Source: Candidatus Moranbacteria bacterium GW2011_GWC2_40_12 (GTDB lineage Bacteria; Patescibacteriota; Minisyncoccia; Moranbacterales; UBA11712). From it: 64,000 bases of DNA. The stretch is taken from contig LBYD01000001.1 in assembly GCA_000995965.1 (NCBI GenBank), forward strand, positions 76,923 through 140,922, written 5' to 3'. How positions within the stretch are numbered: position 1 is the first letter of the stretch; each line of letters starts with the position of its first letter. The position numbers were made by a program, and so were the translations under genes. Shown in pieces: positions 1-64,000 of the stretch. The notes beneath the pieces are model-generated. The model saw nothing but the letters and a program-made list of their open reading frames with translations. It was not told where the DNA came from and searched no databases.

Positions 1-1347
1 TTTCCAAAAGTGAATTTTGATGCTTTTGTTCCGGTTGTCACTTTTGCCTGCGTGGCAACGCGCCATGATGTTTTTGATCGGTTCAAATTAAGCGAGAATT
101 TCCTCGAGGAATGCCAGGATACGGATTTTTGCCTGCGGCTTCAAGAATCCGGATTTAAAGTCCTTTATAATCCGGAATGTGAAATATATCATCTGGAAAG
201 CTCTTCGCGCGACTTCCGAAAAGGGGAGGCGGACAGACAGCTTTTGAAAAAAAGATGGGGAAAAAGAATTAATGAAATAATCACCGCCGGTAATCAAAGA
301 GTGAAATTCGAACCGGAAGAATACAAAAATTCCGTCACAATTGTCCGCGACGACGGAATTGGCGATCTTTTGATGGGAGTGAGCGCTTTCAAGAATTTTC
401 GCGAAACCCGCCTTCGCCAAGGCCCGCCTGCAACGATGTTGCAACTTCGGGCAGGCTTCGGCGGGCAAGAATATCCGGAAAGAAAATTGATCCTCGCAAC
501 CTATGAGCGCAACATCGAAATGATGGCGGGCTTTGGCATTTTTGACGAATTTATTCCGATTCCAAATGGGAAAAAATATTCCCCGCTTCCGATCCCGACA
601 GGAGAAGGAGGGAAAATATATAATTTCATTGACCTTGAAATGAGCTTCGGGCCGATTTGGGGCAATGTGAAAAATGACAACAAGATAAACCGCCATTTCG
701 TTTATTCACGAAGAATGGGGCTGGATGAGAATTTCAAGTTAGTCTCGATGCCGGATTATCCGGAGGCGAGAAAAAGAGTGGAGAAACTAATTACTAAAAT
801 AGGTGTTGATATATCCGCCAAAGGCGGATCCGCCTCTGGCGGAAATCAAAAGTTTGTCGTGTTCAATCTTGGTGCCTCCAACCCCGCCCGGAGCTGGTGG
901 GGGCCGTATTATCCGAAATTGATCGAAGCGGTTGAAAAAATGGGATTCACGCCGCTTATCCTGGGAACGAAAGACAGCGAATATTATAAAGGCGAAAAAG
1001 TAGTAAATCTGGTCGGGAAAACAAAAACAATCACGGAATTTATCGAAGCCCTGAAACTTGGAAAATACGTGATTTCCGCTGACACTAGCGCAACCCACAT
1101 CGCGGCTCTCGCCGGAATTCCGTTTCTGGCCATTTTCACCGGCGGAATGACACCGGAATCTCGTCTCAATCTTTACGAAAAATACGAAGTGCTGGCTCCG
1201 CCCAAGAGCCTCAAATGCTATCCCTGCTGGGATGAAGGCTGCAAAGATTTGTCGGTCCGATGGAAAAAAGACCCCTGCCGGCTTCTGATCAAACCGGAAG
1301 AAGTGATTGATAAATTCAAGAAGCTTGTCGAAAAATATCCAAGATAA
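1..1347 (+). CDS. Two-domain glycosyltransferase: C-terminal part of a GT2 domain fused to a GT9 (ADP-heptose:acceptor heptosyltransferase-like) domain; 5' end truncated by window edge
   Basis: N-terminal residues match end of GT2 fold (ED..D.C.R...G.K...P..E.YH.E). Downstream GT9 hallmarks: GIGDLLMG, GASNPARSWWGPYYPKLIEAV, ADTSATHIAALAGIPFLAIFTG, CYPCWDEGC. ORF runs from position 10 in frame from window start. Confidence 0.7.
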   Translation, partial: FPKVNFDAFVPVVTFACVATRHDVFDRFKLSENFLEECQDTDFCLRLQESGFKVLYNPECEIYHLESSSRDFRKGEADRQLLKKRWGKRINEIITAGNQRVKFEPEEYKNSVTIVRDDGIGDLLMGVSAFKNFRETRLRQGPPATMLQLRAGFGGQEYPERKLILATYERNIEMMAGFGIFDEFIPIPNGKKYSPLPIPTGEGGKIYNFIDLEMSFGPIWGNVKNDNKINRHFVYSRRMGLDENFKLVSMPDYPEARKRVEKLITKIGVDISAKGGSASGGNQKFVVFNLGASNPARSWWGPYYPKLIEAVEKMGFTPLILGTKDSEYYKGEKVVNLVGKTKTITEFIEALKLGKYVISADTSATHIAALAGIPFLAIFTGGMTPESRLNLYEKYEVLAPPKSLKCYPCWDEGCKDLSVRWKKDPCRLLIKPEEVIDKFKKLVEKYPR

Positions 1348-1369
1348 TATAAAAATTAAAAAAATAAAA

Positions 1370-2275
1370 ATGTGTAACAAAAAAAAGTTGCTTATTCTTT
1401 TGGTAGCGGCTTTTTCTTTCGTGCTTTTCTCAAATAAATCATTTGCCGTCACATTTGCCGTTATGGGCGATACACAAAGTTTCGAAGCTGGAAATGCGAA
1501 TGGTGCTCTGCAAAAGGCGGCAAAAAAGATAAAAAGAAAGAAAATCCGGGCGGCAATTGTAATGGGGGATTTGAAAAGTGACTGCTATAATGACACTACT
1601 TGCCTTTCATATTTCAACAACTGGAAAAGCGCGATATCTCCGATTTATAGAAAAACATATCCGGTGATGGGGAATCATGACAGGACGTATTCCGGGGCTG
1701 ACGCCATTTGGCAATCCGTTTTCAAGCTCCCGACCAATGGTCCAGAAAACTACTCCGAATTGTCATATGCTTTCAACAAGGGCAATTCTCATTTCGTTGT
1801 TCTGAACAGCTCCAAACCGGATAGCTATATCATTGATTCAAATCAGCGCAATTGGCTGGAGCAAGATCTTTCAAGAAATAGAAAAAAGAATATATTTGTT
1901 TTTTATCACATGCCGGCATTCCCGGTAAGTTCGCATATTGGGAGCGCGCTCGATCTATATCCAGAAGAACGAGATGCGCTGTGGAAAATTTTAGACCGAC
2001 ATAAGGTAACAGCTGTTTTTTCCGGACACGAACATCTTTTTGTTAGAAAAAAAATTGATTCGTCCGTTTTTTTGAGCGCGTCAAATTCAATTTATCAGTT
2101 CACGGTTGGGAACACAGACACATCAGCCTATCCTCCGCCACAAGAGGGCTCAAGTGAATACTATTATCTCGACAAACATTTCTTGATCGTAAAAGCGAAA
2201 AACAAAAAAATAACTACCGAACTATATTCAGCGGTTACTGGAAAAAAAATCAACACTTTTTCGTTCAAGAGATGA
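1370..2275 (+). CDS. Secreted calcineurin-like metallophosphoesterase
   Basis: Signal-peptide-like N-terminus (MCNKKKLLILLVAAFSFVLF). Metallophosphoesterase motifs GDTQ, GDL, GNHD, HMPAFP, SGHEH. Start chosen at internal ATG 1370 rather than table start 1307. Confidence 0.65.
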   Translation: MCNKKKLLILLVAAFSFVLFSNKSFAVTFAVMGDTQSFEAGNANGALQKAAKKIKRKKIRAAIVMGDLKSDCYNDTTCLSYFNNWKSAISPIYRKTYPVMGNHDRTYSGADAIWQSVFKLPTNGPENYSELSYAFNKGNSHFVVLNSSKPDSYIIDSNQRNWLEQDLSRNRKKNIFVFYHMPAFPVSSHIGSALDLYPEERDALWKILDRHKVTAVFSGHEHLFVRKKIDSSVFLSASNSIYQFTVGNTDTSAYPPPQEGSSEYYYLDKHFLIVKAKNKKITTELYSAVTGKKINTFSFKR

Positions 2276-2761
2276 TTATTTCTCTGCTTTTATTTTTTCT
2301 TCGATAAGCGAAGTCGAAAGGGGAATATCTTCTTTGGGAACGAGGAAAAGCTCTCCGCCATACTGGTCGAGGACTTCCGTTTCGACGCATTTTGTTCCGT
2401 ATTCGGCGCTGTTGGCGTGGACATCCGGGCGGATTTTTTCGAGCCACGAGTTGGGGATGAGGTCGTCGAAAAGAAAAACATAGTCCACATACATTATCGC
2501 CGCTAGAAGCTCTGCCCGGTATTTGTCGGGAATGATGGGCCGTCCCGGCTTTTTTTTGTATTCTTTCACGGACTTGTCGCTGTTCACGCCGACAATCAGA
2601 AGATCTCCTCTTTCTTTCGCTTTTTTGAGAAGGTCGATATGTCCGGCGTGAAAAAGGTCAAAAGAGCCGTTGGTTGTGACAATTTTTTTGCCTTCCTTTT
2701 TCGCTTCAGCGGCGATTTGCAGAATTTCGTCAAGCGATTTTATTTTTTCTTTGTGATTCAT
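2276..2761 (-). CDS. hldC: D-glycero-beta-D-manno-heptose 1-phosphate adenylyltransferase (HldE domain II-like, cytidylyltransferase fold)
   Basis: TNGSFDLFHAGHIDLL nucleotidyltransferase signature, 161 aa, last gene of gmhA-hldA-gmhB-hldC minus-strand operon. Confidence 0.75.
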   Translation of the reverse strand: MNHKEKIKSLDEILQIAAEAKKEGKKIVTTNGSFDLFHAGHIDLLKKAKERGDLLIVGVNSDKSVKEYKKKPGRPIIPDKYRAELLAAIMYVDYVFLFDDLIPNSWLEKIRPDVHANSAEYGTKCVETEVLDQYGGELFLVPKEDIPLSTSLIEEKIKAEK

Positions 2762-2803
2762 ATGCTTTTACGAATTACGAATCAATTACGAATATACGAA
2801 TTA
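2762..2803 (-). repeat. Four tandem TACGAAT (minus strand: ATTCGTA / GTAATTC) heptad-like repeats filling the gmhB-hldC intergenic spacer, ending 6 nt before the hldC start codon
   Basis: Copies at about 2769, 2776, 2788, 2795 read directly from sequence. Same motif recurs upstream of pyrG, a GT4, rtcB, wzx and def. Confidence 0.6.
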
Positions 2804-3352
2804 TTATTTTTGCACAATAAATTTGGCCGCGTCGAGCAGGTCTTCGGCGATATATTCTACGTCCGTCTTGTGCTTTTCATCCGAGCCGCCCTTACCCGTT
2901 TTGACGAGGATTGATCTGATCCCGAAATTTTTTCCGCACTTCACGTCGGCCCATTTGTCTCCGATCATCCAGGAATTCGCATTGTCAATTTCAAAATCTT
3001 TTTCGGCCTGTTCAAGCATTCCAGGAGCAGGCTTTCGGCAATTTGAAGTTTTCTTGTATTTTCCAATTCCTTCGGGATGGTAGGGGGAAAAGTATGTTTT
3101 CAGAATTTCTATTCCGTTTTTTTTGAGTTCTTTTTCAACGTGGTTGTTGAAATTCCAAAAATCTTTCTCCGCATAATAGCCCCGGCCGATGCCTGACTGG
3201 TTGGTGATGATAATGAAATGAAATCCGTTTTGTTCAAGAATTTTCAGGCCGGGAATCACGTTTTTTTCAAATTCAAAATCTTCTATTTTATAAACATAAT
3301 TATGGTCGACATTGATCACCCCGTCGCGGTCGAGGAAAATTATTTTTTTCAT
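2804..3352 (-). CDS. gmhB: D-glycero-D-manno-heptose 1,7-bisphosphate phosphatase (HAD family, GmhB-like)
   Basis: FLDRDGVIN HAD motif I, IITNQSG motif II, GDKWADV motif IV; 182 aa. Confidence 0.75.
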   Translation of the reverse strand: MKKIIFLDRDGVINVDHNYVYKIEDFEFEKNVIPGLKILEQNGFHFIIITNQSGIGRGYYAEKDFWNFNNHVEKELKKNGIEILKTYFSPYHPEGIGKYKKTSNCRKPAPGMLEQAEKDFEIDNANSWMIGDKWADVKCGKNFGIRSILVKTGKGGSDEKHKTDVEYIAEDLLDAAKFIVQK

Positions 3353-3397
3353 AAGTTATCTGAAATTCAATGCCGGGGGAACCCCAACATTGAAAGT

Positions 3398-4435
3398 TTA
3401 CTCTCCGATCCAATCCAGAAGTTCTTCTTTCGTCACCACTGAAGTCCCGAATTTGCGGATGGCGACCTGCGAAGCGGCAGTGGCAAGCTCCAATGCTTCG
3501 TGCATTTTCGCGCCGCCGGCATAGGAAGCGATGAGCAATGCGGCGACTGTGTCTCCGGCTCCGGCGATGTCGAATTGCTCTTCGACTTCCCGGGGCCGGA
3601 CGAAATAGGGTTCTTTTCGGGGTTCGAAATAAACCGTTCCTTTTTTTCCTCGGGTGATGAAAATATGGATCGGAATTTCTTTCTGAATTATGCTCGCGAT
3701 CTCGATGATTTCGCTGTCCGTGGTTCCGTCTTTGTCAAAACCACTCATTATTTTGGCCGTTTCAACTGATTCCACCCGGTTGGGTTTCAGGAAGAACAGT
3801 TCGGGATTTTTGATGAAGCTTTTGAATTTCACGAAGGTGTTTTGTTTGAGATCGGCGAAAATTGGAATATTTTTTTCGCTTGAAATGTCAATAATTTTCT
3901 TGAAAACTTTTTCCGTGAGAAATCCCTTTGCGTAATCATGGACGGAAATAACAGCCGGGTTCATTTCTTTGGCAAGGCTTTCGAGATATGCCGATATCTC
4001 ATTTTCTTTTTCCTTGTTCAAGGGGCGGGTATCCTCCATATCTACCCGGGCAACATGCTGGGTAGTGGTTTTTATCGCCTTCACCCTCAATTTGAGGGTT
4101 GTTTTGCGGTCCGCATCAAGGCTGAAATGGGTGATTATTCCGCATTTTTTGTATTCTTCTTCCATCACTTCTGTATATCTTATTCTTCCTTTTTCACCAA
4201 TGACACCAACGAGGTGCGGCGTGAGGCCAATCGCTGCCATGCAATTCGCCGCGTTTCCGGCGCCCCCCGGAAAAAATTGCTCATCCTCCACCGCGATCAC
4301 GGGAACAGGAGCTTCCTGGGAAAATCTTTCGACGGGGCCGGTGAGATAAGCGTCAAGCATCACGTCGCCGCAGGCCAATACTGGCGCGTCTTTAGCATTT
4401 TTCAGGATTTTTTTGGCTCTTTCTATTGTTAGCAT
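3398..4435 (-). CDS. hldA: D-glycero-beta-D-manno-heptose 7-phosphate kinase (pfkB ribokinase-family, HldE domain I-like)
   Basis: pfkB-family features: LACGDVMLD N-terminus, GGAGNAA, C-terminal DIAGAGDT anion-hole motif; 345 aa. Confidence 0.7.
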   Translation of the reverse strand: MLTIERAKKILKNAKDAPVLACGDVMLDAYLTGPVERFSQEAPVPVIAVEDEQFFPGGAGNAANCMAAIGLTPHLVGVIGEKGRIRYTEVMEEEYKKCGIITHFSLDADRKTTLKLRVKAIKTTTQHVARVDMEDTRPLNKEKENEISAYLESLAKEMNPAVISVHDYAKGFLTEKVFKKIIDISSEKNIPIFADLKQNTFVKFKSFIKNPELFFLKPNRVESVETAKIMSGFDKDGTTDSEIIEIASIIQKEIPIHIFITRGKKGTVYFEPRKEPYFVRPREVEEQFDIAGAGDTVAALLIASYAGGAKMHEALELATAASQVAIRKFGTSVVTKEELLDWIGE

Positions 4436-4549
4436 AAAAATGGAACGAAAATTCTAAACCCCAAGCTCAAAATTCTAAACAATTTCAAAATTAAAACGGA
4501 CGAAATTCAAAAGAGTATTGAAAACTTAGATTCTGGCATTTGGAGTTAT

Positions 4550-5125
4550 TTAGGATTTACTGAAGAAATATTTCTCAACTTCTTCGCAGATCCAGTGGAT
4601 TGCCATCAAGTGGATTTCCTGAATAAGGGGTATATCCCTTGACGGAATAATAATCGCGGCATCAGCCAAATTTTTCATTTTCCCCCCGTCATTTCCAAGG
4701 AGGGCTATGTTCTTGACCCCTTTCTTTTTAGCAGATTCCATGGCTTTTAGGCAATTGCCTGAATTTCCGCTGGTGCTGATAGAAAACAGGACATCATTTT
4801 CCCCTCCCAAACTTTCGACGAAGCGGAAAAATATGCCCTCGTAGCCGTAATCATTTCCGACGGCGGTCGTCGTTGCCAGATCGTACAAAGATATCGCGGG
4901 CAAAGCCGGCCGGTCAAAAGCAAAGCGTCCGACAAATTCTCCGACCATATGCGAGGCTTGTGTTGCGCTTCCTCCGTTCCCGCAGGTCATCAACTTTCCT
5001 CTGTTTTCTAGCGATTTGACAATAGTATTGCGCGCAGATTCGAGAGAATCCAGAAAAACTTTGTCTTTTGCCAGCAAATTTTGCAATTCGGCCGATTGCT
5101 TGAGCTTATTTTGCATTGATTTCAT
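4550..5125 (-). CDS. gmhA: Phosphoheptose isomerase (SIS domain)
   Basis: SIS-domain protein with CGNGGSA and ISTSGNS motifs; 191 aa; first gene of the heptose operon. Confidence 0.8.
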   Translation of the reverse strand: MKSMQNKLKQSAELQNLLAKDKVFLDSLESARNTIVKSLENRGKLMTCGNGGSATQASHMVGEFVGRFAFDRPALPAISLYDLATTTAVGNDYGYEGIFFRFVESLGGENDVLFSISTSGNSGNCLKAMESAKKKGVKNIALLGNDGGKMKNLADAAIIIPSRDIPLIQEIHLMAIHWICEEVEKYFFSKS

Positions 5126-5139
5126 ATTTACTGTATAAT
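5111..5139 (+). promoter_or_regulatory. Candidate sigma70 promoter (TTGCAT, 17-bp spacer, TGTATAAT extended -10) for the repeat-protein gene; overlaps gmhA start codon on the opposite strand
   Basis: Read directly: ttgcat tgatttcatatttactg tataat about 35 nt upstream of ATG 5176. Confidence 0.4.
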
Positions 5140-5175
5140 TATATCAGCCAAACATAGCTTTATTAAAACAAAAAA

Positions 5176-5925
5176 ATGGACAAAAGACAAATCAGCAGCG
5201 TGATTATTGTCGCGCTGGCGATCACTTTCATCGGAGCTTCAGTCGCGAGCTCGAAAATCAAGACGCTGAAGAAAATAAAGGCGGGAAGCATCACGAATCC
5301 CTATATTGCCGACGGTGCGGTGAATTCCGCCAAAATCCAGGATGGGACAGTTTCGAACGCCGATTATTCCGACAATTCCGTCACAACCGGGAAAATAGCG
5401 GATGGAGAGGTCAGCACGGACGATCTCGCGAATAATGCGGTAACAACAGGAAAAATTTCGGATGGGACGATCGCGGCAGGGGATTTGGCTGATAGCTCGG
5501 TGACTTCGGCAAAAATTTCGGACGGAGCTATTGTCAACACGGATATAAATTCCTCGGCGGCCATCGCCGGAACGAAAATTTCGCCAAATTTTGGAAGCCA
5601 GGATGTGACAACAACGGAAGATGTTAACGCGACAAACGGTGCCGGTAATTTCTTAAGAGTAACAGTCGGAGATACCCTTGCTGGAACAGGTGGCGGACTG
5701 TATGTCGATGACGAGCTTACCGCTAACGGACTTCAAATAAATCCTTCTGATGCGTCAACAGGTGACGCAGATTCAGCAACTACGCCAACCGATGAAACAT
5801 GCAATAGTAATAATTGGGGAACTTATGAATTTGTGGATGACACGGACAGTCCCGCTGGATGGCTGTGGATTTGCCAGCGATCCGGTCCCGATACCTATGC
5901 ATGGGTGAGAGTAAGCGGCCCTTGA
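5176..5925 (+). CDS. Membrane-anchored repetitive surface protein with about four 20-aa tandem repeats (xxVTTGKIsDGxvxxxDLAD) and a Cys/Trp-containing C-terminal domain
   Basis: N-terminal TM (ISSVIIVALAITFIGASVA). Repeats NSVTTGKIADGEVSTDDLAN / NAVTTGKISDGTIAAGDLAD / SSVTSAKISDGAIVNTDINS. Followed by a bidirectional terminator. Confidence 0.6.
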   Translation: MDKRQISSVIIVALAITFIGASVASSKIKTLKKIKAGSITNPYIADGAVNSAKIQDGTVSNADYSDNSVTTGKIADGEVSTDDLANNAVTTGKISDGTIAAGDLADSSVTSAKISDGAIVNTDINSSAAIAGTKISPNFGSQDVTTTEDVNATNGAGNFLRVTVGDTLAGTGGGLYVDDELTANGLQINPSDASTGDADSATTPTDETCNSNNWGTYEFVDDTDSPAGWLWICQRSGPDTYAWVRVSGP

Positions 5926-5970
5926 TTTGTTTGATTTAATTCGATTGGAATTGGCTTGGTTATTCAAAAT

Positions 5971-6004
5971 AAAAAAGGCCCGATGCTTTATCGGGTCTTT
6001 TTTG
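5971..6004. terminator. Bidirectional rho-independent terminator (GGCCCGAT...ATCGGGTC, A-run upstream and T-run downstream) between convergent genes
   Basis: aaaaaaGGCCCGATgctttATCGGGTCtttttt read from sequence. Confidence 0.6.
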
Positions 6005-6005
6005 A

Positions 6006-6938
6006 CTATTTGTTATTGTTTTTCTGAAACCACTCGTATGTTTTCCTAATTCCCGTTTTGAAGTCGGTTTTTGGCGTCCATCTAAAATTCTCTTTTATTT
6101 TCGCGTAGGAAAGGCAGCTGGTTTTTTGCTCGCCGATTTTGGCTGGTCCGTGAACTTCTTTGAATTTTTTTCCGAAATACTTGTTTATTTCTCGGAATAT
6201 GCCGTTTACACTCGTTTCTTTGCCGGTGCTGGCATTATATATTCCTACTTTGTCGAATTTTTCAAGCGCCTGCAGATTTGCCGAAGTTATATCGTCAATG
6301 AAAATGAAGTCCCTCGTTTGTTTTCCACTTCCGTTGATTACGGGTTGCTTTCCATTCATCATCATGTGGAGAAAAATCGCAATTACATTTACTTCTCCAT
6401 GGGGGTTTTGCCGCGGTCCATACACATTCGGATAGCGAAGAGCGGCAAATTTCAGCCCGTGGACCTTGTTGGCATAATGCAAGAATTTTTCAACGGAAAG
6501 CTTTCCAACTCCGTAGGGAGAGACGGGCCAAGGCTCGACGGTTTCCGGAGTGGGGAGGACGCGCGTGTCGCCGTAGAGGGCACCGCCGGTTGACGAAAAT
6601 ATGAATTTTTTGACTTTGTATCGGCAGGCGAGTTCAATAAGATTCATGCTTGCCAAAATATTATTATTCCCTTCGAAAAGGGGATCGGCGACGGATTTTC
6701 GAAGGTCTATTTGCGCCGCGAGATGGAAAATGACCTCCGGTTTTTCTTTTTTGACGGTAGCTTCAGTTTTTTTGTGATTGGTGAGGTCAGCTTTGAAAAA
6801 TTTTGCCTCGGGATTGATATTTTTCTCAAATCCGGTGGAAAGATTATCAATCACCAAAACCCGATGCTTCTTTTCAACAAGAGCATCGACCAGATGCGAA
6901 CCAATGAATCCCGCGCCTCCCGTGACCAAGATTTTCAT
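6006..6938 (-). CDS. NAD-dependent nucleotide-sugar epimerase/dehydratase (extended SDR, GalE/UDP-xylose synthase-like)
   Basis: VTGGAGFIGSHL Rossmann motif and YxxxK (SPYGVGK) catalytic motif; 310 aa. Confidence 0.8.
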   Translation of the reverse strand: MKILVTGGAGFIGSHLVDALVEKKHRVLVIDNLSTGFEKNINPEAKFFKADLTNHKKTEATVKKEKPEVIFHLAAQIDLRKSVADPLFEGNNNILASMNLIELACRYKVKKFIFSSTGGALYGDTRVLPTPETVEPWPVSPYGVGKLSVEKFLHYANKVHGLKFAALRYPNVYGPRQNPHGEVNVIAIFLHMMMNGKQPVINGSGKQTRDFIFIDDITSANLQALEKFDKVGIYNASTGKETSVNGIFREINKYFGKKFKEVHGPAKIGEQKTSCLSYAKIKENFRWTPKTDFKTGIRKTYEWFQKNNNK

Positions 6939-6989
6939 AGTGTTTTTTCCAAAGCTAAGCTTTCGGATTTTCCTAAAGCTCAGCTTTTT

Positions 6990-8582
6990 TTATTTTATCT
7001 TCCAAATGATTGAAATGGTTTTCGACTCGATATTTTGCGCGAGACCCCATTTTTTTTCAGACGGTTCCAGAAAATTGTTATCTATTTCAATTACATCGAA
7101 AGTCCTGCTTTTGACCAGATCGGTATACCAAGTTTTTTCTTCAGCGACGGGTCCCAGGATAAAGATGTTCTCATAGCCATTCTGGTCGATGTATTTCAGG
7201 TCATCTGCGTTAAAAAAATAGACGGCTTTTTTGCCAAAAAGAGATGTCATGGGATCGCTAAGAAGCGAGAATCCGCTGCCAGTGGCCATTCGATCGACCA
7301 AAATCAGATCATTCGGGCCGAATTTTTCGGCTATTTTTTCAATTTGGGGCAAAAGATCTCTATTTTCCGAAAGAGTGAGAAAGCGCCAGCTCACGACGAC
7401 GTTTGCCGTGATAAGGGCCGCAAGGGTGATATAGAGAAATATTTTGTGATAGAAAAACCGGTTGAGAAAATATATCGAGTAAAAAATCAGGATTGGAAAA
7501 ACGGCAAAAACGAACCGGCGCAGCATCCACGGGTCATCAAGAGAAATCATCGGTGAAATAAGATAGAAAAAAGCCGGAAAAGTGAGGAGTATTGGAATAT
7601 ATTCCGGCTTTAGCCAGTTTTTTTTCACTTTTTTTGCGAGCCAGCCGATTCCAGCGAGACCAAGAATGAGATAAGCCAAAATGTTATAGCTCAAAAACAC
7701 AGTCGCGAGATGCGAATACAGGCCAGATGAGGGTGCGGAATCTTTGGTTGAGTCGGGCAGAAAAGCTTTTGTGAAATTTTTGGCGCTGTCAGTCAGATCA
7801 TGATAATTCAGAAAAATATAGAGGGCAGAGAGCAACAATGTGGAAATTAGCAGATATTTTATGAAATTTTTTGAAAGCGGGATTGTATTTTTTCTGTTAA
7901 GGAAATAAATATAGCCGGCGGCAAGGAGATAAAAAACTATTCCCTCGATTCTGGTGAGCGCCGAAAGAGCGAAAAAGAGCAAAGAAATTTGCAGAAAGCG
8001 GTTATCCATATTTTTAGACGTTGGACGTCTAAAAGAAAGCAGAAAATAAATTCCCGCCCAGACGAGAAAAAGCATGAAGATTTCCGTGAGCGCGTATTTG
8101 GCAAACCAAGGGAAAGGAAAAAAAGTCGCGGCGATGAGAAACCCGAGAAGGGAAACTTTCTCGGAAAAAAACTGGCGAAGTGCGAGCCAAAATAATACCA
8201 GAAACAAAGCCAGGTGGAGGAAGTTGGCATACTGGATTCCCTTCAATCCCAACGCGGCATAAAAAACGGCCAGATAGGCGATAAAAGCTTTTGGGAAGCG
8301 GGTTATCAGCTTTCCATCCTTGGTATAGTCAAAACCGGGGAAGTTGAGGGCTCTGCCTTGCCCGTATTTTTGAAATAAGTCGTTTGATGAGGGAGCGGAG
8401 AAAACAAATGATTTGTGTTTTACGAGATCGATCGCGGCGGTTGCGATGGCGCCCTGATCTCGCCCCCCGAAAACAGTTGGAGTCGCGAAATAGCAAGTCG
8501 TGAAAGAAATAGCAAGAGAAATTGCGATGACTACGAGAAAATAATTCCTGTTTCCCTTTTTTTTGGGAGATTGGTGTTCCAT
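6990..8582 (-). CDS. Polytopic membrane protein, putative GT-C-fold glycosyltransferase (PMT/ArnT-like) with C-terminal extracytoplasmic domain
   Basis: At least 10 predicted TM helices followed by soluble C-terminal domain. Start moved to ATG 8582 (MEHQSPKKKG) because table ORF upstream part lacks coding character. Adjacent to polyprenyl-phosphate GT2. Confidence 0.5.
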   Translation of the reverse strand: MEHQSPKKKGNRNYFLVVIAISLAISFTTCYFATPTVFGGRDQGAIATAAIDLVKHKSFVFSAPSSNDLFQKYGQGRALNFPGFDYTKDGKLITRFPKAFIAYLAVFYAALGLKGIQYANFLHLALFLVLFWLALRQFFSEKVSLLGFLIAATFFPFPWFAKYALTEIFMLFLVWAGIYFLLSFRRPTSKNMDNRFLQISLLFFALSALTRIEGIVFYLLAAGYIYFLNRKNTIPLSKNFIKYLLISTLLLSALYIFLNYHDLTDSAKNFTKAFLPDSTKDSAPSSGLYSHLATVFLSYNILAYLILGLAGIGWLAKKVKKNWLKPEYIPILLTFPAFFYLISPMISLDDPWMLRRFVFAVFPILIFYSIYFLNRFFYHKIFLYITLAALITANVVVSWRFLTLSENRDLLPQIEKIAEKFGPNDLILVDRMATGSGFSLLSDPMTSLFGKKAVYFFNADDLKYIDQNGYENIFILGPVAEEKTWYTDLVKSRTFDVIEIDNNFLEPSEKKWGLAQNIESKTISIIWKIK

Positions 8583-8676
8583 TGTATTTCTTATTGACAA
8601 AAGTATAGTAATGTTATAGAATATAGTTTCAAAATTAACAAAAAAACAATAAATGAAAAGGGAGGCAGGCCGGTCA

Positions 8677-9111
8677 ATGAAAATAAAATATTCAATGAAA
8701 AGTTTGAAAAAGTTTCTGGCCAACGCTTTTTCCGGGGGAAATCCGGAAAAAATCCTCGAGGATGTCCATTGCGAGCTCACCCGGAGAAATTTCGCGGTTG
8801 AGAGGTATGAGGACGTTTCCGGGATGGGGATTCGGGGCAGTTTGGACATCTACCCATCGGTTCAGGTCAATGTCTATATTCCCTTCACTTCCGCGTGGGA
8901 GCTGCAGGCGCTTCTCTTCTTCGAGGAGGATGACCAGCTCGAATTGGTGAGCCAGGTCCCCGATTTCAAGGAAAAAATCCTTTTGAGGCGCTATTCCCTG
9001 CCAATTAATCCCCGGGAAATCGCCAGAGCTTTGAGCACGGACGCCCTGCTTCTTGGCGCATTGCTGGCAACTATTCTCAAGCGCCAGGAAATTGAGGCAC
9101 GGCATGAATAG
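8677..9111 (+). CDS. Hypothetical protein (coding status uncertain; an equally long ORF exists on the opposite strand)
   Basis: GC-richer divergent intergenic region between two glycosylation genes; acidic/helical composition plausible, no recognisable motif. Confidence 0.3.
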   Translation: MKIKYSMKSLKKFLANAFSGGNPEKILEDVHCELTRRNFAVERYEDVSGMGIRGSLDIYPSVQVNVYIPFTSAWELQALLFFEEDDQLELVSQVPDFKEKILLRRYSLPINPREIARALSTDALLLGALLATILKRQEIEARHE

Positions 9112-9149
9112 GGAGCGGGGCGGAGCGCCATTGGCGTCTTTGCCCCCCA

Positions 9150-9177
9150 ATTTTCAATCAACATTTTTTGCTATAAT
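9150..9177 (+). promoter_or_regulatory. Candidate extended -10 promoter (TGCTATAAT) about 25 nt upstream of the GT2 gene start
   Basis: ttttttGcTATAATcc read from sequence. Confidence 0.35.
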
Positions 9178-9202
9178 CCTGACTTTACGTTAACATAAAT
9201 AC

Positions 9203-10150
9203 ATGAATGAATCCAGTCAGAAACCATATATATCCGTGATTGTTCCGCTTTATGACGAAGAGGGGAATGTGAGAGAATTGCACCAGAAAATAGTCGAAGC
9301 CTGCCGGGGACTTGGCAAGACTCTCGAAATTATTTTCATCGACGATGGAAGCACGGACAAGACGAATGAAATTTGCCGCGCATTGAGCCCCCTGAAGCTC
9401 ATCACCTTTCGAAAAAATTTCGGGCAGACAGCCGCCTTTGACGCGGGGATCAAAAATTCTTCGGGCGAAATCATTATCACAATGGACGGCGATCTTCAGA
9501 ATGATCCGGCGGACATCAAGCTGCTATTGGATAAATTAAGCGAAGGATACGACGTTGTTGCCGGCTGGCGGAAAAATAGGCAGGATTCCTTTATGAAGAA
9601 TCTTGCCTCGCGCGCGGCCAATATTGCCCGAAAATTTCTCATCAACGACGGAATTCATGACAGCGGGTGCAGTCTCAAGGCTTTCAAAAGGGAATGTTTT
9701 GACGATCTGGATTTGTATGGCGAGATGCACCGCTTTATCCCGGCACTCCTCAAGGTGCAGGGGTTCAAAGTGGCGGAAGTTCCAGTCAGCCATCATTCGC
9801 GCAAGAGCGGGGTGACGAAATACAACTGGAAGCGGGGAGTAAAGGGAATCGTTGATATGATCTCGGTCTGGTTCTGGAAAAAATACGCCAATCGGCCTTT
9901 GCATCTTTTTGGAGCGGGGGGTCTTGGGATATTTTTCCTGGGAATTTTGTCGGGAGCGGCGCTGGTCACGGCGCGCGTTTTCTATGCCGTCCCGATGTCG
10001 AACAAAATCTGGCCGCTCATCGCTGTTTTCCTGGTCCTGATGGGAATCCAACTCTTCATTTTCGGTCTTCTGGCTGATATCGCGGTCAAGAATTATTATA
10101 AAACGCAGGGGAAGATGAATTATAAAATAAGAGAGATTATCGAGAATTAA
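9203..10150 (+). CDS. GT2 polyprenyl-phosphate sugar synthase (DPM1/ArnC/GtrB-like) with C-terminal two-TM anchor
   Basis: ISVIVPLYDE, FIDDGSTD, TMDGDLQND (DxD) motifs; C-terminal hydrophobic helices typical of GtrB/ArnC. Confidence 0.8.
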   Translation: MNESSQKPYISVIVPLYDEEGNVRELHQKIVEACRGLGKTLEIIFIDDGSTDKTNEICRALSPLKLITFRKNFGQTAAFDAGIKNSSGEIIITMDGDLQNDPADIKLLLDKLSEGYDVVAGWRKNRQDSFMKNLASRAANIARKFLINDGIHDSGCSLKAFKRECFDDLDLYGEMHRFIPALLKVQGFKVAEVPVSHHSRKSGVTKYNWKRGVKGIVDMISVWFWKKYANRPLHLFGAGGLGIFFLGILSGAALVTARVFYAVPMSNKIWPLIAVFLVLMGIQLFIFGLLADIAVKNYYKTQGKMNYKIREIIEN

Positions 10151-11334
10151 TGAAAATTCTCACCATCGCCGCGACGCCTTTTTTTTCTGACCGGGGCGCT
10201 CATATGCGGATACTTAACGAAGCGAAATATCTCAAAAAATTGGGCGCCGAGGTGCGCCTTTGCGCTTATCATATTGGGGAAAATGTGCCGGGACTTGATA
10301 TCGAGCGTATCAAGGGCCCGAATAGCTACAAAAAAACATCTCCCGGTTTTTCCTGGGGAAAAATATGGCTGGACTGGAAACTCCTTTTTTTGGTTCGGCG
10401 GGAAATTAAAACATTTCAACCCGACGCGATCCACGCGCATCTTTGGGAGGGACTGGCTATCGGATATTTGGCGAAAAAATTGGCTTTTTGCGGAAAAATT
10501 CCGATAGTATTTGATTTGCAGGGGAATATCGATGAGGAATTTCAAAGTTACAGCCGAAAAAAATCAATCGCGCGGAAATTCTTTGTTTGGTTTTCAAAGA
10601 GAGTTATCAATTGGGCCGATAAAATTGTTGTCAGCAGTGAGAATGTCAAACTTCATCGTAGCGGTTTAATCGCTACGATCGTGCGGGATGGGATTGATTT
10701 GGATTTATTTCAAAATCTGCAAGACTTATCTAAAGTAGAATCGGATAAAATCGATAAAATTAAAAAGTGGGCTGGAGATAGTAAATTGCTGGTCTATATC
10801 GGAGGTTTGAGCGATAATAAGGGAGTCGGGGAGCTTTTGGAAGTTTTTGGAAAACTTGGCTTTGAGAAATTCCCCGACGAAAAGTCGGGGAAGGAAAAAG
10901 CCGAGCTTTGGGAAAAGAATAATTGGAAACTTCTATTGGGCGGATTTGGAAGTGACGAGGAAAAATACAAAAAATATATTACTGAAAAAAAACTGGAAAA
11001 ATCCGTGTATTTTGCCGGAAAAATTCCGTATTTTTCTTTGGCGCGCTATCTGGCATTGGCGGACGCTGGAATCGATCCCAAGAGCGGTTCGACCGAATCG
11101 AGCGGAAAGATAGCCAATCTTATGGCGGCGGGACTGCCAATAATTTGCTTCGGCACCAAATTTAATCGGGCGAGATTGGGCGAAAAGGGAATTTATTTGA
11201 AAAATATGAATGAATTGGCCGAAAAAATGAATACTTTTCAGGATACGGGAAAAATAGAATATGACATTGAAAATTTTAGCGAGGAAAAAGAAGCTCGGAA
11301 ATTGCTTGAAATTTTCCTATTACTTGTCAAATGA
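10150..11334 (+). CDS. GT4-family glycosyltransferase
   Basis: GT-B architecture, 394 aa, start overlaps previous stop (ATGA). Confidence 0.65.
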   Translation: MKILTIAATPFFSDRGAHMRILNEAKYLKKLGAEVRLCAYHIGENVPGLDIERIKGPNSYKKTSPGFSWGKIWLDWKLLFLVRREIKTFQPDAIHAHLWEGLAIGYLAKKLAFCGKIPIVFDLQGNIDEEFQSYSRKKSIARKFFVWFSKRVINWADKIVVSSENVKLHRSGLIATIVRDGIDLDLFQNLQDLSKVESDKIDKIKKWAGDSKLLVYIGGLSDNKGVGELLEVFGKLGFEKFPDEKSGKEKAELWEKNNWKLLLGGFGSDEEKYKKYITEKKLEKSVYFAGKIPYFSLARYLALADAGIDPKSGSTESSGKIANLMAAGLPIICFGTKFNRARLGEKGIYLKNMNELAEKMNTFQDTGKIEYDIENFSEEKEARKLLEIFLLLVK

Positions 11335-12518
11335 AAACACTTCTCATAAAAACCGGAAAAGCGCTGAACGCCTTGAAGCAAGAAGGGCTGGTCCGCGGCG
11401 GAAAAAGGGTGGCAAAATCTTTTATAGCGCAATTTGGCCGGGTGCGGCCGGGGGATATTTTGTTTGTGACGCCGGGAGTGGGAGACAGCGCGATGTTTCG
11501 AGCGCATAACCAGGCTGAAGAGATGCGCCTTCATGAGTTCAAATGCAGTGTGACGATTCAGGATAATCCTTTTTTGCCGCGCTACGCGGATAAATTCAAA
11601 ATTTTCATTTTCCATCGGCCGGTTTGGACGAAAAATGTCGCAAAACTTTTTGAAAACGCCAAAAAACTTGGAAAGGAAATTATTTTCGAAACAGACGACC
11701 TGGTTTTCGACCCGAAACATGTTCAGGCGACGGAGCATTACAAAAAAATGAATATTTTTGAGCGTAAGCAATATGAAAAGGGAGCAGGAGAGGAGATCCT
11801 GAGGGATACGTATGTCAAGGCCTGCGCGACAACAACAAGCTTTCTCGCGAAAATTTTGGAAAAATACGGCAAAAAAGTCTTCATCTCGAAAAATAAGCTG
11901 TCGCTCAAAGATCTTGAAATCGCAGAAAATCTCTTGACGAAGGCTAAGCCTTCGTCAGATAATATTGGCTTGAGAATAGGATATTTTTCCGGAACCAAAG
12001 GGCATGATAAGAATTTTGCGACGATAGAAAATGCCCTGGTCAGGATTCTCGAAAAATACCCCGATATAAAATTATTTTTAGCCGGTCCGCTCAACATCAG
12101 TGAAAAATTCGGGAAGTTTCAAAGCCGGATCGAAAAATTTCCATTTGCGTTGCGCGAGGAGCACTTCAAAAATATCTCTGGAGTTGATATCAACATTATT
12201 CCTCTGGAAAAAAACAATGATTTTTGTGAGGCGAAATCGGAACTCAAATTTTTTGAAGCTGGGATTTTGGGAGTGCCCTCGGTGGCGGTAGACAATCAGA
12301 CTTATCGAGACGCGATTGATGATGGCGTTGACAGCTTTTTGGCCGGGAGTGAAAATGAGTGGGAAGAAAAAATTGAAAGGCTGATAGTTGACGGAGATCT
12401 TCGAAAAAATATGGGAAAAGAAGCGAGAGAAAAAACTATCCGCGAATATACGACAAAAAATAGCCACAGCAGCGAATATTATGATTATCTGCGGCTGAAA
12501 TTGAAAATGCAAAAGTAA
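11331..12518 (+). CDS. GT4-like (RfaG-like) glycosyltransferase
   Basis: GT-B fold C-terminal domain (GTKGHDKNF ... FLAGPL ... E.K..FFEAGI); 4-bp overlap with upstream gene. Confidence 0.6.
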   Translation: MKTLLIKTGKALNALKQEGLVRGGKRVAKSFIAQFGRVRPGDILFVTPGVGDSAMFRAHNQAEEMRLHEFKCSVTIQDNPFLPRYADKFKIFIFHRPVWTKNVAKLFENAKKLGKEIIFETDDLVFDPKHVQATEHYKKMNIFERKQYEKGAGEEILRDTYVKACATTTSFLAKILEKYGKKVFISKNKLSLKDLEIAENLLTKAKPSSDNIGLRIGYFSGTKGHDKNFATIENALVRILEKYPDIKLFLAGPLNISEKFGKFQSRIEKFPFALREEHFKNISGVDINIIPLEKNNDFCEAKSELKFFEAGILGVPSVAVDNQTYRDAIDDGVDSFLAGSENEWEEKIERLIVDGDLRKNMGKEAREKTIREYTTKNSHSSEYYDYLRLKLKMQK

Positions 12519-12610
12519 AAATTGTTATTTTTCGAATAGTCTGTCTTCGCACGAATGTGCGGACAAACGCGATACCTGCTTAATCGCCTTACACTTTTCA
12601 GATCAGATTT

Positions 12611-13606
12611 ATGGAAAATACCGCCATTGTCATTGTCAACTGGAACGGAAAGAAGTATCTCAAGGACTGCTTCGATTCGCTCCAAAAACAAACCTATGAA
12701 AATTTCAGGGTTATTTTTGTGGACAACGGGTCAACAGACGATTCAGTCAATTTTGTAAAAAATAACTACTTGGAAACTAAGTTTCCAAGTGTAAAAATAG
12801 TTCGATTAGAAAGGAATACCGGTTTCTGTTTTGGATATAACGTGGGCATCAAGTCGGCGCTTGAAGATCCTAAGATAAAATACGTAATTGTTCTCAATAA
12901 TGACACCAGACTGGATGAAAAATACGTCGAAGAATTGGCAAGATGCGCGAAAAAATATCCGGGTACAGGTTCCGTCCAGCCGAAAGTTTTGAATTTTTTT
13001 GAAAGGGAAAAAATTGATTGCGCCGGAATTTATATCACTCGCGACGGGACGGCCCATAACAGGGGATACGGAAGAGATGCAAGAAGATATAGTGAAGAAA
13101 AAGAAATTTTCGGCGCGAACGGGACAGCCTCGCTTTTTACCCGGGAGGCGCTTGAGAAAACAGCCCTTCTGGAGCATAATTATTTCGACAATGACCATTT
13201 TGTTTTCTATGAAGACGTGGATCTGGCCTGGCGGATGAAAAACGCGGGATTTAAGTCGTATTTTTGCCCGCAGGCGGTCGTATATCACGTCCACAGCGGA
13301 ACTGCCGGAAAAGGTTCGCTGATGAAAGCATATTATCTCCACCGAAACTATTTCTTCACTGTCATAAAAAATTATCCTTTTGGAAAAATGGCAAAAACGT
13401 TTTTTTGGCGATTTTTCAGCTATCTGAAGCTGGTCGCGAATATATTCAATAAAAAGAAACGGGAGACGGAATTCGTAAAAGGGCGGAGCAAAGCTGAAGT
13501 CGCCCTTGTGATTCTCAAGGCATGGGGGAGCGTCTTATGCAATTTATCGAGAATGATGAGAAAAAGAATGTTTATCAGAAAAAAGATTCATGAAAATCAA
13601 ATTTGA
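12611..13606 (+). CDS. GT2 glycosyltransferase (rhamnosyltransferase-like)
   Basis: AIVIVNWNG, FVDNGSTDDS, DxD region. Confidence 0.75.
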   Translation: MENTAIVIVNWNGKKYLKDCFDSLQKQTYENFRVIFVDNGSTDDSVNFVKNNYLETKFPSVKIVRLERNTGFCFGYNVGIKSALEDPKIKYVIVLNNDTRLDEKYVEELARCAKKYPGTGSVQPKVLNFFEREKIDCAGIYITRDGTAHNRGYGRDARRYSEEKEIFGANGTASLFTREALEKTALLEHNYFDNDHFVFYEDVDLAWRMKNAGFKSYFCPQAVVYHVHSGTAGKGSLMKAYYLHRNYFFTVIKNYPFGKMAKTFFWRFFSYLKLVANIFNKKKRETEFVKGRSKAEVALVILKAWGSVLCNLSRMMRKRMFIRKKIHENQI

Positions 13607-15248
13607 CTGGAAAATAGTTTTGTTTTCGCTTGTCATCGCCCTCGCAATTTTTCTTCGCGTTTGGCATTTTTCGGACTGGCTTTTTTTCAAAATGGACCAG
13701 GCGCGGGATGCGTCAATTATAAAACAGGCCTTTGAGCTGGGCCCTGGCTGGCTTCCGCTTCTCGGTCCCAAAGCCGGCGGAACGGACCTGAACCTCGGGC
13801 CGGCCTTTTACTATTTCCAATATTTGGCGGCATCGCTTTTCCAAAGCGTCCATCCGGCAGTGCTGGCTTTTCCTGACCTCTTATTCGGAATACTTTCCAT
13901 ACCGCTTTTCTTCATATTTGCCAAAAAATATTTTTCCCGAAACTGGTCAATGATTCTGGCAAGCCTTTTTGCCGTTTCCTTTCTGGGAATCCAATATTCG
14001 CGTTTTTCCTGGAATCCAAACGGGCTCGTATTTTTCAATCTTCTGTTTTTTCTGTCGCTTCTAAATGTATTTGATAAAAATATAAAATACCATCTTCGCT
14101 GGGTGATTCTCGCCGGGATTTCCTTTGCAGTTTCGACCCAGCTTCACTTCCTTTCTTTTCTTACTTTGCCGGTGATTGCGGCGATATTTATAATATTCAA
14201 TTGGAAAGAGTCGAGAAAGGCGCTAAATTGGAGATACGTACTCTTTTTTTTGGCTATCATTCTTCTTATATATCTGCCGGTGATTCTGAATGAAATTGTT
14301 TCCAAGGGGGAAAATACCCATCAATTCATGTTGGCGCTCAAAGAAAAGCCGTCGGAGCACAGTTTTTGGAAAAACATAAAACGAGATATCCGCTATTGGG
14401 GTCAGAATTGGTTTTTGATTCTCACCAGTTGGATCAGCCGCAAGGGCGGAATAAACGGCGCGATTTTGTCATGGCTCGGCGCGATTTTTCCGGCCATTTA
14501 TCTCGGATACAAATCTTTTCGACGGGAGGAAAACGCCGTAAAGAAGAATTTTGTGCTGATTTCGCTTCTCTGGTTTTCTATATATTTTCTCGCTTATATC
14601 CCGATTGCCTATCAAATCCGGCCAAGATTTTTCCTGCCGCTTCTGGTGCTGCCTTTTATTTTCATCGGATATTTGGCGGTGTTTTTTTGGGAAAAAAAGC
14701 ATAAATTTTGGAAAATTTGCGTCTCTGCGGCCATTCTTTTGATTTTTTTGGGGAATTTGACCGGGACCTATTTTTGGTTTGAGGAAATAAGATCAGCCCA
14801 AAAAAAGGGGACTTACCCTTGGCGGACAATCATTCTAAAGGCCAAGGACGGAGTTGTGCTTTGGCACTTGGAGAAGGCGGCAAATTATATGAAAGAAAAT
14901 TGCCAGGCGAAGATAATATATTTTGACGCCCCTTCCGAATATAAAAGGCCGGTAAAATATTTGTTGAATCTGCGGGGAACAGAAGCCGCTTCGATTGAGA
15001 ATCTCAAAACAGGAGAACAAAAACAGTGTGTTTTCTCTTTGGGATTAACTCGGGCGAAAAAATTGTCCACGAGAGAGAAACTGGAAGCCGAATTCGATGT
15101 TGGCGAACAGCAAAAAATCGGCGCGCTGAGTGTCTATAAGCTTTCCCTCAAAGAAAATATTTCAGGCCAAACCTTGCCGTCTTACAAAGCAGGTGCGGAA
15201 GAGAATGAGAAATCGAATCGTATTTTTTGGAAAGATTTGTGGAAATAA
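13590..15248 (+). CDS. GT-C membrane glycosyltransferase (GT39/ArnT/PMT-like, 4-amino-4-deoxy-L-arabinose transferase-like family)
   Basis: N-terminal TM then loop motif FFKMDQARD (DE-containing first loop typical of GT-C), 11-13 TM helices, C-terminal soluble domain. Confidence 0.6.
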   Translation: MKIKFDWKIVLFSLVIALAIFLRVWHFSDWLFFKMDQARDASIIKQAFELGPGWLPLLGPKAGGTDLNLGPAFYYFQYLAASLFQSVHPAVLAFPDLLFGILSIPLFFIFAKKYFSRNWSMILASLFAVSFLGIQYSRFSWNPNGLVFFNLLFFLSLLNVFDKNIKYHLRWVILAGISFAVSTQLHFLSFLTLPVIAAIFIIFNWKESRKALNWRYVLFFLAIILLIYLPVILNEIVSKGENTHQFMLALKEKPSEHSFWKNIKRDIRYWGQNWFLILTSWISRKGGINGAILSWLGAIFPAIYLGYKSFRREENAVKKNFVLISLLWFSIYFLAYIPIAYQIRPRFFLPLLVLPFIFIGYLAVFFWEKKHKFWKICVSAAILLIFLGNLTGTYFWFEEIRSAQKKGTYPWRTIILKAKDGVVLWHLEKAANYMKENCQAKIIYFDAPSEYKRPVKYLLNLRGTEAASIENLKTGEQKQCVFSLGLTRAKKLSTREKLEAEFDVGEQQKIGALSVYKLSLKENISGQTLPSYKAGAEENEKSNRIFWKDLWK

Positions 15249-15314
15249 AACGGATTTTGATGTAAAATTAATCAGCCTGGATTCAAGTCTGGAAATTTTG
15301 AATTCTTGTTTTTT

Positions 15315-16043
15315 ATGAAAAATAAAGCAATTTCAGTTGTCATTCCCTGTTACAACGAGGAAAAGACAATCCAAAAAAATTTGTTGAAGGTTCACAATTA
15401 TCTCAAGGACCGTTTTGGGGTTTTCGAGATAATTGTCGTAAACGATGGCAGCAATGACGGGACGCTCAAGGAAATAAAAAAAATGGAGGACGATCTGCAT
15501 CTTCGCATAATTGATAATCAGGAAAATAAAGGAAAAGGCAAAGTTGTCAAGCAGGGGATTTTGGAGAGTTCCTGTGATCTTGTTATGTTTTTGGATGCTG
15601 ATCTGGGAATTCCCATAGAAGAGCTTCAAAAGTTTGTGCCTGAATTTGATCGCGGATATGATATCATTATTGCCTCAAGATTTGTTCCCGGTCTTCGCGT
15701 CATAAGGCCGGTTCTTTGGCACCGGCAGACCATGGAAAAAATTTTTCGTTTGCTCCGGTTGGCGATAATATGTGACCGGAACGTCAAGGATACGCAGTGC
15801 GGATTCAAGGTTTTTCAGAGGAAGGCAGCTATGGATATTTTTTCCCGAGTGACGGTCGGAAGGTTTGCTTTTGACGCAGAGGTAATCTTCATTGCCAATA
15901 AATTGAAATATAAAATCAAAGAGCTTCCTATTTCGCTTCAAAATCCGCCTAACAGCCATATCAGACTTTTTCGCGATCCCCTGAATATGGCGCTGGACCT
16001 GCTCAAAATCCGCTTGAATGCCTGGAGGGGAAAATACAAATAA
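15315..16043 (+). CDS. GT2 polyprenyl-phosphate sugar synthase (dolichyl-phosphate mannose synthase-like)
   Basis: ISVVIPCYNEE, VVNDGSNDGT, FLDADL (DxD), QCGFKVF. Confidence 0.75.
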   Translation: MKNKAISVVIPCYNEEKTIQKNLLKVHNYLKDRFGVFEIIVVNDGSNDGTLKEIKKMEDDLHLRIIDNQENKGKGKVVKQGILESSCDLVMFLDADLGIPIEELQKFVPEFDRGYDIIIASRFVPGLRVIRPVLWHRQTMEKIFRLLRLAIICDRNVKDTQCGFKVFQRKAAMDIFSRVTVGRFAFDAEVIFIANKLKYKIKELPISLQNPPNSHIRLFRDPLNMALDLLKIRLNAWRGKYK

Positions 16044-18281
16044 ATGACGAAGGGAAAAAATCAAATGAAAAAACTCTGGAGCAACGAAAAAATCAGAATT
16101 ATTTTCTTCTACGCGCTTTTGACGGTAATTTTAACCTGGCCCTTTGCCTGGAATTTTTTCTCTTCTGTTCCGAGTCTTGGATCTGATACGATGCAGGTGA
16201 TCGGTGTAGCCGGGGAAAGAATGAATGTTCTCAAAGATCTGGGTGTTTTCAAAGGATCTGTTGAGCTTATGAAGCGATCGGAATTCAATATAGTCACTCT
16301 TTATGCCTTTTTTCAGCTCATTTTCGGCCGGATTGCCGGATATAATCTACTATTTTTCGCATCGTTTGTCCTTTCTGGTTTTGGAATGTATCTTCTTGCC
16401 TATTATTTCACCAAAAGCAAGCCGGCCTCGCTCATTGCCGGAATTATTTTCGCTTTTTTGCCGTTCCATGTCCACAATTCTTTGAGCACCAATGTTGGAA
16501 CAATGCATCAGGAGTGGCTGCCGTTTTTTGCGTTGTATCTTTTCCGGTTTTTCGATAATCTCAAGGCGAAAAACTTTCTATTGGCCGGTCTTTTTCTGGG
16601 ACTGATTGCCTTTACCGAACACCAACTTTTTGCTTTCACACTTATTTTTGTGTCTTTTTTTGTCGTATTCAAAATTTTCACCCAGCCGAGGATATTTCTC
16701 AAAAGAAAATTCTGGCTGTATGCAGTTGTCAGTTTCGTGGTCCTTTCGGCTGTTTCTCTTTTTATGTTCCGTTCACTTTTTGAGATCGCTTTTTCGGGCA
16801 ATAACTATCTTGATCCCGGATTCAAAGCGGCCGTGAAATATTCAAATGACGCCCTGAGTGTTTTCGTTCCGCCGAATTTCCATTCCTTTTGGCCCGGAGC
16901 CTTTTCGGGCTTGCGGGAAACATTCGAGCGGCGGACAGACAGCTCATTTTCGGCTTATGTCGGATTTCTGGTTCTTCTCTTGTCTGCCGCCGCATTTTTC
17001 AGGGACAGAGTATCCAAGAAATGGTTTTGGCTGGCGGTGGCAATCGGTTTTTATGTCCTTTCGCTCGGTCCGCATCTGCATTTCAAAGGAGAACTAGACC
17101 CGCCAGTCAAAATGCCATATCTTCTCGCCTATGAATATCTGCCGTTTTTCAACAACATTCGGACAGTTGGCAGATTGTTTGTGTTTTCGGCAGTGGCATT
17201 TTCGGTTTTGGCGGCGTGGGGAAGCGCGTATGTGATATTAAAAATAAGAAATAAAAGGGAAGAAATAAAAAATGAATTATTAAACGGCGATATCTCAAAA
17301 AGCGAACAAGTCGATATTTTTGGATCTAATCGCGGGCAAAAAATTTTATTTTTTGCGGTCAGCGCAGTTATCATTCTTGAATTTCTCGCAATTCCTGTCA
17401 AAACAAACTCACTCTTGCACTCCTCATTTTATGAAAAACTCGGCCAGGAAAAAGAAGATTATAACATTCTGGAGGTTCCCGGGAGCACGGATTATGACTT
17501 TGCCTCGCGCGATTTGGTTTGGAAGAGCATCCATCGAAAAAACACTATCAATGGTTATGATTTTGCCCGGGTGATTGACGATCACTACACATTTCAACGC
17601 GGAACCCCTGTCATTCGGACGCTGCTTTATGATATTCCGGAAGGGAACGAGAAACAAAATGACCGTGACATCATGAAGGATTCATATTACAAAATTTCAA
17701 ATGAAATCTTGAATTATTATAATATCCGATACGTTGTCTTGGACAAAGAGGGCCTCAAGGGAAATCCGGAAAAGGGAGACGCGGACCAGTTTTATTCCGC
17801 AAGGGCATACGCGCAAAATGTCTTGAAATGCAAAAGTGAATTCGAGGATGACTTTTTATTCGCTTGCGAGGTGAGCCGGGACGCCGCACCAAGGCATATG
17901 TTTGTGGCAATGGACTATTCCAACAAGCATTGGGTTGGAAAAGACAAAGGAAAAGACGGAATCCGGCGCTGGGCCGAGTCCGGTGCGGGAGTGAAAATTG
18001 TGAACATGTCGCCGGAGCCCCAAGAGGGAAAATTTAATTTTAAAGTAAAACTATATAAGCCGATACGGGTGATTGCGCTTCTGAACGGCGCGCCTGTTTT
18101 CGACAAATATATCACTCAATTTTCTGAAAAAACATACGTATCGGTTGATATTTCCGGCATAAAGTCCGGAGAAAATGAAATTATTTTTGAAGTCCGCGCC
18201 GCAAACGGTTTGGAAATTCGCTCTGAAAAAAAGTCAGACGTAGCGACGATATATGACGTGGAAGTGGAAGCGAAGAAATAG
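16044..18281 (+). CDS. Large polytopic membrane protein with C-terminal extracytoplasmic domain (putative GT-C/YfhO-like glycosyltransferase)
   Basis: 745 aa, about 12 TM helices in first 420 aa then soluble domain; immediately downstream of Dpm1-like GT2. No exact family assignable without a search. Confidence 0.45.
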   Translation: MTKGKNQMKKLWSNEKIRIIFFYALLTVILTWPFAWNFFSSVPSLGSDTMQVIGVAGERMNVLKDLGVFKGSVELMKRSEFNIVTLYAFFQLIFGRIAGYNLLFFASFVLSGFGMYLLAYYFTKSKPASLIAGIIFAFLPFHVHNSLSTNVGTMHQEWLPFFALYLFRFFDNLKAKNFLLAGLFLGLIAFTEHQLFAFTLIFVSFFVVFKIFTQPRIFLKRKFWLYAVVSFVVLSAVSLFMFRSLFEIAFSGNNYLDPGFKAAVKYSNDALSVFVPPNFHSFWPGAFSGLRETFERRTDSSFSAYVGFLVLLLSAAAFFRDRVSKKWFWLAVAIGFYVLSLGPHLHFKGELDPPVKMPYLLAYEYLPFFNNIRTVGRLFVFSAVAFSVLAAWGSAYVILKIRNKREEIKNELLNGDISKSEQVDIFGSNRGQKILFFAVSAVIILEFLAIPVKTNSLLHSSFYEKLGQEKEDYNILEVPGSTDYDFASRDLVWKSIHRKNTINGYDFARVIDDHYTFQRGTPVIRTLLYDIPEGNEKQNDRDIMKDSYYKISNEILNYYNIRYVVLDKEGLKGNPEKGDADQFYSARAYAQNVLKCKSEFEDDFLFACEVSRDAAPRHMFVAMDYSNKHWVGKDKGKDGIRRWAESGAGVKIVNMSPEPQEGKFNFKVKLYKPIRVIALLNGAPVFDKYITQFSEKTYVSVDISGIKSGENEIIFEVRAANGLEIRSEKKSDVATIYDVEVEAKK

Positions 18282-18317
18282 CTTGAAAATTGGGTGAGAA
18301 AATGCTATACTTTATTC

Positions 18318-18863
18318 ATGCAAAAGCGCTTGTTTGTTGCAATAAGCCTTCCCGAGGATATAAGAAAGCGCCTGTTTCGGTTTGCCGAAAAAGAATACAA
18401 AAACTTGCCCGTAAAGTGGATCCGGCAGGAAAATATTCATCTGACGCTGAACTTTTTGGGATACATCCTGGATGAAAATGTCTTGGATATCTGCCAGTCC
18501 GTTCAAAATGCCGCTGAAAATATCAACTCTTTTGAGATGCGATTTACTGGCGCAGAATTGGGGCCAAACAGCAAGTCAAAAAAAATGATCTGGGTAACGG
18601 GAGAGAAAAGCAGAGAACTTTCGAAGCTCAAAAATGAATTGGACAAGTCATTGGGATTTTTCGAGAGAGAAATGAAAGATTTCAAGCCTCATATTACGAT
18701 TGGAAGAGTCCGGAAAAAGGAGTGGAAAAAAATCCATCCCGAGCCTTCGGTGGACAGGAACTTCAGGTTTTCAATTCCGGTTTCATCGGTTGAAATTTTT
18801 GAAAGCAGATTTGAAAAGGGAAAAAGAGTTTATTATAAATTGGAATCGTTTTCGCTAAGGTGA
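18318..18863 (+). CDS. thpR: RNA 2',3'-cyclic phosphodiesterase (2H phosphoesterase, LigT/ThpR family)
   Basis: Two H-x-T/S-x motifs: HLTLNFLG and HITIGR; about 180 aa. Confidence 0.75.
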   Translation: MQKRLFVAISLPEDIRKRLFRFAEKEYKNLPVKWIRQENIHLTLNFLGYILDENVLDICQSVQNAAENINSFEMRFTGAELGPNSKSKKMIWVTGEKSRELSKLKNELDKSLGFFEREMKDFKPHITIGRVRKKEWKKIHPEPSVDRNFRFSIPVSSVEIFESRFEKGKRVYYKLESFSLR

Positions 18864-18881
18864 AAATGCGAATTATCCCGA

Positions 18882-19619
18882 ATGCAAAAAAGAATGAGCG
18901 CGACAGCAAAATTATTAGGCATGAAGATTAGCAATCTTTCAGCGGCTGAAATAAACGATTGGATAAAAATTATCCTGAGTAATCCGCCTGAACAGCGATT
19001 CGTGGTTTCGCTCAATCCGGAAATCATTCTGAAGGGGCATTGCGACGAAGGTTATAAAAAAATACTAAGCAGCGCCGATTTGGCGCTTTGCGACGGATTC
19101 GGAGTGAAGTGCGCGGCTTGGCTCAAGGGCGAAAAAATTAAAACAAGGTACACCGGAGTTGATCTGGTCGAACGCTCTCTGAAATTGGCAAAAGAAAACA
19201 ATATCAGCGCGCTGGTTGTTGTTTCGAAAAACAGTCTGAGCAGTCCCGAAGAGATAGAGAAGGGGATAAGAGACAAATATGATTTCGGGGCGCGGGCAAA
19301 ATATTGGGATGACGAAAGGTTTTTTGAATGCGAAGACGCGAAGAAAGCAGAAATAGTTTTTGTGAATTTTGGCGCTCCCCATCAGGAAAAATTCATTTTT
19401 GAAAATAAAAGGAATTTTCCGAAAGCAAAATTTTTGGCGGGAGTGGGAGGGACGTTTGATTTTCTCACAGGAAAAATCAGGCGGGCTCCACAGTGGATGA
19501 GAAAGGCGGGTCTGGAATGGTTTTGGCGAATGCTCCAGGAGCCCAAGAGACTAAAGCGCATTATAAATGCAGTCGTTGTGTTTCCTTGGGTTGTTCTAAT
19601 AAATAAAAAAAATAAATGA
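18882..19619 (+). CDS. WecB/TagA/CpsF family (GT26) N-acetylmannosaminyl-type transferase
   Basis: C-terminal GLEWFWRMLQEPKRLKR signature; 245 aa. Confidence 0.8.
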   Translation: MQKRMSATAKLLGMKISNLSAAEINDWIKIILSNPPEQRFVVSLNPEIILKGHCDEGYKKILSSADLALCDGFGVKCAAWLKGEKIKTRYTGVDLVERSLKLAKENNISALVVVSKNSLSSPEEIEKGIRDKYDFGARAKYWDDERFFECEDAKKAEIVFVNFGAPHQEKFIFENKRNFPKAKFLAGVGGTFDFLTGKIRRAPQWMRKAGLEWFWRMLQEPKRLKRIINAVVVFPWVVLINKKNK

Positions 19620-20137
19620 CGAGACAGAGAATATTTTCATTATCCATTTCCACGTTCCTTTGCATAATTTTGGGTTTTTTTGTGATGAGAGGAGGCGTCG
19701 ATTGGGATGAAAAACTGGCTTATTTTTTGCATACCGCCTTATTTGTATATTTTTTGGCGGTTCTCATCTCTAATCAGCAGTATGAGGAAGATACAATGGC
19801 CAAAATCGAAAGGATTTTCAGCTCGGCGCTCGTTTCTTTCACTTTTTTTTTCCAGATGATATATGCTCCGATGGCCCGATATTTTTTTGGAAATATGATC
19901 CATAAGGCGGCTTTTTTTTCCGACACCCTGGCGCTTTTCCTGTTTCTTTTTTTCGCTTTCATATTTGTTATAGCGGCGGCGGCGGCGAGCAGTTTTTCGA
20001 GCACCGGATTCCTCTCCGGCTGGAAATTTTTCAACAATCCAACAGCCTATTTCGTCCTTCGCAATCTCTGGCTGGCAGCTGTTTTGATGGCGGTTTTCCT
20101 GTATTGGAAAAATCCTTTCCTAATTATAACAGTCTGA
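19616..20137 (+). CDS. Hypothetical integral membrane protein
   Basis: Five hydrophobic helices; no motif recognised. Confidence 0.45.
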   Translation: MTRQRIFSLSISTFLCIILGFFVMRGGVDWDEKLAYFLHTALFVYFLAVLISNQQYEEDTMAKIERIFSSALVSFTFFFQMIYAPMARYFFGNMIHKAAFFSDTLALFLFLFFAFIFVIAAAAASSFSSTGFLSGWKFFNNPTAYFVLRNLWLAAVLMAVFLYWKNPFLIITV

Positions 20138-20144
20138 ATTATAT

Positions 20145-21650
20145 ATGAGTAAAAAACCCCGGGTGCGGTTTGCGCCCAGTCCAACCGGATATTTGCATAT
20201 CGGAGGCCTGCGGACGGCTCTCTATAATTTTCTTTATGCCAAAAAATACAAGGGTGATTATTTTTTGCGGATTGAGGATACGGACCAAAAAAGAATTGTA
20301 TCAGACGCTATCGGAAAATTAATAGAATCGCTTGAATGGGCAAATATAATGCACAGCGAAGGTGTATATTTGGGCGAAGAGGGCGAAATCATCGAGAGAG
20401 GGAAATACGGGCCGTATGTCCAGTCAAGGAGACTCGATATATACCAAAAATACGCCCACGAACTTGTCGAGAAGGGGAAAGCCTATTATTGCTTCTGCAC
20501 TCCCGAGCGGCTTGACACATTGCGGGCCGTCCAAGAAAAAGCGAAACTGGCTCCCGCGTATGATAAATTGTGTCTCAAGGAGCTTTCGATGGAAGACGCA
20601 AAAAAAAGAATCGCGTCCGGGGAGAAATATGTCATCCGCTTCGATGTTCCCGAAACAGGGGAGACCGAATTTCACGACGCGGTGCGCGGGAAAATAAAAT
20701 TCGTGAACAAAAATCTTGACGACTTTGTTATTTTGAAATCGGACGGATATCCGACATACCATCTGGCACACGTCGTGGACGACCATCTTATGAAAACAAC
20801 ACTTGTTTTCAGGGGAGAGGAGTGGCTGCCGAGCACCCCAAAACATATTTTGATGTTCCGGGCTTTTGGATGGGAGGCGCCGGAATACGCACATCTGTGC
20901 GTCATTCTCAACAAAAATACGAAAAAGAAACTGTCAAAGAGGGACGGAGACGCAAGTGTCGAAGACTTTATGAAAAAAGGGTATCTTCCCGAAGCAGTCG
21001 TGAATTTCATCGCGCTTTTGGGATGGAATCCGAAAACGGAGCAGGAAATATTTTCGCTTTCCGATCTCGCAAAAGAATTTGATGTGGCAAAACTGAACCG
21101 GGCTGGAGCGATTTTAGACACGGAAAAACTCGACTGGATGAACGGGATGTATATTCGCCAGAAAAATATCAAGGACTTGGCCCAACTGTGCCGGCCTTAT
21201 CTCGAAATCGTCTCATCGGCGATCCGCCGAAAAGGCGGAAACCAAATATTATCAGATGAATATCTTGAAAAAATCGTTACAGTTGAGAGGGAGAGAATGT
21301 GTAAACTCTCGGACATCGCGGACGGGTCGGAAATATATTTTGAGAGGCCCGAATACAAAAAACAACTGCTGGCCTGGAAAAAAATGCTCGAAAAAGAAAT
21401 TCTGGATTCGCTTCAAAAATCTCTTGAGATAGTGGGGGAGATAGAAGAAAAAAAATGGGAACTGGGGAATTTGAAAAATAAATTGCTGGGAGAAGCGGAT
21501 CCGAAGAACAGGGGAATACTTTTCTGGCCGCTCCGGGTGGCGCTGACCGGAAAAGAAAAAAGCCCGTCACCTTGGGAAGTGGCGTGGGTGATAGGACGCG
21601 GTGAGAGCATGGAGAGGATTCACGCAGCCATAAAGCTGATAAAAAATTAG
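20145..21650 (+). CDS. gltX: Glutamyl-tRNA synthetase
   Basis: PSPTGYLHIGG (HIGH) and KLSKR (KMSKS) motifs. Confidence 0.9.
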   Translation: MSKKPRVRFAPSPTGYLHIGGLRTALYNFLYAKKYKGDYFLRIEDTDQKRIVSDAIGKLIESLEWANIMHSEGVYLGEEGEIIERGKYGPYVQSRRLDIYQKYAHELVEKGKAYYCFCTPERLDTLRAVQEKAKLAPAYDKLCLKELSMEDAKKRIASGEKYVIRFDVPETGETEFHDAVRGKIKFVNKNLDDFVILKSDGYPTYHLAHVVDDHLMKTTLVFRGEEWLPSTPKHILMFRAFGWEAPEYAHLCVILNKNTKKKLSKRDGDASVEDFMKKGYLPEAVVNFIALLGWNPKTEQEIFSLSDLAKEFDVAKLNRAGAILDTEKLDWMNGMYIRQKNIKDLAQLCRPYLEIVSSAIRRKGGNQILSDEYLEKIVTVERERMCKLSDIADGSEIYFERPEYKKQLLAWKKMLEKEILDSLQKSLEIVGEIEEKKWELGNLKNKLLGEADPKNRGILFWPLRVALTGKEKSPSPWEVAWVIGRGESMERIHAAIKLIKN

Positions 21651-21674
21651 ATCCTTACGTTCATATAATTCAAA

Positions 21675-23003
21675 ATGCAAAAATCAAAATTAAAAATAAC
21701 AATTCAAAATGCAAAAATATTTCTTTTTTCTCTGGGATTATTTTTTGCTGTTGGAATGGCCAATAAGATAATTGCCCAAAACACGATAAACAGCACGAAC
21801 AGCGAAAACCAGGAACTTATTGAGGATAAACAGCAACAAATCGAGGATCTCCAAAAAAAGGCTGAGAGCTACCGCCAGATGATTGAAATGAAGCAGAGCA
21901 AGGCTCAGACACTCCAAAATCAGATTACCCTTATGGAGAGCCAAATCGCTAGCCTTTCGGGTGATATAGCTCTGCTTCAGCGGGATATTGACAAAACAGG
22001 CGGTGAAATTGGCAGCCTTTCGCTTCAAATCGAAGGAAAAGAAAAAGATATTGAAAACAAAAAGAAAATACTGGCTGGCGTTATCCAGTCTTATTATGAA
22101 ACAAACCATGATTCCTTGGTGGAATTTTTCCTTCGAAACACCAACCTTTCCGATTTCCTAAGCCAGTCGGACTACGCGGCACAAACAAGCGCGAAAGTTG
22201 ATGAAGTTCTCACCACAGTGATCATAGCGAGGGATGAACTCAGCAGTGACAGGAAGGATCTTCAAAAAAAGAATGACGAGCAAAGGGAAAGGCAAGGCAA
22301 GATAATGGAAAAGAAGCGCAGCCTTGACAATGAGCAAGTTTCAAAGGAAGATCTCTTGAGCCAAACGCAGGGAGAGGAACAGAAATACCAGGATCTTCTG
22401 GTGAGGGTAGAGGAGCAAAAGCAGGAACTTTTGGGAGACATTTCGGAGCTGTCGCAGGAGAGAAGCTCGGAGCTGGCTGCTGTTGAAGCGACTCTTGAAA
22501 AACCGAAATCGGGGCTCGCCTCGACAAGCTGGTATTTTTCGCAGAGAGACTCGCGCTGGGGTGACCAGCACATTGGTTTTTCAAATACGCTTATGAAGAG
22601 CTACGGATGCGCGGTTACGGCAGTGTCGATGGTTTTCCGTTTTCATGGAATAGACATCAATCCAGGCTCTCTTGCCCAGCAGCCAATTTTTTATCATGAC
22701 CTAATTGTTTGGCCGCAATCTTGGAAAGGCGTGAATCTGGTTTCTTCGACCGGGCACGGCAACATAGATTGGGATGTTATCGATAAAGAATTGAAAGATG
22801 AAAACCCGGTCATCGTTTTCGTGAAATCAGCCAAGAGGGGAGCGGGGCATTATGTGGTTATACATGGAAAGGATAAAAAGGGAGAGTACGTTGTGCATGA
22901 TCCTTATTGGGGAAGCAATATTTTCTTGAGTTCGACGAAAGCCTATGTAGGCGCGCTGTACGGAAGCGGGACGGTTGTCGACCAGATGATAATTTATCAT
23001 TAA
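21675..23003 (+). CDS. Secreted coiled-coil protein with C-terminal Peptidase_C39_2-like papain-fold cysteine peptidase domain (PcsB-like architecture)
   Basis: N-terminal signal/TM, roughly 280 aa heptad-rich coiled coil, then C-terminal domain with catalytic-looking Cys (YGCAVTAVSMV) and His (GHYVVIHG). Confidence 0.6.
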   Translation: MQKSKLKITIQNAKIFLFSLGLFFAVGMANKIIAQNTINSTNSENQELIEDKQQQIEDLQKKAESYRQMIEMKQSKAQTLQNQITLMESQIASLSGDIALLQRDIDKTGGEIGSLSLQIEGKEKDIENKKKILAGVIQSYYETNHDSLVEFFLRNTNLSDFLSQSDYAAQTSAKVDEVLTTVIIARDELSSDRKDLQKKNDEQRERQGKIMEKKRSLDNEQVSKEDLLSQTQGEEQKYQDLLVRVEEQKQELLGDISELSQERSSELAAVEATLEKPKSGLASTSWYFSQRDSRWGDQHIGFSNTLMKSYGCAVTAVSMVFRFHGIDINPGSLAQQPIFYHDLIVWPQSWKGVNLVSSTGHGNIDWDVIDKELKDENPVIVFVKSAKRGAGHYVVIHGKDKKGEYVVHDPYWGSNIFLSSTKAYVGALYGSGTVVDQMIIYH

Positions 23004-23036
23004 TTTTATTTATATTAAACATTAACCCCAAATATT

Positions 23037-23312
23037 ATGGCGAATTTTATAGAAAAAATTTTCGGAGGAAAAATGATAGCTGAAGAAGCATCGACAATAA
23101 AGGATTCAACCTTTGATGAATTGTGCAATTCTTTGCCGGAAGATCTAAGAAAGGAGCTGTGCGAGCTGGCAAAGGAAGTAAGCGGAGAAGCAGGACCGCC
23201 GACAAAGTATTTTGAGGGTAACAATGACGATCTATCACCGAAGCAGCGGAGGTTTAATGAGTTACTGTCACAAGCAAAACACGCGCACTCAGAATCAGGC
23301 GAAAGAATGTAA
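23037..23312 (+). CDS. Hypothetical small acidic protein
   Basis: 91-aa ORF with protein-like composition, followed by hairpin 23314..23341 and terminator at 23424. Confidence 0.35.
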   Translation: MANFIEKIFGGKMIAEEASTIKDSTFDELCNSLPEDLRKELCELAKEVSGEAGPPTKYFEGNNDDLSPKQRRFNELLSQAKHAHSESGERM

Positions 23313-23423
23313 GATGTCGCATAAGCTACATTGTGCGACATAGTATACCAATCCCGGCTGCCACTTCCCCGCTGTTTTATTGAAAAAAATACATTTAAGA
23401 ATATAACATTTTTTCTTATAGCA

Positions 23424-23461
23424 AAGCCCCCGATCTTCAAATGCGGGGGCTTATCTTTTTT
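23424..23461 (+). terminator. Rho-independent terminator (AAGCCCCCG...CGGGGGCTT + T-run)
   Basis: aagcccccgatcttcaaatgcgggggcttatctttttt read from sequence. Confidence 0.55.
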
Positions 23462-23483
23462 AAGTCACTATATAAGGAAAAAA

Positions 23484-23927
23484 TCATTTCTTTCTTCTGG
23501 TCCGCCGAAGCTTTCGCGGCGGCAGATTCTTCTTTTCTGTCTGCTTCCCTGATTTGGATATATAATCTTCAATAGCCCGCCTCAAGGCGTCGGCGGCCAG
23601 ATTAGAGCAATGCATTTTTGCCGGCGGCAGGCCAGAAAGGTTGTCGGCGATATCGCCGCGCGTGATTTTGAACGCGTCATTCAAAATCTTTCCCTTGGCT
23701 AATTGTGTCACCATGGACGATGTCGCGATCGCGGCGGCGCATCCCAAGGTCTCGAATTTGATGTCGGAAATGACATCTTTATTTCTTGAACGCTTCACTT
23801 TTATATAAACCGTCATAATATCACCGCAAGCCGGATTTCCGACCATGCCGACACCGTCCGGATTTTTGAGCCGTCCTTGGTTTTTCGGGTTCGTGAAATG
23901 TTTCAAAACCAGTTTTGAATATTGCAT
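23484..23927 (-). CDS. iscU: Fe-S cluster assembly scaffold (NifU/IscU-type) with polybasic C-terminal tail
   Basis: Three conserved Cys motifs: GNPACGD, LGCAAA, HCSNLAADAL; symbol by analogy, could equally be nifU-type. Confidence 0.8.
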   Translation of the reverse strand: MQYSKLVLKHFTNPKNQGRLKNPDGVGMVGNPACGDIMTVYIKVKRSRNKDVISDIKFETLGCAAAIATSSMVTQLAKGKILNDAFKITRGDIADNLSGLPPAKMHCSNLAADALRRAIEDYISKSGKQTEKKNLPPRKLRRTRRKK

Positions 23928-23992
23928 ATGAAAAAAATTTAATTATTAATAGATTTTCCTGGTGCAATTGAAAAGATTCCGACAAGAAAGAA

Positions 23993-25192
23993 TTATTTCC
24001 CCGCTATTTTTCGAAGCCTGGCTATCGCTTCTTTGAAAGAGTTGAAAAAATAATCAATTTCCTGTTTCGTAGTAAATTTGCCGAGTGTAACTCGAAGGCT
24101 GCCGTGGCTTTCTTCCTCGCTGATGCCAATCGCCGTGAGGACATGCGACGGGCGAAGATCACCGGCGGAACATGCGCTTCCAGTGGAAACAGCTATCCCT
24201 TTCATGTCAAGCTCCAGAAGCATTCCCTCTCCCTCAACGTCCTTGACAGTGAGATTTGTGTTGTTTGGAACTCTTTTAATTTTCGATCCGTTGAGTTTCA
24301 CTCCTTGAATCTCTTTTAGTATCCTTGCGATCAGATAATCACGCATCTTTTCGACTATTTTATAATTTCTCTTCCTCTCTTTTTCGGCGATCTCGAGGGC
24401 GGTTCCGAATCCCACAATGCCAGGAACGTTCAATGTTCCCGCCCGAAAGCCAAATTCATGGCTGCCCCCGTCCTGAATGCTAAGAATAGGCGTATTTTTG
24501 CGAATGTAGAGGCATCCAATGCCCTTGGGGCCGTATATCTTGTGGCCCGAGGCCGTGAGGAGGTCAATTCCGAGATTTTGCACATTGCAGTCAAGATAAT
24601 TCACAGCCTGCACGGCGTCAGTATGGAATAAAATTTTTGGAAGATTTTTCCTTTCCCTGGCAGCATTGACTGTCCCAACAAGCTTCCCGATTTCTTTTAT
24701 GGGCTGGATTGTTCCGATTTCATTATTCACATACATCACCGAAACAAGAATTGTGTTGTTCCTTATTTCTTTCAAAACATCCGCTGCCGAAACAATCCCT
24801 TCTTTGGAAACAGGGACATAGGAAACATCGGCCATCCCCCGCTCTTCCAATTTTTTTGAAGCCTCAAGAACGCAGGAATGCTCAAATTGCGTAGTAATGA
24901 TGTGGGGCTTGGTTTTTCTTCCCGAACGCGAGGCGAGGGCAACTCCTTTGATGGCGAAATTATTGCTTTCTGTTGCTCCGGACGTAAAAATTATTTCGCC
25001 GGAATCACACCCAAAAAAATCACCCGCGATTTTCCGCGACTTTTCAACCGCCTCTTTGGCTTCTTTTCCAAAAGAGTGAAGAGACATCGGATTTCCAAAT
25101 TTTTGCGAAAAATACGGTTTCATCGCAGAAAAAACCCGCGGATCAAGCGGAGTGGTCGAAGCGTAGTCAAGATAAACTTTTTTCTTTGTCAT
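23993..25192 (-). CDS. iscS: Cysteine desulfurase (class V aminotransferase, NifS/IscS-type)
   Basis: PLP lysine motif SGHKIYGPKGIG and active-site Cys loop SACSAG. Confidence 0.85.
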   Translation of the reverse strand: MTKKKVYLDYASTTPLDPRVFSAMKPYFSQKFGNPMSLHSFGKEAKEAVEKSRKIAGDFFGCDSGEIIFTSGATESNNFAIKGVALASRSGRKTKPHIITTQFEHSCVLEASKKLEERGMADVSYVPVSKEGIVSAADVLKEIRNNTILVSVMYVNNEIGTIQPIKEIGKLVGTVNAARERKNLPKILFHTDAVQAVNYLDCNVQNLGIDLLTASGHKIYGPKGIGCLYIRKNTPILSIQDGGSHEFGFRAGTLNVPGIVGFGTALEIAEKERKRNYKIVEKMRDYLIARILKEIQGVKLNGSKIKRVPNNTNLTVKDVEGEGMLLELDMKGIAVSTGSACSAGDLRPSHVLTAIGISEEESHGSLRVTLGKFTTKQEIDYFFNSFKEAIARLRKIAGK

Positions 25193-25295
25193 GCAATATT
25201 ATACTATATCTTGTGGCATTTTCTTGCAAGAAAGGCAGCTTTGTTTACGATTTGCGAATTTTGAACTATGATTCAATTGTTCAAACCCGTGAATC

Positions 25296-25311
25296 ATGAA
25301 TAATTATTCAT
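25296..25311. promoter_or_regulatory. Perfect 16-bp palindrome ATGAATAATTATTCAT in divergent iscS / nuclease promoter region (candidate operator)
   Basis: Read directly; a second inverted repeat TTGAAC(N12)GTTCAA lies at 25261..25284. Confidence 0.4.
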
Positions 25312-25322
25312 AATCATTTCTG

Positions 25323-26444
25323 ATGAACACATCTTATTCCGCTCTCGATACGTTTCTTACGTGTCCGCGGAAATACAAATATTCCCAGATTGATCGAATC
25401 AAAACTCCCAAATCAAAAGAGCAGTTTTTCGGAACTTTGCTTCACAGCACTTTGAAGATTGTTCATACCCCGGGAATACTTTCCCCTACTCTTGAGCAGG
25501 CGCTGGATTTTTATTCAAAAAACTGGAACGCGGAAGTTTTTGCGGACGAAACGGAGGAGCGGGCGGCTTTTGCCCAGGGAGTGGCAATGCTTCAAGACTA
25601 TTACAAAAAAAACGACCCGGCGAAAACAAACATCATTGATCTCGAATCCCGCTTTCAGGTTGAAATTGGGGAAAATGCGGAGAAACATATAGTAAGCGGA
25701 ATTATCGATCGAATTGACAAAACCGAAGACGGATATGAAATTATTGACTACAAAACCACCCGAAAGCTTCCGAGCCAGGAAAAAGTGGACAATGACCTTC
25801 AGCTTTCGATATACCTCGCCGGATTCTTGAAGCGTTATCCCAAGGAAAAGGAAAATCTAGACAAGATAAAAGTGAGTCTTTATTACCTCAAGCACGGAGT
25901 GAAACTTTCTTCTCGCAGGACGCTTGATCAAGTGAAACAAAGCGAAGAATTGATGCTCGACCTCATCGATCAGATAAGTCGGTCAAAATTCGAGCCGACA
26001 ATCTCTGGGCTGTGCGACTGGTGCGGATACCAGAACATCTGTCCGATGTGGAAGCATAAGTTCAAAGAAAAAGGACAAAAGGATATTGATACGGCAAAGA
26101 TTATTGAAGAATATATCTCTCTCAAAGACGAAGTGAAATCAAAAACGGACCGAATCGGCGAGCTGCAGGAAATATTATCCGGTTATATGGACCAGGAAAA
26201 CATCGACCAAGTTTTTTCGGACGCCGGGCGAATTTTGCGGACGCTTCGGAAGACGTATAAATACGACAAAGAGAAATTGCGCGCGATATTGGAACCGCTT
26301 GATAAATGGGAAGAAGTTCTCAAAGTTGACGGTGTCTCACTGAGAAATATTCTCGGCGTCCTGCCCTTCGAGACAAAAAATGAAGTTGAAAAAGCCAAAG
26401 TTTTGGATAAAGAATCAAAAAGCTATATTGTCAAAAAAGGGTAG
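25323..26444 (+). CDS. PD-(D/E)XK nuclease, RecB/AddB-nuclease-domain/Cas4-like, with 1+3 cysteine cluster (putative Fe-S)
   Basis: N-terminal Cys (LTCPRKY), nuclease motifs GIIDRID ... EIIDYKTT, QLSIYLAGF (QxxxY), C-terminal CDWCGYQNIC. Confidence 0.7.
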   Translation: MNTSYSALDTFLTCPRKYKYSQIDRIKTPKSKEQFFGTLLHSTLKIVHTPGILSPTLEQALDFYSKNWNAEVFADETEERAAFAQGVAMLQDYYKKNDPAKTNIIDLESRFQVEIGENAEKHIVSGIIDRIDKTEDGYEIIDYKTTRKLPSQEKVDNDLQLSIYLAGFLKRYPKEKENLDKIKVSLYYLKHGVKLSSRRTLDQVKQSEELMLDLIDQISRSKFEPTISGLCDWCGYQNICPMWKHKFKEKGQKDIDTAKIIEEYISLKDEVKSKTDRIGELQEILSGYMDQENIDQVFSDAGRILRTLRKTYKYDKEKLRAILEPLDKWEEVLKVDGVSLRNILGVLPFETKNEVEKAKVLDKESKSYIVKKG

Positions 26445-26466
26445 CCTATGCGGATTGCGAATCTCA

Positions 26467-26985
26467 ATGAATACAGGAATTGATTCCATCTATTTTTTTA
26501 TGAGACGTAAAATAAAAAACTATATAAAACGATTCTTTTTGATTGACGATACGCCGCACAAAGTCGCGGCAGGGGCGGCGATGGGAATTTTTCTTGGAAT
26601 TGTTCCGGGAGAAGGAGTTCTCGCGACGCTTTTTCTTTCTTCTCTTTTTCGCTTCAATCGCTTGGCGGCATTGGCGGGTGTTCTGGCCGTCAATATGTGG
26701 ACTACTTTTTTGGTTTTGCCGCTCGCGGCTGCCGCCGGCGCTCTTATTTTCGAAAAGAATTATGCCGATTTGGTCACTCAATTTCATGGAGCTGGCGCTG
26801 GCTATTCAAAAATGTTTTTCAGCAAAATATTTTTCTTCGATGTTACGCTGCCTATTTTTGCTGGTTTTTTTATTACAGCCGGAATAATCTCATCCGCCAT
26901 TTATTTCATTTTGCTGTTGCTCCTCAATTTCAAAAAGGGAAAAAAGAAGATTCATTTGCTGCACAAGGAAGATTTGGGTGATTGA
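26467..26985 (+). CDS. DUF2062-like small membrane protein
   Basis: Start taken at internal ATG 26467 (MNTGID) to avoid overlap with upstream gene; three TM helices. Confidence 0.5.
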   Translation: MNTGIDSIYFFMRRKIKNYIKRFFLIDDTPHKVAAGAAMGIFLGIVPGEGVLATLFLSSLFRFNRLAALAGVLAVNMWTTFLVLPLAAAAGALIFEKNYADLVTQFHGAGAGYSKMFFSKIFFFDVTLPIFAGFFITAGIISSAIYFILLLLLNFKKGKKKIHLLHKEDLGD

Positions 26986-27005
26986 TGTTTCAATTTGTCA
27001 GAGAA

Positions 27006-27410
27006 CTACTTTACACAGCATTTGGCGGCTTGGTATCCCCTGCCAAGCGCCTCTTCGGCGGAAGAAAAGCAAATTTTGTTTTCCGGTTTTATTTTCGCTG
27101 CCAACTGGCAAGTTGAGAGGTGGTATTTGTTTGAGTTTTTGCTCGCGACGAACGCGCATTTTTGATTTTCCAAATTTGGCTGGTCGGTAGCGGTTTTATA
27201 CTGATTATTTTGCTCGAGATTCTGATTTGCGCCGGTAGTGCTGCTTTCGCCTCTTGGGCATGGCGCGCAGGCAAGCTGGTTCACCTCAACCGGTGTTTTT
27301 TGATTTTTCTGCCCTTTCAGGAATCCTGCTTCGAAAGAAAACAGCGCGATCAAGACAATGGCGACGGCAAGAATGACTTTTTCCCCATACTTTAGCCAAA
27401 AATGCCTCAT
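27006..27410 (-). CDS. Membrane-anchored protein with C-terminal Ada-type zinc-binding-like domain
   Basis: TM helix (KVILAVAIVLIALFSF) then motif NKYHLSTCQLAAKIKPENKICFSSAEEALGRGYQAAKCC resembling Ada N-terminal metal-binding domain. Start chosen at ATG 27410 (MRHFWL) instead of table TTG 27509. Confidence 0.5.
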   Translation of the reverse strand: MRHFWLKYGEKVILAVAIVLIALFSFEAGFLKGQKNQKTPVEVNQLACAPCPRGESSTTGANQNLEQNNQYKTATDQPNLENQKCAFVASKNSNKYHLSTCQLAAKIKPENKICFSSAEEALGRGYQAAKCCVK

Positions 27411-27548
27411 TTTCTGGAGAAAAGACGGTTTCCCCGGGTTTTGGCTTTGGCTTAGGTGTTCAAATGTTGACATTTGCCATATTATAATATAAAATCCAAT
27501 AGTCTTCAAAATATCTCGTATCTTATATTTTATTCGTTATCTAACTTT

Positions 27549-27821
27549 ATGGCACATCGTAAAGCCGGAGGAAGCACTCAATTGGGCCGAGACTCAATTT
27601 CAAAGCGCCTGGGCGTCAAAAAATTCGGCGGAGAAAAAGTCCGGACCGGAAATATCATCATCCGCCAGCGCGGAACAAAATTCCGGGCCGGAAAAAACGT
27701 GAAGCGCGGCTCGGACGATACTCTTTTCGCAATGGCTGACGGCGCCGTCAAATTCACCGCCAAAAAAATCCGAAAATTCACAGGAAAGCTTGAAAGAGTT
27801 CAGTTTGTGAACGTGGAATAA
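27549..27821 (+). CDS. rpmA: 50S ribosomal protein L27
   Basis: [16 protein letters not shown] ... [13 protein letters not shown] ... DDTLFA. Confidence 0.9.
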
Positions 27822-27853
27822 TATATTTTCAGAAATATAAAAAAATGGAGGCG

Positions 27854-29494
27854 CTAGCGCTTCCATTTTTTGTTTATCGCGCTTTTGATAAATTCTTTGA
27901 AAAGCGGATGCGGGTGAAGCGGAGAAGATTTGAATTCGGGGTGGAATTGGGTTCCGAGGTGGAAAGGATGCGATTTTTTGGGAAGTTCGGCGATTTCCAT
28001 GAGGCGGCCGTTGGGCGAAGTGCCGGAAAATGCGAGGCCGGATTTTTCGAGCCGCGCGATGTATTCCGGATTCACCTCCCAGCGGTGGCGGTGGCGTTCG
28101 GAAATAGTTTGGCTTTTGTAAGCTCCAAAAGCGATGGTATTTTTCTTGAGCGTTGCCGGATAAGCTCCGAGCCGCATGGTCGCGCCAAAATTTTTGTCGG
28201 CGAGATTCTTTTTTTGCTCGGGCATAATATCAATCACAGGATATTTTGTATCGCGGTTTATTTCTGTGGTATTCGCGCCCTTGAGGCCAAGGACATTTCT
28301 CGCGAATTCAATCACAAGAAGCTGCATGCCATAGCAAAGGCCAAAATAAGGTATCCGGTTTTTGCGGCAAAATTCGATCGCTTTTATTTTTCCTTCCACT
28401 CCCCGCTCTCCGAATCCACCGGGGACGATTATTCCCGCGTATTTTTTTAGTTCACGGACTTTGGCTGGATTTCTTTGATATTCTTCCGAGTTGAGCCAGT
28501 CGATTACCGGTTTTCTTTTAAATGAATAGCAAGCGTGTTTTATTGCTTCGATGACAGAAATATATGCATCAGAAAGCACAAAATCACCTGTCCCGAAATA
28601 TTTTCCGACAATGCCGATCCTAAGCGGCTTTTTTGAAATGCGGATGTTTCTCGCCATGGCCCGCCACTTAACCAAATCCTTTTTCTTGGGCCGGAGCCCC
28701 ATTTTTTTGAGAATTGTCCGGCTCAGGCCGTCATTTTCAAAATTGACCGGAACCTCATATACAGAATCAATGTCCGGCGCGCTAATAACATCCTCTTCCC
28801 GAAGATTGCAATGATCGGCTAATTTTTCTTTTCTTTTCTTGTCGAGAGATATTTCGGAGCGGGCAATGATAATGTCGGGCTGGATGCCGGCGGCATTCAA
28901 GGACCGGACGGCATATTGGGTCGGTTTCGTTTTCATCTCTCCGATTTTGTTCGGTACGGGAAGATAGCTGACAAGGACAAAAAGCACATCGCCGCGGCTG
29001 GCAAGCCGGAGCATTCTGCCTGCCTCGAGAAACAAAAGCCCCTGATATTCGCCAAGCGTTCCGCCGATTTCAATGAGCATAATATCGGCTTTCGATTTTT
29101 TTTGCGCCTTTTGGATGCGGCGGATGATTTCTTTCGGAACATCCGGCACGACGTCGACGCAGCGGCCGCCATAGCCCATCGAGCGCTCACGGTCGATGAT
29201 CGTTTTATATACCATGCCGTTGGTCATATAGTTTTCTCTCGAGAGCTTCAGATTCAAAAATCTCTCATAATGGCCCATGTCCTGGTCTGTCTCGAGTCCA
29301 TCGTCCAAAACAAACACTTCTCCATGCTCGGTCGGGTTCATAGTTCCCGCGTCAACATTGAGATACGGGTCAATTTTCATGACGGTCACGCGAAAGCCTT
29401 TTGATTGCAAAATGTTCCCGATTGAAGCAGTAGCAATCCCCTTTCCGACTCCGCTCATCACTCCTCCAACGACAAAGATGTATTTTGGTTTCAT
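27854..29494 (-). CDS. pyrG: CTP synthase
   Basis: IFVVGGVMSGVGKGI N-terminus, glutamine amidotransferase domain (GLCYGMQ), 546 aa. Confidence 0.92.
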   Translation of the reverse strand: MKPKYIFVVGGVMSGVGKGIATASIGNILQSKGFRVTVMKIDPYLNVDAGTMNPTEHGEVFVLDDGLETDQDMGHYERFLNLKLSRENYMTNGMVYKTIIDRERSMGYGGRCVDVVPDVPKEIIRRIQKAQKKSKADIMLIEIGGTLGEYQGLLFLEAGRMLRLASRGDVLFVLVSYLPVPNKIGEMKTKPTQYAVRSLNAAGIQPDIIIARSEISLDKKRKEKLADHCNLREEDVISAPDIDSVYEVPVNFENDGLSRTILKKMGLRPKKKDLVKWRAMARNIRISKKPLRIGIVGKYFGTGDFVLSDAYISVIEAIKHACYSFKRKPVIDWLNSEEYQRNPAKVRELKKYAGIIVPGGFGERGVEGKIKAIEFCRKNRIPYFGLCYGMQLLVIEFARNVLGLKGANTTEINRDTKYPVIDIMPEQKKNLADKNFGATMRLGAYPATLKKNTIAFGAYKSQTISERHRHRWEVNPEYIARLEKSGLAFSGTSPNGRLMEIAELPKKSHPFHLGTQFHPEFKSSPLHPHPLFKEFIKSAINKKWKR

Positions 29495-29502
29495 GTTTTC
29501 TT

Positions 29503-29527
29503 TACGAACTACGAATTAATTACGAAT
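29503..29527 (-). repeat. Three TACGAA(T/C) heptad-like repeats 7-30 nt upstream of pyrG start codon
   Basis: tttacgaactacgaattaattacgaat read from sequence. Confidence 0.55.
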
Positions 29528-29554
29528 GCGACAATGTCTATAAAAAAGAAATTA

Positions 29555-29586
29555 TTTCAAGAAAATAAGGGTGATAAATTCACCCC
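29555..29586 (-). terminator. Rho-independent terminator downstream of rplI (GGGTGA...TCACCC + T-run on minus strand)
   Basis: aagGGTGAtaaatTCACCCct; minus-strand read gives hairpin then TTATTTTCTT. Confidence 0.5.
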
Positions 29587-29619
29587 TGCCAAAAATTATT
29601 AAAAAAGCGAAACGAAACA

Positions 29620-30072
29620 TTATTTCGTCTTCTCTTCTCCGACCAAAATTATCCTTATATTTGCCTCGAGACCGTGGTTCAGGCTGATCTGCGCGTCATA
29701 TTCTCCCATTTCCTTTATCGGTTCAAGCAGTTTAATATTTTCTGAATTAATCTCAATCCCCTCGTCTTTGAAGGTCTTTGCGATAGTTTTTTCGTTGACG
29801 GATCCGAAAAGTTTTCCTTCCGTTTCTTTCACTTTGACATAGAGTTCGCGTCCTTCGAGTTGTTCAGCCAGTTTCTGGGCTTCTTCAAGCTCGAGTTTCG
29901 CACTTTCAGCTTTTTTCTTCGTTTTATCCTCGGCATTTTTTATCGCTGCGTCTGTTGCCGGTTCGGCCATCTTTTTGGGAAACAAAAAATTTCTCGCAAA
30001 TCCGTCTGCCACTTCTTTTACTTCTCCCTCCTTGCCGAGATTATCGACATTTCTTGTTAGTATGACTTTCAT
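29620..30072 (-). CDS. rplI: 50S ribosomal protein L9
   Basis: MKVILTRNVDNLGKEGEVKEVADGFARNFLFPK N-terminus. Confidence 0.85.
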   Translation of the reverse strand: MKVILTRNVDNLGKEGEVKEVADGFARNFLFPKKMAEPATDAAIKNAEDKTKKKAESAKLELEEAQKLAEQLEGRELYVKVKETEGKLFGSVNEKTIAKTFKDEGIEINSENIKLLEPIKEMGEYDAQISLNHGLEANIRIILVGEEKTK

Positions 30073-30137
30073 ATTATTTCTGCCCCCTTGCGATGATTAT
30101 ATAGAAAATTTTGACAACTGCCAATAGCCGAAATCGA

Positions 30138-31409
30138 TTAAATTTCTCCTTTCAAAATTTCGAGCGCCTTGTCCATCTGCGGATCGCGGCTGTTGTTGTA
30201 GTCATCATCGCTGATATCGATTATAACATCCGGTTCAATGCCTTTTTCCATTATATAATCTCCCTTTGGAGTAAGCCAGCGGGCAATGGTGATTCGCAGA
30301 TTTGATCCGCCTGTCATTTTTTCGAGTTGCTGGACAGAACCTTTTCCAAACGTCTTATTGCCGACCAGCTTGGCTCCGAGATCATCTCTCAAAGCTCCGG
30401 CCAATATTTCTGAAGCGCTGGCGCTGCCGCTGTTTACGAGGACGGTCACGGGGATTCCTCTGAGAATATCGCCTCCCTCGGCTTTATACTCATTCCGTTT
30501 CCCGCCCCGATCCTCTTCAGAAACCACCAAAACGTCCTTTGGAATGAATTTGGAAGCAGTCTTGACAGCTGTCTCCAGGTATCCCCCGGGATTATTTCGC
30601 AAGTCGAGTATAATGCCCGAAGACCCTCGGCCGATGACTTCATTCGCGGCTTTGCTGAATTCAAAACTTGTGTCGTCCCCGAATTTTGAAATTTTGATGA
30701 CCGCGATATTGTTTTCTTTGAATTCTACCTTAACGCTCTTGACGTTTATGGTGTCGCGGGTGATGGTTATTTCTATCGGACTTCCGTTTTTATCCCGAAG
30801 GACCGTCAGTTTCACCTCCGTGCCTTTCGGGCCGCGAATTTTTGATACTGCCTCGTCAACGGACATTTCAGTTGTCACCGTGTCGCCAATTTTCAAGATC
30901 ATATCTCCGGCTTTGAGTCCCGCCTGATCGGCCGGAGTCCCATCAATTGGGGCAATAACGGTCAGTATATCATTTTTTAGGCCGATTTCCGTTCCAATTC
31001 CTTCAAATGTTCCCTGCATATCGTTTGAAAATTGCTGGCTTTCATCCGGATTCATGAAGCTTGAAAACGGGTCGCCAAGCGATTTGACCATTCCGGAAAT
31101 AGCGCCATAAAGCATCTTATTTTTGTCAATCTTTGAGGGATCAACATATTTCTCATTGATAAGGTTCCAGGCCTCCCAAAAGAGATCAGAATCCACATCC
31201 TGCGGCTGGCTTTTGTCGTGGTTTTCAAGAAGAAGATTTTGAATCAAGTCAGTCTTGTTGGCTTTTGCGGATTTGTATTGGGAATAAAAAACTCCGCCAT
31301 AAAAACTGGCGCATACAAGCACGATGATCAGGAAAAAACGGAAATGTTTTCGGAAAGAATTCCTGGGCGGCTGGATATTTGCTTCTTCAGACGAGTTTGT
31401 TTCGTTCAT
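30138..31409 (-). CDS. ctpA: Carboxyl-terminal processing peptidase (S41A, tail-specific protease) with PDZ domain and N-terminal TM anchor
   Basis: Motifs GIILDLRNNPGGYL and SGSASASEI (catalytic Ser) ; 423 aa. Confidence 0.85.
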   Translation of the reverse strand: MNETNSSEEANIQPPRNSFRKHFRFFLIIVLVCASFYGGVFYSQYKSAKANKTDLIQNLLLENHDKSQPQDVDSDLFWEAWNLINEKYVDPSKIDKNKMLYGAISGMVKSLGDPFSSFMNPDESQQFSNDMQGTFEGIGTEIGLKNDILTVIAPIDGTPADQAGLKAGDMILKIGDTVTTEMSVDEAVSKIRGPKGTEVKLTVLRDKNGSPIEITITRDTINVKSVKVEFKENNIAVIKISKFGDDTSFEFSKAANEVIGRGSSGIILDLRNNPGGYLETAVKTASKFIPKDVLVVSEEDRGGKRNEYKAEGGDILRGIPVTVLVNSGSASASEILAGALRDDLGAKLVGNKTFGKGSVQQLEKMTGGSNLRITIARWLTPKGDYIMEKGIEPDVIIDISDDDYNNSRDPQMDKALEILKGEI

Positions 31410-31416
31410 TGGTTTT

Positions 31417-32238
31417 TTATTTATCTATGTGCGGGTTTGGCATTCCGATGTACTTCCAAAAATATTTGAGAGCGCTTCTGATGTGTTCCCGAGTCAGTTT
31501 GTTCAAGAAAACGGCCCTGAGCGCGCTTTGGCTTGCTGATCCTTTTCCGTGATAATGGAACATTTTCGCGTGAGGATAGTAAACGACTCTGAGTCTTTTC
31601 TCCCAAAACCGGCGGCACCAATCTACGTCTTCAAAATACATAAAGCCAAAATTTTCTTCCATCAAACCGACTTTTTCGAAAGCTCTTCGGGTGGTCATCA
31701 TGGCGGATCCCATTACCCAGTCAACATCTTGCGGTTTTCCGAGGTCCTTGTCTTTATACAAGAATTTGTCAATTTTTCTTTTGGCGAAACGGAATTTCCC
31801 AAGAAAAGTCCGTCGATAGACGATAATAGGCGGCGTATAAAACCGGAAACAGGAAGGTTGCACCTTTCCGTCAAAATTCATGAGTTTTGGCCCGATAATT
31901 CCTATTTGAGGATCTTTTTTCAGTTCCTGAAGCAGTATGTCAGCGGATTTTTTTTCGATTATTATATCCGCGTTTAGTATGAGAATAAAATTACCTTTTG
32001 ATTTTCTTAGCCCGTTGTTCACTAGCCTGGCAAAACCCAAATTGTCCTTATGCGGAAAGAAACGGATATCCGGGAAATCTTCCCGCATCATCATTTCTGT
32101 CTCTTCTTCTGTGGCGCTGTCAAAAACAAGGATTTCGCGGTTTTCATTGAGTATATTCTTTCTAAGTGATTCCAGGCAAAGCCGAAGAACCGAGGGGTTT
32201 TTGTAGCTTGAAACGATAATGGATAACTCTTTTTTCAT
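31417..32238 (-). CDS. GT2 glycosyltransferase
   Basis: LSIIVSSYKN, VFDSATEE, LNADII (DxD-like). Confidence 0.7.
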   Translation of the reverse strand: MKKELSIIVSSYKNPSVLRLCLESLRKNILNENREILVFDSATEEETEMMMREDFPDIRFFPHKDNLGFARLVNNGLRKSKGNFILILNADIIIEKKSADILLQELKKDPQIGIIGPKLMNFDGKVQPSCFRFYTPPIIVYRRTFLGKFRFAKRKIDKFLYKDKDLGKPQDVDWVMGSAMMTTRRAFEKVGLMEENFGFMYFEDVDWCRRFWEKRLRVVYYPHAKMFHYHGKGSASQSALRAVFLNKLTREHIRSALKYFWKYIGMPNPHIDK

Positions 32239-32301
32239 CTCTCACATATTAATTTCCCATTTTCAGCTTCCAGCGCGTTTAGCCAGATTAACCGATTTCT
32301 T

Positions 32302-33360
32302 CTACTGGAAAATATTTCGGCATACTTCTCGAATCTTCTCATAATTTCCTCCGGTTGGCAAAAGCACGTAGGTTTTTCCTTCTGGCGTATCGGCGCGGGT
32401 CGAATAAAGCAATCCTTCATCTGATGTGTCGAATACTTTTTGGCTTATTTGCGGGTTCTGCGTCGTATTTGCCAGATTGAAAAACTTTTTCATTTCCGAA
32501 ATATCCATATCAGTGCGGACGTCTTCTCCGAGAACATTGAGGATATTGTTCACTTTTCCGAAATCGGCAAGTGTTCCGAGGCTCATCAGCTTATCCTTGA
32601 GGGCAAGCAAAACCTGCTGCTGCCGCCGAGCCCGTTCAAAGTCCGAAGAAGCGTATCGGGCACGGACAAAAAACAGGGCCTTTGAACCGTCGATGTGGTT
32701 TTTTCCGGATGGTAATGTGAAATTGAGTGCGTTTTCTCCTTCAAATTGAGTCGGCTCGGAAAAAGGGCTGTCAAGGTAGATATCAACTCCTCCGACCGTG
32801 TCAACCAACTCCTTAAAGCCGTTAAAATCTATCCGGACAGCGTAATGGATAGGAATGCCCGTTATGTCGCCGACAATTTGCTTCATGGCCTCCATGCCTT
32901 TTCCCTCTCCTTTTTCCTCATAAAGGGCATGGACAGAGTTGATTTTTCCTTGATTTGAGGTTCCGGGATAGTTTACCCAAATATCGCGGGGAATGGACAC
33001 AATCGCAACTTTGTTTTCTTTCGGCCTTGCCATCACTACCATGATGGAATCAGCCAAAAGTCCTCCGCCGAGCATGTTGTTTCCTCGCATGCCAAGCAGA
33101 AGGATATTGATTTGGCCCTCTTCTTCTCCCTGAAGCTGGTCAGAACCAATGCCCGGAATTGATTTCCAAAGCGATTTTATAAACCCGTCCCTGGTTGAAA
33201 TTTTGCTTAGGGTCGTTCCGGTCCGATACATCGCATATCCGCCAGTCGCGATCAAAAGAAGAAGAATGACCGCCAAAATCCTAAACCATCTTTTTTTCCA
33301 GAATCTTTTTTTTCTTGGCTTCGTGATTCCGTCTTCGTGTCTTGATCCGAAAATTCCCAT
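32302..33360 (-). CDS. LytR-CpsA-Psr (LCP) family phosphotransferase with N-terminal TM anchor
   Basis: NILLLGMRGNN ... DSIMVVMARPKENKVAIVSIPRDIWV LCP core; 352 aa. Confidence 0.8.
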   Translation of the reverse strand: MGIFGSRHEDGITKPRKKRFWKKRWFRILAVILLLLIATGGYAMYRTGTTLSKISTRDGFIKSLWKSIPGIGSDQLQGEEEGQINILLLGMRGNNMLGGGLLADSIMVVMARPKENKVAIVSIPRDIWVNYPGTSNQGKINSVHALYEEKGEGKGMEAMKQIVGDITGIPIHYAVRIDFNGFKELVDTVGGVDIYLDSPFSEPTQFEGENALNFTLPSGKNHIDGSKALFFVRARYASSDFERARRQQQVLLALKDKLMSLGTLADFGKVNNILNVLGEDVRTDMDISEMKKFFNLANTTQNPQISQKVFDTSDEGLLYSTRADTPEGKTYVLLPTGGNYEKIREVCRNIFQ

Positions 33361-33464
33361 ATGTTTTTAATGCTGGTTAATTTGCGCACAAAATAAAAAT
33401 AATTAGCCTTGGAGGCATCATTCACGAGTATACTATAAAAAAATATTTATGGCAAAACAAATCG

Positions 33465-33508
33465 AGACATAAAATAATACGCGCCCAGGGAGATGTCCTT
33501 GGGCGCGG
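33465..33508 (-). terminator. GC-rich hairpin plus T-rich tract immediately after rpoD stop
   Basis: CGCGCCCAGGgagatgtCCTTGGGCGCG; minus-strand read followed by TATTATTTTA. Confidence 0.45.
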
Positions 33509-36091
33509 TTACGGCCTGGCTTGCAGGCTGTTGATTTTTTGGATTAAGTCCTGAATTTCGCTAAGAAGCACGGCAGGCGTTGTGTTCAATCTTTTGGCCG
33601 CTGCTATGCCAATTTTTAATTTTTCAAATCCGAGTATTGCAAGCAGTCTTATCTCAGATGGCTTTAGACGCTTGATCACTCCAGCGATTTCCGGTCTGAC
33701 GCCGTTCTTTTTCGGGTCTTTTTTTTCAAGCCTAAATTGAACAGCTCCAGAAAACTCGGGATCAAGGATTAAAGTATTGTCGTCTGCGAGCAACATAGGT
33801 TGCCACTTCTTGTTAATGCTCGGCGACCTTTCCGGTGGGACGCGAGGAATCGGCATTTCGGCTGCCGGAATAACCGGAGGCTCAATCGGGAAAATCGGCG
33901 TGCCGATCTCCGAAAAAAGCATCACAATCACTTGAGGCGGTTGGCCAAAAATAAACCTCCTTTCGCCGTCATTCCTTGTGTATGAGGTGCGAAGCGGCGG
34001 AACGCGCGGAACACGTATTTTGTCTTTCAGGATAACCGGAGGCTCAATCGGAAAAATCGGCGTGCCGATCTCCGAAAAAAGCATCTCGGTTATTCTTGGA
34101 GGATCACCGAAGACAAACCTTTTTTCTCCGATAATTTCCGTATCAGGAGATTTAGGCTTTTTGGATATGGCATTCTCCGAAACGACTTCCTTATCCTCAA
34201 AGGGTGGGTAATACCTTGGATAGCAAGCCGGCGGGCGCCGCGGCCTCGGACGATGATCCTGCGGATGCTCGCAGAGCGGAATTACAACATCCTCCACTTT
34301 TCCCGAACGCCAGTGTTTGGCGTTAAAAATTATTTCGAAATGTTGACGGTCAGGAAACGCGGGATAGTACGGATTTGAGCCCTTTTTCCTGCGATTTCCG
34401 TTAGCCGAACCCTCATCATAAAAGGATTTCAATCTTGTGACACGGGACGGATGCCGAAGTTTGCGCAGGGCTTTGGCTTCAATCTGCCGGATGCGTTCGC
34501 GCGTGACTTCGAAATCTTTATCATGCCCGACCTCCTCCAAAGTCATATCTTTTGCTTCCCCGATGCCGAAGCGCTTGCGAAGGACTTTTTCCTCGCGCGG
34601 CGTCAATGTGGTCAGCATCTTGCGGGTTTGGTCTGCCAGATTGAGACTGGCGACTGCCTCAAATGGAGTGGAAACTTTCTCATCTTTTATGAAATCGCCC
34701 AGAAAATCATTCTCATCTTCACCGACAGGAGTTTCGAAGGATATTGGTTCCTTCGCGATTTTGAGGACTTTCAGCACTTTCTCCAAAGGAAATTCCATCT
34801 TGTCGGCGATTTCTTCGGCAGTTGGCTCTCGCCCCATTTCCTGGACCAGATACCGCGAGGTCCGGATAAGCTTATTGATGGTTTCGATCATATGGACCGG
34901 TATGCGGATGGTGCGAGCTTGATCGGCGATGGCGCGGGTAATGGCCTGCCTGATCCACCAGGTGGCATATGTGCTGAATTTGTAGCCGCGCTCGTATTCG
35001 AACTTTTCCACGGCTTTCATGAGACCGACATTGCCTTCCTGGATGAGATCCAGGAATTGAAGCCCGCGGTTGGCGTATTTCTTGGCGATGCTCACCACCA
35101 GCCGCAGATTGGCTTCTACCATTTCCCGTTTGGCCTTGTGAGCTTTATACTCGCATTTTTCCAGTTTTTCCACAGTGGCCAGCAACTGGCCAGAAGGGAG
35201 ACCGATAATCTGTTCGTATCTTCGCAGTTCGTTGCGGGTTTTATTTTGCAGGTATTTCAGCTCTTCGAATCTCTCCGGTGCTAAGCCGGCCGGCAGCAGA
35301 ATTTCTGCTTCCTGTTTGGACTTCCGGACAATGTCCCTGAGCTTTGTTTCAGATATTTTGGCACAGGCGAACGCCGCATTTTTCTTGCGGATGAGATCGC
35401 GCGCCGCGGAGGCGATCACGCGCAAATCCTCGGCGATTGCCTGAAAATAAATCGGCTCGAGACGCAGTGCTTCGAAGCGATCAGCCAGACGCCGACGGGC
35501 CGCGACAATGGACCGCTGAATTTGATCAACTTCATCGCTGTCCGGCGGAAGGACTGCCAATCTTTCGCCCAGCAGGTTAATTTTTTGATATTCCGCCAAA
35601 AATCCGGAAATAATCCAAGAATTCCTGGATTTTCGATCTGCCGGATCCGTGTTCAGGTCTTCTTCGCCGAAGTCGTCGATTTTTTCTTCAGCCTTCGACA
35701 TTTTATAATTCGTTCCGTGTTTCAAGCCTTTGACGAAGTCGGCGACATTTCTCAATGAGTAAGGAATCTCAAAGAGGGTCGAAAAAAATTCTCTCTCGCC
35801 AGCTTCAATCCGTTTGGCAATCGCGACTTCCTGCTCGCGGGTAAGAAGAAGAGGAATTTCACACATATCTTTGAGATACAGGCGAACAGGATCGTCGAAT
35901 TTCATCGAAGCTTCTGTTTCAGCGTCTTTTTCTTGAAGTAGCGGACGTTCGTTAATCTCCCCTTCCTCGTTTGTTTCGTCGGCAAGATCCGATTCATAAG
36001 ATGATGAAAGCGTCCCGAAGTCTTCTACGGGTTCTCCGTTTGACAGTTGGTCAATCATAATATCCGTGACAGAATCGTCGTCGTAAGACAT
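33509..36091 (-). CDS. rpoD: RNA polymerase sigma-70 factor RpoD (regions 1.1-4.2) with roughly 290-aa non-canonical C-terminal extension containing a 54-aa tandem repeat
   Basis: Region 2 ([34 protein letters not shown]), region 3, region 4.2 ([29 protein letters not shown]). Canonical AAGGAGGTGA SD 8 nt upstream. Single 860-codon frame. Confidence 0.85.
33870..34085 (-). repeat. Two 54-bp near-identical direct repeats 162 bp apart inside the rpoD 3' extension (encode [29 protein letters not shown] modules)
   Basis: ataaccggaggctcaatcgg(g)aaaatcggcgtgccgatctccgaaaaaagcatc at 33870..33923 and 34032..34085. Confidence 0.8.
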
Positions 36092-36221
36092 TCGGGATCA
36101 CCTCCTTTCCCTTTCGGGATATTTTTTTGTCAAAGGGCAGTTGCCTGTTTAAAAAACAGAGCCCTCCTGCTCCTTTGTATAAACTAAAATATTATGCGTT
36201 TTTTGGCAAATTTACGGCTGA

Positions 36222-36262
36222 AAATAAAAAAGGCGGCCAGTAGGCCGCCCGAGTCCGGGATA
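36222..36262 (-). terminator. Rho-independent terminator (GGCGGCCtactGGCCGCC + T-run on minus strand) between small ORF and rpoD promoter region
   Basis: aaaaaaGGCGGCCagtaGGCCGCC on plus strand. Confidence 0.55.
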
Positions 36263-36269
36263 AAATTGA

Positions 36270-36455
36270 TTAACACGGGGATTGTTTCCCGGTCGAGGAA
36301 CAATCGGCGGTAGCGGTCGGTCTTATTCCGTTCAAAAAGTCCTTGGCTTCCTTAAGCGCCTGTTCGCTAATCACAGGCGGGCCGACTTTTTTGACTTGAG
36401 GACGACCGAACGGATGGTGTTTTTCGTGGACGTAATTTTTTCCGCTCCTTGACAT
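36270..36455 (-). CDS. Hypothetical small protein (61 aa) with strong Shine-Dalgarno
   Basis: GGGAGGAGGG 5 nt upstream of ATG 36455, own terminator downstream; sequence MSRSGKNYVHEKHHPFGRP... has no recognised family. Confidence 0.45.
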   Translation of the reverse strand: MSRSGKNYVHEKHHPFGRPQVKKVGPPVISEQALKEAKDFLNGIRPTATADCSSTGKQSPC

Positions 36456-36527
36456 GGTTTCCCTCCTCCCAAAAAATATTGAAATCATGAAACTTTAGCA
36501 CACTCCAATTGATAAGTCAATGACCGT

Positions 36528-37679
36528 TCAACCCAGTAAAGATGAGTATATGTGAAGCGTTTTTTGCGCGGTTTTTTGCCAGGTGAATTTTTGGGCGGTA
36601 TTTCGTCCTTTTTCGATCAAATTGTTCCTTAGGTTTGCATTATCCAATATTTTTTGAATATTTTCAGCGAATGCGGCGCTGTTTTTCGGGTCGCAAAAAA
36701 GTGCTGAATCTTCACCTATTTCACGAAAAACTGGAATGTCCGAGCAGACAACCGGCGTGCCGGCGGCCATGGATTCGATAGCTGGAATTCCAAAGCCTTC
36801 ATAAAGTGAAGGAAAAACGAGGCACTCGGCCGTTTGAATCAAGGCGGGCTTGTCTTCTTCTTCAATCCAGCCCGGGAAAATCACTTTATCTTTAAGGTTA
36901 TTTTTGTCAATTGACTCATCAATTTTTTTGTCGAAATTATGGGCTTCCCTGTTTCCGGCCAGGATCAATTTTATGTCAAGATTTTTTATCGATTCAATAA
37001 GAACCGGAATATTTTTTCTTGGCTGCAAAGTGCCGATATGGAGGATGAATTTAGCGCCAGGTATCTGATATTTGGCCTTTACGCCATCAATTTCTCCAAG
37101 AGAAAATTTTTGGCTGAATTTTTCAAAATCAACGCCGTTATGCGTAAATTCCATTTTTTCCAGAGGGATTTTATAAAAATCAATGATATTTTTTTTCTCA
37201 CTTTCGGAAACAGTGATTATTTTGTCCGCCCGTTGAATGCTTCGCGGGAGGAGCGTTTTTAGGAAAAACAAATCGGATTTTTTGATATGCTGCGGGAAAA
37301 AATTGAATGAAATATCGTGAATCGTAAGGACTAATTTTATATTTTTCGGCAGCCAAAAGGGCGCGATATATTGGGTATGAAAAATATCCACCGGATTTTT
37401 TTTGAGATAATTCGGCAGATCCCAAAAATTCCACCAAAAGCGATTTAGCGAGTTTATGAAGATAACTCTGAAACTATCATCCAATTTTAGTTTATCAATC
37501 TCTATTTTCAGAGTACTGTCTTTTTCCGGATCGCGATCAGTGAAAAGAACATACTTGTTATCCGCAGCGGTCGAACCGCTACGATTGATTTTCGCGAGAT
37601 TTTTCACCAAATTTAAAAAATATACTTCATCACCAGTGCGTTTTTTGCCTATTGTCCGTATATCTATGCCAATTTTCAT
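36528..37679 (-). CDS. GT4-family glycosyltransferase
   Basis: GT-B fold, EGFGIPAIESMAAGTPVV motif. Confidence 0.75.
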   Translation of the reverse strand: MKIGIDIRTIGKKRTGDEVYFLNLVKNLAKINRSGSTAADNKYVLFTDRDPEKDSTLKIEIDKLKLDDSFRVIFINSLNRFWWNFWDLPNYLKKNPVDIFHTQYIAPFWLPKNIKLVLTIHDISFNFFPQHIKKSDLFFLKTLLPRSIQRADKIITVSESEKKNIIDFYKIPLEKMEFTHNGVDFEKFSQKFSLGEIDGVKAKYQIPGAKFILHIGTLQPRKNIPVLIESIKNLDIKLILAGNREAHNFDKKIDESIDKNNLKDKVIFPGWIEEEDKPALIQTAECLVFPSLYEGFGIPAIESMAAGTPVVCSDIPVFREIGEDSALFCDPKNSAAFAENIQKILDNANLRNNLIEKGRNTAQKFTWQKTAQKTLHIYSSLLG

Positions 37680-37686
37680 AAACTCG

Positions 37687-37712
37687 CGAATTTAGAACGA
37701 ATTAAAACGAAT
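37687..37712 (-). repeat. Three ACGAAT repeats (10-bp period) upstream of GT4 start, overlapping stop of ligase gene
   Basis: cgcgaatttagaacgaattaaaacgaatc read from sequence. Confidence 0.5.
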
Positions 37713-39360
37713 CAGAACGGATGTTTCTTGTGCTTACAATTATTGCCAGTCCAAACCAAAATATTCCCATAAAAAGTCCCGCGTTAAATAAATTCGGGAC
37801 GATCAAAGAAGTGATTCCTAAAACCGTGAAGACACTCATCGCTTTTTCGAAATCATCTTTCACTACTGGACAGCCGAAAAACCGGTTCATCGGACAAATC
37901 GGCGAGATGCGCCGGAAAGCATAAATAAAAAGGTAGCCAAAAACAGCTATAAACGCCATCAATCCCAAAATCCCGCTTCCCGCCCAAATCTGAAGAAAAA
38001 CGTTGCTTTCGTTGAGGCCGGCTCCCCGCTGGTCAACGCCTATTTTTTCGGTAATCGTTCCGTATCCTATGCCCAAGAGCGGCGATTTTTTGAGGATATT
38101 CCATGACTCTCGATAAATTTCGCTTCGAGTTCTCACGTTCGGGTCTTTTCGGAAAGTTTCGGCGACAATTTTTCCCCGCAATTTATAGAAATTTATTTCT
38201 TCCAGATTGATATGCCGGCAATTATATTTTGGAAGTTCGCCAATATCTTCAATTGAATCGGGAATATCCGCGCTGTTTTCGCAAGCAATCGTGATTTTCT
38301 GCTCGCTGGTGGCGGTTGAGCGCGCCCGGTCAAAAATATCGAATTTTGAAAGTTTGCCGAAATGAACCGCCAATAAGGATGCAATTATAATCGAAAATAT
38401 TATCGCCGATTCCCTCAAGAATCCTTTCCAGCCGCCGACATATTTGCTGACGGCGCCTGTCTTGCGCGACGGCGCTAGCGCGAGAAAATAAAAAGTTATG
38501 ACAACGGCCGCTCCGATCCAAGCTGAACGCGAAAGGGTCAATATGAGCAGCGTTATATCGAAAAAAATAAAAACATCCAAAAACAAAACAATGTATTGTC
38601 TCGAAATAAGCAGCATCCTCTTTGACCGGAGGAAATAAAATATCAACGCGAGAAAAACCGCCAGCGCGAAAACAAGATATATTCCCAGCCAGTCTGGTTC
38701 GGCAAATGTGGAATTTGGCCGTCCGAACATTATCTCGAAAGATTTCGCGCCCAATTTGTCGGAAAAAACCTGATAAAATCCGAATAATATTGTCGTCAGG
38801 AATGAGATCATCAAAAAAGCGGATGTTTTCGCGAGGTCTTCGCAGTTTCTCAAGAAATTGCGGACCAAAAAATATAAAGCGATAAAAGAAATCAAAATAA
38901 GATTATTTTTGAGGGAAATAGATTTGTTCGAAGCGCCTATCAGCGCCAAAAAACTGAGAGGAACCAATGTCAAAATCAGCCAATCGATCCAGTTTGGCTT
39001 CAAGAATTTGAAACCTATCCGTTTGGAGATAAAAAGGATTATCATTGCCAAAATCAATATTCCTGCCAAAAATTGATATGGCCGCAGTTGAAACGGAATA
39101 TAGTTTCCGGTCAGGATCACATTTTCAAGAGAAATGCTGCCCACGAAAAGAAAAAATATCCAGCGGGGGCGGTAGAGCGCGATTAGGAGAGCCACCAGAG
39201 ACAAAAAAACAAAGTCCCCTTTTCCGAGCGGCAATTTGTTTCCTGCCGAAAGGGCTGCGGCAACCAGGCTCAAGACAAAACCAAAAACCCAAACCCAGGC
39301 GAGTTCTCTTTTGAATATATTTTTTAAAATTTTTACTGTATTTTTCGTGTTAACCATCAT
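37702..39360 (-). CDS. O-antigen ligase/polymerase family membrane protein (Wzy_C domain, WaaL/Wzy-like)
   Basis: About 12 TM helices, LTLSRSAWIGAAVV motif in large periplasmic loop. Confidence 0.7.
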   Translation of the reverse strand: MMVNTKNTVKILKNIFKRELAWVWVFGFVLSLVAAALSAGNKLPLGKGDFVFLSLVALLIALYRPRWIFFLFVGSISLENVILTGNYIPFQLRPYQFLAGILILAMIILFISKRIGFKFLKPNWIDWLILTLVPLSFLALIGASNKSISLKNNLILISFIALYFLVRNFLRNCEDLAKTSAFLMISFLTTILFGFYQVFSDKLGAKSFEIMFGRPNSTFAEPDWLGIYLVFALAVFLALIFYFLRSKRMLLISRQYIVLFLDVFIFFDITLLILTLSRSAWIGAAVVITFYFLALAPSRKTGAVSKYVGGWKGFLRESAIIFSIIIASLLAVHFGKLSKFDIFDRARSTATSEQKITIACENSADIPDSIEDIGELPKYNCRHINLEEINFYKLRGKIVAETFRKDPNVRTRSEIYRESWNILKKSPLLGIGYGTITEKIGVDQRGAGLNESNVFLQIWAGSGILGLMAFIAVFGYLFIYAFRRISPICPMNRFFGCPVVKDDFEKAMSVFTVLGITSLIVPNLFNAGLFMGIFWFGLAIIVSTRNIRSDSF

Positions 39361-39673
39361 TTTTTGAAATTCTCATTTCTAATCCTTCCATATTCTTCAG
39401 AAATGATTTCTCCAAGTCAATACCATAATTATTAGCTAGAACAAGAATACTCCACAAACAATCAGCTAACTCGTGTTCTAATTTTTCGTTTATATTTTTA
39501 ATATCTCGAATCCCCTCTTTAGCCATAACTAATTTCATGAGATCGCCAATGTCGCCCACGAATCCTTGGGCTATCTGGGCATTTGTCCATTTCTTGCCGT
39601 ATTTTTTCATTTCTAATTCTCCGTATTTTTCTCGAACTTCGACAGCTTTTTGAATAAGATCATTAAGTTCCAT
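39350..39673 (-). CDS. MazG-like nucleoside triphosphate pyrophosphohydrolase (small all-alpha NTP-PPase)
   Basis: EHELADCLWSILVLANNYGIDLE core; 107 aa. Confidence 0.7.
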   Translation of the reverse strand: MELNDLIQKAVEVREKYGELEMKKYGKKWTNAQIAQGFVGDIGDLMKLVMAKEGIRDIKNINEKLEHELADCLWSILVLANNYGIDLEKSFLKNMEGLEMRISKNDG

Positions 39674-39684
39674 AAATTTCTAAA

Positions 39685-40845
39685 TCATTTCAAAATTATA
39701 TTCATAAATTTTTTCCAGCTGAATTTTTTGGACCGCTTTTTTCCTTTTTCCGAAAGATGGTGCTTGAGTTTGGGATTTTGGAGGATTTTTCCCATCACCC
39801 GGGCCATCTCTTCTTCGTCATACGGATTGAAATAGAGAACGGCGTCGCCTCCCACTTCCGGAAGTGATGACGTTTTGGAAACGGCTGCCGGTGTGCCCGA
39901 AGCCATCGCTTCAAGCGCCATAAGGCCGAAGCCTTCATAAAGGGACGGCAGGACGAACAATTCGCTTTGGCGATACAGCGCCGGCAGATCTTTTTGCTCG
40001 CAAAAACCGGTCAATACCGCGTCATTTTCAAGCCCCAGATCCTCGATTTCTTTTTTGACGTTTGTGAAAAGGGGGCTGTATTTTGATTTATCTTCTCCTC
40101 CCAGCACCATTTTCACGTCGTTTATTTCATATCTTTCTGTCAGCCTTTTATATGCTTTCAAAAGTCCGGAAACATTTTTCCGAAAATCAAATCCGCCGAC
40201 ATAGAAAATATAGCGGCCGAAAATTCCGTATTTTTCAAGAATTTTGTTGTCTTCGTCATGGTTTCCAGTCTGGAAAAATTCTTCATTGACGCTTGGGTGT
40301 GCTACTTTTATCTTTTTCTCCGGAACTTCAAGATATTTGTGAATATCTTTCTTCGACCACTCAGAAACAGTAAGTACTTCATCGGCGTGCCGAATAGATT
40401 GGTTTGAAAGATAAAAATATAATTTCTTGCGCCAGTTGTTGAGATATTCCGGGAAGACTTTCAAAATGAGATCGTGAACCAGCATTTTGTGGCGGATATT
40501 TTTCGAGAAATTCGTTGGGCATTGATAAAGCGAAATGAAGACATCACATCCGTCTTTTTTGGCCTTCCGAGGCAGAAGAAATTTTTCCCACCATATTTTT
40601 CGGAACAGATCGTCACGCCGCCAAAGCATCGGCAGAAAAACCCGCTTATGGAAATTTTTTGGAAGCTTCAAATCAATATCCTTTTCGAGATACAAAAAAT
40701 ACTCGTTTTTTTTCGAGCGGGATTTCAAAAGTTCTTGGATAAATCCATCGGTCACTTGACCAATACCGGTATCAATTTTTCTCAAAAATGAGGCGTTTAT
40801 CCCAATTTTCATACCATAATTATCATACGACAAATATGGCATCAA
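39685..40845 (-). CDS. GT4-family glycosyltransferase
   Basis: EGFGLMALEAMASGTPAAVS motif; 386 aa. Confidence 0.7.
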   Translation of the reverse strand: MMPYLSYDNYGMKIGINASFLRKIDTGIGQVTDGFIQELLKSRSKKNEYFLYLEKDIDLKLPKNFHKRVFLPMLWRRDDLFRKIWWEKFLLPRKAKKDGCDVFISLYQCPTNFSKNIRHKMLVHDLILKVFPEYLNNWRKKLYFYLSNQSIRHADEVLTVSEWSKKDIHKYLEVPEKKIKVAHPSVNEEFFQTGNHDEDNKILEKYGIFGRYIFYVGGFDFRKNVSGLLKAYKRLTERYEINDVKMVLGGEDKSKYSPLFTNVKKEIEDLGLENDAVLTGFCEQKDLPALYRQSELFVLPSLYEGFGLMALEAMASGTPAAVSKTSSLPEVGGDAVLYFNPYDEEEMARVMGKILQNPKLKHHLSEKGKKRSKKFSWKKFMNIILK

Positions 40846-40905
40846 GGCAAACTAAAAGCTCGATTTTTTCGGCCGGCTGTGGTATAGTGATTTTGTGGTT
40901 TTTTT

Positions 40906-42018
40906 ATGAAAATACTCTTTATTTCCCGGGCCTATCCCCCAATTCTAGGCGGGATAGAAAACCAGAATTTTGGAATCGGCAAAGCGCTTTCCGAAATTGC
41001 GACAACCAGGACAATTGCCAATAAATCAGGCAAAAAGAACCTGCCGTTTTTTTTGCCTTGGGTGGCTTTGAAAGTCCTTTTCATTCTTCCGGGGCACGAG
41101 GTTGTTCTTCTCGGAGACGGAGTTCTTTCGCCGCTGGCAGTTTTTTGGAAAATGTTTCACCGAAAAAAAAAATATATTTCGATTGTGCACGGGCTTGATA
41201 TCACTTTTGCGCACAAAAAATCGATTCTCGGAAGAATATACAGGGCGGTCAATATCCCCGCGCTCAAGAAACTCGATAGGCTAATCATGGTCGGCCAGGA
41301 AACGATTGCTGAAGCGCAGAAATTGGGAATCCCAGAGGAAAAATGCAAGTTTATTCCGAATGGATTCGATGCGGATGAAATAATCGCAAAAAAAACCAAA
41401 GAAGATTTGGAGAGATTGCTTGGGATGAATCTCAGCGGGAAAAAAGTAATATTTCGCGGCGGAAGATTCACGAAACATAAAGGCGTGGAATGGTTTATCC
41501 GGAATGTAATGCCGAAATTGCCGGAAAATTGTCTTTTTGTCGCAGCGGGCGGCGGAATCGCGAAAAAAACCGCGGGCGATGAAAATTATTTTCCAAAATG
41601 CGAAAAAGCCGTTCAGGATCTGGGACTGGAAAATCGGGTGAAACTGATGCTTAATCTGCCAAGGCCGCAAATAAAAATTCTTTTTAACGCGTGCGATTTG
41701 TATATTTCCCCGAATATAAAAGTCCCGGGATCTCTCGAAGGCTTTGGCATTACCGCCATTGAAGCGGCTGCTTGCGGAAGAGTCGTATTGGCGGCTGATC
41801 TTGAGGGACTCAAAGACGCCATAAAAAATGAGCAAAACGGATTTCTTCTCGAATCCGGGAAGGCCGATATGTGGGCGGATAAAATAAAAGATATTCTAGC
41901 AGATGATGATTTTCGCAATGATTTTGGGAAAAAAGCCAGCCAATTCACGATTGAAAATTATAGCTGGAACAAAATTGCTAAAAAATATCTGGAGGTTATT
42001 GAAAATACTTTTTCCTAA
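40906..42018 (+). CDS. GT4-family glycosyltransferase
   Basis: EGFGITAIEAAACGRVVLAADLEGL motif; 370 aa. Confidence 0.75.
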   Translation: MKILFISRAYPPILGGIENQNFGIGKALSEIATTRTIANKSGKKNLPFFLPWVALKVLFILPGHEVVLLGDGVLSPLAVFWKMFHRKKKYISIVHGLDITFAHKKSILGRIYRAVNIPALKKLDRLIMVGQETIAEAQKLGIPEEKCKFIPNGFDADEIIAKKTKEDLERLLGMNLSGKKVIFRGGRFTKHKGVEWFIRNVMPKLPENCLFVAAGGGIAKKTAGDENYFPKCEKAVQDLGLENRVKLMLNLPRPQIKILFNACDLYISPNIKVPGSLEGFGITAIEAAACGRVVLAADLEGLKDAIKNEQNGFLLESGKADMWADKIKDILADDDFRNDFGKKASQFTIENYSWNKIAKKYLEVIENTFS

Positions 42019-42044
42019 TCTTCGAGATTAGGAATCGCCAACGT

Positions 42045-43928
42045 ATGATTTTAGACTTGACAAAACTTGTTCTGACTTTGCCGTTTGTCTTCGTTCTGCC
42101 CGGCTTTTTCCTTTTGCTGGCGATTTTTGGCTGGAAGTCAGCCTCTGGCGGATCAAAAATTTCCTTCTTCGAAAAAGCCGCTTTGGCAGTCCCAATGAGC
42201 GTGATCGCGGTTGATTTTCTGGTTCTGGCGCTCAACAGGCTGCGTATTTTTTTGAACGGGCCGGTGCTGATTGGGGCTATCATTGCTTTTTCGCTTCTTT
42301 GTTATATTGTTTTCCAATGGCGATTCGGGAAAAAAGCAAAAGCAAAGGATAAAAAGGAAGAAGATGCGGCCCAGAATTTTTTTGATTTTTCTTATTGGCA
42401 AGCCATATTCATCCTTCTTTCTCTTTTTTTGGCAATATTCATGCGGACGACTTATCTCTCCGACACGATTGTTCCGTCGTCGACTGACCTTGGCCATCAT
42501 ATGTTTTGGGTCCAGAAAATTGTTGACGCGGGAAGCCTTCCCGACTACGGGATGCCCGACTTTATTATTGGTGAGCATATTATTTTCGCGGTGATAAATC
42601 TCTTGAGCGGCGCGAGCCCGATGGGAGCCATGCCCGCCATTGTTCTTCTGCTTTTGAACATCATTGGAATTTTCACTTTGTCAATATTGGCCGGAAGAGT
42701 TTTTCGAAACCCGAAAACGGCGGCGATGATTTTCTTTGTCACGGGCGTTCTCTACGCAATCAATGCTCCCCAAGGGAAATACGTGAGCGGCGGCGTGGTT
42801 GGGAACATTATCGGCAATATGCTGATTCCGGTTGCTTTGTATTTTTTATATCGGGCGCTTTCCGAGAAAGATTCCGTCTTTGCCGGACTATTTCTTTTTT
42901 CGGCGGCCGGGCTTCTTTTCACCCATCATTTGTCCGCTTTTATCCTGATTTATTCGGTTGCCGCGATTGTTTTGGCATATCTCGCGCTCAATTTCACCAA
43001 ATCTTTCAAAATTGTTGGCGGCTGGTTCAGGATATTCCTGAAACCTTTTCCCATAGCGGTTTTTCTGCTGGTTATTTTTTATTTCCTGTTTGTTTTTACC
43101 CCTTCTTATTTCAACCCGGAGGCAGTTGCTCAAGCAACCGGCGAGCCGACAAAAATCACGAGATTCGGTCTCGGACTCGACCAATTGGAAACCAACGCTG
43201 GAAGCGCAAGGCTGATTCTCGGGACATTTGGCTTCGCACTTTTTTTTCTGGCGGCCAGGAGAAAAGAATACAAATTTAGCTTCGCTCTGTCTTGGGCCAT
43301 TGTGTTGCTTCTTATGAGCTGGAAGCCGGGGTGGCTTTATGTAAATATTCCGAGCGACCGGATCGGAAACTATCTTTTCCTTCCTTTCTCCCTGCTTGCG
43401 GCTTTTGGCATAGTCGAGCTGATGAAGCTCTTCAGAAAATCATCGACAAATTTTTTCTCAACCGCCTTGCTCTTTATTTTGCTGTTTTTCGCAATTACTG
43501 ACGGGCTCTCAGACAGCGCTGAGGCTTTCAAGTCGCGGCCTCAATTTCAGGAAGCGATGCAGACTTTTCATTCGGCCGACTATCTCGCCGAAAAATTAGA
43601 TTCTTCGCAGGATATATTGCTCAAGGATCATGTGAACATATACGGCGATTCGTGGTATAAATTATTCTTTATGAAAGATTATAAATACCCCTTGAGCCGC
43701 GGGAATTTGTCACGCTATGCTGATCCAACGAAGCCTAGGGAAACCTGTACGCGGGATATGATTTCCGAACCAGACTCCCTGGAAGGCCAGGCTTGTTTTT
43801 CCGAAACCGGAGTGAACTATGTCGCCCTCAACGCCCAGCTTGAAGGAAACAGTTTTGAAAAATATCCGGATTTTTCGAAAATATACAGTTCAAATTATTT
43901 ATCTATATTCAAAAGAAATATTCAATGA
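42045..43928 (+). CDS. Large polytopic membrane protein with C-terminal soluble domain (putative GT-C-like glycosyltransferase)
   Basis: 627 aa, more than 10 TM helices, same architecture as 16044..18281 and 6990..8582. Confidence 0.45.
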   Translation: MILDLTKLVLTLPFVFVLPGFFLLLAIFGWKSASGGSKISFFEKAALAVPMSVIAVDFLVLALNRLRIFLNGPVLIGAIIAFSLLCYIVFQWRFGKKAKAKDKKEEDAAQNFFDFSYWQAIFILLSLFLAIFMRTTYLSDTIVPSSTDLGHHMFWVQKIVDAGSLPDYGMPDFIIGEHIIFAVINLLSGASPMGAMPAIVLLLLNIIGIFTLSILAGRVFRNPKTAAMIFFVTGVLYAINAPQGKYVSGGVVGNIIGNMLIPVALYFLYRALSEKDSVFAGLFLFSAAGLLFTHHLSAFILIYSVAAIVLAYLALNFTKSFKIVGGWFRIFLKPFPIAVFLLVIFYFLFVFTPSYFNPEAVAQATGEPTKITRFGLGLDQLETNAGSARLILGTFGFALFFLAARRKEYKFSFALSWAIVLLLMSWKPGWLYVNIPSDRIGNYLFLPFSLLAAFGIVELMKLFRKSSTNFFSTALLFILLFFAITDGLSDSAEAFKSRPQFQEAMQTFHSADYLAEKLDSSQDILLKDHVNIYGDSWYKLFFMKDYKYPLSRGNLSRYADPTKPRETCTRDMISEPDSLEGQACFSETGVNYVALNAQLEGNSFEKYPDFSKIYSSNYLSIFKRNIQ

Positions 43929-43945
43929 GCGAAGCGAATACCAAA

Positions 43946-43980
43946 TTTTTGATTTTTGATTTTTGATTTTTGATTTTTGC
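43946..43980. repeat. Heptanucleotide microsatellite (TTTTTGA)x4 + TTTTTGC ending 10 nt upstream of a small membrane-protein gene
   Basis: tttttgatttttgatttttgatttttgatttttgc read from sequence. Confidence 0.8.
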
Positions 43981-43990
43981 ATTTATTATA

Positions 43991-44353
43991 ATGTCCAGCA
44001 AAATAATCATCATCGCCACAATTATATTTCTCATCGTCAGTTTCTCGGTGCTTTTTGTCATCGAAACGAAAAATCACGACTATGATTACAAAAAATCGTG
44101 GAGCGTGGTTTATTTCGAAAATCCGCGGGATAATTCGCTTGATTTCACGATTGAAAACCACGAAGGCGAAAAATCAGAATATAACTATGAAATATCGATT
44201 GACGAAAAAAAAATATCCGACAACAAAATTGAAATTGAAAAGGGCGCCGTGCAGAAAATCTATCCGATTATAGATTTAGAAAAATCCGCTAGAGTCACAA
44301 TCGAAGTAACCGCGGATGATTTGAAGTATAGGATATATAAGAATATTCAATGA
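43991..44353 (+). CDS. Small membrane-anchored hypothetical protein
   Basis: N-terminal TM (SKIIIIATIIFLIVSFSVLFVI) then 95-aa charged domain; start at ATG 43991. Confidence 0.45.
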   Translation: MSSKIIIIATIIFLIVSFSVLFVIETKNHDYDYKKSWSVVYFENPRDNSLDFTIENHEGEKSEYNYEISIDEKKISDNKIEIEKGAVQKIYPIIDLEKSARVTIEVTADDLKYRIYKNIQ

Positions 44354-45486
44354 AACGAATTCTACTCCTCACCCGCCCGATTTGCCCGCCGTGGGACGAG
44401 GGCTCCAAAGATTTTGCCTACACTCTGGCGAAGCACGCCCGTGATTTTGAAGTGCACCTTTTGACTTTTGGGAAAGTAGCGGATCTTCCAGAAAGTGTGG
44501 TCCAACATTCGATTTATACGTCACCGAAGTGGGATTTTGGGCAAAAAGTGCGGGCGTACCTGTTTCTTGTCAGGGAATTTCTGATCAAGGGCGGAAAGGA
44601 CTATGATATTCTCCATTCTTTTTTCACGCCGACAAAACTGAATGTTTTCGCGCTGAAACTATGCCTTCGGAATAAAAAATTGAAAACCATCCAGACTCTG
44701 GCCACGCTTCGAGACGATATTTATAGCGACGAGCAAATAAAGAAAATTATCCACGCCGATCTTATCATCGCCTACTCCGACTACGCCAAAGAAAAGCTGG
44801 AAAAAATGGGATTCGGAAATGTGAAGCGAATCTATCCGGGAATTGACATCAATTTATTTTCCCCCGCTCCGAAAAATCCGGAACTGATGAAAAAATATGA
44901 GACAAGTGAAAGCGATTTTGTGATAAACTACACGGGAGAATACTTGCGGCTCGGGGATATGGACGACATCGCTCCCGTTTTTTCAGAGTTGTCGAAAGAA
45001 AACAAAAATTTCAAACTGCATCTGGCTGTCCGGGTGAAGAATCAGGCTGACGCGGAAAAAAAGGAAGAGGTGAAAAAAGAATTCAAAAAAGAAGGCGTGC
45101 TGGACAGGGTGGCTTTTCTGGATGACGGCGGATACACGATGGAGCAAATATATAATCTCTGCGACATTTCAATTTTTCCCGCCCGGACGATGGCCGGAAA
45201 ATTTGACATTCCTCTGGTTGTTCCGGAGGCGATGGCATGCGGGAAACCGGTGATCACCAGCAATATCCCAAGGCTCCGATATTTTTTGAATGATGAAAAC
45301 AGCCTTTTGATTGAACCGGGCGACCGAAGAGCGCTCAAAGACAATATCTTGTACCTTCATTCAAGTCCTGAAGCGCGCCGCGAGCTGGGCGACAAGGGAA
45401 TGGAATTTGCAAGGGAAAATTTTGACATAAAAAAAATAGTGAAAGAATACGAAGAAGTTTATGAAAATGTAATTAGTAATTCGTAA
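44350..45486 (+). CDS. GT4-family glycosyltransferase
   Basis: GT-B fold, PEAMACGKPVITSNI motif. Confidence 0.7.
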   Translation: MKRILLLTRPICPPWDEGSKDFAYTLAKHARDFEVHLLTFGKVADLPESVVQHSIYTSPKWDFGQKVRAYLFLVREFLIKGGKDYDILHSFFTPTKLNVFALKLCLRNKKLKTIQTLATLRDDIYSDEQIKKIIHADLIIAYSDYAKEKLEKMGFGNVKRIYPGIDINLFSPAPKNPELMKKYETSESDFVINYTGEYLRLGDMDDIAPVFSELSKENKNFKLHLAVRVKNQADAEKKEEVKKEFKKEGVLDRVAFLDDGGYTMEQIYNLCDISIFPARTMAGKFDIPLVVPEAMACGKPVITSNIPRLRYFLNDENSLLIEPGDRRALKDNILYLHSSPEARRELGDKGMEFARENFDIKKIVKEYEEVYENVISNS

Positions 45487-45487
45487 T
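45469..45487 (+). repeat. GTAATTAGTAATTCGTAAT heptad element overlapping GT4 stop codon, directly upstream of rtcB start
   Basis: Near-identical to elements at 47955 and 53357; encodes VISNS* at the GT4 C-terminus. Confidence 0.55.
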
Positions 45488-46996
45488 TTGAAATGCGGAT
45501 ATTTGCGTTGTCTTGGTCACAGACTTATAATTGTTAATTGCTTTATGCAGGGTATCGAATCGCTATCAAAACACAAGAAAAAATTCCAGACGGACAAAAT
45601 GAAGGTCCCGGCGATTTTGCATTGTTCAGACGACCTTTTGCCAAATGAAAAAACTTTGCGGCAGCTTGAGAATACAGCTTCTCAAGAATATGTTTTTCAC
45701 CATGTCGCGGCCCTTTCCGACGTGCACGATAAAAAAGGACGCAAAAATCCGACCGGGACAGTCGTAGCCAGCGAAAAATACCTTTTACCGCAAATCAACG
45801 ATACGGCGCCCAATTGCGGTATGAGGCTTCTGAAAACCAATCTTACAGACTCGGATCTTTCGCCCGAAAATATTGATAAGTTGTTTAATGGCTTAATAAA
45901 AACAATCCCGACAAAGGCGTATGTCGGTACTCCAGTTCCCTATTCCCTTGTGGTCGACATTTGCCGAAACGGGCTTAGGTCAGTCACAAAATATTTCAAA
46001 ACACGAACAAAAAATGAAATTGAAAATACGTTCAAAAACGGAAATTTTTTCGACCAGGAAATAAGCAAAAAAGAAATAACCGACGCGATTCCGGAGCTAT
46101 TTTTGTGGATTGGGAAATTTCGTCTTGGAATTTTGGGAGCGGCGGGAAACCATTTTTTGGATCTCATGAAAATAACAGACATTATCGATAGTGACGTGGC
46201 GAGAAGATTCGGGCTTCAAAATGGACAATATATTTTCATGATGCACACGGGTTCGGGTCTTCTCGGGCAATATGCCTCATATCTCTATACTCCCAAAAAA
46301 AAGGAACATCTGAGCCAGCGAATTATTCTTGAACTTGGAAAATTATTTTGGCGTTCGGAGAAGAAAAAAATATATCGCGAGATTGCGAAAAAAATCTCTG
46401 CTTACAAAAATAAGGATGAATTTTTCGCCTATGATGCGGAAACTCCCGAAGGAAAAATGTTTTTGACGGCGCATCAAGCGGCGGGAAATCAGGGATTTGC
46501 AAATCGCAGCATTCTTACCCACAATCTTGACCAAACCATTGAAAAAGTTTTGGGGAAAAATCCAGAATTCGAACTCCTTTATGATTCCCCTCATATTTTT
46601 ATAAACCGGGAAAATCATTTTGGAAAAGATGTCAGGGTCCATCGCAACGGTGCTGTTCGGGCAATCGCCGGTGAGCCCGTTTTCATCCCTTCCTCAATGA
46701 GTACGCCGATGTATCTTGGCGTCGGCACAAACGAGAACGAATCAACTTTTTTTTCCGCGGGTCACGGCACCGGACGGCGCAAGAATCCCGAAAACGACAA
46801 GGCTGGCACAAAAGAAGAATTGTTTGCGAAAATGCAGAAGAGAAAAGTGAAATTGTATAACGCAAAATCAAAAGGTGTGGTTTTCCAGGACGCAAGTTAT
46901 TATAAGGATGTTGAGGAAGTGATCGCCGGCATGGAAGAAAACAAAATCGTGAAAAAAGTGGCGAAGATGGAGCCGGTGGCGGTGTTGATGTATTGA
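45488..46996 (+). CDS. rtcB: RtcB-family RNA ligase (3'-phosphate/5'-hydroxyl RNA ligase)
   Basis: HVAALSDVHDKKG, APNCGMRL, HRNGAVRA, SAGHGTGRR, C-terminal EPVAVLMY align with E. coli RtcB motifs. Table start is TTG; true start could be a downstream in-frame ATG (45545 or 45596). Confidence 0.7.
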   Translation: MKCGYLRCLGHRLIIVNCFMQGIESLSKHKKKFQTDKMKVPAILHCSDDLLPNEKTLRQLENTASQEYVFHHVAALSDVHDKKGRKNPTGTVVASEKYLLPQINDTAPNCGMRLLKTNLTDSDLSPENIDKLFNGLIKTIPTKAYVGTPVPYSLVVDICRNGLRSVTKYFKTRTKNEIENTFKNGNFFDQEISKKEITDAIPELFLWIGKFRLGILGAAGNHFLDLMKITDIIDSDVARRFGLQNGQYIFMMHTGSGLLGQYASYLYTPKKKEHLSQRIILELGKLFWRSEKKKIYREIAKKISAYKNKDEFFAYDAETPEGKMFLTAHQAAGNQGFANRSILTHNLDQTIEKVLGKNPEFELLYDSPHIFINRENHFGKDVRVHRNGAVRAIAGEPVFIPSSMSTPMYLGVGTNENESTFFSAGHGTGRRKNPENDKAGTKEELFAKMQKRKVKLYNAKSKGVVFQDASYYKDVEEVIAGMEENKIVKKVAKMEPVAVLMY

Positions 46997-47032
46997 AAAA
47001 TGTCTTGTATCCGGTTTTAGTATTTTTAAAAA

Positions 47033-47075
47033 AAGAGCCATGCAGACGGATTTATGCGCGTGGCATGGCTTCTAG
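47033..47075 (-). terminator. Rho-independent terminator for the small minus-strand ORF (AGCCATGC...GCATGGCT + T-run on minus strand)
   Basis: tttttaaaaaaagAGCCATGCagacggatttatgcgcgtGGCATGGCT. Confidence 0.5.
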
Positions 47076-47088
47076 GCGAAAGATGACA

Positions 47089-47322
47089 TTAAAATAATTG
47101 TGTCTGTTTGTGGGCTGCACGCGTCAGACTCTTGTGCAGATCCGGATGATATTCAAGCCTTCGGGCTAATTTAGCCGCTGCTTTCAGCTTGCAGATGCTT
47201 GGATGGTCGACGGCTTCCTTGATTTGCCTGAGAATGGCAAGTCTTGCCATATTATCCTCATGTTGTATGGCACCCTCGATAAACCGATTGATATTCTCAC
47301 TCAGACATTCAACAATTTTCAC
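47089..47322 (-). CDS. Hypothetical small helical protein (77 aa), GC-richer than surroundings
   Basis: AGGAGGG SD 7 nt upstream of GTG start, own terminator downstream; no recognised family. Confidence 0.4.
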   Translation of the reverse strand: MKIVECLSENINRFIEGAIQHEDNMARLAILRQIKEAVDHPSICKLKAAAKLARRLEYHPDLHKSLTRAAHKQTQLF

Positions 47323-47387
47323 TTGATGTCCCTCCTGAATTATTTGATGTTATCTTTGATTAACAAGAATAAAATAATTTATTTTAT

Positions 47388-47972
47388 TTGTCAATGCCAA
47401 AATTCATCACCTTCTCCGGACTTGACGGCTCCGGGAAATCGACCCAAATTGAACTTTTGAAGAAATATCTTGAAGAACAAGGCAAGACTTTTTTCTATTT
47501 CCACGCGGTGGAGTTTTCAATCGGCAAAGTAACCTGTCGAGGTTTCACCTCGACAAAAAATAAAAGTGTGATAAAGGCCAATTGGCTGCAAATTCAGTTG
47601 CGCAAAATCGCGCTTTTGATTGATATGTTTAGGTTTTTTAGGTTGCTTAAGATACTCAGGGTTGATTATATCATTTCCGACCGGTATTTTTTTGACAGCG
47701 TAGTGAATATTCTGTTTTTAGAAAAGCGTAGACATCCGACGTCTAAGAATTTATGCGCGGAAAAATATATTCCCAAACCCGATTTCGCTTTCTATATCGA
47801 GGTTAAACCGGAAGCGATCATGCAGCGCGAGCGAAAACCGGATCAGGGAATTGAATATTTGGTAGCGAAAGAGAAAATATTTGCTGATAAAATCAAAGAC
47901 TGGAATTTGATTGTAATCAACGGGGAGAAAGATAAAGAAGAAATCCATCAGCAAGTAATTAGTAATTTGTAA
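47388..47972 (+). CDS. Thymidylate-kinase-like P-loop nucleoside monophosphate kinase
   Basis: Walker A ITFSGLDGSGKSTQ and DRYFFDS (DRY/H motif of Tmk family); divergent from canonical Tmk. Confidence 0.55.
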   Translation: MSMPKFITFSGLDGSGKSTQIELLKKYLEEQGKTFFYFHAVEFSIGKVTCRGFTSTKNKSVIKANWLQIQLRKIALLIDMFRFFRLLKILRVDYIISDRYFFDSVVNILFLEKRRHPTSKNLCAEKYIPKPDFAFYIEVKPEAIMQRERKPDQGIEYLVAKEKIFADKIKDWNLIVINGEKDKEEIHQQVISNL

Positions 47973-48029
47973 TTGGTAATTAGGATTTTATTTTTTTATC
48001 CCAATTACTAATTGCTAGTTACAAATTAC
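47955..48029. repeat. Four direct GTAATTN heptads (47955..47984) and four inverted NAATTAC heptads (48000..48029) flanking a T-rich spacer, ending 5 nt before wzx ATG
   Basis: gtaattagtaatttgtaattggtaattagg ... cccaattactaattgctagttacaaattac read from sequence. Confidence 0.7.
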
Positions 48030-48033
48030 AAAA

Positions 48034-49530
48034 ATGTCAAAATTTCTCGTAAAATCTTTTTTTTGGGTCGCTCTTAGCGAGGTGATTTACAATCTCTCCG
48101 CATACGTCATTCATTCCGGGATGGGGCGGATTTTGGGACCGGCGGAATACGGGCGTTTTGGAATTGTTGTCACTCTCACGACAATGATTGTGGTCCTCAT
48201 CGGACAGGGAGTGCCGACGGCCATGGCAAAATATTTGGGGGAAATATACGACACGAATCTGGGTCTGATTCCGACCATCAAGCGGCAAACGGCGAAAATT
48301 CAATTTGCGCTCATCGGCAGCGTCACGGTTATATTTTTTTTGTTATCCCCGGTCATTTCCAACATTTTAGGCGATCCGTCGCTAACGAACTTATTCAGGC
48401 TATCTTCGCTCGTGATCCCCGCCTTTGCGCTCGCGTCTTTTTATTTCTACTATTACACCGGTCTTCACGAGTTCAGCACTCAAGCCTGGCTCAAGACTAT
48501 CCGGTCGGTGGCACGGCTTGGTTTTATATTGGGGCTGGCCTATTATTTGAAATCCAAAGGCCTGGCTCTTGAAGGAGCGATTGTCGGCTATGTCTTTGCT
48601 CCTTTTTTCGTGTTTCTCGCGGCGACACTTTTTGATCCGTATAGAAAACTCAAGCCCGAAGGATCTTTCGACTGGCGAAAACTCTTGCATTACGCCTGGC
48701 CGATGACGCTTTTTCTCATCGCCTATGAATTTTTGATTACGATCGATCTCTATCTCGTGAAAGGGATCTTGCGCGACGACGCTTTGACGGGGCTATACAA
48801 CGGCGCGATCACTGTCGGACGGATCCCCTATTTCTTGTTTTATGCCCTGACAATTATTATCCTCCCCGCAGTTTCGAAATCCACGTCAAGCGAAAATCAC
48901 AGTGAAACAAAGAAGTTGATCAGCCAGTCTTTGCGCTTGATGACGATGTTTCTTCTCCCTATCGCGATTTTGATGTCCGTCTATTCCGAGCCGATTCTCG
49001 AGATTTTCTACGGCCAAAAATTTCTGGGAGCGGCCGGACCGATGTCGATTCTCATGAGCGGTGTCACTTTTCTGACTATTTTCTATGTCATGGCCTTTGC
49101 CTTGAACGGCGCGGGGAAAGTGAAAGCGCCGATGATGATTGCTTTTGCGGGACTTGCGACAAATATAGCCCTTAGCTATTTTTTTATCCATCAGTACGGC
49201 ATCACGGGCGCGGCCGTAGCCACATCAATCACCTCTTTTGTTTCAATGGCGTTGGTTCTTGCATATTCTTACCGATTTTTCGGCTATCTGTTCAAGTTTT
49301 CGAGTTTTTTGAAAATCTTGCTTGCTTCGGCGATCATGTATTTTGCCTCAATATTTTTCCCGGAAGGGAAATACGTTTTCATTCTCTGGTCGGCGATTTT
49401 GTTCGCCGTCTATATCTTTATTTTATATATCTTTCGCGAATTCGGCGCGTCAGATCTCGAGATTCTGAAGCAGCTTATCGCCAAAAAGAAGCTGAAAACC
49501 GCATCCGACGTGGAAGAAGAGGTTTTATAG
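48034..49530 (+). CDS. Wzx-type oligosaccharide flippase (polysaccharide biosynthesis protein, MOP superfamily)
   Basis: 498 aa, 12-14 TM helices, no large loops. Confidence 0.7.
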   Translation: MSKFLVKSFFWVALSEVIYNLSAYVIHSGMGRILGPAEYGRFGIVVTLTTMIVVLIGQGVPTAMAKYLGEIYDTNLGLIPTIKRQTAKIQFALIGSVTVIFFLLSPVISNILGDPSLTNLFRLSSLVIPAFALASFYFYYYTGLHEFSTQAWLKTIRSVARLGFILGLAYYLKSKGLALEGAIVGYVFAPFFVFLAATLFDPYRKLKPEGSFDWRKLLHYAWPMTLFLIAYEFLITIDLYLVKGILRDDALTGLYNGAITVGRIPYFLFYALTIIILPAVSKSTSSENHSETKKLISQSLRLMTMFLLPIAILMSVYSEPILEIFYGQKFLGAAGPMSILMSGVTFLTIFYVMAFALNGAGKVKAPMMIAFAGLATNIALSYFFIHQYGITGAAVATSITSFVSMALVLAYSYRFFGYLFKFSSFLKILLASAIMYFASIFFPEGKYVFILWSAILFAVYIFILYIFREFGASDLEILKQLIAKKKLKTASDVEEEVL

Positions 49531-49581
49531 AAAACACAAAAAACTATCCGAAGAGGAGTTGCTATATCAAAACATTTTTGA

Positions 49582-50415
49582 TTATTTCTGCGCCAATCTC
49601 ACTGTGTTCCAAAGCAACATCGCAATCGTGATCGGGCCGACGCCGCCGGGGACGGGGGTGATGAAGGAGGCTTTTTTGGAAACTGACGCGAAATCCACAT
49701 CACCAAATATTCTTTTACCTTTGCGGTTCACTCCGACGTCAATCACGACAACCCCCTTTTGCACCATATCAGCCTTGATCAAATTCATTTTTCCAACAGC
49801 CACGACCAGAATGTCGGCCTTCTGGGTATAGCTTTTGAGGTTTTTAGTATGCCGATGGCAGACTGTGACCGTCGCACCTCGATTCAAAAGAAACTGGGCC
49901 ATCGGTTTTCCCACGATATTCGAGCGGCCGACAACAACCGCGTTTTTGCCTTCGATTTTTATTTTATTTTCCTTCAGCAATTTGATTATTCCCAGAGGTG
50001 TAGCGGGCGCGACAATGGAATATTCTTCGCCGTTCTGGACGAACCTTCCAAAATTTAGCGGGTGAAGGCAATCAGCGTCTTTTTGGGGATCAATCGCTTC
50101 AATAATCTTATTCTTATCCATATGCTTCGGCAGAGGCAGTTGGACCATTATCGCCGAAATATTCCCGTTTGCATTTAGACTAGAAATGATTTCAAGAATT
50201 TCTCTCTCCGAAGTTTTTTCAGGAAAAGTGAATACTCGTGACCCGATTCCCGCTTTCGCGCAAAATATTTTTTTTCGGTCCACGTATATCTTTGAAGCCG
50301 GATCATTGCCGACCAGGATCATCGCCAAAACAGGCTTCTTTTTCCGGCGAGAAACCTGTTTCTTCAGGTCAAGAATAATTTTTCCGGACAATTTTTTTCC
50401 GTCGAGGAGCTGCAT
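49582..50415 (-). CDS. folD: Bifunctional methylenetetrahydrofolate dehydrogenase/methenyl-THF cyclohydrolase
   Basis: ILVGNDPASKIYV, VVVGRSNIVGKPMAQFL, PGGVGPITIAML. Confidence 0.9.
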   Translation of the reverse strand: MQLLDGKKLSGKIILDLKKQVSRRKKKPVLAMILVGNDPASKIYVDRKKIFCAKAGIGSRVFTFPEKTSEREILEIISSLNANGNISAIMVQLPLPKHMDKNKIIEAIDPQKDADCLHPLNFGRFVQNGEEYSIVAPATPLGIIKLLKENKIKIEGKNAVVVGRSNIVGKPMAQFLLNRGATVTVCHRHTKNLKSYTQKADILVVAVGKMNLIKADMVQKGVVVIDVGVNRKGKRIFGDVDFASVSKKASFITPVPGGVGPITIAMLLWNTVRLAQK

Positions 50416-50473
50416 TTCTTCGGAATGATTTCTTATGCTAGAATTGTAATAGAGAATTGAGCGAAAGGCAACT

Positions 50474-51271
50474 ATGATACGCTTTGCCGCGATTACTCCT
50501 CATCCGCCAATTATTATTCCGACTATCGGTCGGAGTAATTTGAATTTGAGCAGAAAAACCGTGAATGCGATGAAGGCGGCTGGAGAAAAATTCCGTTCCG
50601 TAAAAGCGAATACGATTGTTCTGATTTCACCCCATGGTCCGGTGCAATACGATAAATTCATTATCAACTATTCTCCCACTCTTCGCGGAGATTTGTCCTC
50701 TTTCGGCGATCATCGCCGGTTTATTTTCGAAAATGACCGCGAACTCATTGACGAGATTATGGAAAGTAGCCGGATGGCCCGATTGCCGATTGGCCTAGCG
50801 AGGGAACTCGAACTTGATCATGGAGCCCTGGTGCCTCTTTATTATTTGATGAATGAAAAGGATTTGGGCTATAATCCGCGGCTGATCCATATGTCATATT
50901 CAATGCTGCCTTTGGATTATCATTTCCGATTTGGAGAAATTTTGGGGAGTGTCTTGCAAGGCAGCCCAAAACTGATCTCTTTCATTGCGAGTGGAGATTT
51001 GTCGCACCGGGTTTCGCTTGATGCTCCGGCCGGATACTCCCCCCAAGGAAGAGTGTTTGACAGGATGCTCATTGATTTAATCCAGCAAAAAAACACCAAA
51101 GGCGTTCTGAATATCGACCCATATCTCATTGAAGAATCCGGAGAATGCGGTTTGCGTTCGATTATCATGCTCTTGGGTGCTCTCAAGAACACGAGATGGG
51201 AAGTGAAGAATTTGAGTTATGAAGCTCCTTTCGGAGTGGGATACATGGTGGCGAGCCTTAATATCAAATAA
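50474..51271 (+). CDS. MEMO1/AmmeMemoRadiSam-system-protein-B family (class III extradiol dioxygenase fold)
   Basis: PHPPIIIP ... ISPHGP ... DHGALVPLYYL ... ASGDLSHR motifs. Confidence 0.7.
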   Translation: MIRFAAITPHPPIIIPTIGRSNLNLSRKTVNAMKAAGEKFRSVKANTIVLISPHGPVQYDKFIINYSPTLRGDLSSFGDHRRFIFENDRELIDEIMESSRMARLPIGLARELELDHGALVPLYYLMNEKDLGYNPRLIHMSYSMLPLDYHFRFGEILGSVLQGSPKLISFIASGDLSHRVSLDAPAGYSPQGRVFDRMLIDLIQQKNTKGVLNIDPYLIEESGECGLRSIIMLLGALKNTRWEVKNLSYEAPFGVGYMVASLNIK

Positions 51272-51355
51272 TTAGATAATCAAAAAACGCAAAGCGAGGA
51301 ACGAAAATCATTAGTATCGCTTCGCAATTAATCACTATTCTTTCCCCGAAAAAAA

Positions 51356-53290
51356 ATGAAAGGCAATTATATAATAAAAATCGCTCCGCTCATTCGCTTG
51401 CCAATCGCGAGAACGCAGGTTTTCTCGTATTTATTCCGGAAGCCGATAAAAAGCGGGAGCCTGGTGGAAATACCTTTCTATAATCGCGTCATTTCAGGGA
51501 TCGCATTGGACAGCCGAGAGGATTTTCCCCGAAAAGGAAATTTTGAACTGAAGAATGTGAAAAACATCGTGGAAGAAGAAATGCTTACCGAAAAACAAAT
51601 CAAATTTGCAAAAAAAATGGCGGATTTCTATCTTTCTCCGCTTGGGATAATTTTGAAGATGATGGTTCCGAAAATCTCGGAAATGAAGAAAAAAAAACGA
51701 ATGAATGCGGCGAAGATTGAGATAATAAAAAAAAGCGGTCGGACGAAGGAAATAACAGGCGCAAAAAGCAAAGAAGTCGTCTTGGTCGGTCCCGAAGATG
51801 AAAGAGATAAGGATATATTTTCAGCCATGAAGCAGGCAATTGCAGAAAATAAGCAATTATTGTATCTTATTTCTGAGATATTTCCTGCAGCTGCTTTTTT
51901 TGAAAATCTCAAAAAACATTTTCAAACAGAAGAAATTGCCCTGATTCACGGATCGGTCTCAAAAGGAAATTTCTTTGACGTTTGGGAAAAAATCAAAAAT
52001 GGAGAAATCAAGATAGTCGTCGCTACGAAAACGGGCCTATTTCTCCCCTTTTGCGGGCTTGGGACGATCGCGGTCGAGGAATCCGGTGAAATTTCACACA
52101 AGCAATGGGACATGAACCCGAGATACAACGCGGCTCGAGCCGCCAAGTTGCTGGCCGATATCCATGGTGCGAAAATAATATATTCAAATTCCGTTCCAAC
52201 TGTTGAAATGTGGAAAAGAAAAAAAGAGAAGTTTGTTCAAGCATCGGATTTGGGTGAAGATAATTCAAACCGGAGCGAAATCAGAATATCGAACATCTTC
52301 AGAGAAAAAAAGAGCGCTGACTTTCCGATTGCAAAGGAGCTTTACAAGTCGCTCTCAAGCATAATAGACAGAAAAGAAAAGGCGCTGCTGGTCGTGAACC
52401 GAAAAGGATTTTCAAGTTATTCGATTTGCCGAAGCTGCAAAACAGTTTTGCGCTGTCCAGAATGCAACCGGGCGCTGGTCTATTTTGAAGAAAAAGAAAA
52501 ATACAGATGCCTTCATTGCAGCCATAAAATGGATCTTTTTTGCGCCTGTCCTTCTTGCGGGGCATGCCAATTTTCACATCAGGGAATAGGTATCCAGCTG
52601 GTCGAGAAAAAAATCAGAAGGCTTTTCCCGTCAGCGCGAATACTGCGTCTTGAAGCTGACGCTTCGAAATCGAAAAAGAAAAGCGAAAAAATGTTGAAAG
52701 ATTTGTCGGATGAAAATTTCGACATTCTCATCGGCACGCAAGTCGCCTTGAAAATTGGCAGACTTTGCAAATTCAACCTAGTTGCTTTTCCCAGCTTTGA
52801 CGATTTGGGAAGCATTCCCGATTTCAACTCGAGAGAAATGGTCTTTGCGATTCTTGGCCAAGCTGAGGGCCTTCTGAAAAAAAGCGGCATTTTGATCGTT
52901 CAAACGGTTTATCCCGACAGTTTTTTGCTGGGCTCGTTCAAAAACCGAAATTGGGCTGAGTTTTTCGAAAAAGAGCTGAAGGAAAGAAAAAAAACCATGA
53001 ATCCCCCGTTTTCAAGGATAATCAAAATTATTTTTAGAGATAAAAACAAAATAAAAGCGAAAAATGAGGCTAACAAGGTATATGGCTTGCTCGAAGCGCT
53101 TGCGGATAGTAATATTGATATAGGCGAACCATACGATCCCTTTGCGGCCAAAAGAAGAGGATACTATCATAAAAATATACTGATCAAAGCCGTGCCAGGA
53201 ACCGAAATGCGCAAATTACCTTTTTTTTCCGTGATTAGCGGCCTGCGAAAGGGCTGGGTGGTTGATGTTGATCCGATAAGCACGCTTTAG
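51356..53290 (+). CDS. priA: Primosomal protein N' (PriA) homologue with degenerate helicase Walker A/B motifs and intact Cys-rich zinc-binding region
   Basis: Strong colinearity with PriA lobe 1 (NKQLLYLISEI, IHGSVSKGNFFDVWEKIKNGEIKIVVATKTGLFLPF) and CxxC x4 cluster (CRSCKTVLRCPECN ... CLHC ... CPSCGAC). Walker A position reads GPEDERDK, Walker B reads EESG. Confidence 0.75.
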   Translation: MKGNYIIKIAPLIRLPIARTQVFSYLFRKPIKSGSLVEIPFYNRVISGIALDSREDFPRKGNFELKNVKNIVEEEMLTEKQIKFAKKMADFYLSPLGIILKMMVPKISEMKKKKRMNAAKIEIIKKSGRTKEITGAKSKEVVLVGPEDERDKDIFSAMKQAIAENKQLLYLISEIFPAAAFFENLKKHFQTEEIALIHGSVSKGNFFDVWEKIKNGEIKIVVATKTGLFLPFCGLGTIAVEESGEISHKQWDMNPRYNAARAAKLLADIHGAKIIYSNSVPTVEMWKRKKEKFVQASDLGEDNSNRSEIRISNIFREKKSADFPIAKELYKSLSSIIDRKEKALLVVNRKGFSSYSICRSCKTVLRCPECNRALVYFEEKEKYRCLHCSHKMDLFCACPSCGACQFSHQGIGIQLVEKKIRRLFPSARILRLEADASKSKKKSEKMLKDLSDENFDILIGTQVALKIGRLCKFNLVAFPSFDDLGSIPDFNSREMVFAILGQAEGLLKKSGILIVQTVYPDSFLLGSFKNRNWAEFFEKELKERKKTMNPPFSRIIKIIFRDKNKIKAKNEANKVYGLLEALADSNIDIGEPYDPFAAKRRGYYHKNILIKAVPGTEMRKLPFFSVISGLRKGWVVDVDPISTL

Positions 53291-53356
53291 CTGTACGAAT
53301 CTCTCTCGAATCCGAAAAAATGAAGTTCGAAATTCGTATAAGCATGCAACGTCGCG

Positions 53357-53373
53357 AATTAGTAATTCGTAAT
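53357..53373 (+). repeat. AATTAGTAATTCGTAAT heptad element ending 3 nt before def start codon
   Basis: cgcgaattagtaattcgtaatgttATG read from sequence. Confidence 0.55.
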
Positions 53374-53376
53374 GTT

Positions 53377-53817
53377 ATGCTGAAGATTATAAAATATCCT
53401 GATGATTTTCTCCGCAAAAAGTCGGAAGAAGTGAAAGATTTCAAAGACCCGCAGATCGCGAAGCTGGTTTCAGATATGTTGAAAACAATGGAAGCGGAAA
53501 AAGGAATTGGACTTGCCGCGCCGCAGGTCAATTCCAGCCTTCGAATTTGCGTCGTCCGGGTTGACAACACAGCGCATATATTAATCAATCCAAAAATAAA
53601 ATCTTTTTCCCGAAAAAAAGAAGTTTTCGAAGAGGGGTGCCTGAGCTTTCCGGGAAAGTTTTTTCCGGTTGAACGGCCGGTAAAGGTGAAAATAAAAGCA
53701 AAAGATCTTGATGGCAGGAAAATAAAGATCAAAGCTGAAGGGCTTTTGGCGCGCGTGCTTCAGCATGAAATAGATCATCTTGACGGAGTTTTGATAATTG
53801 ACAGAATTGTAAAATGA
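53377..53817 (+). CDS. def: Peptide deformylase
   Basis: GIGLAAPQV, EGCLSFPG, QHEIDHLDG motifs. Confidence 0.9.
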   Translation: MLKIIKYPDDFLRKKSEEVKDFKDPQIAKLVSDMLKTMEAEKGIGLAAPQVNSSLRICVVRVDNTAHILINPKIKSFSRKKEVFEEGCLSFPGKFFPVERPVKVKIKAKDLDGRKIKIKAEGLLARVLQHEIDHLDGVLIIDRIVK

Positions 53818-54812
53818 TGATTGGGATTTCTCCCAAGATCCGATCTTGGGAAAGTTTGAGGAAAGAGAATATCAAGATTATTTTTTTTGGAACTCCGCAT
53901 TTTGCGGAAAAAATTCTCAAGGAAATAATCACGGCTGGCTATAGTGTCGTGGCCGTCTTCACCCAGCCGGATAAAAAATTTGGGAGGTCGCGGATGATGA
54001 AAAAATCAGCTGTCAAAGAACTGGCCGAAAAAAAAACCATTCCCGTTTTTGAGTCGCAGAATCTCAGGCAAGAAAAGGCAGTCAAGGAAATTATGAAACT
54101 GCGCCCGGATCTTATCGTCGTCGCCGCGTATGGAAAGATTCTTCCCAAATCAATTCTTGAAATTCCGAAATACGGGGCAATAAATATTCATGCTTCGCTT
54201 CTTCCAAAATTCCGCGGCGCCTCCCCCGTTCAAGAGGCCATACTTTCAGGGGAAAATAAAACGGGGATCACTTTGATGCTGATGAACGAAAAATTAGATG
54301 CCGGAGAGATCATAAACCAGGAATCGATTTCAATCAAAAAAAAAGACACCACTCACAGTTTGAGCGAAAAATTGGCTGACGTCGGAGGAAGAGCTTTGCT
54401 CGAAACCATTCCCCTTTGGATTAGCGGATCAATCAAGCCAACTTTGCAAAATGAAAAAGAAGCCACTTTTTGCCGAACAGTAAAAAAAGAAGATGGAAAA
54501 ATCGATTGGAATGATCCGGCGGAAACAATTTTTAGGAAATGGAGAGCATATAAAGTTTGGCCGGGAATATTTGCTTATTTTACCTTAAGAATGGGGAAAA
54601 AAAGGCTGAAGCTGGCGGAGATAGAGATGGAAGAAAAGGAGGATATTGGAGAATTGCCCGGAAAAGTGATAAAATATAAAGACAAGATAGCCGTTCAAGC
54701 AAAAAAAGGATTAATAGTGCTGGAGAGAGTCCAACTCGAGGGGAAAAAAGAAATGACAGTCGAGGAGTTTTTGAAAGGACACAAAGATTTTTTAGGCAAT
54801 GTCTTGGTTTAA
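53814..54812 (+). CDS. fmt: Methionyl-tRNA formyltransferase
   Basis: IIFFGTP, VVAAYGKILP, NIHASLLPKFRGASP; exact start uncertain (overlaps def stop). Confidence 0.88.
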   Translation: MMIGISPKIRSWESLRKENIKIIFFGTPHFAEKILKEIITAGYSVVAVFTQPDKKFGRSRMMKKSAVKELAEKKTIPVFESQNLRQEKAVKEIMKLRPDLIVVAAYGKILPKSILEIPKYGAINIHASLLPKFRGASPVQEAILSGENKTGITLMLMNEKLDAGEIINQESISIKKKDTTHSLSEKLADVGGRALLETIPLWISGSIKPTLQNEKEATFCRTVKKEDGKIDWNDPAETIFRKWRAYKVWPGIFAYFTLRMGKKRLKLAEIEMEEKEDIGELPGKVIKYKDKIAVQAKKGLIVLERVQLEGKKEMTVEEFLKGHKDFLGNVLV

Positions 54813-54824
54813 TAAAACAAAAAA

Positions 54825-55664
54825 ATGCAAAAAGAAAATCCGGAATTTTATCGGAAAAATCAAAACAAAATTTTTATTCTGGGGTTTGTCCTGATTTTAG
54901 CCGTGATCAGCTGGTCTTTAGTCCGGCCGATTATCTTCAAAAATACCCAAAAAGAAGAAAAAGATTCAAAAATAAATGAAGAGATTCTCAAAGCTCCATT
55001 GATTACTTTGAAAGAATTTTCCGAAAAAATTAGGGACAACGAAAAACTGTTCATCGTCGATCTCCGAAACGCCGGTGATTTTTCCGCGGGGCATATAGCC
55101 GGTGCAATAAATTTTCTGCCCGGAACAGGCCTGGCAGATCAAATCAAAAAGGCCGGTGCTGAAAATACGACCAACATTGTTATCGTGAATAAAGGCGAAA
55201 ATGTTTTTGAGGCTGCCGAAGCGGCTAATGATATCATTGCCGCGGGTTTCGTGAATGCGAAATATCTTCGCGGGGGAATAACGGACTGGCGCAATGAAGG
55301 TTATACTTTGGTTTCAGGAGGAAATTCTCCAGGCGATCAAAGCAAAATAAAAAAAATAACAGTTGAAAAATTAGCCAGTGAACTTTCAGGCGGAGACGAA
55401 CTTGTCCAATTTATTGATATAAGAGACAAAGAAAAATTCAATCAAGGCCACATACCAAGGTCAATCAATCTTCCGCTTCCCCATCTTGAATCAAACCAGA
55501 AAGCCATTTCTCCCGTAAAAAAAGCAGTTGTTTATGGTGAAAACGAGGAAGAAGCGAGCAAGGCGGCAGTGATTCTATTCGACCTGAATTTTTTCAATGT
55601 CTATGTTCTTGACGGCGGATTGGCATCCTGGAAAAACAATAACGGAAAAATAGTGAGCGACTGA
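54825..55664 (+). CDS. Membrane-anchored tandem rhodanese-domain protein
   Basis: N-terminal TM, two rhodanese-like modules (FIVDLRNAGDFSAGHIAGAINF and FIDIRDKEKFNQGHIPRSINL); active-site Cys not obvious. Confidence 0.65.
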   Translation: MQKENPEFYRKNQNKIFILGFVLILAVISWSLVRPIIFKNTQKEEKDSKINEEILKAPLITLKEFSEKIRDNEKLFIVDLRNAGDFSAGHIAGAINFLPGTGLADQIKKAGAENTTNIVIVNKGENVFEAAEAANDIIAAGFVNAKYLRGGITDWRNEGYTLVSGGNSPGDQSKIKKITVEKLASELSGGDELVQFIDIRDKEKFNQGHIPRSINLPLPHLESNQKAISPVKKAVVYGENEEEASKAAVILFDLNFFNVYVLDGGLASWKNNNGKIVSD

Positions 55665-55687
55665 CAGTTTAAAGCCGAGCCTTAAAA

Positions 55688-55718
55688 AAAATCCCGCGGA
55701 AAGCGGGATTTCAAAATG
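55688..55718. terminator. Bidirectional hairpin terminator between convergent rhodanese gene and groES (ATCCCGCggaaaGCGGGAT flanked by A- and T-runs)
   Basis: aaaaaaaATCCCGCggaaaGCGGGATttcaaaa. Confidence 0.55.
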
Positions 55719-55735
55719 CTTGGCTTTTGTTGTCT

Positions 55736-56011
55736 CTATTTTACTATTGCCAAAATGTCCTCGTTCTTGACCAAAAGATATTCAGCTTCCCCGATCTTGA
55801 TTTCATTTCCGGAATATTTCGAATAGATCACCTTTTGTCCGGCCTTCACTTTGATTTTTTTATCCATTCCGACGGCGATAACAACACCTTCCTGCGGCTT
55901 TTCTTCACTTGTGTCGGGAAGGACGATGCCGGAAGCGGTTTTCGAGTTTGATTTCGCGGGTTCAATCAGGACGTTCTCGCCTAGAGGTTCAATATTGGGT
56001 TTTTTTGCCAT
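55736..56011 (-). CDS. groES: Co-chaperonin GroES (10 kDa)
   Basis: MAKKPNIEPLGENVLIEP ... GIVLPDTSEEKPQEGVVIAVG. Confidence 0.9.
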   Translation of the reverse strand: MAKKPNIEPLGENVLIEPAKSNSKTASGIVLPDTSEEKPQEGVVIAVGMDKKIKVKAGQKVIYSKYSGNEIKIGEAEYLLVKNEDILAIVK

Positions 56012-56051
56012 GGCTTTGAAAAATTATGATTAGCTGTTTTGGAAAAATTAT

Positions 56052-56303
56052 TTAAACCATTCTTTTTTTCGTGAATTCTTCAATTTTCGCGTCGGGCTGG
56101 ATACCAACTGTTTTTTTTCTCTCAATAATGAATATATATATTATTTCAAGGATTCCGAGGGTGTTTAGGAGCAAAAGTGCTATAAACCAAATCATTTCGC
56201 CTTGTCTGGCCGATTTCCACAGTGCAATTCCTTTCCAGACAAGGGTCCAGATGATGAGCGGAATCAGAATCAAATAATTGTTGAGCAGCGATGTTAGATC
56301 CAC
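56052..56303 (-). CDS. Small two-TM membrane protein (DUF5652-like)
   Basis: 83 aa, two hydrophobic helices, WKGIALWKSARQGE loop. Confidence 0.5.
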   Translation of the reverse strand: MDLTSLLNNYLILIPLIIWTLVWKGIALWKSARQGEMIWFIALLLLNTLGILEIIYIFIIERKKTVGIQPDAKIEEFTKKRMV

Positions 56304-56367
56304 AGAAAAAAATTAAACACGAGGGTTATATCTATTGCACCCCATTAGAGTACTTTTTGGATTCACT

Positions 56368-56625
56368 TTAGGCTTCTTTGACTTTAAAAACAGTGGCTCC
56401 TTCTTTTGTCGGACTTGGCACCTTGATCGCAATCTCTTCGCCCTTTTTTCCTTTGCTGACGGGCTCATGGTTGAGCTGGATCGAATCAGCTTTGAGCTCA
56501 AATTCATTGTCTCCTTTCACGAATTTGAGCGGATCCCCCGCCTTGACGACTTTCGACAGTTTCACGACAGCTACCATCGCCTTGTCAAAATAATGAACCA
56601 CTTTTCCGATTTCTTGATCGGCCAT
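56368..56625 (-). CDS. Hypothetical small protein (85 aa)
   Basis: Protein-like composition; no recognisable motif. Confidence 0.45.
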   Translation of the reverse strand: MADQEIGKVVHYFDKAMVAVVKLSKVVKAGDPLKFVKGDNEFELKADSIQLNHEPVSKGKKGEEIAIKVPSPTKEGATVFKVKEA

Positions 56626-56682
56626 ATTTTTGTGGTTAACGTATTCCTAATACTAGCAAACTTTCATTTTTTTTTCAACCCT

Positions 56683-56710
56683 TGAAAAATTGGGCGAATT
56701 TCAGTAGAAT
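56683..56710 (+). promoter_or_regulatory. Candidate sigma70 promoter (TTGAAA, 16-bp spacer, TAGAAT) about 15 nt upstream of the truncated tRNA-Gln copy
   Basis: cccTTGAAAaattgggcgaatttcagTAGAATatgaagg. Confidence 0.45.
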
Positions 56711-56726
56711 ATGAAGGTTGATATAT

Positions 56727-56772
56727 TCCGGGATCGTCTAATGGTAGGACGCCTGACTCTGGATCAGGTAAT
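56727..56772 (+). pseudogene. 5' fragment of tRNA-Gln(CTG) (acceptor 5' strand, D-arm, anticodon arm and variable loop; positions 1-46) lacking T-arm and acceptor 3' strand
   Basis: Identical over 50 bp (56723..56772) to 57100..57149, the 5' part of the complete tRNA-Gln downstream. Confidence 0.75.
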
Positions 56773-57099
56773 TGGGGTTCGCCCGATCATCCGATCGGGC
56801 GGCCGGTCGTATGACCGGCCGAATCCCTCAAACATGAATGCATTACATTTATATTCTTTCACTAGGAAATAATAGCTTGTATAAAGGCAGGACTGATAAT
56901 ATTAAAAGGAGAGTATCAGAGCATCAGGCCGGGAAAGTGGAAGCAACCAAATATAAACTTCCAGCCAGATTAATTCACTTTGAATGCTACGTTGTAAAGA
57001 GTGATTGTATACGGCGGGAGAAATATTTAAAAACTACTGAAGGCAGAAGATTTTTAAAACAACAGTTGAGAGATTTATTTAAAAAAATTGTTGGTTAAC
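56773..57099 (+). mobile_element. About 330-bp insert between duplicated tRNA-Gln 5' segments: degenerate T-arm-like start (GGGGTTCG...AATCCC), two GC-rich hairpins, GIY-YIG ORF
   Basis: Hairpins CCCGATCatccGATCGGG and CGGCCGGTCgtatGACCGGCCG at 56781..56820; flanked by 50-bp direct repeat. Mobility is an inference. Confidence 0.35.
56838..57098 (+). CDS. YhbQ/UPF0213-like GIY-YIG nuclease superfamily protein (86 aa)
   Basis: YIYILSL..NSLYKGRTDNIKRRVSEHQ aligns with GIY-YIG motifs (GIY, YIG, Arg, Glu, His). Confidence 0.75.
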   Translation: MHYIYILSLGNNSLYKGRTDNIKRRVSEHQAGKVEATKYKLPARLIHFECYVVKSDCIRREKYLKTTEGRRFLKQQLRDLFKKIVG

Positions 57100-57103
57100 A
57101 TAT

Positions 57104-57177
57104 TCCGGGATCGTCTAATGGTAGGACGCCTGACTCTGGATCAGGTAATCTTGGTTCGAATCCAAGTCCCGGAGCCA
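57104..57177 (+). tRNA. tRNA-Gln (anticodon CTG), CCA encoded, U1:A72
   Basis: Manual fold: acceptor TCCGGGA/TCCCGGA, D-arm GTCT-AATGGTA-GGAC, anticodon arm CCTGA-CTCTGGA-TCAGG, T-arm CTTGG-TTCGAAT-CCAAG, discriminator G, CCA. Confidence 0.85.
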
Positions 57178-57270
57178 CATTGTATGTTCAGCGTTTTCCA
57201 CTATGCCATTAAAGAGTGTTTAACCTCAAATAAAAGGTTATTGACTTGTAAAGAAAAATTCTGAAGTAAG

Positions 57271-57293
57271 AAACCCATCAGTTGGGTTTTTTT
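57271..57293 (+). terminator. Rho-independent terminator after tRNA-Gln (AACCCA tcagt TGGGTT + T7)
   Basis: aagaAACCCATCAGTTGGGTTttttttgg. Confidence 0.55.
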
Positions 57294-57354
57294 GGTTCGA
57301 AAATTTGGAATAAGTCCCAAGACTGTAGAACAATATTCTGGTATACTCATATAT

Positions 57355-58170
57355 ATGAAAAAAAACATTCTCATTGTCCTTGTTTTGGTTATTTTCATTG
57401 CTTTTGCATGGTGGCACTTCACTGCCACTGAAGACGAAAGAACTGGCTCGCAAAAAAACAATCAGCCAACGCTTTCCGACTATTCAACCGCGCCTGCCGA
57501 CAATGTCACTGCACCTGCAAAAAAAGTCAGGTGGAACTTTGATGGCGAAGAGTATGCTCCTTCCGGGACGCCCCGGGCATGCCCTGATCCGCTTGAGATC
57601 GAATCGCCCGTTGATGTTTCAAAAGCGTCTTCGATCCTGTATCCGGGCCAATACCGCGGTGATGATTTTAAGGCGCACGGCGGATTTAGGTTTGATGGGT
57701 ATCGGAGCGACGCCATAACCGTCACAGTGCCTCTGGATGCCCGGCTGCAAGACGCGAGCCGGTATATTGAGGATGGGCAGGTTCAATATTTATTTGATTT
57801 TATCCATGACTGCGGCATCATGTACCGATTTGATCATCTGGCAACCCTAACTCCGCGATTTGAGGCGTATGCCCGGCAATTGCCTGAAGCGAAAGTGAAT
57901 GATTCACGAACGACCCTGTTTCCCGATGATGTGTACGTCACGACGGGCGATGTCATCGCAACCAGCGTCAATCGGGAGGGTAATGTATTTGTCGATTTCG
58001 GCGTGTATGATCTGCGCCAAAAAAATGGCATAACCATTGATGAAAAAAATTCGTTGGCGAGACATGGCATCTGTTGGTTTGACCTGCTGCCCGCTTCAGA
58101 CGCGCAGAGAGTAAAATCATTACCTGCCAGCGATGAACGGTCAGGCGCGAAGAGTGAGTATTGCAGGTAA
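57355..58170 (+). CDS. Hypothetical secreted/membrane-anchored protein, GC-rich (about 50% GC)
   Basis: N-terminal TM/signal (MKKNILIVLVLVIFIAFAWW); no family recognised; start at ATG 57355. Confidence 0.5.
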   Translation: MKKNILIVLVLVIFIAFAWWHFTATEDERTGSQKNNQPTLSDYSTAPADNVTAPAKKVRWNFDGEEYAPSGTPRACPDPLEIESPVDVSKASSILYPGQYRGDDFKAHGGFRFDGYRSDAITVTVPLDARLQDASRYIEDGQVQYLFDFIHDCGIMYRFDHLATLTPRFEAYARQLPEAKVNDSRTTLFPDDVYVTTGDVIATSVNREGNVFVDFGVYDLRQKNGITIDEKNSLARHGICWFDLLPASDAQRVKSLPASDERSGAKSEYCR

Positions 58171-58190
58171 ACCACCGTAACATTCGATTT

Positions 58191-59027
58191 ATGAAAAAAA
58201 CAAAACAACCAAAAATCGGTCTGGCTTTGGGTAGCGGAGCGGCGAGGGGTCTCGCCCACATTGGCGTGATAAAAGTCTTGGAAGAGAATAACATTCCAAT
58301 CGACTGCGTTGCCGGCTCCAGTATCGGCGCCGTGATTGGCGGCCTTTGGGCGTCAGGGCTGGGCATAGCAGAAATTGAAAAAATTGTTTTGGATATGACC
58401 AATCGGGATGTGTTCTCTTTGGTCGATCCTCGCATGGGGAAAGGATTTATAAAGGGAGAAAGGATAAAATCTTTCATTGAAAGCAACTTGGTGGCCAAAA
58501 ACTTCGAGGATTGCCGGGTGCCGTTTGCGGCCACCGCGACTGACATAAAAACAGGCGAAATCGTGGTTCTTCGCAGCGGGAATATAGCCGATGCCATTCG
58601 AGCCAGCATTTCCATGCCATTGGTTTTTCAACCGGTGGAAAAGGACGGAAAAACATTGGTTGATGGAGGAGTGGGAGCGCCGGTTCCGGTTGAAATTGTG
58701 CGAAAAATGGGCGCGGATATTGTTATTGCCGTCAATTTAGACAAACACTATGTGGATGATAATTGGCGATCCGGCCTGTTGGACATCGCCCATGATTCGA
58801 TGAATATCATGCGCCATTATTTATCCTTTTATCAATCAAAAGAAGCGGATATCGTCATAAATTTAGATTTGGGATCCAACAAATGGTATGATTTTGTGAA
58901 CGGACAAAATAAAATTCTGGCCGGTGAAAAAATGATGAAAAAAGAAATACCTTCTCTCAAAGAACTTATTCGCTCGAAAAGGAAAAGCAATCTCGGAAAA
59001 TTGTTTGATTTTTTTAAGAATGTTTAA
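58191..59027 (+). CDS. Patatin-like phospholipase
   Basis: Oxyanion GLALGSGAARG, nucleophile elbow AGSSIGA (GxSxG), catalytic Asp in LVDGGV (DGG). Confidence 0.8.
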   Translation: MKKTKQPKIGLALGSGAARGLAHIGVIKVLEENNIPIDCVAGSSIGAVIGGLWASGLGIAEIEKIVLDMTNRDVFSLVDPRMGKGFIKGERIKSFIESNLVAKNFEDCRVPFAATATDIKTGEIVVLRSGNIADAIRASISMPLVFQPVEKDGKTLVDGGVGAPVPVEIVRKMGADIVIAVNLDKHYVDDNWRSGLLDIAHDSMNIMRHYLSFYQSKEADIVINLDLGSNKWYDFVNGQNKILAGEKMMKKEIPSLKELIRSKRKSNLGKLFDFFKNV

Positions 59028-59260
59028 ATTTAAACAATTTTCCGTAAGGATACTTTTTGGAAATTGATTAAAAATTCAGACGGCGCGCCAGCTCCGCTGG
59101 CACGAAATTCGGCGACGGCGGAAAAGCGAAAGCAGGCAAAAATTCCTTCCCCCAACCCCTTTTCTTTTTGCCCGCCCGAGCGTAAAAGTTTTTCAAAATT
59201 CAGCGTTCGGATTTTCGCTAAAAAAAGTTCGGATTTCGTTCAGCGTTCGGAGCCAAATTT

Positions 59261-59818
59261 ATGAAATATAAATTCTGCCCAAAATGTGGAGGAAGATTGA
59301 AAATAAAGAAAGCTGCTTTTCCAAGGTTTTGGTGTTTGGATTGCGAATTTGTTTTCTACCAAAATTCGAAACCAACAGCAAGCGCCTTAATAATCGATGG
59401 AGATAAAGTGTTGCTTGGAAAAAGAAGGATCAATCCTTCAAAGGGAAAATGGGATATTATCGGCGGATTTTTGGAAGATGGAGAACATCCCGAAGCTGGA
59501 ATGAAAAGAGAAGTCCTGGAGGAAAGCGGTCTCAGAGTCCGTGTTATCGACAGACTTGATTTTATAATGGATACCTACGGAGCAGAAAAAGAATCAACTC
59601 TTAATATTACATACATTGTGAAAATTAGGAGCGGCAAAATGAAACCGGGCGACGATATTTCAGAACTGCGATGGTTCAGTATTGGAAAATATCCTAAAAA
59701 TATTGCATTCAAAAATGGGAAGCAAATGCTTCGGGATTTGAAAAGGTGGTATTCGAAAAGAAATATATATGTTCGAAGTTTTCCTCACAGCCCCAGAATA
59801 AAAAAATTACGTAACTAG
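59261..59818 (+). CDS. NUDIX hydrolase with N-terminal C4 zinc ribbon (NudC-like architecture)
   Basis: CPKCGG...CLDCEF zinc ribbon; Nudix box GGFLEDGEHPEAGMKREVLEESGL. Confidence 0.8.
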   Translation: MKYKFCPKCGGRLKIKKAAFPRFWCLDCEFVFYQNSKPTASALIIDGDKVLLGKRRINPSKGKWDIIGGFLEDGEHPEAGMKREVLEESGLRVRVIDRLDFIMDTYGAEKESTLNITYIVKIRSGKMKPGDDISELRWFSIGKYPKNIAFKNGKQMLRDLKRWYSKRNIYVRSFPHSPRIKKLRN

Positions 59819-59821
59819 TTA
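59801..59821. terminator. Perfect 20-bp palindrome TTACGTAACTAGTTACGTAA between convergent NUDIX and ftsX genes; T-run on minus strand
   Basis: aaaaaaTTACGTAACTAGTTACGTAAttggtg; overlaps NUDIX stop codon; shares CGTAATT core with heptad elements. Confidence 0.45.
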
Positions 59822-59853
59822 CGTAATTGGTGCTGCACGGCAAGATAATTTAT

Positions 59854-60765
59854 TTACACCTTCAAATATCTCCTGATCGCGAGGATACTGCTGATGATAC
59901 CCAAAAAAACACCCACAAAAAGCTGGGCAATGAAGATCAAAACGAAATATCTGATGAAATCAGCCTGAATGATCTGAACATACGCCGAACCGACGACGTA
60001 GGGAGTGACAACTTTCATGATCGGATAAAGAAGAATAATCGAAATAACAGCCGCGAAAATTCCATAAATTACGCCCTCGAAAACAAAGGGCAGGCGAATG
60101 AAATTGTTTGAAGCCCCGACGAGCCGCATTATTTCAATTTCCGTTCCGTGGTTGAAAATTGTCATCCGGATGACGTTGAAAGTGATGAGAATCGCGATAA
60201 GGGAAAATAAAACGAAAAGAAACGCCCCGGTCTTTCGGATCGTTTTGATGGTCGTATTGAAGCGGTCAATAACAAGCTTATATTGCTGGTAGTTGATGCT
60301 GGCTATATTGTCCCGATAGCTTGAATTCTCAACCGATTTGGCAATAATATCATATTGCTCCGGGTTTGCGGCTTTGATGTTCACGGAGGCAAGAAGCGGA
60401 TTTTCTTCGACGGCCTCGACAGCTTTCAGGATGTCGGGTTTTCCGGCATTGGCAGCCTTGAAATCATCGAGGGCTTTGTTCTTCGAAATATATTCGGCGG
60501 CCTTGACTTCCTTGTATTTTTGAATTTCGGAACGAAAAGCCATTATGTCCTGCTCCTCAACATTGCCTTTGAAATAAACTCGAATATCAATCTTATCCTG
60601 GACATACTTGAGTCCCATATTAGCACTGATAGAAATAACCAGGATAACGCTGATGATGAGAAGCGCCAGCGTCAGAATACTGACCGCCGCCACAGTCAAA
60701 GACCCATTTCGAAAGAAATTTTGAAAACCGGACTTGAAAGTTCTGGTGAGAGTCAAAATTATCAT
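59854..60765 (-). CDS. ftsX: Cell division ABC transporter permease FtsX
   Basis: Four TM helices with large first extracytoplasmic loop; downstream of ftsE with 4-bp overlap. Confidence 0.85.
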   Translation of the reverse strand: MIILTLTRTFKSGFQNFFRNGSLTVAAVSILTLALLIISVILVISISANMGLKYVQDKIDIRVYFKGNVEEQDIMAFRSEIQKYKEVKAAEYISKNKALDDFKAANAGKPDILKAVEAVEENPLLASVNIKAANPEQYDIIAKSVENSSYRDNIASINYQQYKLVIDRFNTTIKTIRKTGAFLFVLFSLIAILITFNVIRMTIFNHGTEIEIMRLVGASNNFIRLPFVFEGVIYGIFAAVISIILLYPIMKVVTPYVVGSAYVQIIQADFIRYFVLIFIAQLFVGVFLGIISSILAIRRYLKV

Positions 60766-61457
60766 ATGGCGTAGCGTCCTTTGCTATGATCCCTGATTAT
60801 TCTTCCTTGATCAAGGGTAATGACGCGTCTTTTGATATTATTGACGACTTCCTTGTCATGAGTGGCTAGAACCACTGTTGTTCCCAGTTTATTAATTTTC
60901 ATAAGCAGCTGGATAATTCCCCAAGCGCTGATCGGGTCAAGATTTCCAGTCGGCTCATCGGCGATAATGAGGGCCGGACGGTGAACAAGCGCCCGGGCGA
61001 TCGCCACCCGTTGCTTCTCACCGCCGGAAATTTCATGGGGATAGTTTTCCGCCTTGTTTGATAATCCCACAATTTCAAGAATTTGGGGAACGCTTTTCCG
61101 GATTTCGCTGTTTGGATAACCCGAAACTTCGAGTGCAAAAGCAACATTTTCAAAGACTGTCTTTTTTTGGAGGAGCTTATAATCCTGAAATACCGTTCCG
61201 ATACGGCGGCGATGGAGAGGCATCCCTTTCGGTTTTATGTGTGTTATGTCCTCCCCGTTGAACAATACTTCTCCCGACGAAGGTTTTTCTTCGGCATATA
61301 TCATTTTCAATATTGTTGACTTTCCCGCTCCGCTGTGGCCGACAAAAGAAACAAACTCTTTCTCATCAATGGAAAAACTGACATCATCAAGAGCGCAAGT
61401 GTTCATTATGCCGCCTGTGTATATTTTTTTTACGCTTTTAAATTCAATCATTGACAT
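60762..61457 (-). CDS. ftsE: Cell division ABC transporter ATP-binding protein FtsE
   Basis: GHSGAGKST Walker A, LSGGEKQRVAIARAL signature, IIADEPTGNLD Walker B. Confidence 0.9.
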   Translation of the reverse strand: MSMIEFKSVKKIYTGGIMNTCALDDVSFSIDEKEFVSFVGHSGAGKSTILKMIYAEEKPSSGEVLFNGEDITHIKPKGMPLHRRRIGTVFQDYKLLQKKTVFENVAFALEVSGYPNSEIRKSVPQILEIVGLSNKAENYPHEISGGEKQRVAIARALVHRPALIIADEPTGNLDPISAWGIIQLLMKINKLGTTVVLATHDKEVVNNIKRRVITLDQGRIIRDHSKGRYAI

Positions 61458-62533
61458 TTTTCAGGTATGCTTCAATGAAATCTTCAATTTTCCCCTCAAG
61501 CACCTCGTTTGGATTTTTTGATTCGAATTTTGTGCGGTGGTCTTTGACGAGCTTGTAGGGATGCAGAATATAGGAACGAATCTGACTTCCCCACTGGACT
61601 TCGGCGTGTTTTCCTTTCAGTTTTTTTTCTTTGTCTTCTTGCTCTTTGAGATTTTTTTGATTCAGCTTGGCCTTGAGTATTTTCATCGCCTGCTCTCTGT
61701 TTTGCAGCTGGCTGCGTTCGCTTTGAGAACTGGAAGAGAGGCCAGTTGGAATATGGGTAATGCGAACCGCGCTTGAAGTTTTGTTCACATGCTGGCCACC
61801 GGCTCCTCCCGCTCTGAATGTGTCGATTCTCAAATCAGCGGGATTGATTTCGACATTTTCTATTTTATCAATTTCGGGCAAAATTTCAACTAGCGCAAAC
61901 GAAGTTTGCCGGAGATTATTGGAATTAAATGGCGACAAACGCACCAATCGGTGCACGCCCGCTTCTGCCTTGAGGTGTCCGTAGGCCGATATGCCGTCAA
62001 TCTCTATTGTCGCGCTTTTTATTCCCGCTTCCTGGCCTCGCGTTGAGGAAACAATCTTTGCTTTCCATTTTTTTCTTTCGGCGTAACGGAGATACATCCG
62101 AAGAAGCATCTCTGCCCAGTCCTGAGCGTCTGTCCCTCCTGTTCCGCTGTGGATAAATAGTATGGCATTGCGGCGATCATATTTGCCTTGAAACAGCTTT
62201 CTAATTTCGATTTTTTCAACTTTATTTTTGATTTCCGGCAGTTTTTTCAATATTTCTTCCTTAAGCTCGTCATCATCGCCGGCGATTTGGGCCATTTCCC
62301 AAAGATTGGTTATTTCCGCTTCCAGTTCATTTGCCTCGCGGGATTCATTTCGCAGAGTTTCGAGTTCCTGCATTATTTTTTTGGCTGTTTCGGCATCCTG
62401 CCAGAAATTTTTCCGCTTTGTTTGTTTTTCAAGCTCTTGAATTCTTTTGTTCTTTTCCAGCAAGTCAAAGACGGTCACCCGCGAGGATGATTTTATTTTT
62501 CAAATCTTCGATTATCGCAATAATTTCTTTCAT
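61444..62533 (-). CDS. prfB: Peptide chain release factor 2 with programmed +1 frameshift (frame-0 leader 62533..62465 ends at CTT TGA C; main frame continues to 61444)
   Basis: SPF and GGQ motifs in main ORF. Upstream frame-0 ORF ATG AAA GAA ATT ATT GCG ATA ATC GAA GAT TTG AAA AAT AAA ATC ATC CTC GCG GGT GAC CGT CTT TGA C = MKEIIAIIEDLKNKIILAGDRL*. Table ORF began at in-frame GTG 62478. Confidence 0.85.
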
Positions 62534-62603
62534 TGAAGTTATTTTAACACAATTGATATTATGTTGCCAGATTCACAATAGTTGGTATAATTTGTTTGTG
62601 CGC

Positions 62604-62674
62604 GCGGGTGTAGTATAGTGGTAATACACGACCTTCCCAAGGTTGAGTTGTGGGTTCGATTCCCATCACCCGCT
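62604..62674 (+). tRNA. tRNA-Gly (anticodon CCC), no encoded CCA
   Basis: Manual fold: acceptor GCGGGTG/CACCCGC, D-arm GTAT-AGTGGTA-ATAC, anticodon arm CGACC-TTCCCAA-GGTTG, T-arm GTGGG-TTCGATT-CCCAT. Confidence 0.8.
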
Positions 62675-62755
62675 TAATATTTTATACAAGCCGATGTAGC
62701 TCCCGCCGACGCTAAAGCTTTGGCGGGCAAGGCAGTTGGCGGAAAAATAAAATAA

Positions 62756-62827
62756 GCCGGAATAGCTCAGTGGTAGAGCAGCGCTTTCGTAAAGCGAAGG
62801 TCGCGAGTTCGACTCTCGCTTCCGGCT
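62756..62827 (+). tRNA. tRNA-Thr (anticodon CGT), no encoded CCA
   Basis: Manual fold: acceptor GCCGGAA/TTCCGGC, D-arm GCTC-AGTGGTA-GAGC, anticodon loop TTCGTAA (one G.A mismatch at top of anticodon stem), T-arm GCGAG-TTCGACT-CTCGC. Confidence 0.7.
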
Positions 62828-62915
62828 CAAATGATGTGGGGGGTAAACTCTGGTCCGCGTTTTTTGCCTGCCGAAGCTTTAGCGGAGGAGGGCGATCCCG
62901 CGCATCGGCTCTAAA

Positions 62916-62950
62916 AAACTCGGTCGCGCAAAAACCGAGTTTTTTTGACT
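62916..62950. terminator. Bidirectional rho-independent terminator (AACTCGGT...ACCGAGTT with A-run/T-run) after tRNA pair and after the convergent PPIase gene
   Basis: aaaaaACTCGGTcgcgcaaaaACCGAGTTttttt. Confidence 0.6.
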
Positions 62951-62966
62951 TATTTTCACCAAGTGA

Positions 62967-63986
62967 TTAGAAGAAAACGGACGGATCCCCTTGCGAATTG
63001 ACATCCAAATTGCTTTCAAAATCAATCATATCTTTGTTTTTGAATTCAATTCTGGCCTTTTCCGCGTTCCATTGATAGTCCTTCAAAAAAACCGCCACGT
63101 CGTATTTTTTCATCTGATCCAGAAGCCAATCACCGAAAGTGACTGTTTTCACGAAAATTTGGCGTATGCGGACGAGATTTTCTCCTTCTTCAATTTTCTT
63201 TTCTTCCAGTTTTATAATGTGAAATCCGAGAGAACTTCTTATTACCGGACTAATCTCACCGACTTGCATAGAAAAAGCTTTCTCGGAAATTTCGGGAACA
63301 AGCTGGCTCTCAGTCGACCAACCAAGATCCCCGCCGTTTTTCGCGCTTTCTCCCTCTGAAGTTTCCGTTGCGACTTTGGCAAAATCTTCTTTTTTCGAGG
63401 CAACTCTTTCGCGGAGCGAATTTGCCTTCGCCTCTTGTTCGGCAATATCTATTTCATTTTTATAAATTTCGGACAGCTTGCCGGCATATAGTTCCGGCTT
63501 CACGACTTTTTTCTTGAAATCATCTAAGCTCCAGCCATAAAGACGGGCCAAATCACTCATCAGGTTCTGGCGGTTGCCGAATTCATCTATGCTTGAGTTT
63601 ACCTGCTGATCTACGATCGCATCTGTTATACTAATGTCCCTTTTTTCCGCCAAAGCAATAACAATCTTGTTTTCTACCAGCTTATTGATAATTCCCTTTT
63701 CCGTCACCTTAAGCCTTTTTTCGCCCTGTTCGGTGCTGAAATCAACGCGCATTCCGACTTTGTCAAAGTCTTGAGATTCATAGAATTTCCTTATCGCCTG
63801 ATTATCTTCCTTGATTTCATCAATATTTATAAAGCCAGCTCCCTTTATATATAAGGCTGGGAAAGGAATGGCGTTTTCCGCGGTTTTTAGGAGACGATTA
63901 TCCCAATCAGAGCGGTATACCCCAAAAATAAGAGCGGCTAAGGTCAAAAAAATAAGGAGTGCGGCGAGGAATATCCAAATCGCCAA
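62967..63986 (-). CDS. Membrane-anchored parvulin-type peptidyl-prolyl cis-trans isomerase (PrsA/SurA-like foldase)
   Basis: N-terminal TM, parvulin signature GGDLGWSTESQLVPEISEKAFSMQVGEISPVIRSSLGFHIIK; table start is TTG 63986 close to window end. Confidence 0.75.
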   Translation of the reverse strand: MAIWIFLAALLIFLTLAALIFGVYRSDWDNRLLKTAENAIPFPALYIKGAGFINIDEIKEDNQAIRKFYESQDFDKVGMRVDFSTEQGEKRLKVTEKGIINKLVENKIVIALAEKRDISITDAIVDQQVNSSIDEFGNRQNLMSDLARLYGWSLDDFKKKVVKPELYAGKLSEIYKNEIDIAEQEAKANSLRERVASKKEDFAKVATETSEGESAKNGGDLGWSTESQLVPEISEKAFSMQVGEISPVIRSSLGFHIIKLEEKKIEEGENLVRIRQIFVKTVTFGDWLLDQMKKYDVAVFLKDYQWNAEKARIEFKNKDMIDFESNLDVNSQGDPSVFF

Positions 63987-64000
63987 ATTTTTTGATTTTT

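Follow-up and report, generated by a model that had tools for sequence, protein, structure and literature searches.

The window analyzed here, a 64-kb stretch of the Candidatus Moranbacteria bacterium GW2011_GWC2_40_12 genome, carries on its forward strand, at positions 51356–53290, an orthologue of priA that encodes a predicted pseudohelicase. The gene is an uninterrupted open reading frame of 644 amino acids plus stop. PriA is the near-universal bacterial initiator of replication restart. In the protein encoded here the ATPase motifs of the helicase core have been lost and the PriA fold has been kept. From the sequence and the structure model we infer that it lacks ATPase activity, binds forks and recruits a partner. 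The explanation that we consider likely is that the genome's orthologous priA has evolved into a pseudohelicase, in which the RecA-like lobes would serve solely as a structural and DNA-binding scaffold that neither binds nor hydrolyzes ATP, the protein as a whole acting as an ATP-independent platform for fork recognition and primosome assembly.

Family assignment, fold and genomic locus

The product of the gene is 100% identical to 'primosomal protein N'' (P0001) of Ca. Moranbacteria GW2011_GWC1_45_18. Pfam searches identified the domain PF17764 (PriA_3primeBD) at residues 15–105 (E = 2e-13; 50.4 bits versus a cutoff of 22.7) and PF18074 (PriA_C) at residues 551–640 of the 644-residue protein (E = 4e-9). 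No DEAD/ResIII domain was matched by Pfam in this protein, whereas its canonical relatives all possess PF00270 and PF04851. With the equivalog model TIGR00595 (priA) a score of 312.9 bits was obtained (cutoff 230.35), the alignment starting at model position 15 and residue 155, just past the P-loop. A phmmer search against the PDB aligned residues 154–642 colinearly with the PriA proteins of E. coli and K. pneumoniae (E = 3e-52), in agreement with an initial annotation of this DNA, which had described a colinear PriA homologue. The match to NF011453, an actinobacterial PriA-type model, was weak (84.5 bits) and far below the cutoff.

The AF2 model of the protein was of high confidence (pLDDT 89.7, pTM 0.90). 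In a Foldseek search with this model, E. coli PriA was matched (8fak_H of 8FAK; TM 0.85, E = 1e-48), and the top nine matches were all PriA. The domains are arranged in the order 3'-DNA-binding domain (3'BD), lobe 1 with the aromatic-rich loop (ARL), lobe 2 with the inserted Cys-rich region (CRR) and C-terminal domain (CTD), and both RecA-like lobes are kept as a fold. Based on the 3'BD, the fold, the eight cysteines of the CRR, the TIGR00595 score and the locus, we concluded that the product belongs to the PriA family.

Directly 3' of priA, def, fmt and a rhodanese gene were identified by Pfam matches (53320–55664, forward strand). The order priA-def-fmt-rhodanese occurs in 12 of 12 loci of clade A, which comprises at least 34 proteins sharing the motif loss (41–100% identity, all full length), and in most loci of canonical Moranbacteria. 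As the degenerate priA occupies the same locus as the canonical priA of sister Moranbacteria, it is the orthologue and not a paralogue. The neighboring genes (folD, LigB/Memo-like, def, fmt, rhodanese, rtcB, tmk, glycosyltransferases, ftsEX and prfB) are housekeeping genes only, and no gene for a replication or restart partner adjoins priA.

The possibility of a second, canonical priA had already been raised in the initial annotation. None was found within the 64-kb window by tblastn with three canonical Moranbacteria PriAs, which matched a single locus. No second priA locus was found for the genomes of clade A, or for those of two further Moranbacteria groups without Walker A (groups B and C), among the best 80 of 196 pattern-matched loci, the MAGs being incomplete. 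Within these 80 loci, the WGS prefixes of clade-A, B and C genomes were not repeated among the canonical ones. The degenerate gene could be a redundant paralogue, with restart performed by a canonical PriA encoded elsewhere, given that the window is a 64-kb part of the genome and that the MAGs are not complete. However, the shared syntenic slot, the WGS prefixes in the best 80 of 196 loci and the strong purifying selection on the degenerate priA (see below) render this extremely unlikely.

Lost ATPase motifs and retained DNA-binding parts

Motif states were read from a MAFFT alignment of the protein and 119 homologues (120 sequences); all features described below lie on the forward strand. Motifs Q, I, Ia, II, III, V (in its distal part) and VI were all found to be lost. 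The degeneracy of Walker A and Walker B that had been noted initially was thus confirmed for both motifs, and its extent turned out to be wider. At Walker A (motif I; remnant GPEDERDKD, residues 145–153, 51788–51814), GPEDE-RDKDIF aligned with the canonical GPAGSGKTEVY, at the P-loop position initially proposed; one residue is deleted and Arg150 stands in the place of the Walker Lys. All 34 of 34 clade-A proteins have R150 and 33 have G145; the canonical sister lineages keep K. Modeling of the nucleotide pocket by AF2 showed that the P-loop has collapsed to 2 coil residues between beta1 and alpha1, compared to 6 in the model of the canonical control P0056, and that the helix starts at E147. 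The Walker B (motif II) remnant VEESGE (residues 240–245, 52073–52090) lies opposite DEEH of E. coli and DEEQD of canonical Moranbacteria. The phmmer alignment against the PDB placed E. coli D-E-E-H opposite E241-E242-S243-G244, exactly the EESG that had been assigned to the DEEH box. Within clade A this site is variable in the MAFFT alignment (EESGD, EEEQD, KQEAD, NDDQD, DEPLD), acidic residues being kept at 241–242 and at D245.

Motif III is reduced to SNSVP in place of GSATP (residues 277–281, 52184–52198), SAT having changed to NSV. Motif V (residues 460–471, 52733–52768) has kept GTQ and has KIGRLC for the distal KGWDLP. At motif VI (remnant GQAEGLLKK, residues 501–509, 52856–52882), QVxGRxxR has become QAEGLLKK; both arginines of QxxGRxxR are gone and five residues are deleted. 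The Q-like motif 'LTxEQ' of canonical relatives is lost in a short linker (residues 106–139, 51671–51772) that aligns where E. coli has its winged-helix (WH) domain. The WH domain itself is absent, with approximately 35 low-confidence residues between the 3'BD and beta1 (pLDDT 52–70 over residues 110–130), and canonical Moranbacteria PriAs also lack it.

A regular-expression search over the whole 644-residue protein found none of the patterns GK[ST], [AG]x4GK, DE[AEV][HDQ], GRxxR and SAT. A canonical motif displaced to another part of the protein was therefore ruled out, and the three independent alignments (HMMER against the PDB, TIGR00595 and MAFFT) agree with this. Two objections foreseen in the initial annotation are thereby answered: no canonical GxGKT/S stands elsewhere in the sequence, nor is the region a misaligned insertion.

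Except for G145 and R150, the remnants at the motif sites show no conservation within clade A that would amount to a new motif. The invariance of R150 and G145, together with the acidic residues kept at motif II, indicates that the former nucleotide pocket is not evolving neutrally, and it may have some ligand- or structure-related role. The same features (R150 in 34/34, G145 in 33/34, acidic 241–242 and D245) would suit a site, with the invariant Arg150 and the retained acidic residues at its center, at which nucleotide is bound or hydrolyzed; a lineage-specific non-canonical nucleotide-binding site had been the second possibility suggested initially. However, with one residue fewer, the P-loop has neither the Gly-rich turn nor the Ser/Thr, deletion or replacement has removed both arginines of motif VI as well as motif III, and motif II varies among close relatives. 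Furthermore, the motif remnants of groups B and C, like those of dozens of further lineages, are unrelated, and ATPase activity is lacking both in E. coli K230R and in the Deinococcus protein with its natural K-to-R change (PMC4504706, PMC5778457). Such a site thus found no support, and we regard it as very unlikely.

In contrast to the ATPase motifs, the parts predicted to contact DNA are retained. In the 3'BD (residues 13–105, 51392–51670; PF17764, E = 2e-13), F23-x-Y25 is the counterpart of E. coli F16-D17-Y18, and Y25, G34 and G48 are invariant. The ARL, SHKQWDMNPRY (residues 247–257, 52094–52126), aligns with the E. coli ARL residues K328-Q329...R334-Y335 (PMC5175346); K249, Q250 and P255 are invariant, and conservation reaches at least 90% at W251, R256 and Y257. 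Motif IV, VNRKGF (residues 347–352, 52394–52411), is likewise retained in the alignment. Its second basic residue, K350, corresponds to R428 of E. coli PriA, where R427/R428 contact ssDNA in the pore (PMC13594977); position 350 is R or K in clade A and Q in 99% of canonical Moranbacteria. The CRR (residues 357–405, 52424–52570) comprises four CxxC pairs (C358/361, C367/370, C385/388 and C398/401) and two predicted Zn sites. None of the eight cysteines varies in 68 aligned sequences (A1) or in 32 diverse degenerate PriAs (A2), and zinc binding is predicted. The CTD (residues 541–644, 52976–53287; PF18074, E = 4e-9) is retained as well, so that the zinc module and the C-terminal domain were both correctly recognized from the start. 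F377 is a clade-specific insertion in the CRR, opposite E. coli H455.

In clade A, 38 positions are fixed and unlike those of canonical PriA. Among these, 12 fall within residues 375–435, the CRR and its C-terminal hinge, where 3.6 would be expected (permutation p = 0.004 for any 61-residue window), including the inserted F377 at the site of E. coli H455, H408, K419 and R422. This clustering could point to a neofunctionalized protein that has kept the PriA fold and the zinc module and has no restart role, for example a factor that binds particular DNA structures and docks a new partner on the remodeled CRR. However, the CRR changes would equally fit an altered partner or altered CRR dynamics within restart. 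In addition, the priA-def-fmt locus is unchanged, no other priA was seen in the window or among the best 80 of 196 loci, and the 3'BD, ARL, motif IV and CTD show the conservation seen in canonical PriA. We therefore consider neofunctionalization unlikely.

Selection on priA and recurrence of motif loss

The overall dN/dS of the gene was 0.12–0.17, taken at an unsaturated dS of 0.57–0.74, with values of 0.06–0.18 for the lobes and 0.04–0.06 for the CRR. From the overall value we concluded that the degenerate priA is not a pseudogene. When compared with canonical relatives of equal Def+Fmt divergence, lobe 1 diverges 1.7–1.9 times and lobe 2 about 1.5 times as fast, with rate ratios of 0.9–1.3 for the CRR and about 1.0 for the CTD. 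The whole gene is under purifying selection, and the relaxation of constraint is specific to its catalytic lobes. The loss of all catalytic motifs and the faster evolution of the lobes might be taken as signs of a decaying relic without function. However, the reading frame is intact in every one of the at least 34 diverged relatives, the eight cysteines are invariant and the AF2 fold is confident; together with the dN/dS of 0.12–0.17, this conservation effectively refutes a relic or pseudogene.

Alignment with relatives showed that the loss is common to the at least 34 proteins of clade A and that sister Moranbacteria have canonical motifs. Groups B and C, which also lack Walker A, probably lost it independently. 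In the PriA tree, A, B and C grouped together in 60% of bootstraps. However, they were grouped in 0 of 200 in the Def+Fmt tree, and their remnants differ in kind. A single origin for all Walker-A-less PriAs of Moranbacteria was therefore rejected, and the grouping in the PriA tree was attributed to long-branch attraction.

Among the 142 nearest representatives at 50% identity, 79 have neither Walker A nor motif VI, although the four CxxC pairs are all present in them. This indicates that such loss has occurred often and repeatedly in Patescibacteria (CPR). Approximately 12 independent losses may have taken place among 144 aligned PriAs, a set made up of the 142 nearest cluster representatives and two reference sequences. 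No earlier report of PriA motif loss in CPR/Patescibacteria was found in the literature searched, and the breadth of the loss appears to be unreported. In a profile search, relatives of the divergent degenerate representatives were labeled 'Patescibacteria group bacterium' and 'Ca. Azambacteria'.

Proposed mechanism and comparison with known PriA proteins

The prediction of an ATPase-inactive PriA that might still recognize forks and recruit a partner is supported by the loss of the motifs, by the conservation of the 3'BD, ARL, motif IV, CRR and CTD and the purifying selection acting on them, and by the precedent of D. radiodurans PriA (PMC4504706). [quoted passage not shown] The ARL and motif IV would hold the lagging-strand template, together with the pore that the zinc-bound CRR closes, and the degenerate PriA would then serve as an ATP-independent platform that recruits DnaB, directly or via an adaptor or loader. 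The likeness to D. radiodurans PriA and to E. coli K230R in the PriA-PriB-DnaT pathway suggests that it would act only on forks already exposing a single-stranded lagging-strand template.

We also considered a pseudohelicase locked in the 'CRR-UP' state that encircles the lagging strand. The AF2 model of the degenerate protein had a TM of 0.85 to 8FAK (CRR-UP) versus 0.70 to apo 6DCR. As the model of canonical P0056 displayed the same pattern (0.83/0.87 to 8FAK versus 0.70/0.74 to 6DCR), the match was discarded as specific evidence and the locked state was rejected.

A more far-reaching reading is possible, but we hold it to be doubtful. In much of the Patescibacteria/CPR, PriA may repeatedly have become a pure ATP-independent fork-recognition clamp (about 12 losses in 144 sequences), and in clade A the dead core may have been re-optimized by the gain of a basic residue in motif IV, by the insertion of F377 at the E. 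coli H455 site of the CRR interface and by the cluster of fixed changes at the CRR hinge. A single protein would then grip lagging-strand ssDNA and load DnaB directly, forming a one-protein restart primosome without PriB, DnaT and PriC. If this were true, the field's view that all bacteria outside Deinococcus-Thermus have conserved PriA helicase motifs would not hold for a large share of bacterial diversity.

The motif loss found here suggests that restart in these reduced genomes proceeds via an ATP-independent route. It amounts to a natural experiment that tells the indispensable functions of PriA from the dispensable ones: the 3'BD, ARL, motif IV, CRR and CTD are kept, and ATP-driven unwinding is predicted to be lost. 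It also provides many sequences for separating the scaffold from the motor functions of PriA.

The protein resembles canonical PriA (TIGR00595; 4NL4, 6DCR, 6DGD, 8FAK) in domain order, in fold (TM 0.85 to 8FAK) and in scoring above the TIGR00595 cutoff. It differs in that the SF2 ATPase motifs are absent; the WH domain is absent too, as in canonical Moranbacteria PriA. The actinobacterial 'primosome assembly protein PriA' (NCBIfam PRK14873 group) has been flagged by curators as comprising PriA homologues without detectable helicase motifs. This group is a different, distant PriA subfamily.

In E. coli, the engineered ATPase-dead variants K230R, K230A and K230D (priA300) demonstrate that primosome assembly is separable from ATPase/helicase activity, and K230R carries out restart via PriA-PriB-DnaT on forks with an ssDNA lagging strand (PMC5778457, PMC13594977). 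Unlike the Moranbacteria protein, these mutants were engineered to differ by one substitution, their helicase core being otherwise intact, and they need PriB and DnaT. PriB and DnaT have a narrow distribution, which makes their presence in the Moranbacteria host unlikely.

The PriA of D. radiodurans (Deinococcus-Thermus) is a pseudohelicase that neither hydrolyzes ATP nor unwinds DNA, yet it binds DnaB as well as ssDNA and forks (Lopper, Boone & Morrow 2015; PMC4504706). It has non-consensus Walker A and B motifs with the Walker Lys changed to Arg, poor matches being reported for motifs I and II only (PMC4504706). Its inactivity was determined experimentally, whereas the Moranbacteria protein is known from its sequence and AF2 model. 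Both are natural orthologues with a Walker Lys-to-Arg change (R150 in Moranbacteria) and a conserved DNA-binding and CRR architecture. By its descent and its non-consensus motifs I and II with the Lys-to-Arg change, the Moranbacteria PriA is, as judged from sequence, a putative pseudohelicase. However, it has an independent origin in another phylum (Ca. Moraniibacteriota, Patescibacteria), has lost motifs Q, I, Ia, II, III, V and VI with indels in the P-loop and motif VI, lacks a WH domain, is much shorter (644 residues) and belongs to a lineage in which the loss is recurrent. It would therefore represent a second natural lineage of PriA pseudohelicases, in which the erosion is far more complete than in D. 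radiodurans.

The window priA gene and its locus

The priA gene of the window (51356-53290, + strand) was called as an uninterrupted ORF of 644 aa, whose product is 100% identical to the deposited 'primosomal protein N'' of Candidatus Moranbacteria bacterium GW2011_GWC1_45_18 and GWC2_40_12 (Patescibacteria group, Parcubacteria group, Ca. Moraniibacteriota). An identical protein is present on 29 contigs, the largest of 458 kb. Upstream of priA lie folD (- strand) and, directly adjacent, a LigB/Memo-like gene (50474-51271, + strand); def, fmt and a rhodanese gene follow downstream. The order priA-def-fmt-rhodanese was the same in 12 of 12 loci of the degenerate clade and also occurred in most canonical Moranbacteria loci retrieved. 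At locus L004, a canonical PriA (DEAD and ResIII domains) is followed by def, fmt and rhodanese and then by opposite-strand cpn10 and DUF5652 genes, matching locus L001. No second priA was found in the 64-kb window. In a scan of GTDB representatives (one genome per species, including incomplete MAGs), no assembly with a degenerate PriA also gave a canonical one among the best 80 of 196 candidate loci. Taken together, the shared locus and the lack of a second copy in the window and among these 80 loci indicate that the window gene is the ancestral priA with its motifs lost in place, and it is highly improbable that it represents a redundant paralogue of a canonical copy elsewhere in the genome.

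Several further observations were made on these loci. The LigB/Memo-like gene occurs upstream of priA in all clade A loci (62-89% identity), and no such gene was detected in this position at the canonical Moranbacteria loci. One MAG, JAJYKZ01, has a priA-def locus of the canonical type on each of two contigs (L018 and L020; 35-36% identity to the window protein); the cause is probably a mixture of strains or a contaminated bin and not true duplication. Moranbacteria-typical priA-def-fmt loci were also obtained from records titled 'uncultured Bdellovibrionales bacterium' or 'Candidatus Bathyarchaeia archaeon' (L007, L011, L013, L014 and many others), which are probably mislabelled or contaminated. 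Elsewhere in the window, an RpoD-like sigma-70 factor of 860 aa (33509-36091, - strand) has an unusually long extension: its Pfam regions 1.2, 2, 3 and 4 reach only to residue 547, leaving about 310 C-terminal residues without a Pfam match. Three large ORFs of 745 aa (16044-18281, +), 619 aa (6990-8849, -) and 552 aa (13590-15248, +) had no Pfam match at E <= 1e-4. The tRNA genes are Gln-CTG (57104-57177), Gly-CCC (62604-62674) and Thr-CGT (62756-62828), all on the + strand.

Loss of the ATPase motifs

The initial annotation had described a PriA with degenerate Walker A and B motifs and retained zinc-binding cysteines, which was borne out by Pfam, TIGR00595, phmmer and MAFFT analyses. Pfam identified the 3'-DNA-binding domain (3'BD, aa 15-105) and the C-terminal domain (CTD, aa 551-640) and gave no DEAD/ResIII match; PF00270 and PF04851 were found in every canonical relative. 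The protein scored 312.9 bits against the TIGR00595 priA model (cutoff 230), with the alignment beginning at model position 15 and residue 155, directly past the P-loop. By phmmer against the PDB, residues 154-642 were colinear with PriA of E. coli and K. pneumoniae (E 3e-52), and E241-E242-S243-G244 faced the E. coli DEEH. In a MAFFT alignment with 119 homologues, motif I, GPAGSGKTEVY in canonical Moranbacteria, reads GPEDE-RDKDIF, with a one-residue deletion and Arg150 in place of the Walker lysine. Motif Ia is changed from PELTLTPQ to SEIFPAAA, motif III from GSATP to SNSVP, distal motif V from KGWDLP to KIGRLC, and motif VI from QVxGRxxR to QAEGLLKK with a five-residue deletion; the LTxEQ element upstream of motif I is also lost. 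A scan of the whole protein found no GK[ST], [AG]x4GK, DExx-type box, SAT or GRxxR, and no canonical GxGKT/S occurs elsewhere in it. Thus, the annotation was correct but understated the degeneracy, as the whole ATPase apparatus is absent and not Walker A and B alone. The four CxxC pairs are present, all eight cysteines being invariant in 68 aligned sequences.

An AlphaFold2 model based on the 68-sequence alignment had a pLDDT of 89.7 and a pTM of 0.90, and its top Foldseek matches were all PriA structures (8fak_H, TM 0.85; 6dcr, 6dgd, 4nl4 and 4nl8, TM 0.62-0.70). Only two coil residues separate beta1 (aa 140-144) from helix alpha1, which starts at E147, compared to the six of the P-loop in the model of P0056, a canonical Moranbacteria PriA serving as control; the anion hole is therefore structurally absent in the predicted fold. 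A low-confidence linker of about 35 residues between the 3'BD and lobe 1 stands in place of the E. coli winged-helix domain, which is also missing in canonical Moranbacteria PriAs. The preference of the model for 8FAK (CRR-UP) over apo 6DCR was rejected as a pseudohelicase trait, since the P0056 model was identical in this respect.

Conservation, selection and recurrence

The degenerate motifs proved to be lineage-wide: all 34 full-length proteins of clade A, the clade of the window protein (P0001-P0035, 41-100% identical), are devoid of motifs I and III, the distal part of motif V, and motif VI, and all 83 more distant homologues from Moranbacteria/Parcubacteria (33-37% identity) are canonical. 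Within the former P-loop of clade A only G145 and R150 are conserved, the latter, opposite the Walker lysine, in 34 of 34 proteins. Motif II varies within the clade (EESGD, EEEQD, KQEAD, QDEQD, NDDQD, DEPLD), which would not be expected if a new catalytic site had formed. The alternative raised in the initial annotation, a non-canonical nucleotide-binding site, here taken to centre on R150, is accordingly disfavoured and very unlikely. The basal member at L013:4001-5962 retains the Walker lysine, an undeleted loop and DEEQD (INRSSNEKNQIY) but neither the glycines of the P-loop nor the arginines of motif VI, and looks like an intermediate stage of motif loss.

Codon analysis of the unsaturated pairs (L009, L010, L012; dS 0.57-0.74) gave dN/dS values of 0.12-0.17 for the whole protein, 0.06-0.18 for its two lobes and 0.04-0.06 for the Cys-rich region (CRR). 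The protein, dead lobes included, is thus under strong purifying selection, which effectively excludes a functionless relic. At matched Def+Fmt divergence, clade A evolved at 1.7-1.9 times the rate of canonical PriAs in lobe 1, about 1.5 times in lobe 2, 1.15-1.4 times in the 3'BD, 0.9-1.3 times in the CRR and about 1.0 times in the CTD; the relaxed constraint is limited specifically to the former catalytic region.

The aromatic-rich loop (ARL) KQWDMNPRY aligns to E. coli K328-Q329...R334-Y335 (PMC5175346), which touches the lagging-strand template at the junction, and is as conserved in clade A as in canonical relatives. Motif IV (NRKGF) is also retained. At the second position of this motif clade A carries Arg or Lys (K350 in the window protein), as does E. 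coli with R428, which binds ssDNA in the PriA pore (PMC13594977); canonical Moranbacteria carry Gln. Among 38 positions fixed in clade A yet different in canonical relatives, 12 fall within aa 375-435 of the CRR and hinge (52424-52660, aa 357-435), where 3.6 were expected (permutation p 0.004, any 61-aa window). They include an inserted Phe377, whose counterpart in the E. coli alignment, H455, belongs to the CRR-UP interface (PMC13594977). The changes in motif IV and the CRR/hinge suggest, as a hypothesis, re-tuned CRR dynamics or partner docking. The CRR-hinge substitutions could also point to neofunctionalisation outside replication restart, which is unlikely given that the locus and the fork-binding modules are conserved.

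Two further groups of Moranbacteria species representatives lack Walker A. In group B (L048:4001-6010, L071:4001-6025 and P0086) it is replaced by SGKEKIE or AGSEGVQ, with DEEQD retained; in group C (L078:4001-5923, L083:4001-5935, L084:4001-5983) a remnant DTSGHGNDER occurs with [STL]EEQD as motif II. Motif VI is likewise gone in both. A single origin of A, B and C, recovered in 60% of PriA-tree replicates as expected from long-branch attraction, was rejected because the remnants differ and the grouping occurred in 0 of 200 bootstraps of a Def+Fmt neighbour-joining tree. In that tree each group was 100% supported (A+C 0, B+C 0, A+B 8%). As they never formed one group there, we conclude with moderate confidence that PriA motifs were lost two to three times independently in Moranbacteria.

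When 1.84 billion 50%-identity representatives were searched exhaustively with HMMER, 15,912 relatives were obtained. The motif census covered 142 full-length proteins among the best 150 (P0131-P0276), ranked by similarity to the degenerate query: 52 had both Walker A and QxxGRxxR somewhere, 79 had neither anywhere and 11 were intermediate. Four CxxC pairs were kept in 140 and three in the other two, and the eight cysteines were again invariant in 32 of the most diverse degenerate PriAs. At least 12 state changes were counted on a crude neighbour-joining tree of 144 PriAs (the 142, the window protein and P0056). Most of the 142 carry no taxon name; where relatives of the degenerate ones have a name, it is 'Patescibacteria group bacterium' or 'Ca. 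Azambacteria'. Pseudohelicase PriA seems common among Patescibacteria-type PriAs.

Possible function and relation to known PriA pseudohelicases

E. coli PriA K230R/A/D variants have no ATPase, helicase or translocase activity, still assemble primosomes in vitro, and in vivo support restart via PriA-PriB-DnaT, not PriA-PriC (PMC5778457; PMC13594977). In D. radiodurans, where PriA naturally carries the K-to-R change and matches motifs I and II poorly, the protein is ATPase- and helicase-inactive yet binds ssDNA, forks and DnaB (PMC4504706). By analogy, and in line with the conserved parts, the Moranbacteria protein would be expected to recognise forks through the 3'BD, hold lagging-strand ssDNA by the ARL, motif IV and CRR pore, and offer DnaB or a DnaB loader a platform to dock on without ATP. 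CRR closure in E. coli needs prior unwinding of duplex lagging strands (PMC13594977); the Moranbacteria protein would be limited to forks already exposing single-stranded lagging-strand template. The lost motifs and conserved fork-binding modules support the earlier prediction of an ATPase-inactive PriA that may still recognise forks and recruit a partner, and the protein is likely a PriA orthologue that is functional yet ATPase-dead.

Its descent, fold and locus make the protein a PriA; motifs I, II, III and VI, the hallmarks of the helicase enzyme, are lacking, and judged by its motifs it should be filed as a putative PriA pseudohelicase. Databases likewise flag helicase domains as absent in actinobacterial PriAs; if these indeed lack them, the general phenomenon is less surprising. 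Our literature search found no paper tying PriA motif loss to CPR (Patescibacteria). The present findings carry an already recognised exception over to a large and little-studied portion of bacterial diversity, and natural PriA variants make the question of what the PriA helicase is for testable. Since a PriA pseudohelicase of the same kind was already known in Deinococcus-Thermus, the window protein, predicted from sequence and model to be inactive, is not a new mechanism or kind of system. Three aspects appear to be new compared to known pseudohelicases: that the loss arose independently in CPR, that the erosion is complete and involves indels, and that it is recurrent and highly frequent among Patescibacteria-type PriAs.

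What the first reader, a model, noticed from the sequence alone, without database searches (positions are those of the whole stretch)
56683..57177. tRNA-Gln locus with 50-bp duplication of the tRNA 5' portion flanking a 330-bp insert encoding a YhbQ-like GIY-YIG nuclease and two GC-rich hairpins
A promoter (TTGAAA-16-TAGAAT) drives a sequence identical to tRNA-Gln(CTG) positions 1-46 (56727..56772) that then diverges into a degenerate T-arm-like GGGGTTCG...AATCCC segment. That segment is interrupted by two very stable GC-rich hairpins (56781..56820), atypical for this AT-rich genome. An 86-aa GIY-YIG ORF (56838..57098) follows. Then comes an exact repeat of the same 50 bp (57100..57149) continuing into a complete, well-folded tRNA-Gln (57104..57177) and a terminator. 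No promoter is evident directly before the intact copy, so the functional tRNA is probably processed from a roughly 470-nt precursor that also serves as the nuclease mRNA. The configuration is not a canonical group I tRNA intron, because the insert sits after the variable loop and is too small. It looks instead like the footprint of a small nuclease-associated mobile or homing-like element that targets tRNA-Gln and regenerates the tRNA by duplicating its 5' part, or a remnant of such an event. A GC-rich islet follows immediately.
Basis: partly seen in the sequence, partly recalled or inferred. Interest (0 to 1): 0.72.

Follow-up and report, generated by a model that had tools for sequence, protein, structure and literature searches.

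The report
Selfish nuclease cassette riding a tRNA gene
The duplicated tRNA-Gln piece, the two GC-rich hairpins and the small nuclease gene form one copy of a widespread, apparently undescribed family of selfish DNA cassettes that live inside bacterial tRNA transcription units and keep an intact tRNA next to them.

Summary
An exact 50-bp repeat (56723-56772 and 57100-57149) flanks two GC hairpins and an 86-aa GIY-YIG ORF. Only the downstream copy is a complete tRNA-Gln(CTG).

It is not a one-off. In one-genome-per-species assemblies, 356 relatives of the ORF were found. In the 80 loci examined, 64 of 87 ORF copies abut a same-strand tRNA. Most carry the same module: part of that tRNA, broken in a loop at YCG^AA, where a pseudo-symmetric double hairpin sits.

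Two mirror layouts exist:
- tRNA 5' part, hairpins, ORF, complete tRNA (as here);
- complete tRNA, ORF, hairpins, tRNA 3' part.

All 62 double hairpins in 547 kb lie within 400 nt of such an ORF. A relative has the same promoter and tRNA-Gln with no insert (an empty site). A more distant relative is occupied. The closest sizeable relative carries a foreign-type tRNA-Gln fragment, and this window's odd T stem matches that cassette type.

Best reading: a free-standing homing-type nuclease cassette, expressed from the tRNA promoter, which spreads by break repair. The cleavage step and the origin of the duplication are inferred, not shown. I found no description in the searchable literature.

The parts
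56682..56710 (+). Promoter-like site TTGAAA-17-TAGAAT. This is the native tRNA-Gln promoter, and it now also lies upstream of the cassette.
   Evidence: 10 of 12 matches, and the only + strand site in 56300-57500. The same motif (TTGAAA-17-TAAAAT) precedes the uninterrupted tRNA-Gln in the empty-site relative L104.
56716..56726 (+). Upstream copy of the short tRNA leader (GGTTGATATAT), duplicated in degenerate form at 57093-57103 (GGTTAACATAT).
   Evidence: family D1: the 66-nt repeat at 92% identity includes these 11 nt.
56727..56772 (+). Partial tRNA-Gln copy, positions 1-46. It is identical to the resident tRNA.
   Evidence: exact repeat 56723-56772 = 57100-57149.
56773..56781 (+). T-stem 5' strand plus the first half of the T loop (TGGGG TTCG). 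It is of the cassette type, not the resident type (CTTGG TTCG).
   Evidence: The closest sizeable relative, L135, has CGGGGTTCG at the same place.
56782..56819 (.). Double hairpin: U1 CCCGATC-ATCC-GATCGGG (56782-56799), then CG, then U2 GCCGGTC-GTAT-GACCGGC (56802-56819). It is inserted at TTCG^AA of the T loop.
   Evidence: The same layout was found in 51 double units from other loci. It is the only such unit in the 64-kb window.
56820..56827 (+). CG plus AATCCC: the second half of the T loop and the start of the T-stem 3' strand. It pairs with 56774-56781 to close the three-way junction. The tRNA copy ends here.
   Evidence: In 28 class-1 loci the tRNA sequence continues only 0-17 nt (median 5) past the hairpins.
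56838..57098 (+). 86-aa GIY-YIG nuclease ORF consisting of the catalytic domain only. Its last codons and its stop codon lie in the duplicated tRNA leader.
   Evidence: Pfam; residues invariant across the family; AlphaFold pLDDT 94.5; nearest solved structures: UPF0213, then Slx1, then I-TevI.
57104..57177 (+). Complete tRNA-Gln(CTG) with encoded CCA. By analogy, its T loop TTCG^AATCC (57155-57163) is the intact target motif.
57268..57298 (+). Hairpin followed by a T run: the likely terminator of the transcription unit.
   Evidence: inverted repeat I21; -6.5 kcal/mol, z -2.8.

Best explanation
This is one copy of a family of selfish cassettes that live inside bacterial tRNA transcription units. 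A cassette has two constant parts. One is a catalytic-domain-only GIY-YIG nuclease gene. The other is a tRNA stem-loop whose loop is split at YCG^AA by a pseudo-symmetric 38-bp double hairpin. A partial copy of the host tRNA lies on one side and a complete, functional tRNA on the other.

In this window the native tRNA-Gln promoter probably transcribes the whole unit: partial tRNA, hairpins, ORF and tRNA. RNase P would then release the tRNA (inferred).

Proposed mechanism; every step is inferred from anatomy and from known GIY-YIG enzymes:
1. The nuclease cuts tRNA genes in a loop at YCG^AA. In the T loop this is the centre of the palindrome TTCGAA. The cut leaves 2-nt CG overhangs.
2. The break is repaired from a cassette-bearing copy. 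At an orthologous tRNA gene this is ordinary homing. The left homology arm is the upstream flank plus the partial tRNA. The right arm is the complete tRNA plus the downstream flank.
3. When the neighbouring intact tRNA is itself cut, out-of-register repair can start at the TTCG microhomology next to the hairpins. This copies hairpins, ORF and tRNA 5' part again. The result is a tandem array, and a partial copy made of the host's own tRNA.
4. Gene conversion from the adjacent tRNA keeps the partial copy identical to it.
5. Recombination between the two repeats removes the cassette precisely and restores a single tRNA.

Here the partial copy is resident sequence up to position 46. From there on (T stem, hairpins, ORF) it is cassette sequence.
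For: **Family and tRNA linkage**
- 356 relatives were found in one-genome-per-species assemblies.
- 4443 clusters at 50% identity match at E<=1e-10.
- In 80 loci, 64 of 87 ORF copies have a same-strand tRNA within 40 nt downstream or 60 nt upstream. A further 14 have one within 450 nt. No opposite-strand tRNA lies within 100 nt.

**Repeats**
- The tRNA part upstream of the ORF usually starts at tRNA position 1 (sometimes up to 11 nt before it). It ends at about position 36, 55-57 or 69-73, which are the anticodon loop or the T loop.
- The mirror layout shows the same loop junction.

**Hairpins**
- 51 double units share the layout YYCG | CCNNGTC-ATYC-GACNNGG | CG | CCNNGTC-GRAT-GACNNGG | CG AAWCC.
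- 14 of 16 stem pairs show changes on both sides.
- All 62 double units in 547 kb lie within 400 nt of an ORF, although only 16% of the bases do.

**Mobility**
- Empty site in L104 and occupied site in L109, at the locus defined by the same 85-aa neighbour gene.
- The window ORF is closer to elements at tRNA-Ser(GCT) (L011, 69%) than to the ORF at the orthologous locus (59.5%).
- Tandem arrays exist. L020 has 3 units of 394 bp, two of them identical 394/394.
- 4 of 87 ORF copies are decayed.
- Many contigs break at the element.

**The cassette carries tRNA pieces**
- L135 and L034 have a foreign-type tRNA-Gln fragment next to a different resident tRNA-Gln.
- L064 carries the tRNA-Ser(GCT) 3' part of an L030-type cassette next to tRNA-Ser(CGA).
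- The window's T stem TGGGG matches the L135 cassette (CGGGG), not the resident CTTGG. The second hairpin differs from that of L135 by 1 nt.

**Protein**
- GIY-YIG profile match, confident fold, and family-invariant Tyr, Arg, His and Glu residues.

**Known enzymology**
- GIY-YIG homing enzymes such as SegB leave 2-nt 3' overhangs, and SegB sits in a tRNA gene cluster (PMC2330249, abstract seen).
- Mobile endonuclease ORFs that carry and duplicate part of their target gene are known in fungal mitochondria (PMC3630166).
Against: - No cleavage data exist. The cut site is inferred only from where the hairpins sit and from the CG at all three junctions.
- The intact tRNA next to the cassette keeps the presumed target. 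So do other tRNAs: tRNA-Gly and tRNA-Thr in this window carry TTCGA in their T loops. A nuclease that simply cut TTCGA would have many chromosomal targets, so its specificity or its expression level must be restricted in a way I cannot explain.
- An 86-aa catalytic domain has no evident DNA-binding domain.
- How the cassette first lands next to a new, non-homologous tRNA species is unexplained.
- The 5 nt after the hairpins match the host's own T-loop variant (ATTCC, AGTCC) in the few informative loci. This needs gene conversion or a more complex joint than simple copying of a cassette.
- The role of the hairpins is unknown: scar, immunity patch, recognition structure or RNA element.
- The hairpin covariation is inflated by ascertainment, because units were found by their palindromy.
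- All 20 contigs of this population carry the element, so no within-population polymorphism was seen.
Confidence: 0.7

Rival explanations
1. Cut-and-ligate transposition instead of recombinational homing. The nuclease cuts at the CG on the outer edge of the double hairpin and at the CG in the T loop of the adjacent intact tRNA. This releases a fragment with self-complementary CG overhangs (hairpins, ORF, tRNA 5' part). The fragment is ligated into a T loop cut in the same way elsewhere. Excision would restore the donor tRNA precisely.
For: - CG is found at all three junctions of the double hairpin, and the target TTCGAA is palindromic.
- The mobile unit defined this way is exactly the repeat unit of the tandem arrays.
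- It explains both mirror architectures with a single rule.
- 20-22-nt single hairpin units are found inserted at other sites of pseudo-tRNAs.
Against: - In this window and in L069 the junction between resident and cassette sequence lies upstream of the T stem, not at the CG. In L034 and L135 the whole partial copy is foreign. Both patterns point to recombination within or outside the tRNA rather than ligation at the cut.
- Insertion into a different tRNA species would make a chimeric, probably dead tRNA.
- No ligase or recombinase is encoded.
Confidence: 0.12
2. The module works mainly at the RNA level. The tRNA fragment plus three-way-junction RNA would be a functional partner of the protein (guide, decoy, antitoxin-like regulator or mRNA stabiliser). 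The arrangement would then be kept for that function rather than being a by-product of mobility.
For: - The closing stem and both hairpins are retained in both architectures, on the same strand as the ORF.
- The fold is much more stable than shuffles.
- Non-Watson-Crick stem pairs are G:T 7 times and A:C 2 times, a weak lean towards pairing on the sense strand.
- In class 1 the junction lies 12-49 nt upstream of the start codon, where it could affect translation.
Against: - The module is dyad-symmetric at consensus level and folds equally well on both DNA strands. That fits recognition at the DNA level.
- The tRNA-derived 'guide' part is dispensable. It is reduced to 6-8 nt in class 2, truncated in L030, and riddled with extra hairpins in L011, L025 and L048.
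- The loops (ATYC / GRAT) are not known stable RNA tetraloops (own knowledge).
- No Rfam family matches.
- The 7-versus-2 count is not significant.
Confidence: 0.1
3. A domesticated host gene. On this view the small nuclease serves the cell, for example in repair or quality control at highly transcribed tRNA genes, and the partial tRNA copy is an old fixed duplication.
For: - The ORF is intact in 83 of 87 copies and its catalytic residues are conserved across phyla.
- All 20 contigs of this population carry it.
- The nearest solved structures, UPF0213 proteins, are ordinary chromosomal proteins of unknown function.
Against: - The distribution is patchy, and a close relative has an empty site.
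- At least 19 different host tRNA species/anticodons are involved, and the ORF tree matches neither tRNA identity nor architecture.
- Tandem arrays and decayed copies exist.
- Foreign tRNA fragments are carried along.
- The repeats are 100% identical, which implies recent events or ongoing conversion.
Confidence: 0.05

Closest known systems
Mobile endonuclease ORFs (mORFs) of fungal mitochondria that carry part of their target gene: Allomyces macrogynus atp6-ORF360; Glomus atp6, atp9, cox2, nad3 (PMC3630166)
   Same: - A free-standing endonuclease gene, GIY-YIG in some cases, lies next to a gene.
- Part of that gene is duplicated: one copy completes a working gene and the other is left as a pseudo-fragment.
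- The carried fragment can be of foreign type.
- The ORF is co-transcribed with the host gene.
- The class-2 layout here (complete tRNA, ORF, 3' fragment) is the same topology.
   Different: - The hosts here are bacterial chromosomes and the targets are tRNA genes, not mitochondrial protein genes.
- The nuclease has a catalytic domain only (about 86 aa).
- Both 5'-duplicating and 3'-duplicating layouts occur.
- A conserved double hairpin always marks the break point.
Phage T4 SegB, a free-standing GIY-YIG homing endonuclease in the tRNA gene cluster (PMC2330249, abstract)
   Same: A GIY-YIG homing enzyme embedded among tRNA genes. It cuts the tRNA gene region of relatives that lack it, leaving mostly 2-nt 3' overhangs. 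It spreads together with flanking tRNA sequence.
   Different: - By my own recollection, not checked here, SegB is a larger protein (about 220 aa) with a DNA-binding part.
- The abstract read here mentions neither a partial tRNA duplication nor a hairpin module.
- It is phage-borne, whereas this family is almost absent from viral contigs (3 distant hits).
Double-hairpin elements and GC clusters of fungal mitochondrial DNA (from my own knowledge; the original papers were not in the searchable library)
   Same: Short GC-rich palindromic pairs of hairpins in AT-rich genomes. They insert at short specific targets with a 2-bp duplication, and some are found at the borders of mobile endonuclease ORFs.
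   Different: There is no evidence of common origin. Here the hairpins are strictly tied to one nuclease family and to tRNA loops (62 of 62). They are not dispersed through the genome.
[quoted passage not shown]
   Same: Same phylum and same class of target: tRNA genes, including the anticodon loop at position 35/36. They too can make tRNA genes hard to annotate.
   Different: - Those are self-splicing ribozymes that interrupt the only gene copy, and most lack endonuclease genes.
- Here there is no ribozyme (no Rfam hit), nothing needs splicing, and an intact tRNA lies alongside.
- That paper mentions neither GIY-YIG, hairpins nor duplications.
Integrase-borne genomic islands and prophages that integrate into tRNA genes
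   Same: They target tRNA genes, often in the anticodon or T loop. The insert is flanked by a direct repeat of part of the tRNA, so a working tRNA is regenerated.
   Different: - Those encode a tyrosine or serine recombinase, are kilobases long, and supply the 3' part of the tRNA.
- Here the insert is about 330 bp, encodes no recombinase, and more often duplicates the 5' part.
UPF0213 / YhbQ-type small GIY-YIG proteins (PDB 1zg2, 1ywl) and the Slx1 nuclease domain
   Same: These are the best sequence and fold matches. Like the protein here, UPF0213 proteins are single-domain proteins. Slx1 cuts branched DNA, which is suggestive given the three-way junction formed here.
   Different: Sequence identity is only 26-34%. 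No NCBIfam model matches. As far as I know, no tRNA or hairpin association has been reported for UPF0213 proteins.

Membership tests
GIY-YIG nuclease superfamily (Pfam PF01541) | Profile match above the curated cut-off | tested here: met
   45.9 bits against a cut-off of 22.6, E 6.9e-12; residues 1-70 match profile positions 1-74 of 78.
GIY-YIG nuclease superfamily (Pfam PF01541) | GIY-YIG fold: a three-stranded sheet with flanking helices | tested here: met
   AlphaFold model with pLDDT 94.5 and element order E-E-H-E-H-H. Foldseek hits, in order: UPF0213 (probability 1.00), Slx1, then the I-TevI catalytic domain.
GIY-YIG nuclease superfamily (Pfam PF01541) | Conserved catalytic Tyr, Tyr, Arg, (His) and Glu residues | tested here: met
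   Y3, Y5, Y15, G17, R25 and H29 are at least 90% conserved and E61 is invariant in 16 homologues. Assigning them to catalytic roles rests on alignment to the family only.
GIY-YIG nuclease superfamily (Pfam PF01541) | Endonuclease activity | not testable with these tools
   Needs purified protein.
Free-standing homing endonuclease gene / mobile ORF element | Endonuclease ORF that lies outside any intron or intein, next to a conserved gene | tested here: met
   No intron model matches. The ORF lies between a partial and a complete tRNA.
Free-standing homing endonuclease gene / mobile ORF element | Presence/absence polymorphism at the same site in related genomes | tested here: met
   L104 is empty: same promoter and an uninterrupted tRNA-Gln. 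The window and L109 are occupied. The empty site is in another species, not in the same population.
Free-standing homing endonuclease gene / mobile ORF element | Flanking target-gene sequence travels with the ORF (co-conversion or foreign-type fragments) | tested here: met
   Foreign-type fragments in L135, L034 and L064. The window's T stem is of the cassette type.
Free-standing homing endonuclease gene / mobile ORF element | The enzyme cleaves the ORF-less allele near the insertion site and thereby drives its own transfer | not testable with these tools
   The cut at YCG^AA is inferred only from the junction anatomy.
Group I intron in a tRNA gene | Ribozyme core detectable by a covariance model | tested here: not met
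   No intron family appears among the Rfam matches up to E = 10 in 56000-58000.
Group I intron in a tRNA gene | The insert interrupts the only gene copy and must be spliced out | tested here: not met
   A complete tRNA-Gln follows the insert. The upstream copy lacks its 3' acceptor strand.
Integrase-mediated tRNA-targeting island | A tyrosine or serine recombinase gene inside the element | tested here: not met
   The insert is about 330 bp, and its only ORF with a family match is the GIY-YIG gene.
IS200/IS605 or REP/RAYT-type hairpin elements | An HUH (Y1) transposase associated with the hairpins | tested here: not met
   The associated protein is GIY-YIG in every locus examined.
Mitochondrial double-hairpin elements / GC clusters | Two adjacent GC-rich hairpins inserted at a short specific target with a 2-bp duplication | tested here: met
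   The layout YYCG | U1 | CG | U2 | CG AA was found in 51 units. This is a resemblance in design. Common descent was not tested and is not claimed.

The most novel reading that the evidence does not exclude
A nuclease that is only an 86-aa catalytic domain may get its specificity from DNA shape rather than from a DNA-binding domain. It would recognise tRNA-gene loops or the gap-free three-way junction formed by the T stem plus the double hairpin. The 20-22-nt palindromic units would then be the smallest known self-propagating DNA insertions, copied into each cut site (T loop, anticodon loop, D loop) as a patch that blocks re-cutting. Together they would form a minimal two-part selfish system that turns any tRNA gene into a home while always leaving one working copy.
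Probability: 0.25. Interest if true: 0.88.

Novelty: new variant of a known kind. Interest (0 to 1): 0.76.

Why it matters
- **A large hidden class of selfish DNA.** If the reading is right, tRNA genes of ultra-small (CPR) bacteria and several other phyla host this class. It is currently annotated only as 'GIY-YIG nuclease family protein' or 'hypothetical protein'.
- **Practical effects on annotation.** It explains pseudo-tRNA fragments and contig breaks at tRNA genes. It also explains mis-called ORFs that run through the hairpins.
- **An extension of known biology.** The mitochondrial 'mobile ORF carrying part of its target gene' principle would now apply to bacterial non-coding RNA genes.
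- **An experimental opening.** It offers a very small nuclease and a 38-bp DNA module whose interplay could be tested directly. The questions are shape-directed cutting, patch insertion, and tandem expansion by out-of-register repair.
- **A question about toxicity.** It is unclear how a genome tolerates a nuclease whose likely target motif is present in most of its tRNA genes.

Tried and rejected
- **Group I intron or known RNA family.** The Rfam scan at E<=10 gave only the two tRNA matches and noise.
- **Recombinase-type integration.** There is no such gene.
- **tRNA fragment as an RNA guide for the nuclease.** Rejected because the fragment is dispensable: 6-8 nt in class 2, truncated or filled with extra hairpins elsewhere.
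- **Simple target-site duplication from one long staggered cut.** Rejected because the hairpin end and the ORF end swap sides between the two architectures.
- **Integration of a circular form by a single crossover in the T arm.** Rejected because it predicts a downstream copy lacking the 5' part, which is not what is seen.
- **General co-conversion gradient next to the hairpins.** Not found. Most partial copies are identical to the resident tRNA right up to the CG. The window, L069, L034 and L135 are the informative exceptions.
- **Phage carriage.** Only 3 distant hits (37-38% identity) in viral contigs.
- **NCBIfam.** No model matches.
- **Dispersed copies of the hairpin in the window.** None.
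- **Within-population empty sites.** All 20 contigs that encode the identical protein carry a 100% identical locus.
- **Literature.** Seven full-text searches were run, on GIY-YIG with tRNA genes, hairpins, mobile elements, Patescibacteria/CPR, UPF0213/YhbQ, and fungal double-hairpin elements. None turned up a description of this element.
- **Third 15-nt match (56633-56647).** It is also present at the empty-site locus, so it predates the insertion and is not a footprint of it.
Full report
**1. The observation**

The window comes from a Candidatus Moranbacteria (CPR) genome: the ORF product is identical to a protein of RIFOXYB1_FULL_44_23.

- The sequence shows an exact 50-bp direct repeat, 56723-56772 = 57100-57149. 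It extends to 66 nt at 92% identity.
- ARAGORN finds one tRNA here, tRNA-Gln(CTG) at 57104-57177.
- The Rfam tRNA model scores this copy at 64.6 bits. It scores the upstream copy at 30.9 bits, just over the threshold of 29. That match works only by using part of the first hairpin as the acceptor 3' strand and shortening the T loop. The upstream copy is a fragment.
- Between the repeats lie two GC hairpins (56782-56799 and 56802-56819) and an 86-aa ORF (56838-57098). The ORF matches Pfam GIY-YIG at E 6.9e-12.
- The only + strand promoter-like site is at 56682-56710.
- A hairpin plus T run follows the tRNA at 57268-57298.

**2. Fine anatomy**

The upstream copy equals the resident tRNA through position 46. 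After that it reads TGGGG TTCG | hairpin 1 | CG | hairpin 2 | CG AATCCC. The resident tRNA has CTTGG TTCG AATCC AAG.

The break is therefore in the T loop, between G57 and A58. The T stem on both sides of the hairpins is of a different sequence type. GGGGTTCG and CGAATCCC pair with each other, so the region folds into a three-way junction with no unpaired junction bases. The fold is equally good on either DNA strand, and no shuffle was as stable.

**3. It is a family**

Sixteen homologues were found first. Their loci showed the same picture next to tRNA-Ser genes, including in Lentisphaeria: a repeat of part of the tRNA about 360-400 bp upstream, and similar hairpins.

A scan of one genome per species gave 356 relatives, of which 80 loci were kept. 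Most are Patescibacteria. Others are labelled Lentisphaerae, Victivallales, Kiritimatiellae, Verrucomicrobiota, Cloacimonadota, Gammaproteobacteria and Bdellovibrionales.

Of the 87 ORF copies in these loci:
- 48 have a same-strand tRNA within 40 nt downstream;
- 14 have one within 60 nt upstream;
- 2 have both;
- 14 have one within 450 nt, mostly in tandem arrays;
- none has an opposite-strand tRNA within 100 nt.

The host tRNAs are Ser (four anticodons, 36 cases), Gln, Arg, Asn, Lys, Tyr, Thr, Pro, Gly, Ala, Ile and Leu. A profile search of 1.84 billion cluster representatives found 4443 at E<=1e-10. Viral contigs hold only three distant relatives.

**4. Two mirror architectures**

- **Class 1** (this window): tRNA 5' part, hairpins, a few nt of continuing tRNA, ORF, complete tRNA. 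The repeat mostly starts at tRNA position 1, or up to 11 nt before it. It ends at about 36 (anticodon loop) or at 55-57 / 69-73 (T loop).
- **Class 2**: complete tRNA, ORF, GGTTCG, hairpins, AATCC plus the tRNA 3' part. In six class-2 loci the hairpin block starts exactly 32 nt before the stop codon, which lies in the loop of hairpin 2.
- **Fuller forms** also exist, with a nearly complete second tRNA copy (L021, L030).

Classes and tRNA identities are intermixed on a distance tree of the ORFs. That tree rests on only 84 residues and has low resolution.

**5. The hairpin module**

Fifty-one double units share one layout: YYCG | CCNNGTC-ATYC-GACNNGG | CG | CCNNGTC-GRAT-GACNNGG | CG AAWCC.

- *Targets.* TTCG^AA (T loop) is the commonest. 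Others are CTCG^AA (anticodon loop of tRNA-Ser CGA), TCCG^AA and TTCG^GA (tRNA-Arg).
- *Symmetry.* The loop of the second unit is the reverse-complement type of the first. The whole module is therefore dyad-symmetric about its central CG, like its palindromic target TTCGAA.
- *Covariation.* Stem positions vary freely but stay complementary. 14 of 16 hairpin pairs show changes on both sides, and the covariation score is 0.41 against 0.13 in shuffles. The units were found by their palindromy, which inflates the percentage of paired positions.
- *Closing stem.* This stem was not used for detection. It is 74% paired overall and well paired only over its inner four pairs.
The window has just this one.
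- *Single units.* Extra units of 21-23 nt sit at other sites of the pseudo-tRNA copies, such as the D loop and the anticodon region.

**6. Evidence for mobility**

- *Orthologous locus.* The locus was traced through the neighbouring 85-aa gene. L104 (neighbour 79% identical) has the same promoter and one uninterrupted tRNA-Gln with no hairpins and no ORF. L109 (neighbour 61% identical) has a class-1 element in the T loop of tRNA-Gln, with an ORF only 59.5% identical to this one.
- *Closest relatives sit elsewhere.* The window ORF is closer to elements at tRNA-Ser(GCT): L011 at 69%, and L134 at 74%.
- *Tandem arrays.* L020 has three 394-bp units, two of them identical at 394/394. L076 has two ORF copies about 369 bp apart whose surrounding 369 bp match at 325/369, and L095 has two ORF copies about 310 bp apart.
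- *Decay.* Four of 87 ORF copies are truncated.
- *Assembly breaks.* Many contigs end at the element.

**7. The cassette carries tRNA pieces**

- In L135 (75% identity to the window ORF) the fragment upstream of the ORF is a TCCGGGATCG-type tRNA-Gln(TTG). Its T stem is CGGGG, and its second hairpin (GCCGGTCGGATGACCGGC) is one base different from the window's. The complete tRNA next to it is a different tRNA-Gln type.
- L034 shows the same kind of mismatch.
- L064 carries the tRNA-Ser(GCT) 3' part of an L030-type cassette beside tRNA-Ser(CGA).

The window's TGGGG...CCC T arm is therefore cassette sequence, joined to resident sequence around position 46-48. In most other loci the fragment equals the resident tRNA right up to the CG. 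The 5 nt after the hairpins follow the host's own T-loop variant. I attribute this to gene conversion from the adjacent tRNA or to out-of-register repair, both inferred.

**8. The protein**

The AlphaFold model is confident (pLDDT 94.5) and has the GIY-YIG topology. The best solved relatives are UPF0213 proteins BH0048 and EF2693, then the Slx1 nuclease domain, then the I-TevI catalytic domain. The family-invariant or near-invariant residues include the Tyr, Arg, His and Glu positions expected of the superfamily. There is no additional domain.

**9. Mechanism: what is shown and what is inferred**

*Shown:*
- the architecture;
- its recurrence next to many tRNA species;
- strict co-occurrence of the hairpin module and the ORF;
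- the loop-motif junctions;
- empty and occupied sites;
- tandem arrays;
- carriage of foreign tRNA fragments.

*Inferred:*
- The nuclease cuts tRNA genes at YCG^AA with 2-nt overhangs. SegB-type enzymes do this (PMC2330249).
- The cassette spreads by repair from a cassette-bearing template, as described for mitochondrial mobile ORFs that carry part of their target gene (PMC3630166).
- Cutting of the adjacent intact tRNA, followed by out-of-register repair at the TTCG microhomology, adds units. This also creates fragments made of the host's own tRNA.
- Recombination between the repeats restores an empty site.
- The unit is transcribed from the tRNA promoter.

*Unexplained:*
- how cells tolerate a nuclease whose motif occurs in other tRNA genes, such as tRNA-Gly and tRNA-Thr in this window;
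- how a domain this small finds its target;
- how the first landing next to a non-homologous tRNA happens;
- what the hairpins do.

**10. Comparison and novelty**

The closest known kinds are:
- mitochondrial mobile endonuclease ORFs with partial duplication of the target gene;
- T4 SegB;
- mitochondrial double-hairpin elements and GC clusters (from my own knowledge).

The element is distinct from the group I introns recently described in Patescibacteria tRNA genes. That paper mentions none of the features seen here.

Seven full-text searches found no description of this element. The library does not cover most subscription journals, so prior description cannot be excluded.

I rate it a new variant of a known kind, with high interest.

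Noticed in passing
window 56633-56647: A third partial match: TGGTTAACGTATTCC resembles the ORF end plus tRNA start at 57092-57106 (14 of 15). It lies upstream of the promoter. It is also present at the empty-site locus L104 (tggttaatgtatttt), so it predates the insertion. It is either an older duplication of the tRNA leader or chance.
   Followed up: partly
window 57285-57301: The T run of the terminator is followed directly by GGTTCGAA. GGTTTTTTTGGTTCGAA resembles GGTAATCTTGGTTCGAA of the tRNA T arm at 82%. This may be a relic of a T arm, or chance.
   Followed up: no
window 57400-58700: A GC-rich stretch (0.47-0.53, against 0.36-0.44 around it). It covers a 271-aa ORF with no Pfam match and the start of a patatin-like gene, directly downstream of the tRNA-Gln unit. 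It may have been acquired horizontally.
   Followed up: no
L011 3780-3905; L025, L027, L048, L021 2770-2850: Single hairpin units of 21-23 nt (hairpin plus YAAA, or YTTR plus hairpin) are inserted at further sites of the pseudo-tRNA copies: D loop (YG^AG), anticodon stem-loop and variable region. Up to five occur in one fragment. They are not seen in the functional copies.
   Followed up: partly
L041 1-90: At least three head-to-tail copies of a 25-nt unit (ccccagtcatccgacggggctctgg) precede the usual second hairpin. This is a tandem expansion of hairpin 1.
   Followed up: no
L091 2350-2500: The pseudo-tRNA-Leu next to a divergent family member carries longer palindromic inserts of 35 and 68 nt with a different sequence (CCATATACTAGAGCAGAGCTCAGTACATGG...). 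This suggests a second type of hairpin module.
   Followed up: no
P0003, P0008, P0011; class-2 loci L018, L032, L043, L055: Gene callers extend the ORF through the hairpins. In class 1 this gives N-terminal extensions such as ...HPVIRLGGESND.... In class 2 it gives a conserved C-terminal tail, GSPxHxxGRPxE, that ends at a stop codon in the loop of hairpin 2. Whether the class-2 tail is functional is unknown.
   Followed up: partly
L073 3069-3320, L093 2980-3213, L074 32-283: More distant GIY-YIG paralogues (37-41% identity to the window ORF) also lie next to same-strand tRNA genes. The link to tRNA genes may therefore extend beyond the subfamily studied here.
   Followed up: no
L017, L029, L035, L061, L083 and others: Many assembled contigs end within a few hundred bases of the ORF. 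The repeated tRNA parts or multiple cassette copies appear to break metagenome assemblies at these loci.
   Followed up: no

What the first reader, a model, noticed from the sequence alone, without database searches (positions are those of the whole stretch)
57355..59818. GC-rich three-gene islet (secreted hypothetical protein, patatin-like phospholipase, Zn-ribbon NUDIX) immediately downstream of the disrupted tRNA-Gln locus
Base composition rises to roughly 50% GC over about 2.5 kb, against about 38-40% in the rest of the window. This starts right after the tRNA-Gln terminator and ends at the convergent ftsX. tRNA genes are classic integration sites. A secreted protein, a patatin-like lipase (GxSxG plus DGG dyad) and a NudC-like hydrolase is a combination seen in host-interaction and anti-phage contexts. 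No integrase or cyclic-nucleotide synthase is present, so this is an acquired islet rather than an identifiable defence system.
Basis: partly seen in the sequence, partly recalled or inferred. Interest (0 to 1): 0.5.

Follow-up and report, generated by a model that had tools for sequence, protein, structure and literature searches.

The report
Variable gene cassette beside tRNA-Gln
This is an ordinary species-specific 3-kb gene cassette in a variable slot between a tRNA-Gln gene and ftsX in a Moranbacteria (CPR) genome; it carries three unrelated everyday enzymes, is not a defence system, and is not really GC-rich.

Summary
The three genes exist as described: a secreted protein, a patatin lipase and a Zn-ribbon NUDIX. 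The GC argument fails. The window averages 43.3% GC, not 38-40%, and the flagged region averages 44.3%. Only about 1.5 kb (57250-58750) reaches 47-52%, and the NUDIX gene is 37%. Third-codon-position GC of the first two genes equals the window mean, and rpoD is richer.

Comparative genomics still supports a lineage-specific insertion. Sister Moranbacteria keep the same flanks. Two of them have tRNA-Gln directly against the ftsX terminator. Others carry different cargo there, such as an MFS transporter, an ASCH-NUDIX protein or TspO. Homology with the two collinear sisters breaks at about 56720 and 59800, so the variable cassette is about 3.1 kb. It also includes a decayed tRNA-Gln copy, a GIY-YIG gene and the intact tRNA-Gln.

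The parts
56682..56710 (+). Sigma-70-like promoter TTGAAA-17-TAGAAT of the ancestral tRNA-Gln gene. It marks the left conserved anchor of the variable slot.
   Evidence: 10 of 12 consensus match. The same promoter block sits upstream of the single tRNA-Gln in L012, L013 and L015. Homology to L013 and L015 ends at 56719 and 56725.
56716..56830 (+). Decayed tRNA-Gln copy. Its first ~50 nt are identical to the intact copy. The T-loop is interrupted by a 39-nt double GC hairpin, and the 3' acceptor strand is missing.
   Evidence: Direct repeat D1, 66 nt at 92% identity with 377-bp spacing. Rfam tRNA score 30.9 bits against 64.6 for the intact copy. ARAGORN does not call it.
56838..57098 (+). 86-aa GIY-YIG catalytic-domain protein lying between the two tRNA-Gln copies.
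   Evidence: PF01541, E 6.9e-12. Absent from L013 and L015, where tRNA-Gln lies about 100 bp from the 85-aa gene. The exact protein was found only at this locus.
57104..57177 (+). Intact tRNA-Gln(CTG), sequence type A.
   Evidence: ARAGORN. Rfam 64.6 bits.
57271..57293 (+). Terminator-like hairpin AAACCCA-tcagt-TGGGTTT followed by a T run, after tRNA-Gln.
   Evidence: Read directly from the sequence. The consensus scan did not list it.
57355..58170 (+). Gene 1: 271-aa extracytoplasmic protein with an N-terminal hydrophobic helix, a disordered linker and a LytM/M23-fold domain containing 4 conserved Cys.
58191..59027 (+). Patatin-like phospholipase, 278 aa, RssA-like.
   Evidence: PF01734, 110.7 bits. 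NCBIfam RssA model 165 bits against a cutoff of 272. Motifs located. Graded homologues at 88 to 60% identity, with Patescibacteria names wherever a source names the organism.
59069..59256 (+). About 185-nt GC-rich intergenic repeat element. The 66-aa ORF called over it is probably spurious.
   Evidence: Other copies are in L006, L131, L074 and L005. The reading frame is not conserved between copies. No Rfam hit.
59261..59818 (+). Zn-ribbon NUDIX hydrolase, 185 aa. Its last ~6-9 codons run into the conserved ftsX-terminator flank.
   Evidence: PF14803 and PF00293. Most homologues are about 160-175 aa and cover 85-91% of the query. Homology to L013 and L015 resumes at 59801 and 59791.
59805..59828 (.). 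Perfect 12+12 palindrome AATTACGTAACT/AGTTACGTAATT, a bidirectional terminator shared with ftsX. It marks the right conserved anchor of the slot.
   Evidence: Inverted repeat I25. A homologous hairpin follows ftsX in L013 and L015.
57186..57195 (+). GTTCAGCGTT, 9 nt after the tRNA-Gln 3' end. It is one of only two exact copies in the window. The other is at 59238-59247, at the end of the repeat and 14 nt before the NUDIX ATG.
   Evidence: This is a candidate short direct repeat around gene 1 + patatin + repeat. My rough estimate of chance occurrence is about 0.01, so it is weak.

Best explanation
The window comes from Candidatus Moranbacteria GW2011_GWC1_45_18 (Patescibacteria/CPR). Between the conserved promoter of tRNA-Gln and the conserved terminator of ftsX lies a recombination-prone slot whose content differs between closely related species. 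In this species the slot holds a ~3.1-kb cassette (about 56720-59800). Its contents, in order, are a decayed tRNA-Gln copy, a GIY-YIG gene, a functional tRNA-Gln, gene 1, patatin, a ~185-nt repeat and a NUDIX gene.

The three protein genes are independent and of the everyday kind:
- Gene 1 is an exported LytM/M23-fold protein acting on or binding peptidoglycan (fold shown, activity inferred).
- The patatin gene is an RssA-type serine-aspartate lipid acyl-hydrolase, most likely involved in membrane-lipid turnover or scavenging (motifs shown, substrate inferred).
- The NUDIX gene is a Zn-ribbon nucleoside-diphosphate-X pyrophosphatase of the YjhB/ADP-ribose type (motifs shown, substrate inferred).

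They do not form a functional system. The cassette most likely arrived or was reshuffled by recombination using the conserved flanks (tRNA-Gln and its promoter on one side, ftsX and its terminator on the other), from other Patescibacteria of similar composition, possibly in more than one step. The route is inferred. The raised GC of gene 1 and the patatin 5' part reflects their amino-acid content.
For: - Source and fixation. Gene 1 is 100% identical to UX02_C0002G0330 of Moranbacteria GW2011_GWC1_45_18. The same arrangement recurs on more than 20 contigs from several samples and assemblers.
- Collinear sister genomes. L013 (FtsX 93% identical), L015 (83%) and L018 (74%) keep PriA, Def, Fmt, Rhodanese, GroES and DUF5652 on one side. 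L013 and L018 keep FtsX, FtsE and PrfB on the other; L015's contig shows FtsX and FtsE before it ends. None has gene 1, patatin or this NUDIX.
- Empty sites. In L012 and L015 the tRNA-Gln lies 42-57 nt from the ftsX stop.
- Different cargo elsewhere. L013 carries MFS + DUF3850/ASCH-NUDIX + two unknown ORFs. L018 carries an AEP-like protein + MFS. L014 carries TspO.
- Breakpoints of homology fall at 56719/56725 and 59801/59791.
- The promoter and the terminator are conserved across sisters.
- The tRNA-Gln body itself occurs in two sequence types and two orientations among sisters.
- The genes are not a module. Close patatin homologues (85, 82 and 72% identity) and gene-1 homologues (51-58%) sit in unrelated contexts and are never adjacent.
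- Gene 1 has no homologue above 58% identity, although sister FtsX proteins are 70-93% identical.
- Composition is consistent with amino-acid content.
- Protein assignments rest.
Against: - No integrase, no significant flanking direct repeats and no clear tRNA 3' remnant were found, so the insertion mechanism is not shown. The anchored remnant test is only marginal, p 0.001-0.04.
- Normal GC3 means there is no compositional sign of recent foreign origin.
- Patatin and NUDIX have graded homologue series (88 to 60% and 79 to 45%). These could equally be vertical orthologues relocated within the genome rather than imports.
- Only nine sister loci were available, and several are truncated at the critical side.
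- Gene 1 lacks the canonical M23 HxxxD and HxH motifs. A weak hhalign alignment places R112 at the Asp position. It may therefore be a non-catalytic LytM factor.
- No biochemical data exist for any of the three proteins.
Confidence: 0.7

Rival explanations
1. The arrangement is ancestral and vertically inherited. The sister genomes lost or replaced the genes, so nothing was acquired in this lineage.
For: GC3 of gene 1 and patatin equals the window mean. Patatin and NUDIX have graded series of close homologues, as expected for orthologues. No mobility gene flanks the three ORFs.
Against: Two sisters of different depth have a clean empty site, and three others carry unrelated cargo. This requires several independent precise deletions and replacements. 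The closest patatin homologues lie in other contexts. Gene 1 has no homologue above 58% identity. The NUDIX ORF terminates only inside the conserved flank, as expected for an insert.
Confidence: 0.15
2. The three genes form an anti-phage or host-interaction module, with a patatin effector, a NUDIX nucleotide-signal hydrolase and a secreted factor.
For: Weak PADLOC hits: phospholipase effector 27 bits and PDC-S07 NUDIX 44 bits. The location is a variable islet. Patatin effectors and NUDIX proteins do occur in defence systems (general knowledge).
Against: The CBASS lipase model scores 20.5 bits against a cutoff of 200, while the RssA-type model scores 165 bits. There is no cyclase, sensor or other partner within 10 kb. 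The genes are never adjacent in the six other contexts examined. Patatin is a very common 278-aa protein whose named homologues are Patescibacteria, with hundreds at or above 60% identity. No viral relatives were found.
Confidence: 0.05
3. Gene 1 is the EnvC-like LytM partner of the adjacent FtsEX complex, so the cluster is a cell-division and cell-wall-hydrolysis module.
Against: Sister genomes with 74-93% identical FtsX have no gene 1 next to ftsEX. Gene-1 homologues in other genomes are not near ftsEX. The model shows a disordered linker and not the coiled coil that EnvC uses to bind FtsX (EnvC architecture from general knowledge). Patatin and NUDIX lie between gene 1 and the convergent ftsX.
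Confidence: 0.07
4. The junctions are metagenome assembly artefacts, meaning a chimera at the repeat or at the tRNA.
For: Contigs L005, L006 and L008 break, carry a scaffold gap or turn chimeric exactly inside the 185-nt repeat.
Against: The full arrangement through NUDIX and ftsX is identical on many independent contigs from NCBI, JGI and ENA assemblies of different samples.
Confidence: 0.02

Closest known systems
tRNA-associated genomic islets and flexible genomic islands (general knowledge of bacterial genome plasticity)
   Same: It is adjacent to a tRNA gene and bounded by conserved core genes. Content differs between close relatives, including empty sites, and the cargo consists of accessory genes.
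   Different: It is only 3 kb. It has no integrase and no tRNA-3'-derived direct repeats. Synonymous composition is normal. The tRNA gene itself lies inside the exchanged block and occurs as two unrelated alleles and two orientations.
RssA (YchK)-type bacterial patatin-like phospholipases (PF01734, COG1752)
   Same: It has the GxGxxG oxyanion motif, the GxSxG nucleophile and the DGG aspartate. Its best NCBIfam match is RssA (165 bits).
   Different: The score is below the equivalog cutoff of 272. The match covers only residues 5-185, and the C-terminal ~90 residues are specific to the Patescibacteria clade. The substrate is unknown.
LytM/M23 domain proteins (Csd3, EnvC, DipM, SpoIIQ, LytM, lysostaphin)
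   Different: It has no sequence-level match to PF01551 or to any PDB chain. Canonical HxxxD and HxH motifs are not evident. It has its own invariant set (Y96-P-G-Q99, R101, H108-G-G, D160-H161, D214, D219 and 4 Cys). The domain is about 210 aa against roughly 100-130 for M23.
NudC (NAD+ diphosphatase) and YjhB-type ADP-ribose pyrophosphatases
   Same: It has an N-terminal four-Cys zinc ribbon followed by a Nudix box (GX5EX7REUXEEXG).
   Different: The NudC model scores 54.9 bits against 158, and there is no SQPWPFPxS motif. At 185 aa it lacks the NudC N-terminal domain. It is closer to the short Patescibacteria NUDIX proteins that JGI labels YjhB.

Membership tests
Classical tRNA-integrated genomic island | Adjacent to a tRNA gene and absent from close relatives | tested here: met
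   L012 and L015 have tRNA-Gln abutting the ftsX terminator. L013, L018 and L014 carry other cargo.
Classical tRNA-integrated genomic island | Integrase or recombinase gene at one end | tested here: not met
   No such Pfam family appears in the called genes within +/-10 kb. The only nuclease-type gene is an 86-aa GIY-YIG.
Classical tRNA-integrated genomic island | Direct repeat of the tRNA 3' end at the distal boundary (attL/attR) | tested here: inconclusive
   Unanchored alignment is not significant. Alignment anchored on the terminator gives p 0.001-0.04 against the L015 tRNA 3' end. The only strong repeat duplicates the tRNA 5' part and brackets the GIY-YIG gene.
Classical tRNA-integrated genomic island | Atypical base composition or codon usage | tested here: not met
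   GC3 is 0.48 and 0.47 against a window mean of 0.475. For the whole region, 26% of equal-sized windows are as deviant or more so. NUDIX is a low-GC3 outlier, which is the opposite of the claim.
Patatin-like phospholipase (PF01734) | Pfam score above gathering threshold, plus the GxGxxG, GxSxG and DG[GA] motifs | tested here: met
   110.7 bits against 27.7. GSGAARG at 14, GSSIG at 42, DGG at 158.
RssA equivalog (NF007623) | Whole-protein score of at least 272 bits | tested here: not met
   165.2 bits, and only the first 185 residues match.
CBASS / defence patatin effector (CapV-like) | Match to the effector model, with an adjacent CD-NTase or other sensor | tested here: not met
   NF041079 scores 20.5 bits against 200. 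PADLOC effector models score at most 27 bits. No cyclase lies within 10 kb.
NudC NAD+ diphosphatase | Zn ribbon plus Nudix box | tested here: met
   CPKC at 6 and CLDC at 25. The Nudix box is at residue 69.
NudC NAD+ diphosphatase | SQPWPFPxS motif and the equivalog score | tested here: not met
   The motif is absent. NF001299 scores 54.9 bits against 158.
Peptidase M23 / LytM | LytM beta-barrel fold | tested here: met
Peptidase M23 / LytM | PF01551 sequence match and the HxxxD + HxH zinc and catalytic motifs | tested here: not met
   No Pfam hit and no PDB sequence hit. A weak hhalign alignment places H108-x3-R112 where HxxxD is expected. There is no HxH; the invariant pair is D160-H161. Residue equivalence was not verified on coordinates.
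EnvC-type FtsEX-activated LytM factor | Coiled-coil FtsX-binding domain and conserved linkage to ftsEX | tested here: not met
   The model has a TM helix, a disordered linker and a globular domain. Linkage to ftsEX is absent in the sisters and in the three homologue contexts examined.

The most novel reading that the evidence does not exclude
The tRNA-Gln/ftsX slot may be a dedicated cassette-exchange site in Patescibacteria. In this reading, incoming DNA brings its own tRNA-Gln copy, leaving decayed 5' fragments of the old one, as seen here and in the L005 tail. The GIY-YIG nuclease would make the break. The ~185-nt conserved repeat would be a new mobile or structured element serving as a second recombination anchor. 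That repeat is near-identical in a genome whose FtsX is only 38% identical, where it again lies next to tRNA-Gln, and its 5' hairpin shows compensatory changes. Separately, gene 1 would define a new LytM-like cell-wall enzyme family specific to CPR.
Probability: 0.12. Interest if true: 0.55.

Novelty: new member of a known kind. Interest (0 to 1): 0.25.

Why it matters
This is a worked example of GC content misleading where comparative synteny gives the right answer. It documents a small, integrase-free variable slot at tRNA-Gln/ftsX in Moranbacteria and shows how reduced CPR genomes still swap accessory genes. It assigns a LytM-type fold and a likely peptidoglycan role to a family of about 650 clusters that is currently hypothetical. 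It also flags a conserved 185-nt repeat that breaks metagenome assemblies. None of this changes current concepts.

Tried and rejected
- Direct or inverted repeats bounding the three genes. Only chance-level short matches were found. The one strong repeat (66 nt) brackets the GIY-YIG gene.
- A tRNA 3' remnant at the ftsX side. Local alignment was not significant. The anchored test was marginal, so it is kept only as a hint.
- Rfam search over 55500-60500 at E<=1. Only the two tRNA hits appeared, with nothing for the spacer.
- Metagenome scan with an 18-mer of the repeat.
- Viral-contig scans for the repeat core, the gene-1 family and patatin. All were empty.
- Exact-protein look-ups of the 66-aa spacer ORF and of GIY-YIG. 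Both occur only at this same locus, so there is no sign of multiple copies.
- A profile of the gene-1 family against PDB sequences gave no hit. hhalign against one M23-family protein from L009 gave only a 20-column weak match.
- The afdb50 fold library was unavailable.
- Literature searches for Patescibacteria + patatin, and for CPR genomic islands at tRNA genes, returned nothing directly relevant.
- The L005 contig was considered as a natural recombinant. I judged it a chimera, because its tail has FtsX at 38%, FtsE at 58% and PrfB at 48% identity.
Full report
**Source.** Gene 1 is 100% identical to hypothetical protein UX02_C0002G0330 of Candidatus Moranbacteria bacterium GW2011_GWC1_45_18. 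The same 20-kb neighbourhood occurs, identical or nearly so, on more than 20 contigs from NCBI, JGI and ENA assemblies. The organism is a CPR/Patescibacteria bacterium, and the arrangement is not a one-off assembly product.

**1. The observation**

- Gene 1 (57355-58170) begins with a hydrophobic helix.
- The second gene (58191-59027) is a patatin with GSGAARG, GSSIG and DGG motifs.
- The third (59261-59818) has two CxxC pairs followed by a Nudix box.
- tRNA-Gln(CTG) lies at 57104-57177 and ftsX is convergent at 59854-60765.

The composition claim does not hold.
- The window averages 43.3% GC and the flagged region averages 44.3%.
- Only 57250-58750 reaches 0.47-0.52. The patatin 3' end, the spacer and NUDIX are at 0.38-0.40.
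- Third-position GC is 0.481 for gene 1 and 0.471 for patatin, against a window mean of 0.475 +/- 0.051. The excess in gene 1 lies at codon positions 1 and 2, and the protein is rich in D, A, R, G and P.
- NUDIX is a low-GC3 outlier at 0.339.
- The richest stretch of the window is rpoD (49.3%, peaks of 52%). CTP synthase reaches 47.7%.
- The GC step inside patatin also appears in two of three homologues from other genomes, L009 and L010.

**2. What the proteins are**

*Gene 1.*
- It has no Pfam, NCBIfam, PADLOC or PDB-sequence match.
- An AlphaFold model built on 70 homologues has pLDDT 88.9. It shows a TM or signal helix (2-22), a disordered linker and a beta-rich domain.
- The family numbers 646 clusters at 50% identity, 254 of them at E<=1e-30. 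Every hit for which a source names an organism is a Patescibacteria lineage or unclassified "bacterium".
- Some members are fused to PG_binding_1 or to a canonical Peptidase_M23 domain. This points to peptidoglycan as the target.
- The canonical HxxxD and HxH motifs are not evident. The invariant residues are Y96-P-G-Q99, R101, H108-G-G, D160-H161, D214, D219 and four cysteines.
- Whether it is a hydrolase or a non-catalytic LytM factor remains open.

*Patatin.*
- PF01734 scores 110.7 bits. The best NCBIfam model is RssA at 165 bits, below the equivalog cutoff of 272. The CBASS lipase model scores only 20.5 bits.
- Homologues form a graded series from 88% down to about 60% identity. Hundreds of them are 278-aa proteins, and those with organism names are Patescibacteria.

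*NUDIX.*
- Zn_ribbon_Nudix and NUDIX domains are present.
- It is not NudC: the model scores 54.9 bits against 158, and the SQPWPFP motif is absent.
- Most homologues are about 160-175 aa, so the last ~15-25 residues here are lineage-specific.

**3. The comparison with sister genomes**

Searching one genome per species with FtsX returned nine Moranbacteria loci at 70-93% identity.
- L013, L015 and L018 are collinear with the window on the PriA, Def, Fmt, Rhodanese, GroES and DUF5652 side. L013 and L018 also match FtsX, FtsE and PrfB; L015's contig shows FtsX and FtsE before it ends. None has gene 1, patatin or this NUDIX.
- In L012 and L015 the tRNA-Gln lies 42-57 nt from the ftsX stop, separated only by a terminator hairpin.
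- L013, the closest sister, has 3.3 kb of different cargo: an MFS transporter, a DUF3850/ASCH-NUDIX protein and two unknown ORFs.
- L018 has an AEP-like protein plus the MFS transporter. L014 has TspO.
- Nucleotide homology between the window and L013 stops at 56719 and resumes at 59801. Against L015 it stops at 56725 and resumes at 59791, and L015 has only its 74-nt tRNA-Gln in between.

The variable block is therefore about 56720-59800. It is bounded on the left by the conserved tRNA promoter TTGAAA-17-TAGAAT. On the right it is bounded by the conserved palindromic ftsX terminator at 59805-59828. The block includes the decayed tRNA-Gln copy, the GIY-YIG gene and the intact tRNA-Gln, not only the three ORFs. 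The NUDIX ORF stops only inside the conserved flank, as expected for inserted DNA.

Among the sisters the tRNA-Gln itself exists as two unrelated sequence types and in two orientations. The window and L013 share the promoter but not the tRNA body. This slot is a recombination hot spot.

**4. Not a module, not a defence system**

- Patatin homologues at 85, 82 and 72% identity sit in three unrelated contexts.
- Gene-1 homologues at 51-58% identity sit in three other contexts. The genes are never adjacent.
- No integrase, cyclase or sensor lies within 10 kb.
- PADLOC matches are weak or generic.
- No relatives were found on viral contigs.
- The proximity of a LytM-fold protein to ftsEX is incidental, because it is absent in the sisters and the protein lacks a coiled coil.

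**5. Origin**

- Gene 1 has no homologue above 58% identity, although sister FtsX proteins are 70-93% identical. This favours import from a more distant Patescibacteria lineage.
- Patatin and NUDIX have close homologues, so relocation within the clade or transfer between near relatives cannot be told apart.
- Normal GC3 means either long residence or a donor of similar composition.
- The mechanism is not shown. The evidence consists of conserved flanks suitable for homologous replacement; a 66-nt duplication of the tRNA 5' part around the GIY-YIG gene; a single exact 10-mer, GTTCAGCGTT, both 9 nt after the tRNA and at the end of the repeat; and a marginal tRNA-3'-like remnant after the ftsX terminator (not significant).

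**6. The spacer 59069-59256**

- Other copies are in L006 (93.6%), L131 (88%), L074 (two partial copies) and L005.
- In L005 a 99% identical copy joins the window sequence to a genome whose FtsX is only 38% identical, again beside a tRNA-Gln. This is most likely an assembly chimera across the repeat.
- L008 ends inside the repeat, and L006 has a scaffold gap there.
- A ~60-nt core is invariant. The 5' hairpin changes by compensatory substitutions: GCCAGC/GCTGGC, GCCAGT/ACTGGC and CATTTCGC/GCGAAAT.
- The reading frame is not conserved. There is no Rfam hit, no thermodynamic signal and no viral copy. Its nature is unknown.

**Verdict.** This is a real but ordinary lineage-specific accessory cassette in a tRNA-adjacent variable slot. 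The composition claim is wrong. I rate the novelty as a new member of a known kind and the interest as low. The two modest leads are the uncharacterised LytM-like family and the 185-nt repeat.

Noticed in passing
window 59069-59256; L006 12265-12453; L131 1570-1745; L074 20-107(-) and 1866-1917(+); L005 11707-11889: A ~185-nt GC-rich intergenic repeat with an invariant ~60-nt core (ACGAAATTCGGCGRYGGCGGAAAAGYGAGGGCGGGCAAAAATTMCTTCCCCC) and a 5' hairpin that varies by compensatory changes. Contigs end, carry gaps or become chimeric at it. There is no Rfam family for it, and it is neither coding nor found in viral contigs.
   Followed up: partly
window 56716-57177: Tandem tRNA-Gln arrangement. 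The promoter-proximal copy is decayed: it has a 39-nt double GC hairpin in the T-loop and no 3' acceptor strand. An 86-aa GIY-YIG ORF follows, and then the intact copy. The 377-bp unit is absent from sisters L013 and L015. The L005 tail has an analogous 5' tRNA-Gln fragment with a 72-nt GC-rich insert directly upstream of its intact gene.
   Followed up: partly
L012-L019 versus window 57104-57177: tRNA-Gln(CTG) at the same slot occurs as two unrelated sequence types. Type A (TCCGGGATCGTCTAATGG...) is in the window, L012, L014 and L017. Type B (TGGGGAGTAGCCAAGCGG...) is in L013, L015, L018 and L019. It also occurs in either orientation, and neither feature tracks FtsX relatedness.
   Followed up: partly
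L005 11890-15706: Contig k141_867033 is identical to the window up to 59243. It then continues into a distant genome (FtsX 38%, FtsE 58%, PrfB 48% identity) that also has tRNA-Gln next to ftsX. It is probably a chimera through the shared repeat.
   Followed up: partly
L018 7701-8315: An AEP-like (archaeo-eukaryotic primase 1D-like) domain protein sits directly after tRNA-Gln in a sister genome's slot. It may be a relic of a mobile element.
   Followed up: no
window 56368-56625 (-): A conserved 85-aa protein with no Pfam family lies next to the tRNA-Gln promoter. It is 91% identical in L013 and 67% in L015, and it is missing in L018.
   Followed up: no
window 33509-36091 (-): The rpoD homologue is 860 aa, with sigma-70 regions in residues 67-547 and a ~310-residue C-terminal extension. 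It is also the most GC-rich and most tetranucleotide-atypical stretch of the window.
   Followed up: no
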